Positions 1-13,750 of a stretch of 13,750 nucleotides of DNA are shown piece after piece; position 1 is the first letter of the stretch; every line of letters starts with the position of its first letter. The position numbers and the translations under genes were made by a program. This DNA comes from a virus, in UHGV virus genome UHGV-0152983. One strand, given 5' to 3'. A model generated the notes under the pieces. That model worked only from the letters and a program-made list of their open reading frames with translations. It was not told the DNA's origin and searched no databases.

Positions 1-473
1 CCAACAACCTTTGCAAAGTTTCCAATCAAAATTCCGCTGGCCTCGCCAACGCGATCGGCAAACTCAACTTTAGGTGCTGCGAGAGCAAGCTGTTTCTCCA
101 GTTCAGCCTTCTGGTCTTCAAGGTCGGCCGCAAGGCGCAATGCCTCAGAAAAGGTTTGTGGTATTTTCGCGGTTGCCCCTTCGAGTTCTCGCCAACGGTC
201 AACAAGACGAGCGGTGAATTCCGGCGACAACTGAGCGACGACAATAATGCTGTCTCGCTTACCTTGTTCGCCTTCGAATATATACACGCTTGTGAATTTG
301 TTAGGGCTAATTGTTTGTTTATTTTCAACTTTTTGCATTGGAGGAAGTTGAATCACCCCACGCTTTGCCAGACGTTCTATTGATATTCTGACATTACCGT
401 GTTGGCTTCCCACCAACTCAGCGATTTCAATGCTTGTCATTTTGATGACGTTGCTATTTATCAGCTCATTCAT
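1..473 (-). CDS. Phage antirepressor, Rha-like N-terminus plus KilAC (Ant)-like region; partial, C-terminus lies beyond the window start
   Basis: My own minus-strand translation (not in the ORF track because there is no in-window stop): MTMNELINSNVIKMTSIEIAELVGSQHGNVRISIERLAKRGVIQ...IPQTFSEALRLAADLEDQKAELEKQLALAAPKVEFADRV. The N-terminus resembles Rha-family regulators and the later part resembles the KilAC antirepressor domain. Candidate ATGs at 479, 473 and 440; 473 has the best spacing to a GAGAGG Shine-Dalgarno. Confidence 0.65.
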   Translation of the reverse strand, partial: MNELINSNVIKMTSIEIAELVGSQHGNVRISIERLAKRGVIQLPPMQKVENKQTISPNKFTSVYIFEGEQGKRDSIIVVAQLSPEFTARLVDRWRELEGATAKIPQTFSEALRLAADLEDQKAELEKQLALAAPKVEFADRVGEASGILIGNFAKVV

Positions 474-503
474 TGTCATGTCCTCTCATATTGAAAATTC
501 AGC

Positions 504-530
504 AATAAAAAACCCAGCCGAAGCTGGGTT
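504..530 (-). terminator. Rho-independent terminator between the Roi-like gene and the antirepressor gene
   Basis: Stem AACCCAGC / GCTGGGTT (511-518 / 523-530) with CGAA loop; on the minus strand it is followed by a TTTT run (complement of 507-510), directly after the stop of the 548..1234 CDS. Confidence 0.6.
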
Positions 531-547
531 TGTTAAGTTGTCAATTG

Positions 548-1234
548 TCAGTAGCGATGCAGTGAAGGCGGCAACTCTTTGTTCTTAAGCCTTTCCCATG
601 CCAGAAGGTTCGTCGGCCCGTCAGGCTCATAAATATCTATATCCCGCGTGTGATTAATTAAAACGCCCCTCGCCCTCCCGATGATATACGAGAACTCATA
701 GCCGTAGTCGTGGCATATGCCGGAATAGCCAGACTGAATCAGTTTTAATGCGGGATACAACTCACGGAACAATGCCTGTGAGCGGTTGGCATAATCCCAC
801 AGCCATACAAGGCTGTCTGTTTCTTTTGCGGAAAGCCCGTTGGGCTTCTTCTCTTGTTTGCCAGTATTTTTCTCGCACTGGCTGAAATAGCAGTCTTCCA
901 GCCGTTCGAACACATCCCACGCTTGGTTAGTTTCAAGCATTTTAGCGTGACGTGCAGCCCCGCGTTCTGTCCAGAGGATGAGAGAGCGAGTTTTGGGGGA
1001 AATTTGTACCTCATTTTGTGACTCGTTTAAAACTAGTCGCAAATTTTTGAGTTCATCACCAACAGCTTTAAAGAAGTGCTTCCCCTCAATGAACCGAGTT
1101 TTATTTTCATGGTGATTTTGCTGTATACGGATTGCTTCTGTTCCATAAAGGCGGGCGAGTAGCTCAGTTGTGATTACTGGAATCTGATTATGCAGGATAG
1201 GCTGTAGGGTGTTAACGGTCGGAAGCGTTTTCAT
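548..1234 (-). CDS. Roi/ORF6N-like DNA-binding protein (antirepressor-like), 228 aa
   Basis: ORF in track. N-terminal segment [45 protein letters not shown] fits the ORF6N-type motif seen in Roi-like proteins of lambdoid nin regions. Start overlaps the upstream ORF stop (ATGA at 1231-1234). Confidence 0.55.
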
Positions 1235-1422
1235 TTTGCACCTCCCATAACTACTTTGGTTACGAGGGAGATTTTTGCGTCAGAAACAGCGTTATCGTTG
1301 CTGGCGATGCGCATAGCTTCGCGCTCGATTATTTCAGCCAGGCGGAGTTTATCGGCGTATGAGGCTTTCTTGAGAAGGATCTTTACGAGATTGACGTAAT
1401 AGTCATGGGGTAAGTTTGTCAT
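1231..1422 (-). CDS. Small hypothetical phage protein, 63 aa, translationally coupled to the downstream Roi-like gene
   Basis: ORF in track; AAGGGA Shine-Dalgarno upstream of the ATG; stop overlaps the next start. Confidence 0.5.
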
Positions 1423-1585
1423 GGTGATAGTTCCCTTAAAGGTTAAGGATACTCACCACCGTCTGGTTCCAATCATTGGGTGGTGAGACGTACAGGGTTG
1501 GAACTACCGGTCACCATGGAATCCGGCGAGTCTTACGACTCCCCCGCACGCCCCACCATAATTTGGGTGTAGCAGTGCTTTACGC

Positions 1586-1610
1586 ATAAAAAAACCGCTA
1601 ACGCGGTATG
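1586..1610 (-). terminator. Candidate rho-independent terminator downstream of ninE (tR-like)
   Basis: Minus-strand reading: ACCGC-GTTA-GCGGT hairpin followed by seven T (complement of the A-run 1588-1594). The stem is short (5 bp), so this is tentative. Confidence 0.4.
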
Positions 1611-1697
1611 CGCCATGATGATTATCGGGGTTCCAATCCCGACGCCAGATTTTGCTGGCGTGTGAGGAATATAGCCCCGAATAAATCATCACGTCAA

Positions 1698-1880
1698 TCA
1701 CCTTGTTTTCCTCGCACGATGTCTTAGCCACCGGATATCCCACAGGTGAGCCGTGTAATTGAAGGTTTTTACGTCAGATTCTTTTGGGGTTGGCTTGGGT
1801 TTATTTCTGGAGCGTTTCGTTGGAAGGTATTTGCAGTTTTCGCAGATGATGTCGGTGAAACTTCGTCGCTGTCGCCTCAT
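1698..1880 (-). CDS. ninE: NinE-like protein, 60 aa
   Basis: Internal Met of track ORF 1698..1907: [60 protein letters not shown], which matches my recollection of lambda NinE. The ATG overlaps the ninB stop (ATGA). Confidence 0.75.
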
Positions 1881-2323
1881 GCCTCCCTCCCTGTTCGTTG
1901 TGACCATTCATACTCTCGCCGGGAGTCATCACTCCACCGCACGTTGCGCTCTGAGCCGAACCAAAACATGATTTCGATAAGCTCAGTCATGCTGGCCTTT
2001 CGCATTTTGCTGGTACGCACGCCAAGCATGACAACGCCACCGTCGATACCAGGCACACTTCGTTGCTCCAGTTTTTTGGTCTTAAGCCACAGGGCAGTGA
2101 ACAGGTCTTTCCAGTCTTCCGGCGCCAGCCGTTGACCATGCCATAGCACCTGACGCGAAACATCGTTCAGCATCGGCCACATACGGTCATTCTGCGCTTT
2201 GCTACGCTTGGGTTCTTTAACGTGGACTTCGTGGGGTGACTTGTCGTCGATGGGAAGTGAGAGTATTGCGTCTATGGCGTTATTTCTGATTGCTTCGTTG
2301 CGAAGCATGTATATTTGCTTCAT
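1877..2323 (-). CDS. ninB: NinB (Orf-family recombination protein), 148 aa
   Basis: ORF in track; the segment [37 protein letters not shown] and the length match lambda NinB. Confidence 0.8.
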
Positions 2324-2330
2324 CGTTACC

Positions 2331-2537
2331 TCAACTCACAAAACGCCACGCCACTTTTGCTACGACAACAGGCATAACACCGATAATCACCCACAGGAAA
2401 ATGCTACCGAAAAGCACACCAACCAGGTCTTTACCTTCGCCTACCAACCGGACAAAACAGCCAGCAACTACAATGAACGTCGCCACCATCCACAGAGCAC
2501 CGAGAAGCCTCAATGCAGAGAAAATCAACTCAACCAC
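2331..2537 (-). CDS. Small hydrophobic (probably two-helix membrane) protein, 68 aa
   Basis: ORF in track; almost entirely hydrophobic sequence with two apolar stretches; apparent GTG start preceded by GGGGGAGAG. Confidence 0.45.
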   Translation of the reverse strand: MVELIFSALRLLGALWMVATFIVVAGCFVRLVGEGKDLVGVLFGSIFLWVIIGVMPVVVAKVAWRFVS

Positions 2538-2560
2538 GATTTACTCTCCCCCAAATAAAA

Positions 2561-2596
2561 AGGCCTGCGATTACCAGCAGGCCTTTATCTTTTTTT
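2561..2596. terminator. Bidirectional hairpin terminator immediately after the HNH gene
   Basis: AGGCCTGC (2561-2568) / GCAGGCCT (2577-2584) stem with 8-nt loop; T-rich tracts flank it on both strands (ttatcttttttt on +, TTTTATTT on -). Confidence 0.6.
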
Positions 2597-3196
2597 AACA
2601 CGCTTTCGAGTCCTTTTAGATTTTTCCTTAAGATATTCCGCAAGTTTATCCTCATCATTATTAAATTGAGATAAAAGCTCATGCTCGCAATTAAGTGCTT
2701 TACTCGCATAAGTTCCATATAGTTTCTTTCTTGCTAGTGCTGCTATGAATGCTGCATCTTCTTTGCTATCGAAATACCCTAACGATATTGTCTTATTTTT
2801 ATAACCAACATAAGACTTCCACCTGCCAGTTGTCTTATCCCAAGACACTCCAATCGCACCGGATGTGTTTAACCTATTACCTACAATGTTTCTTGCATTC
2901 TGCTCCTCTGTTGCCAGTCTTAGATTTGAAATCCTATTGTCAAGTCTGTTCCCATTTACATGATCAATAAACTTAGGAGGCCATTTTTTGTATACATAGA
3001 ACCAAGCAAGCCTATGCGCATAATACAAAACATTATTTATGCTAATGCATATATAACCACCACTAACACCTCCAGCAATACTACCTTTTACTCTTACTAC
3101 TGAATTTGTTTTTAGCCATTTAAATATTCCTGTTTCTGAGTCATATGATAATGTTGACAGAAGCTCATCGTGATCAATTGGTTTTTTTATTCGCAT
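2585..3196 (-). CDS. HNH endonuclease with AP2-type DNA-binding domain (free-standing homing-endonuclease-like), 203 aa
   Basis: ORF in track; HNH motif IDHVNGNRLDNRISNLRLATEEQNARN; AP2-like segment GVSWDKTTGRWKSYVGYKNKTISLGYFDSKEDAA; gene and flanks are conspicuously AT-rich compared with neighbours. Confidence 0.8.
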   Translation of the reverse strand: MRIKKPIDHDELLSTLSYDSETGIFKWLKTNSVVRVKGSIAGGVSGGYICISINNVLYYAHRLAWFYVYKKWPPKFIDHVNGNRLDNRISNLRLATEEQNARNIVGNRLNTSGAIGVSWDKTTGRWKSYVGYKNKTISLGYFDSKEDAAFIAALARKKLYGTYASKALNCEHELLSQFNNDEDKLAEYLKEKSKRTRKRVKKR

Positions 3197-3278
3197 AAAG
3201 AATATACTTAATAATATATACAGTAAGAACCATTAGTAACGATAACCCTGCTATTAGCTCAGTGATGTAGATGGTCAT

Positions 3279-5159
3279 TTAATACTCCGTCACGTTTTCC
3301 TGTCGCCACGCCTCGTCATATTCCGATTTCGGCATATTGGCGATGTAGCTATATGGCGATCCTGATTCAAGTTGCAGGAACTGGTGCGATTGCTCGTCAA
3401 GGAACAACGGGACACCACCTTCCCAACCTTCGCCGTTACGTTGTTTTTCAAGCATCAAAACAGATGCAGGAGACGCCAGTAGCTGTTCGTCCTTCTCTGA
3501 CATCTTTTCACCACTCTGAACTCTCTGTAACGCTCTCTCGCGAGCCTTGTTACGCCAGATGATGAAAAGGTTGTCTGTCAGGTCTGTTATCGCTCCAGAG
3601 CCTTTTACGTCCATTTTCCCGGTTGGTTTTTCTTCGCTGTCTCCTTTTCGCGAGTGAGTAACGAGAATGACGTGGGAGTTTGTTTTGTTTTTGAAGTCGC
3701 AAATCGAGTCAACAAACGCCTTCTGCCCGTTATAGTCATCGTCGCCTATGCCACATTTCATCAGGCTGTCGATGATGAATAACTGGATCCCGTATCGGCG
3801 GCGAGCGTAGTCGAATATTTCGATCAGCCTGTCGGCTTTCGCCGTTCCGGTCAGGCCAAACACCCAAAGTCTTTCGTCATAAAATTTAAATGCAGAGTCA
3901 ATTTCCAGCACTGGCGGCATCTTGCAGCACGTCGCCTGACGGGTAAGGCGCTTAAGGAGAATACCAGGCTTCAGCTCAAGTGACGCGATGCACGTCTTCA
4001 CACCCTGACGCATTGCCTCAAGTGCCATATGCCCGACAACCTCCGTTTTTCCGTGACCGTTCACCCCATTGACCAGCGTCAACTCTGCCTCACGGAACTG
4101 GAATTTATCTGCCAGAGATTCCCACGGTGGATTAAACAGATACTGCTGCTTGCCGTAGAAAGCGTTGATAGTGTCCTGGTAAAACTCTCGCGCGCTGTAG
4201 AGTTCTTCAGGATCGAAGTAGGATGCCGTGCCGATGTACTGCCAGATTTCATCCTCGGTAACACCGTTCATCAGGCATTCGTTGATGTCTTTGTACGGCA
4301 GAGTAACAAGACGGCAACGATGTTCACCGAGTCGGCTTGCGATTTCCCTTGCGGCTTCACGACCAACATCATCAACGTCCATCGAGATGAATATTTCCTC
4401 AAACCTGTCGAGGTTGTGATACTCAAACTCAATCCACTGTTGCTTAGCGCCTTTCCCGCCACCAAACGGCACGGATAACGCCGAGATGCCGTATTGCGCA
4501 TAGCTCATACAATCAATTTCGCCTTCGCAAAGCACAACCGCCCTCACGCCAGCGTCCAGAGCCTGCCATCCGAACAGGCAAGGTTCGCAATCACCTTCTG
4601 CCATAATGACTTTCTTCCCGTCCGGGCGCTCAGTGCTGATTCGCTTGACCTGCAACAACTCACCATCGCGTTTGTACGGAATCACCAGAGCATCCAGTTC
4701 CCGCTCTCCATTCCACACCTTGCCGCTGACAACCTCGTAGCGCTTTACGATTTCTGGCGATATGCCACGCGATTGCAGGTACTCAAGATGGGATTCTGTT
4801 CTGGTAACGTAGCGGGCGATTTTCTTGCGATCAGGTCTGGAGAATTTCTTCTCACGTCTGGCATCGAAATGGTGATCGTCATCCTTGATACCGAGAAATG
4901 CTTTCGCTTCCTGCATAGCCTGATGCAGGTTAATTCCACGACATGCCATCCACAAATCAAGCATGTCACCGCCGTCTCCCTCAGCGAAATCAGCCCATTT
5001 TTTCTTGCCGCTAAGGTTGACCTTAAGGCTGTTTCCCTTGTCACCGTTGACGTTACCGGCAACCCACTCATGCCCCTCTTTCTTGCCGTTTGGCAACAGG
5101 TGTGGAGCCACCCTGTCAACCTGCGCCCAAAGCAGGTAGCTAAGTTCACTTGGAGTCAT
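3279..5159 (-). CDS. Bifunctional DNA primase/helicase (toprim domain plus DnaB-like RecA-fold ATPase), 626 aa
   Basis: ORF in track; toprim-like acidic motifs (VVLCEGEIDCMS, FISMDVDDVGREAA); Walker A GVNGHGKTE and Walker B LFIIDSLMK; GAGGG Shine-Dalgarno 5 nt upstream of the ATG. Confidence 0.85.
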   Translation of the reverse strand: MTPSELSYLLWAQVDRVAPHLLPNGKKEGHEWVAGNVNGDKGNSLKVNLSGKKKWADFAEGDGGDMLDLWMACRGINLHQAMQEAKAFLGIKDDDHHFDARREKKFSRPDRKKIARYVTRTESHLEYLQSRGISPEIVKRYEVVSGKVWNGERELDALVIPYKRDGELLQVKRISTERPDGKKVIMAEGDCEPCLFGWQALDAGVRAVVLCEGEIDCMSYAQYGISALSVPFGGGKGAKQQWIEFEYHNLDRFEEIFISMDVDDVGREAAREIASRLGEHRCRLVTLPYKDINECLMNGVTEDEIWQYIGTASYFDPEELYSAREFYQDTINAFYGKQQYLFNPPWESLADKFQFREAELTLVNGVNGHGKTEVVGHMALEAMRQGVKTCIASLELKPGILLKRLTRQATCCKMPPVLEIDSAFKFYDERLWVFGLTGTAKADRLIEIFDYARRRYGIQLFIIDSLMKCGIGDDDYNGQKAFVDSICDFKNKTNSHVILVTHSRKGDSEEKPTGKMDVKGSGAITDLTDNLFIIWRNKARERALQRVQSGEKMSEKDEQLLASPASVLMLEKQRNGEGWEGGVPLFLDEQSHQFLQLESGSPYSYIANMPKSEYDEAWRQENVTEY

Positions 5160-5266
5160 GATTCCCTCAGATTGAGATTTTTAAACCAGAAATCGACAAA
5201 CGAAATACTTAACCAGCCGTGGTTATAACCAGCGACCAGTAACGATTTGATTTTTGATTTCATGGT

Positions 5267-6043
5267 TCACCTGTCGAAAAACACGTAGCCAGTTTTCGAT
5301 ACGGTGATTGCGGATGATGGTTTGGATTGTGGTTGAATAGTTTCTGGCTTCTCGTCGTTCCAGCGTTGACCGTTCAGGTAGCTCGATGGTAACAACCTGT
5401 CGAATCCGAACTGCTTACCATTCCTGCATGCGATGTCTTCTGCCAGCATCGTGGCAAACTCGCTTGCCGTACCCCTGGTAGTTTTACGCCATTCCCTGAA
5501 CTGTGTTCTGAATGCTGAAGCTGCGTTTTTCTTCCCGGCTTTCCGCATGCCTGCACACCAGAATATTTCCTCGAATGCCTTGTCGGTTTCTTCGTGACGG
5601 TCAGGAGTTTTTTCACACTCTGTTCGGACATGTTCGAACATAATGTTTTTAGGTTCATTGACTGGTTCAAAAGAGTGATAGGTTCTGGGGGCAGCTCCTG
5701 CCCCACCCCCTAGGGCAGCTCCTGCCCCACCCCGGGCAGCTCCTGCCCCACCTGATTCTGGCTGGATTTGTTGTGCATTATCCAGCGTCAGATAAAAAAC
5801 GTTTGACTGGTTAAGCTCTCCTTTTCTTCTGAATTCCCTTTTCAAAAGCCCCATCTCTTCCAGTGCCCTAATGTGACTTTTTACTGTCGATCTGCTCACC
5901 TCACACTGGTCAGCGACATGTTGATATGAAGGCCAGCATTCGCCATTATCATTGGCGTTATCGGCAAGTTTAATCAGAACCAGTTTTCTCAGTGGGTTGC
6001 CAACCTTTATATTCATGGCCTTAGCCATAAGATTCATGCTCAT
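5267..6043 (-). CDS. Replication initiation protein (O-like role) with N-terminal winged-HTH, 258 aa
   Basis: ORF in track; N-terminus NPLRKLVLIKLADNANDNGECWPSYQHVADQCEVSRSTVKSHIRALEEMGLLKR is the HTH type found in phage/plasmid replication initiators; sits directly upstream of the primase-helicase; contains the internal iteron array. Confidence 0.7.
   Translation of the reverse strand: MSMNLMAKAMNIKVGNPLRKLVLIKLADNANDNGECWPSYQHVADQCEVSRSTVKSHIRALEEMGLLKREFRRKGELNQSNVFYLTLDNAQQIQPESGGAGAARGGAGAALGGGAGAAPRTYHSFEPVNEPKNIMFEHVRTECEKTPDRHEETDKAFEEIFWCAGMRKAGKKNAASAFRTQFREWRKTTRGTASEFATMLAEDIACRNGKQFGFDRLLPSSYLNGQRWNDEKPETIQPQSKPSSAITVSKTGYVFFDR
5687..5756. repeat. Three tandem iteron-like direct repeats (GGGCAGCTCCTGCCCCACC), each with internal dyad GGGCAG/CTGCCC; candidate replication origin inside the initiator gene
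   Basis: Copies at 5689-5707, 5713-5731 and 5734-5752; they encode a Gly/Ala-rich linker (GGAGAARGGAGAALGGGAGAA) in the initiator. Same 10-mer TTGACTGGTT flanks the array at 5658-5667 and 5803-5812. Confidence 0.55.
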
Positions 6044-6183
6044 TTTGACTTCTCCGAAGTTTTGTACCTGTTAAGTATTTCTCTCAGTGGCACAGCTATT
6101 GCTGGATTAACCCCCTGATAAAACTGGTCACGTAGCACATCTTTTCGGTGATTAACGCGTTTATTTTCCTGCGTTTTTCGCAT
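6040..6183 (-). CDS. Small basic ORF, 47 aa, between cII and the initiator
   Basis: Internal Met of track ORF 6040..6351 (the upstream part overlaps cII in another frame); GAGG Shine-Dalgarno 7 nt upstream; stop overlaps the initiator ATG (ATGA). Confidence 0.4.
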   Translation of the reverse strand: MRKTQENKRVNHRKDVLRDQFYQGVNPAIAVPLREILNRYKTSEKSK

Positions 6184-6205
6184 ATAATTACCTCGCTGGA
6201 TGTTG

Positions 6206-6505
6206 TTAAAATTCCATCTGGATTTGTTCAGAACGCTCGGTCTTGCACACCGGGCGTTTTTTATTGGTGAGTCCATCAAGCGCATACTTAAAAGCCCTGC
6301 TAATCGGACTGATGTCTGATGCCATTCCGAAAGCACACAAGACCGAAGCAATAAATCTCCAGTCCGTTCTGCTTATCTTCGATTCATGACAGCCAATCAT
6401 CTTTGCCAGACCGCGCTGGGTAATCGCTGACAGGTTGATGAGTAAATCTGTTTCTGCGCGATCAACGTCGCGCTGTGATAGTTTGCTGTAACTTGTTCTT
6501 TCCAT
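6206..6505 (-). CDS. cII: CII transcriptional activator, 99 aa, lambda-like C-terminus with divergent N-terminal and central region
   Basis: ORF in track; C-terminus LTNKKRPVCKTERSEQIQMEF matches my recollection of lambda CII (TNKKRPAATERSEQIQMEF); position immediately downstream of cro and nutR. Confidence 0.8.
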   Translation of the reverse strand: MERTSYSKLSQRDVDRAETDLLINLSAITQRGLAKMIGCHESKISRTDWRFIASVLCAFGMASDISPISRAFKYALDGLTNKKRPVCKTERSEQIQMEF

Positions 6506-6515
6506 TTCTTAAGAT
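6483..6515 (+). promoter_or_regulatory. Candidate PRE-like CII-activated promoter overlapping the cII start codon
   Basis: TTGC-N6-TTGT (6483-6496), then 13 nt, then TAAGAT (6510-6515); this has the same geometry as lambda PRE (TTGC-N6-TTGC, 13 nt, AAGTAT), it faces cI, and it overlaps the cII ATG (6503-6505). Confidence 0.35.
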
Positions 6516-6590
6516 TTCCAATAGTGAATAGTTAGTTGACTGGTATGCGTGGAAACGCATATGGCCTGAGTTGGTCAGATATCTTGGGGC

Positions 6591-6636
6591 TCGCTTTTCA
6601 GCGACGTAGGACGAATGTCCGTTGTTACAAAGAGCG
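6591..6636 (-). promoter_or_regulatory. nutR-like site (boxA plus boxB hairpin)
   Basis: Minus-strand reading: boxA-like CGCTCTTTGTAACAAC (complement of 6621-6636), then boxB-like hairpin TCGCTGAAAAGCGA (6591-6604); located just downstream of the cro stop. Confidence 0.55.
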
Positions 6637-6643
6637 GGGTTAC

Positions 6644-6853
<210 letters not shown>

Positions 6854-6868
6854 TTAGTACATACAGTC

Positions 6869-6938
6869 ATTATCACCGCCAGAGGTAAAATAGTCAACAT
6901 CTGCGGTGTTAGATATTTATCCCCTGCGGTGATAGATT
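6869..6938. promoter_or_regulatory. OR operator region with divergent PR (towards cro) and PRM (towards cI)
   Basis: OR1 TATCACCGCCAGAGGTA 6871-6887; OR2 CAACATCTGCGGTGTTA 6895-6911; OR3 TATCCCCTGCGGTGATA 6918-6934. PR on minus strand: -35 TTGACT (complement of 6892-6897), 17-nt spacer, -10 GATAAT (complement of 6869-6874). PRM on plus strand: -35 TAGATA 6910-6915, -10 TAGATT 6933-6938; the cI ATG at 6945 gives a near-leaderless transcript as in lambda. Confidence 0.85.
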
Positions 6939-6941
6939 TAA

Positions 6942-7658
<717 letters not shown>

Positions 7659-7744
7659 CACGAAATAAACGTCCGACAAGCACAGCAGCCAATACCTAAA
7701 AACAATATTTTGCCGAATATTCAGTTCGTTATAAAGGTTAAGCA

Positions 7745-13750: not shown

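What the first reader, a model, noticed from the sequence alone, without database searches (positions are those of the whole stretch)
2556..3278. AT-rich free-standing HNH/AP2 endonuclease inserted between the replication module and ninB
The HNH-AP2 protein (2585-3196) is encoded in a strongly AT-rich block bounded by a hairpin terminator (2561-2596) and an AT-rich intergenic stretch (3197-3278). Lambda has ren and then ninB at this position, not an endonuclease. Free-standing homing endonucleases often mark recent mobile insertions and can bias inheritance of flanking markers.
Basis: partly seen in the sequence, partly recalled or inferred. Interest (0 to 1): 0.5.

Follow-up and report, generated by a model that had tools for sequence, protein, structure and literature searches.

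The report
Homing endonuclease gene splitting ninA/tR2
A selfish, AT-rich HNH-AP2 homing-endonuclease gene sits in this E. coli lambdoid prophage inside the tiny ninA gene, at the foot of the lambda tR2 terminator; the gene is already annotated in HK022 and Shiga-toxin phages, so it is an ordinary element whose exact landing site is now mapped.

Summary
Window 2585-3196 (minus strand) encodes a 203-aa HNH_3 + AP2 protein. It lies in the lowest-GC stretch of the window (34% against 45%).

The interpretation as a mobile insertion also holds. Most relatives carry an empty site, including a near-isogenic pair. The cassette has the same junctions behind at least six different upstream genes.

Two details need correcting.
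- The "hairpin terminator" is not an end of the element. It is the resident lambdoid terminator tR2.
- The "AT-rich intergenic stretch" is coding. It is the remodelled 5' part of ninA, a 26-aa ORF that normally contains tR2.

The net 665-bp cassette entered ninA after codon 11, exactly at the 5' foot of the tR2 stem.

The roughly 73-bp ninA/tR2 element is a near-invariant linker in hundreds of lambdoid phages. About 5% of sites are occupied, and all carriers found are Escherichia phages or prophages. Identical cassette haplotypes occur in unrelated backgrounds, which points to recent spread.

Cleavage and homing themselves are inferred, not shown. The gene is already annotated (RefSeq WP_001220570.1; "homing endonuclease" in phage PA28), so novelty is low. 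The landing site is a modest new detail.

The parts
2585..3196 (-). HNH_3 + AP2 endonuclease ORF (203 aa), the free-standing homing endonuclease gene
   Evidence: AlphaFold model has pLDDT 89.1. Its AP2 part superposes on Arabidopsis TEM1 AP2 (rmsd 1.1 A over 48 columns) and its N-terminal plus HNH part on I-HmuI 1u3e (106 columns, probability 1.00). D78 and H79 are invariant, and N91 and N100 nearly so, in 48 homologues.
2585..3255 (-). Foreign AT-rich cassette. It spans 671 bp where TGTAAC-type empty alleles have 6 nt, a net gain of 665 bp. Against the commonest empty allele (AATAAC) the junction is ambiguous within an imperfect repeat: AATAGCAGG at 3247-3255 and GATAAAGG at 2582-2589.
   Evidence: BLAST breakpoints against empty alleles L001 and L004, junction sequences, GC 0.341.
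3174..3278 (-). ninA' chimeric 34-aa hydrophobic ORF. Codons 1-11 are resident ninA (one substitution, T10A). Codons 12-34 are encoded by the cassette. It overlaps the HNH ATG by 23 nt in another frame.
   Evidence: phrog_5907 (NinA family) matches only residues 1-12, whereas the intact 26-aa NinA matches over its full length at 1.4e-19. The ORF is identical or nearly so in all filled alleles except the frameshifted L014.
3247..3278 (-). Resident 5' arm of the ninA/tR2 linker (ATGACCATCTACATCACTGAGCTAATAGCAGG), shared with empty alleles
2549..2584 (-). Resident terminator tR2 (AGGCCTGCTGGTAATCGCAGGCC plus TTTTTATTTGG). It is intact and directly follows the HNH stop codon. In empty alleles this sequence is the middle of ninA.
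   Evidence: The feature is annotated 'tR2' in phage Nil3 and 'terminator' in HK75. Lambda 40567-40639 matches. Filled and empty hairpins fold equally well, -18.0 against -17.9 kcal/mol.
2530..2584 (-). Orphaned 3' remnant of ninA (would read ...GLLVIAGLFIWGRVNRG*). It no longer has a start codon of its own.
   Evidence: C-terminus of the mechanical ORF 2530..2718, compared with the intact ninA of L001, L004 and P22.
3279..5159 (-). Upstream neighbour: primase/helicase (Toprim_2 + DnaB_C-like, 626 aa). Its stop codon abuts the ninA' ATG.
2331..2537 (-). Downstream neighbour after tR2: 68-aa hydrophobic ORF (phrog_1165), followed by ninB (1877..2323)

Best explanation
This is a free-standing HNH-AP2 homing endonuclease gene (HEG) of foreign, AT-rich origin.

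Where it sits (shown). It has inserted into ninA, the 26-aa ORF that follows the replication genes of lambdoid phages. The insertion point is after codon 11, exactly at the 5' foot of the tR2 terminator stem. The cassette brings its own 23-codon hydrophobic tail, so a 34-aa NinA-like ORF remains. It leaves tR2 intact immediately after the HNH stop codon.

How it is probably expressed (inferred from anatomy). It lies upstream of tR2, is co-oriented with the primase/helicase gene, and has no promoter-like site of its own strand. It should therefore be transcribed only as part of the early-right (pR) operon, meaning during lytic growth and not in the repressed prophage. There is no Shine-Dalgarno sequence, and the ATG lies inside the end of ninA'. 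Low-level translation coupled to ninA', and through it to the primase gene, is therefore likely.

How it probably spreads (inferred). The enzyme recognises the intact ninA/tR2 sequence of a co-infecting or co-resident lambdoid genome. The AP2 domain may bind the GC-rich tR2 stem. The enzyme nicks or cuts there, and recombinational repair copies the cassette from the HEG+ genome. Homology is supplied by the near-invariant arms of 32 bp and about 45 bp. The carrier's own site is protected because its two halves are 665 bp apart.

Outcome (shown). The same cassette, with the same junctions, sits behind many different replication genes and in front of many different nin-region starts.
For: Domains and fold.

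Foreign composition with break points at the junctions.

Empty alleles with the same primase gene: L001 and L004. A near-isogenic pair: L012 (filled) against L004 (empty), with flanks 98.6% and 97.6% identical and only the 671-bp against 6-nt difference.

The target is ninA/tR2.

The linker is near-invariant. In 141 IMG/VR loci found with anchors only, the central 36 nt is conserved at 80-90% or more at every position, between 21 distinct upstream and 35 distinct downstream contexts. The element is in 415 phage records and at about 2870 places in 1972 E. coli genomes.

Occupancy is low: 19 phage records and 144 places in 126 genomes.

The junctions are identical in at least six upstream contexts: primase/helicase, lambda-type Ren, a Ren-like protein, an 89-aa ORF, a P22-type DnaB and an HK022-type DnaB. 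They are also identical in at least seven downstream contexts.

Identical haplotypes occur in unrelated backgrounds. L010 has 0 mismatches in 671 bp against the window, yet shares none of the 1.5 kb upstream. Four HNH haplotypes each occur in two or more different upstream contexts. Filled and empty alleles co-occur in one metagenome, 3300045988.

The ORF is intact in 26 of 27 full copies.

The tight clade (a 521-member cluster at 90% identity) is separated from all other full-length relatives, which are at most 54% identical.

No minus-strand promoter-like site was found in 2200-3500.

HNH + AP2 is a recognised HEG family, and AP2 domains favour GC-rich DNA (PMC10448857, citing Magnani et al. 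2004).
Against: No cleavage, target site or biased inheritance has been measured. Everything after 'the cassette is there' is inference.

Because ninA/tR2 is itself a conserved recombination linker, ordinary homologous exchange in the arms or inside the cassette could also place one ancestral insertion into many backgrounds.

Occupancy is only about 5%, which is low for an efficient drive.

The cassette was not found in any Salmonella phage record, although those phages carry the same target.

Variation in the ORF is 9 synonymous to 8 non-synonymous codon variants, which gives only weak evidence of purifying selection.

Pfam AP2 is 0.7 bits below its curated cutoff. Foldseek E-values are modest, with none at or below 1e-3.

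Many free-standing HEGs cut at a distance from their insertion point, so the cut site need not be the junction.
Confidence: 0.68

Rival explanations
1. Passive relic. A single old insertion of an HEG into ninA is now inactive or irrelevant as a nuclease. It has been distributed among backgrounds only by the ordinary module shuffling of lambdoid phages, through homologous recombination in the conserved ninA/tR2 arms or within the cassette.
For: The ninA/tR2 element is flanked by dozens of different modules in empty alleles too: 21 upstream and 35 downstream contexts. Exchange at this joint is therefore common without any HEG. Occupancy is low, about 5%. Several copies are frameshifted, split or truncated (L014; H114, H151 and H152; 5'-truncated L025, L032 and L033). 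The synonymous to non-synonymous ratio is 9:8.
Against: The left arm available for such exchange is only 32 bp. Cassettes are at least 97.6% identical everywhere, and some are identical over 671 bp in unrelated backgrounds within one sample. The ORF and its catalytic residues are intact in 26 of 27 copies. No close full-length relatives bridge the clade to the rest of the family; the one intermediate, P0004, is a chimera. This points to recent spread rather than long residence.
Confidence: 0.22
2. Competition or exclusion nuclease. The enzyme mainly benefits its phage by cutting rival lambdoid genomes, either superinfecting phages or co-induced prophages. This would be marker exclusion or defence, and copying of the gene would be incidental.
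For: The target is present in most lambdoid phages of the same hosts. The gene sits in the early operon. There is a weak PADLOC match to a 'homing endonuclease' model (E 9.7e-4). HEG-related nucleases are used in phage-phage and phage-satellite conflicts (PMC10448857).
Against: The PADLOC hit is marginal. The gene would be silent in a repressed prophage, so it could not protect a lysogen. Mechanistically this rival overlaps the homing model and differs only in who benefits. No data here separate the two.
Confidence: 0.07
3. Ordinary phage housekeeping HNH. Examples would be a packaging cofactor of the HK97 gp74 type, or a core nin-region or recombination function.
For: HNH proteins can be components of phage packaging machines (Kala et al. 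2014, as cited in PMC12315714).
Against: The gene is absent from about 95% of otherwise similar phages. It lies in the early-right operon next to replication genes, not next to terminase. Its architecture is HNH_3 + AP2, that of homing enzymes. Its composition is foreign.
Confidence: 0.03

Closest known systems
The same gene in phage HK022 and in Stx-converting phages (PA28, 1717, SH2026Stx1, Stx2a_WGPS4/6, Stx2_16002); RefSeq WP_001220570.1
   Same: 97.8-98.7% nucleotide identity over the whole 671-bp cassette, with the same junctions. It is 100% identical in the E. coli W224N prophage, where PGAP calls it 'HNH endonuclease'. PA28 annotates it 'homing endonuclease'.
   Different: The upstream replication gene and the downstream nin genes differ between carriers. 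In the held literature I found no description of its target or of its insertion in ninA/tR2.
HNH-AP2 homing endonucleases (Magnani et al. 2004; 'IPA-HNH' HEGs of ICP1-like phages, PMC10448857)
   Same: An N-terminal HNH domain with a C-terminal AP2 DNA-binding domain. They are free-standing genes in phage genomes and sit at boundaries of genetic exchange.
   Different: This one matches canonical Pfam HNH_3, whereas the ICP1 proteins are too divergent for that profile (PMC10448857). It lives in temperate lambdoid phages. Sequence identity to all full-length relatives outside its clade is at most 54%.
I-HmuI (PDB 1u3e), the intron-encoded HNH homing endonuclease of Bacillus phage SPO1
   Same: The N-terminal beta-sheet plus HNH core superposes (106 columns, rmsd 3.7 A, probability 1.00). 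The D-H...N...N motif aligns.
   Different: I-HmuI is intron-encoded and uses helical and HTH DNA-binding modules. Here the gene is free-standing with an AP2 domain, and no intron was detected (Rfam). Sequence similarity is weak (E 0.39). I-HmuI is a nickase (my own knowledge). Whether this enzyme nicks or makes a double-strand cut is unknown.
Free-standing HEGs that split a host gene, such as mobE in the Aeromonas phage Aeh1 nrdA, or the HEG splitting nrdD in Felix O1-like phages (PMC4837284)
   Same: A free-standing endonuclease ORF is inserted within a coding sequence, leaving two pieces.
   Different: Here the host gene is a 26-aa ORF of unknown function. Its 3' piece has no start codon, and the 5' piece is completed by cassette sequence rather than working as a two-part protein. 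The Aeh1 example is from my own knowledge and was not checked here.
Lambda ninA/tR2 region
   Same: The 5' 32 nt and the tR2 hairpin and U-tract are the resident lambdoid sequence.
   Different: They are separated by 665 bp of foreign DNA. The ninA reading frame is rerouted.

Membership tests
HNH / His-Me finger endonuclease (Pfam HNH_3, PF13392) | Profile match above the curated cutoff | tested here: met
   57.8 bits against a cutoff of 24.8, residues 58-102 covering the whole profile. phrog_99 gives 3.8e-72.
HNH / His-Me finger endonuclease (Pfam HNH_3, PF13392) | Catalytic D-H ... N ... N residues present | tested here: met
   D78 and H79 are invariant, and N91 and N100 are at least 90% conserved, in 48 homologues. 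They align with the DH...N...N of I-HmuI.
HNH / His-Me finger endonuclease (Pfam HNH_3, PF13392) | beta-beta-alpha-metal fold | tested here: met
   The model has pLDDT 89.1. Foldseek finds I-HmuI 1u3e_M with probability 1.00 over 106 columns at rmsd 3.7 A, but the E-value is only 2.8e-2.
HNH / His-Me finger endonuclease (Pfam HNH_3, PF13392) | Metal-dependent DNA cleavage | not testable with these tools
   Needs purified protein.
AP2 DNA-binding domain (PF00847) | Profile match above the curated cutoff | tested here: not met
   32.6 bits against a cutoff of 33.3 (E 1e-7), residues 114-161. This is 0.7 bits short. Precomputed Pfam hits for the 90% cluster representative do list PF00847.
AP2 DNA-binding domain (PF00847) | Three-stranded sheet packed on a helix, superposable on plant AP2/ERF domains | tested here: met
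   Strands at 117-120, 125-132 and 135-142, helix at 145-163. TEM1 AP2 (7et5) gives rmsd 1.1 A over 48 columns at probability 1.00. ERF1 (1gcc) gives rmsd 1.4 A over 51 columns.
Free-standing homing endonuclease gene (HEG) | Presence/absence polymorphism at one precise site in otherwise homologous genomes | tested here: met
   L012 against L004. Window against L001 and L004. About 5% occupancy.
Free-standing homing endonuclease gene (HEG) | Same insertion site in unrelated genomic backgrounds, with a conserved target sequence | tested here: met
   Identical junctions in at least six upstream and seven downstream contexts. The target is near-invariant.
Free-standing homing endonuclease gene (HEG) | Not inside an intron or intein | tested here: met
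   No Rfam intron family in 2200-3600, only two sub-threshold terminator-like hits. No Hint domain. It has its own start and stop codons.
Free-standing homing endonuclease gene (HEG) | Enzyme cleaves the HEG-less allele and spares its own genome | not testable with these tools
   Only inferred, from the separation of the two half-sites by 665 bp.
Free-standing homing endonuclease gene (HEG) | Super-Mendelian inheritance with co-conversion of flanks in crosses | not testable with these tools
   The indirect evidence is identical haplotypes in unrelated backgrounds. A comparison of downstream contexts by eye showed no bias between filled and empty alleles.
Lambdoid ninA (phrog_5907) containing tR2 | 26-aa ORF that starts at the stop of the last replication gene and runs through tR2 | tested here: not met
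   Only codons 1-11 remain in frame. phrog_5907 matches residues 1-12 only (E 4e-4), against 1.4e-19 for the intact peptide. The gene is disrupted here.
Lambdoid ninA (phrog_5907) containing tR2 | tR2 hairpin and U-tract intact | tested here: met
   The sequence equals the features annotated tR2 or terminator in Nil3 and HK75.
Packaging-associated HNH (HK97 gp74 type) | Small HNH protein encoded next to terminase and portal genes | tested here: not met
   The gene lies between primase/helicase and ninB in the early-right operon. It has a different domain architecture.

The most novel reading that the evidence does not exclude
The enzyme is an active gene drive aimed at the one sequence that nearly all lambdoid phages share at the replication/nin boundary. 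By breaking ninA/tR2 it would both copy itself and force exchange of the flanking replication and nin modules. That would make it a direct cause of lambdoid mosaicism at this joint. The cassette may also be adapted to its site: it restores a NinA-like membrane peptide, keeps (and by two base pairs lengthens) the tR2 stem, and takes its translation from ninA'.
Probability: 0.3. Interest if true: 0.5.

Novelty: already known. Interest (0 to 1): 0.3.

Why it matters
By itself this is an ordinary selfish gene that databases already label correctly.

The useful addition is the mapping. The landing site is ninA at the foot of tR2, which is the most conserved short linker of lambdoid genomes and the border between the replication and nin modules.

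That makes one idea directly testable in the best phage genetic system available, lambda crossed with HK022-type alleles. The idea is that homing endonucleases help create the sharp module boundaries of mosaic temperate phages, including Shiga-toxin phages.

It also warns annotators about this region:
- a well-known terminator can look like the end of an element;
- "intergenic" AT-rich DNA here is a rerouted small ORF.

Tried and rejected
- **Literature.** I searched the held library for a description of this HEG or its site, using tR2/HNH/lambdoid, ninA/ninB/homing endonuclease, HNH/ninB/Stx and HK022/homing endonuclease. Nothing specific turned up. Only general support was found (PMC10448857, PMC12315714).
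- **Taxonomic range.** A scan of one genome per species found only an E. coli contig plus two weak AP2-only hits. This says little, because each species is represented by a single genome.
- **RNA elements.** An Rfam search for introns or other RNAs in 2200-3600 gave only two sub-threshold hits on the terminator.
- **Defence role.** PADLOC gave only a marginal 'HEase' hit.
- **Closest divergent relative.** I expected P0004 (62% identity) to show a second lineage at the same site. It turned out to be a chimera of this gene with another HNH-AP2 gene.
- **The 34-aa ninA' ORF as evidence of selection.** I rejected this as proof. By my own estimate, an open 23-codon tail in 34%-GC DNA has roughly a 1 in 6 chance. 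All copies are also too similar to test conservation.
- **The AA/TG polymorphism 8-9 nt from the junction as target-site resistance.** I did not pursue this; there is no evidence either way.
- **First junction estimate.** My initial estimate (6 nt replaced) came from TGTAAC-type empty alleles. The commonest empty allele (AATAAC) moves the left junction 9 nt inward and reveals an imperfect 8-9 nt repeat at the two ends.
Full report
**What is in the window**

The window is the immunity, replication and nin region of a lambdoid prophage. The early-right operon is on the minus strand. It runs in this order:
- Cro-like (6644..6844)
- CII-like (6206..6505)
- an O-like initiator (5267..6043)
- a 626-aa primase/helicase (3279..5159)
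- NinB (1877..2323) and NinE
- an antirepressor

A cI-type repressor (6945..7658) and an N-like antiterminator (9622..9966) are on the plus strand. The cassette itself is 100% identical to part of a prophage in E. coli W224N, and the gene order annotated around it there matches the window.

**Check of the observation**

The ORF at 2585..3196 (minus strand, 203 aa) is there.
- It matches Pfam HNH_3 well above threshold: 57.8 bits against 24.8.
- It matches AP2 just below threshold: 32.6 bits against 33.3.
- It matches PHROG phrog_99 'HNH endonuclease' at 3.8e-72.

The AT-richness is real.
- The cassette is 34.1% GC against 45.0% for the window.
- It is the lowest of all 671-bp windows. The others have mean 45.3%, sd 3.8, minimum 37.1.
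- The flanks are 50.4% and 48.2% GC.
- Cumulative-GC change points fall at 2583 and 3284.

The hairpin is real: 10-bp stem, -18.9 kcal/mol, z -2.9. It scans as a terminator on both strands.

One part of the description is wrong. The stretch 3197-3278 is not intergenic. A 34-aa hydrophobic ORF (3174..3278, MTIYITELIAGLSLLMVLTVYIIKYILYANKKTN) begins right after the primase stop codon (TAA|ATG). It overlaps the HNH start by 23 nt in another frame.

**Empty sites and the identity of the target**

Two phages with the same primase/helicase lack the HNH gene: Stx2a_F451 (L001) and phiKp_30 (L004). In them the sequence from window 3256-3278 runs, after 6 nt, straight into the hairpin of window 2544-2584.

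Read on the minus strand, that uninterrupted sequence is a small ORF: MTIYITELVTGLLVIAGLF.... The "terminator hairpin" lies inside it.

A search with this element found it in 415 phage records at 93-100% identity. These include lambda (40567-40639, between ren and ninB), P22, HK97-like phages and Stx phages.

Public records name the two features.
- The ORF is ninA (26 aa in P22; also listed in PMC4837284).
- The hairpin is terminator tR2 (annotated in Nil3 and HK75).

The intact 26-aa peptide matches phrog_5907 at 1.4e-19. The window's 34-aa ORF matches it only over residues 1-12.

Lambda tR2 is a standard model intrinsic terminator with a near-perfect U-tract (bioRxiv 10.1101/453969). That agrees with the tail TTTTTATTTGG seen here.

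**Exact junctions**

Against TGTAAC-type empty alleles, 671 bp (2585-3255) replace 6 nt.

The commonest empty allele reads ...GAGCTAATAACAGG|CCTGCTGG... (81 of 141 loci). Against it, homology on the left extends to 3247 (AATAGCAGG). The right end (GATAAAGG, 2582-2589) is an imperfect repeat of the same 8-9 nt. The junction is therefore ambiguous within that repeat, and the net gain is 665 bp.

In coding terms, the cassette entered ninA after codon 11, at the first base of the tR2 stem. Three consequences follow.
- ninA' keeps codons 1-11 (T10A) and is completed by 23 cassette-encoded codons. These again form a strongly hydrophobic segment (best 19-aa hydropathy 2.19, against 2.04 for NinA).
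- The old ninA 3' end (...GLLVIAGLFIWGRVNRG*) is orphaned.
- tR2 is intact and folds as well as in empty alleles (-18.0 against -17.9 kcal/mol). Its stem is extended by A/T pairs from the A-run at the end of the HNH gene, which is why it also scans as a plus-strand terminator.

**Evidence that the cassette is mobile**

*1. Near-isogenic pair.* L012 (filled) and L004 (empty) are 98.6% identical over 794 bp upstream and 97.6% identical over 945 bp downstream. They differ only by the cassette.

*2. Frequency.*
- 19 of about 415 phage records carry it.
- It occupies 144 places in 126 complete E. coli genomes. The linker has about 2870 places in 1972 genomes.
- All carriers with a named host are Escherichia. 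None of the 94 Salmonella phage records that have the linker carries it.

*3. One site, many backgrounds.* In 27 full-length IMG/VR copies both junctions are the same. The gene upstream varies: the primase/helicase, lambda-type Ren, a Ren-like protein, an 89-aa ORF, a P22-type DnaB or an HK022-type DnaB. At least seven different sequences follow tR2.

*4. Identical haplotypes in unrelated backgrounds.*
- L010 has 0 mismatches in 671 bp against the window, but shares none of the 1.5 kb upstream.
- Four HNH haplotypes each occur behind two or more different upstream genes.
- Filled and empty alleles come from the same metagenome.

*5. A tight clade.* Copies are at least 97.6% identical. The 521-member 90% cluster is followed by a gap to relatives at 54% identity or less. 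The one intermediate, P0004, is a chimera.

*6. Integrity.* The ORF is intact in 26 of 27 copies. One copy has an extra A in the A7 run at codons 3-5. A few E. coli copies are split or truncated.

**The protein**

An AlphaFold model built from 48 homologues is confident (pLDDT 89.1, pTM 0.75).
- Residues about 1-106 superpose on the homing endonuclease I-HmuI (1u3e; 106 columns, rmsd 3.7 A, probability 1.00).
- Residues about 114-163 superpose on plant AP2/ERF domains (TEM1 at rmsd 1.1 A over 48 columns; ERF1 at 1.4 A over 51 columns).
- Foldseek E-values are modest, as expected for a two-domain query.
- D78 and H79 are invariant, and N91 and N100 nearly so.

HNH + AP2 is a recognised family of homing endonucleases, and AP2 domains favour GC-rich DNA (PMC10448857, citing Magnani et al. 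2004). The tR2 stem is the GC-rich feature next to the insertion point. That the AP2 domain binds it is my inference.

**Most likely mechanism**

*Shown:*
- anatomy and distribution;
- the gene is co-oriented with the primase/helicase gene and directly downstream of it;
- it lies upstream of tR2;
- no minus-strand promoter-like site was found in 2200-3500;
- there is no Shine-Dalgarno sequence before the ATG, which lies inside the 3' end of ninA' (sequence).

*Inferred:*
- transcription only as part of the pR operon, so the gene is silent in the repressed prophage;
- weak translation coupled to ninA', and through it to the primase gene;
- recognition and cleavage (or nicking) of intact ninA/tR2 in co-infecting or co-induced lambdoid genomes;
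- recombinational repair from the HEG+ copy, using the conserved arms of 32 bp and about 45 bp, with co-conversion of neighbouring modules;
- self-protection, because the half-sites are 665 bp apart.

I put this at about 0.68.

The main rival (about 0.22) is a passive relic spread by the ordinary recombination that clearly happens at this linker. Empty alleles are flanked by 21 upstream and 35 downstream contexts. Low occupancy and a 9:8 synonymous to non-synonymous ratio fit that rival. The short left arm, the identical haplotypes in unrelated backgrounds and the intact catalytic site argue against it.

A role mainly in excluding competitors is possible and overlaps mechanistically with homing.

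A housekeeping HNH of the packaging type is excluded by position, distribution and architecture.

**Comparison with what is known, and novelty**

The gene is already in public records.
- It is in HK022 at 98.7% identity. The match in AF069308 lies under ORFs annotated only as hypothetical proteins.
- It is in several Stx phages as 'HNH endonuclease' or 'homing endonuclease'.
- It is in RefSeq as WP_001220570.1.

It belongs to a known kind, the free-standing HNH-AP2 HEGs.

What I did not find described in the held literature is the landing site: inside ninA at the foot of tR2. That library lacks most subscription journals, so absence there is weak evidence.

I therefore rate it already known, with a modest new anatomical detail and a testable link to lambdoid mosaicism. 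Interest is 0.3.

Noticed in passing
window ~4047-4049 (within primase/helicase 3279..5159, minus strand); L001 4093-5118; L004 2979-4003: The window's 626-aa primase/helicase is an intein-less allele. The otherwise ~99% identical genes of Stx2a_F451 and phiKp_30 carry about 1025 extra bp at this point, with Hint and LAGLIDADG_3 homing-endonuclease hits. This is a second selfish-element site about 0.8 kb from the HNH cassette, empty here.
   Followed up: partly
L016 529-2922 (IMG/VR 2690315742_000008) compared with L015 1546-2922: The DnaB-type helicase directly upstream of the same HNH cassette is 797 aa in L016 and 458 aa in L015. The extra part hits LAGLIDADG_3 and Hom_end. It is a DnaB intein next to the ninA HEG, so two homing elements sit side by side.
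   Followed up: partly
L039 4918-5520 (Logan SRR10380363_203): A chimeric HNH gene. ninA' and about the first 58 codons are nearly identical to the window's. The rest is a different, GC-richer HNH-AP2 gene that runs straight into rusA. tR2, ninB and the other nin genes are missing. It looks like recombination between two paralogous HNH genes, producing a natural nin-type deletion that removes tR2.
   Followed up: partly
window 7745-8323 and 8320-9249 (plus strand): Two overlapping AT-rich ORFs (192 and 309 aa; low-GC segments 7828-8206 and 8615-9203) lie between the cI-type repressor and the N-like gene. This is the position of rexAB in lambda. The first ORF matches the PADLOC candidate defence family PDC-M63A (2.2e-10). 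The second has only an unknown-function PHROG. They are possibly a prophage-expressed defence pair.
   Followed up: partly
window ~3183-3189 (A7 run, HNH codons 3-5): A homopolymer A7 lies just after the HNH start. IMG/VR locus L014 has A8, which truncates HNH to 7 aa and extends ninA' to 55 aa. It is a likely mutational on/off hot spot. E. coli copy H114 is also annotated as two pieces.
   Followed up: no
window 2331-2537 (minus strand): A 68-aa strongly hydrophobic ORF (phrog_1165, unknown function) starts with GTG just after tR2. It uses the GGGGGAGAG that serves as the ninB ribosome-binding site in lambda. It is one of at least seven alternative first genes after tR2.
   Followed up: no
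NZ_CP148466.1 (E. coli Z1323CEC0006) and other genomes: Some genomes carry two or three copies of the cassette: 144 places in 126 genomes, up to 3 per genome. Whether these are in different co-resident prophages with identical haplotypes, which would indicate spread within the cell, could not be checked with the tools.
   Followed up: no
L025, L032, L033 (IMG/VR); phage 1717 and E. coli VR50: Several copies lack the first 8-24 nt of the cassette and the ninA 5' arm. Unrelated sequence is joined there. This indicates secondary rearrangements at the upstream junction.
   Followed up: no

What the first reader, a model, noticed from the sequence alone, without database searches (positions are those of the whole stretch)
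5658..5812. Iteron array with flanking direct repeats inside the initiator gene: candidate origin
Three tandem copies of GGGCAGCTCCTGCCCCACC lie at 5689-5707, 5713-5731 and 5734-5752 (spacing 24 and 21 bp), each with an internal dyad GGGCAG/CTGCCC. They sit inside the coding sequence of the HTH replication initiator, as the lambda ori iterons sit inside O, and they encode a Gly/Ala-rich linker. The array is flanked by an identical 10-mer TTGACTGGTT (5658-5667 and 5803-5812; the 145-bp offset is not a multiple of 3, so this is not a protein repeat) and by a dyad GCTGGAT...ATCCAGC (5761-5786).
Basis: partly seen in the sequence, partly recalled or inferred. Interest (0 to 1): 0.6.

Follow-up and report, generated by a model that had tools for sequence, protein, structure and literature searches.

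The report
Replication origin inside a prophage initiator gene
The three repeats are very probably the initiator-binding sites of this lambda-like E. coli prophage's replication origin, an arrangement well known from phage lambda, and beside them lies a short DNA element conserved letter for letter across hundreds of related prophages.

Summary
The array is real: three copies of GGGCAGCTCCTGCCCC at 5689, 5713 and 5734, and nowhere else in 13.75 kb (0.25 expected). It lies in the linker of an HTH_36 "O-like" initiator (5267-6043, minus strand), in the cI-cro-cII-O-helicase layout of a lambdoid prophage. The prophage is 98% identical to Stx phages 24B and Min27 (replication type "Eru5").

Comparative evidence supports the origin reading:
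- Relatives with diverged recognition helices each carry their own 15-nt dyad sites, at 21-24 bp phasing and in a fixed register.
- A chimera with a true lambda-O N-domain carries lambda-type iterons at the same place, fused to the same C-domain and primase-helicase.
- The encoded peptide is not conserved; the DNA grammar is.

Copy number runs from 1 to 9, and a viable phage has one site. So tandem multiplicity is not essential.

Of the flanking features, the dyad and the upstream 10-mer are chance. The downstream 10-mer belongs to a 39-nt element (5651-5689) with fixed codons in 73 independently chosen prophages. This is probably the origin core.

The kind is known (origin inside the initiator gene). 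This member and the conserved element appear undescribed. Nothing was tested experimentally.

The parts
5267..6043 (-). O-like replication initiator gene (258 aa). It has an N-terminal winged-helix domain, a repeat-encoded linker and a C-terminal helicase-coupling domain.
   Evidence: ORF; translation; Pfam HTH_36 at 5.3e-14 with no Phage_rep_O hit; PHROG 'replication initiation protein' at 2e-79; annotated O in phage 24B.
5780..6043 (-). N-terminal HTH_36 winged-helix domain (about aa 1-88). The recognition helix SRSTVKSHIR and the wing REFRRKGELNQSN are the variable parts.
   Evidence: Pfam stretch aa 17-67; alignment of relatives shows an invariant N-terminal 45 aa with a variable helix 3 and wing.
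5734..5749 (.). Iteron site 1 (distal from the core element). Plus strand GGGCAGCTCCTGCCCC; in gene sense GGGGCAGGAGCTGCCC.
5713..5728 (.). Iteron site 2, 21 bp from site 1.
5689..5704 (.). Iteron site 3 (proximal), 24 bp from site 2. With G5688 it forms the 17-nt dyad GGGGCAG-CTC-CTGCCCC. It sits in the family-wide fixed register next to the core element.
5651..5689 (-). Conserved 39-nt element. Gene sense: CCC AGA ACC TAT CAC TCT TTT GAA CCA GTC AAT GAA CCT. The family consensus holds GAACCAGTCA twice, 17 nt apart, in two reading frames. In the window the first copy is degenerate (GAACCTATCA, 5676-5687). Proposed origin core.
   Evidence: Codon fixation in 73 loci chosen only by N-domain peptides: R=AGA 70/70, S=AGT 73/73, E=GAA 72/72. 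Same-codon rate is 0.915 against 0.41 in the N-domain. The first sample gave 0.95 against 0.36. The motif occurs in another reading frame in mEp010.
5615..5650 (.). AT-rich stretch with the near-palindrome TGTTCGGACATGTTCGAACA (5621-5640). The AT-richest 30-mers of the gene span 5630-5672. Candidate unwinding or helicase-entry region.
   Evidence: AT content is 64% here against 51.5% for the gene; hairpin reported; this stretch is shared at DNA level with mEp043-type O genes, where homology ends at 5651.
5270..5323 (-). C-terminal tail KPSSAITVSKTGYVFFDR of the initiator. Proposed contact with the primase-helicase.
   Evidence: The tail, or a similar aromatic tail, occurs only where a primase-helicase homolog is present in the locus. 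115 complete O-like genes lack both.
3279..5159 (-). Primase-helicase (626 aa; Toprim_2 plus a DnaB-like helicase domain). It is the replicative partner recruited by the initiator.
   Evidence: Pfam; PHROG DNA primase/helicase at 2.7e-171; 99% identical in mEp043-type loci and 93% identical in SI8 and S135.
6869..6897 (-). pR-like promoter (TTGACT-17-GATAAT) that would drive cro-cII-O-primase-helicase transcription through the origin.
   Evidence: Consensus scan, 10 of 12 matches; position matches pR as annotated in 24B.
5803..5812 (.). Upstream copy of TTGACTGGTT. A coincidence of coding LNQSN, not part of the origin.
   Evidence: Relatives of the same class vary synonymously here; chance statistics.
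5761..5786 (.). Dyad GCTGGAT...ATCCAGC. Not conserved; treated as chance.
   Evidence: Lost in most close relatives and in 24B.

Best explanation
This is the replication origin of a lambdoid prophage whose replication module is the 24B/Min27 or 'Eru5' type. It is built like ori-lambda but uses a non-homologous initiator.

The proposed mechanism has four steps.
1. Transcription from pR makes the 258-aa initiator.
2. Dimers of its N-terminal HTH_36 winged-helix domain bind the 15-17-bp dyad sites GGGGCAG-N3-CTGCCCC (three here). The sites lie in the DNA that encodes the protein's own inter-domain linker and are spaced 21 and 24 bp apart. That is about two helical turns, and always a multiple of three, so expansion and contraction of the array keep the reading frame.
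3. Binding destabilises the adjacent conserved 39-nt element (5651-5689) and the AT-rich near-palindrome (5615-5650).
4. The initiator's C-terminal domain and tail bring in the phage's own gp4-like primase-helicase, which then unwinds and primes.

What is shown here: the anatomy, the synteny, co-variation of site with recognition helix, the fixed register, the module swap with a lambda-O-type N-domain, DNA-level selection on the element, and co-occurrence of the tail with the helicase.

What is inferred: binding, unwinding, helicase recruitment and origin activity.
For: Context. The layout is cI-cro-cII-O-primase-helicase-nin. The region is 98% identical to phages 24B, Min27 and Stx2a_F403, and 24B has the same three sites.

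Specificity. In 122 loci falling into 18 recognition-helix classes, each class has its own dyad:
- SKRSVMNHI with GTGCA-N5-TTCAC
- CSKSAVRNHI with TGCCA-N5-TGGCA
- TRRSAI with GTGAA-N5-TTCAC
- SRKTAIGHI with GTGTA-N5-TACAC
- (S/G)RSTVK.HIR with GGGCA-N5-TGCCC, the window class.
Within arrays the arms are conserved and the centres vary.

Register. Perfect dyads peak at -17, -41, -62 to -65, -83 to -86 and -107 from the element in 73 independently chosen loci.

Coding. The encoded peptides are unrelated (GGAGAA, GSANNSL, PMPPDGT, SENFAL, PSDKMS), while the DNA frame G(T/G)Gnn-N5-nnC(A/C)C is kept.

Module swap. The mEp043-type O has a Phage_rep_O N-domain (1e-37) and three lambda-like iterons, TGTCACCAAAACGGTGACA, at 24 and 23 bp spacing at the same position. 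It is fused to the same C-domain and followed by a 99%-identical primase-helicase.

Composition. The AT-richest 30-mers of the gene lie directly downstream.

Exclusivity. No other copy of the site exists in 13.75 kb, so it is not a promoter operator.

Literature. Lambda, P22 and phage L each carry distinct iterons inside the O/18 gene (PMC8022706). Ori-lambda consists of iterons plus an AT-rich tract in the middle of O, with 4 iterons in lambda and 6 in Stx phages (PMC7466680).
Against: No experiment was done. Binding, unwinding and origin activity are all inferred.

Copy number varies from 1 to 9 among near-identical genes. The isolated phage SI8 has exactly one site in 5.3 kb, whereas the papers cited in PMC7466680 report that two iterons are the minimum for ori-lambda. 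The perfect identity of the three copies, and the homogenised C-to-A change in every copy of one sub-lineage, show rapid slippage or unequal exchange, as in any coding tandem repeat.

The region downstream is only moderately AT-rich (58-64%). One relaxed DnaA box (5609-5617) is not conserved. The initiator has no solved homolog, so dimeric binding to the dyad is an assumption.
Confidence: 0.8

Rival explanations
1. The repeats are only a slippage-prone coding tandem repeat that makes a flexible Gly/Ala linker between two protein domains. They have no DNA-level function, and the origin lies elsewhere.
For: Copy number is 1-9 among near-identical genes, and the copies are identical to the base. 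One sub-lineage has the same non-synonymous change in all copies, which indicates concerted evolution. A viable phage has one copy. Many draft contigs break inside the array.
Against: Across lineages the linker peptide is not conserved in sequence or composition. The dyad frame, the 21-24 bp phasing and the fixed distance to the conserved element are all conserved. In arrays with non-identical copies the arms are conserved and the centres vary, which is the signature of a binding site rather than of slippage. Site sequence tracks the recognition helix. No relative examined lacks the site altogether.
Confidence: 0.07
2. The sites are true initiator-binding sites but act in control, for example autoregulation, a transcriptional roadblock or copy-number handcuffing. 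Initiation occurs at another sequence, such as downstream of the primase-helicase as in P4 or PICI elements.
For: Variable copy number is typical of control iterons. The sites sit in the pR transcript path. The primase-helicase might have its own recognition site.
Against: No other comparable repeat array or AT-rich iteron cluster exists in the 13.75-kb window. The sites lie in a fixed register beside a DNA-level conserved element and the AT-richest stretch of the gene. The same architecture occurs with at least 9 unrelated C-terminal domains and with different helicase systems, so it goes with the initiator and not with a particular helicase.
Confidence: 0.08
3. This rival concerns the 39-nt element only. 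Its conservation reflects a conserved peptide (PRTSHSFEPVxEP), or its role as a homologous-recombination linker at the joint between exchangeable N- and C-terminal modules. On this view it is not an origin function.
For: The element does encode a conserved peptide. It lies exactly at the mosaic joint: at least 9 unrelated C-domain families follow it, and DNA homology to mEp043-type genes ends at 5651.
Against: A peptide constraint cannot fix codons. AGA, AGT, TCT and GAA are used in 66-73 of 73 loci, including high-GC Pseudomonas, while conserved N-domain columns use several codons (major-codon frequency 0.55). Where the element varies, the changes are often non-synonymous (T to I, P to S, F to S) rather than third-position. 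The 10-mer occurs twice in two reading frames, and in a third frame in mEp010. Selection for recombinability alone is a weak force.
Confidence: 0.2

Closest known systems
Ori-lambda inside gene O (lambda, and Stx phages 933W and P27)
   Same: The origin lies in the middle of the initiator gene at the domain boundary. It has tandem dyad-symmetric iterons of about 19 bp at roughly two-turn spacing, followed in the direction of O transcription by an AT-rich tract and a palindrome. The N-domain binds the iterons and the C-domain recruits the helicase system. Iteron number differs between phages, 4 against 6 (PMC7466680). The genomic position after cII is the same.
   Different: The initiator N-domain is HTH_36, not Phage_rep_O. 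The sites are GC-rich (23% AT). The partner is a self-contained primase-helicase rather than P plus host DnaB. [quoted passage not shown] Copy number ranges from 1 to 9.
mEp043 / Sf101-type O genes (Phage_rep_O N-domain with this window's C-domain)
   Same: The C-domain from VRTECEK onward is the same, as is the AT-rich near-palindrome DNA. The primase-helicase is 99% identical, and iterons sit at the same place in the gene.
   Different: The N-domain family differs, the iteron differs (TGTCACCAAAACGGTGACA), and there is no GAACCAGTCA element.
P22 gene 18 and phage L gene 18 predicted origins
   Same: They are described as distant O relatives, each with its own repeats inside the coding region that are taken to be the origin (PMC8022706). 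P22-like phages SI8 and S135 carry this very N-domain family together with the primase-helicase.
   Different: The sequences and repeat types differ: about 20 bp times 4 in P22, and 11 bp times 6 in L. The partner there is a DnaB-type helicase. Those origins are also assigned largely by analogy.
Iteron plasmid origins (RK2, F, R6K, pPS10) with Rep binding to single-stranded DNA of the unwinding element
   Same: Phased iterons are bound by a winged-helix initiator and lie next to an unwinding element that holds short repeated motifs. In those plasmids the initiator recognises these motifs sequence-specifically as single strands (PMC4081077, abstract seen). This is the best analogy for the GAACCAGTCA repeats.
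   Different: Plasmid iterons lie outside the rep gene. The Rep proteins belong to another family. DnaA boxes are integral there, whereas here the single relaxed box is not conserved.
Eru5 replication unit of Stx phages (Fagerlund et al. 2022)
   Same: It is the same module. The representative, Stx2a_F403, is 98.3% identical over the initiator region. The authors define it by an HTH_36 protein plus a primase.
   Different: That work classifies the proteins only. It states that nothing is known about the replication of Eru phages and does not mention iterons or an origin.

Membership tests
Lambdoid origin-in-initiator-gene (ori-lambda type) | Tandem dyad-symmetric initiator-binding repeats inside the initiator gene at the boundary between its two domains | tested here: met
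   Three 15-17-bp dyads at 5689, 5713 and 5734, between the HTH_36 domain and the C-domain.
Lambdoid origin-in-initiator-gene (ori-lambda type) | The gene lies in the pR operon after cro and cII and is followed by the helicase or helicase-loader gene | tested here: met
   cI 6945-7658 (+), cII 6206-6505 (-), O 5267-6043 (-), primase-helicase 3279-5159 (-).
Lambdoid origin-in-initiator-gene (ori-lambda type) | An AT-rich tract, and a palindrome, immediately downstream of the iterons in the direction of O transcription | tested here: met
   The AT-richest 30-mers of the gene span 5630-5672. The stretch 5615-5650 is 64% AT against 51.5% for the gene. The near-palindrome is at 5621-5640. The enrichment is modest.
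Lambdoid origin-in-initiator-gene (ori-lambda type) | Iteron sequence co-varies with the initiator N-domain, and the C-domain co-varies with the helicase partner | tested here: met
   18 recognition-helix classes, each with its own dyad. Chimera with a Phage_rep_O N-domain. The C-terminal tail occurs only with the primase-helicase.
Lambdoid origin-in-initiator-gene (ori-lambda type) | The initiator N-domain is homologous to lambda O (Pfam Phage_rep_O, PF04492) | tested here: not met
   The window protein hits HTH_36 only. Phage_rep_O is found in the mEp043-type protein at 1e-37 but not here. So it works like ori-lambda without being a sequence-family member.
Lambdoid origin-in-initiator-gene (ori-lambda type) | The initiator binds the repeats, and the fragment supports initiator-dependent replication | not testable with these tools
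   This needs gel-shift or footprinting assays and an origin-cloning assay.
Iteron-plasmid origin (Rep_3 / RepA-type) | Iterons located outside the rep gene, with a Rep protein of the Rep_3 / WH1-WH2 family | tested here: not met
   The sites are inside the coding sequence. Pfam gives HTH_36, and there is no solved-structure homolog.
Iteron-plasmid origin (Rep_3 / RepA-type) | Conserved DnaA box or boxes next to the iterons | tested here: inconclusive
   One relaxed box, TTTTTCACA, at 5609-5617. It is altered in several close relatives.
Plain coding tandem repeat (null model) | Conservation is explained by the encoded peptide or by recent duplication alone, with no cross-lineage DNA grammar | tested here: not met
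   The peptides are unrelated across lineages, while the dyad frame, the phasing and the register are kept.

The most novel reading that the evidence does not exclude
The 39-nt element next to the iterons (consensus CCC AGA ACC AGT CAC TCT TTT GAA CCA GTC AAx GAA CC) may be a universal, sequence-specific origin core. It would serve as an unwinding or loading site, read either by the invariant N-terminal part of the initiator or by a host factor, perhaps as single-stranded DNA.

It is shared by a large class of gammaproteobacterial prophages, whatever their iteron specificity (at least 18 classes) and whatever their helicase-coupling domain (at least 9 families). It is held fixed at codon level while also being translated.

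If so, this initiator family has a two-part origin grammar: private iterons plus a public core. The core would also be a simple marker for locating origins in hundreds of prophages.
Probability: 0.45. Interest if true: 0.6.

Novelty: new member of a known kind. Interest (0 to 1): 0.42.

Why it matters
Phages with this replication module (24B, Min27, Stx2a_F403; type "Eru5") carry Stx2a in highly virulent EHEC, and toxin output depends on phage replication. The paper that defined the Eru types states that nothing is known about how these phages replicate (PMC8951638).

A mapped origin with its specificity determinants gives three practical things:
- a testable minimal replicon;
- a way to predict replication incompatibility or cross-activation between co-resident prophages;
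- a typing marker.

More generally, the family gives a clean natural data set of matched recognition helices and DNA sites for a winged-helix initiator. It also gives an example of DNA that must satisfy coding, protein binding and helical phasing at once. The codon-fixed element is a concrete candidate for a conserved unwinding or loading signal.

Tried and rejected
- Solved structures: only marginal HTH hits (E of about 0.3), so no structural model of site recognition was possible. Structure prediction was not attempted, because only near-identical sequences could be supplied as an alignment.
- Rfam: nothing in the origin region.
- Promoter scan: no sigma-70-like promoter at the element, although TTGACT resembles a -35 box.
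- DnaA and IHF: one relaxed DnaA box, not conserved. The only IHF consensus match in the scanned region (5240) lies about 450 bp from the array.
- RNA structure: the region 5610-5700 folds moderately well (z = -2.2). The pairing is between the element and lineage-specific C-domain sequence, so it cannot explain family-wide conservation.
- Cruciform: single-strand folding of the array is not exceptional (z = -2.0).
- Plasmid search for a mini-replicon made of this module: the only near-full match and the half-length (C-domain) matches are mostly phage-sized circular records of 40-54 kb, plus two ~165-kb plasmids, and none is a mini-replicon. This is not informative.
- Literature search for the iteron and the element as strings: no paper holds the iteron, and the 10-mer appears only in unrelated primer lists.
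- GC-skew profile: dominated by the divergent transcription units, so not informative about the origin.
Full report
**What the window is**

The window is the early region of a lambdoid prophage of E. coli. The stretch 5200-6100 is 100% identical to E. coli W224N and 98% identical to the Stx2 phages 24B, Min27 and Stx2a_F403. It matches 305 of 5426 complete E. coli genomes.

The gene order is cI (6945-7658, +), cro, cII (6206-6505, -), an "O" gene (5267-6043, -) and a 626-aa primase-helicase (3279-5159, -; Toprim_2 plus a DnaB-like domain). An HNH endonuclease and the nin genes follow.

This O plus primase pair is the replication unit called Eru5 by Fagerlund et al. Their representative is Stx2a_F403. 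They state that nothing is known about the replication of Eru phages, and they mention no origin (PMC8951638). The 24B genome paper does not describe one either.

**The observation**

The three copies of GGGCAGCTCCTGCCCC(ACC) are at 5689, 5713 and 5734, spaced 24 and 21 bp. GGGCA-N5-TGCCC with up to one mismatch occurs three times in 13.75 kb, all here, against 0.25 expected; no shuffle reaches three.

Read on the minus strand, the array encodes GGAGAA-R-GGAGAA-LG-GGAGAA. This lies between the HTH_36 domain (Pfam 5e-14) and the C-terminal half of the protein. Phage 24B has the identical array.

The flanking features fare differently:
- The dyad GCTGGAT...ATCCAGC is lost in most near-identical relatives, including 24B.
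- The 10-mer pair is at chance level.
- The upstream 10-mer copy (5803-5812, coding LNQSN) varies synonymously in relatives of the same class.

**Copy number**

In 43 viral contigs with near-identical genes, the unit [GGGGCAGGAGCTGCCC] plus ggggt (21 nt) or tagggggt (24 nt) occurs 1 to 6 times. Database proteins of 272-305 aa carry up to nine units.

One sub-lineage has CTGACC in every copy, which indicates concerted evolution. The isolated Salmonella phage SI8, whose N-domain is 95% identical, has a single site in 5.3 kb.

So the array turns over quickly, and tandem multiplicity is not essential. Both unit lengths are multiples of three and close to two helical turns. That is what one expects if a binding-site array must expand in frame.

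**Is it a binding-site array or just a slippery linker?**

I fetched relatives found only by similarity of the N-domain protein (tblastn, 412 phage records). I also fetched 122 loci through the conserved element described below.

Every lineage has its own array at the same place, directly after the winged-helix domain. The sites are 15-nt dyads of the frame G(T/G)Gnn-N5-nnC(A/C)C with 21-24 bp phasing.

The sites track the recognition helix:

| Recognition helix | Dyad site |
|---|---|
| SKRSVMNHI | GTGCA-N5-TTCAC |
| CSKSAVRNHI | TGCCA-N5-TGGCA |
| TRRSAI.HI | GTGAA-N5-TTCAC |
| SRKTAIGHI | GTGTA-N5-TACAC |
| DKRTAMRHI | GTGA(T/C)-N5-GTCAC |
| (S/G)RSTVK.HIR (window class) | GGGCA-N5-TGCCC |

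Within arrays whose copies are not identical, the arms are kept and the centres vary. Examples are mEp460 and the window-class loci L113, L195 and L198.

The encoded peptides are unrelated between lineages (GGAGAA, GSANNSL, PMPPDGT, SENFAL, PSDKMS). A constraint on the linker protein therefore cannot explain the pattern.

In an independent set of 73 prophages, perfect dyads pile up at -17, -41, -62 to -65, -83 to -86 and -107 from a fixed landmark. This is the behaviour of phased sites for a dimeric DNA-binding domain.

**A natural module swap**

The O genes of mEp043, Sf101 and about 35 viral contigs share this window's C-domain (from VRTECEK) and a 99%-identical primase-helicase. Their N-domain, however, is a genuine lambda-O domain (Phage_rep_O, 1e-37). 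At the position of our repeats they carry three lambda-like iterons, TGTCACCAAAACGGTGACA, spaced 24 and 23 bp.

DNA homology to the window stops at 5651. The unit that is exchanged is therefore "N-domain plus its repeats". This is what the rule for lambdoid origins predicts: iteron specificity resides in the N-terminal half of O, and helicase specificity in the C-terminal half.

In the other direction, the HTH_36 module is joined to at least nine unrelated C-terminal families. The tail ...TVSKTGYVFFDR, or a similar aromatic tail, appears only where a primase-helicase homolog is present in the locus.

**The conserved element**

Immediately after the last site, all these genes read CCC AGA ACC AGT CAC TCT TT(T/A) GAA CCA GTC AAx GAA CC. 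In the window this is 5651-5689, with the first GAACCAGTCA degenerated to GAACCTATCA. The 10-mer GAACCAGTCA occurs twice, 17 nt apart, in two different reading frames.

I tested whether the conservation is at the DNA level. In eight phages chosen only by their N-domain, identical amino acids share the same codon at 36% of N-domain positions and at 95% of positions in the element.

I repeated this on 80 prophage loci from genome assemblies. These were selected by two N-domain peptide patterns only and come from Pantoea, Pseudomonas, Xenorhabdus, Shewanella, Aeromonas, Vibrio, Photobacterium, Erwinia and others. Of these, 73 have an intact gene that carries the element. The codons are fixed:

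| Residue | Codon | Count |
|---|---|---|
| Arg | AGA | 70/70 |
| Ser | AGT | 73/73 |
| His | CAC | 69/69 |
| Ser | TCT | 66/66 |
| Glu | GAA | 72/72 and 71/71 |
| Thr | ACC | 56/56 |
| Pro | CCA | 58/65 |
| Val | GTC | 69/72 |

Conserved N-domain columns use several codons each, with a mean major-codon frequency of 0.55. The pairwise same-codon rate is 0.41 in the N-domain against 0.915 in the element.

Where the element does vary, the changes are often non-synonymous. Phage mEp010 carries AACCAGTCA-N5-AACCAGTAA in yet another reading frame. The lambda-O-type gene lacks the element.

The element is therefore under DNA-level (or RNA-level) selection. An RNA hairpin is an unlikely cause, because the predicted pairing partner is lineage-specific.

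My reading is that it is the core of the origin: the place that is opened or where the helicase enters. The closest analogy is the repeated motifs of plasmid unwinding elements, which Rep proteins bind as single strands (PMC4081077). That step is inference.

**Anatomy compared with ori-lambda**

In the direction of O transcription the order is:
1. three dyad sites (23% AT);
2. the 39-nt element (58% AT);
3. the AT-richest stretch of the gene (5630-5672), with a near-palindrome at 5621-5640.

Ori-lambda is described as iterons followed by an AT-rich tract in the middle of O. It has four iterons in lambda and six in Stx phages. According to the papers cited there, two iterons plus the AT tract suffice for unwinding (PMC7466680). 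Casjens and colleagues note that lambda, P22 and L each carry different repeats inside the O/18 gene and take these to be the origins (PMC8022706).

The kind is thus well known. The initiator here is not a sequence-family member of lambda O (HTH_36, not Phage_rep_O). Its partner is a self-contained primase-helicase.

**Verdict**

The main caveats are the single-site viable phage and the high turnover of the array.

The finding is a new member of a known kind. Neither the site nor the element appears in the searchable literature. The codon-fixed element is the part a specialist might find new.

Noticed in passing
window 6183-6266 (+ strand): A candidate oop-like antisense RNA. There is a perfect -10 TATAAT at 6183-6188, and a 12-bp-stem terminator at 6230-6260 followed by a T run. 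The RNA would be antisense to the last ~55 nt of cII (6206-6505, minus strand), as for lambda oop.
   Followed up: partly
window 1476-1563 (-) and 1588-1661 (-): Rfam matches to C4 antisense RNA (84 bits) and to the Hfq-binding sRNA isrK (72 bits), just upstream of the P22-type antirepressor gene (548-1234, minus strand).
   Followed up: no
L042 about 1550-3000 (IMG/VR UViG_2537561977_000031): An IS110-family element is inserted inside the iteron array, right after the second repeat, splitting the initiator gene. Its 398-aa transposase matches DEDD_Tnp_IS110 at 7e-49. IS110 elements often choose specific repeated targets, so the array may be such a target.
   Followed up: partly
window 2585-3196 (-) and 3279-5159 (-): An HNH/AP2 homing-type endonuclease gene lies directly downstream of the primase-helicase. 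In phage 24B the same helicase gene is 2907 bp long and is reported to contain an intein, which is absent here (1881 bp).
   Followed up: no
window 5979-5998 and 6109-6128: A 20-nt inverted repeat (90% complementary, 110 nt apart) brackets the start codon of the initiator gene (6043). The same pair is present in relative L042. It may be an RNA structure controlling initiator translation, or part of the oop-like promoter region.
   Followed up: no
window 5609-5617 (+): An exact match to the relaxed DnaA box TTWTNCACA (TTTTTCACA), about 35 bp beyond the conserved element. About 0.07 are expected per 1.2 kb. It is altered in several close relatives, so it is probably not essential.
   Followed up: partly
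window 5705-5712, and the same position in relatives (L084, L087, L115, L130 and others): The spacer between the two element-proximal sites is 24 bp centre to centre in nearly all specificity classes. It holds a G5 or C5 tract (TAGGGGGT, CAGGGGGTA or CCCCCTA) in either orientation.
   Followed up: partly
L036-L041, L045 (IMG/VR contigs): Several draft contigs begin or end inside the repeat array. This is probably assembly breakage at the repeats, which means copy numbers from short-read assemblies may be unreliable.
   Followed up: no
L051 about 3020-3035, compared with window 5676-5687: After its last lambda-type iteron, mEp043 reads AGAAACTATTAC. This resembles the window's degenerate first motif copy AGAACCTATCAC more than the family consensus AGAACCAGTCAC does. 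It may be a trace of the recombination that created the chimeric genes.
   Followed up: no
plasmid hits H108 (Klebsiella, 41 kb) and H109 (Enterobacter asburiae, 139 kb): These plasmids match the window only over about 5643-5729, which is the conserved element plus the first site, inside genes annotated as HTH-domain proteins. The same origin grammar may therefore occur on plasmids or phage-plasmids.
   Followed up: no
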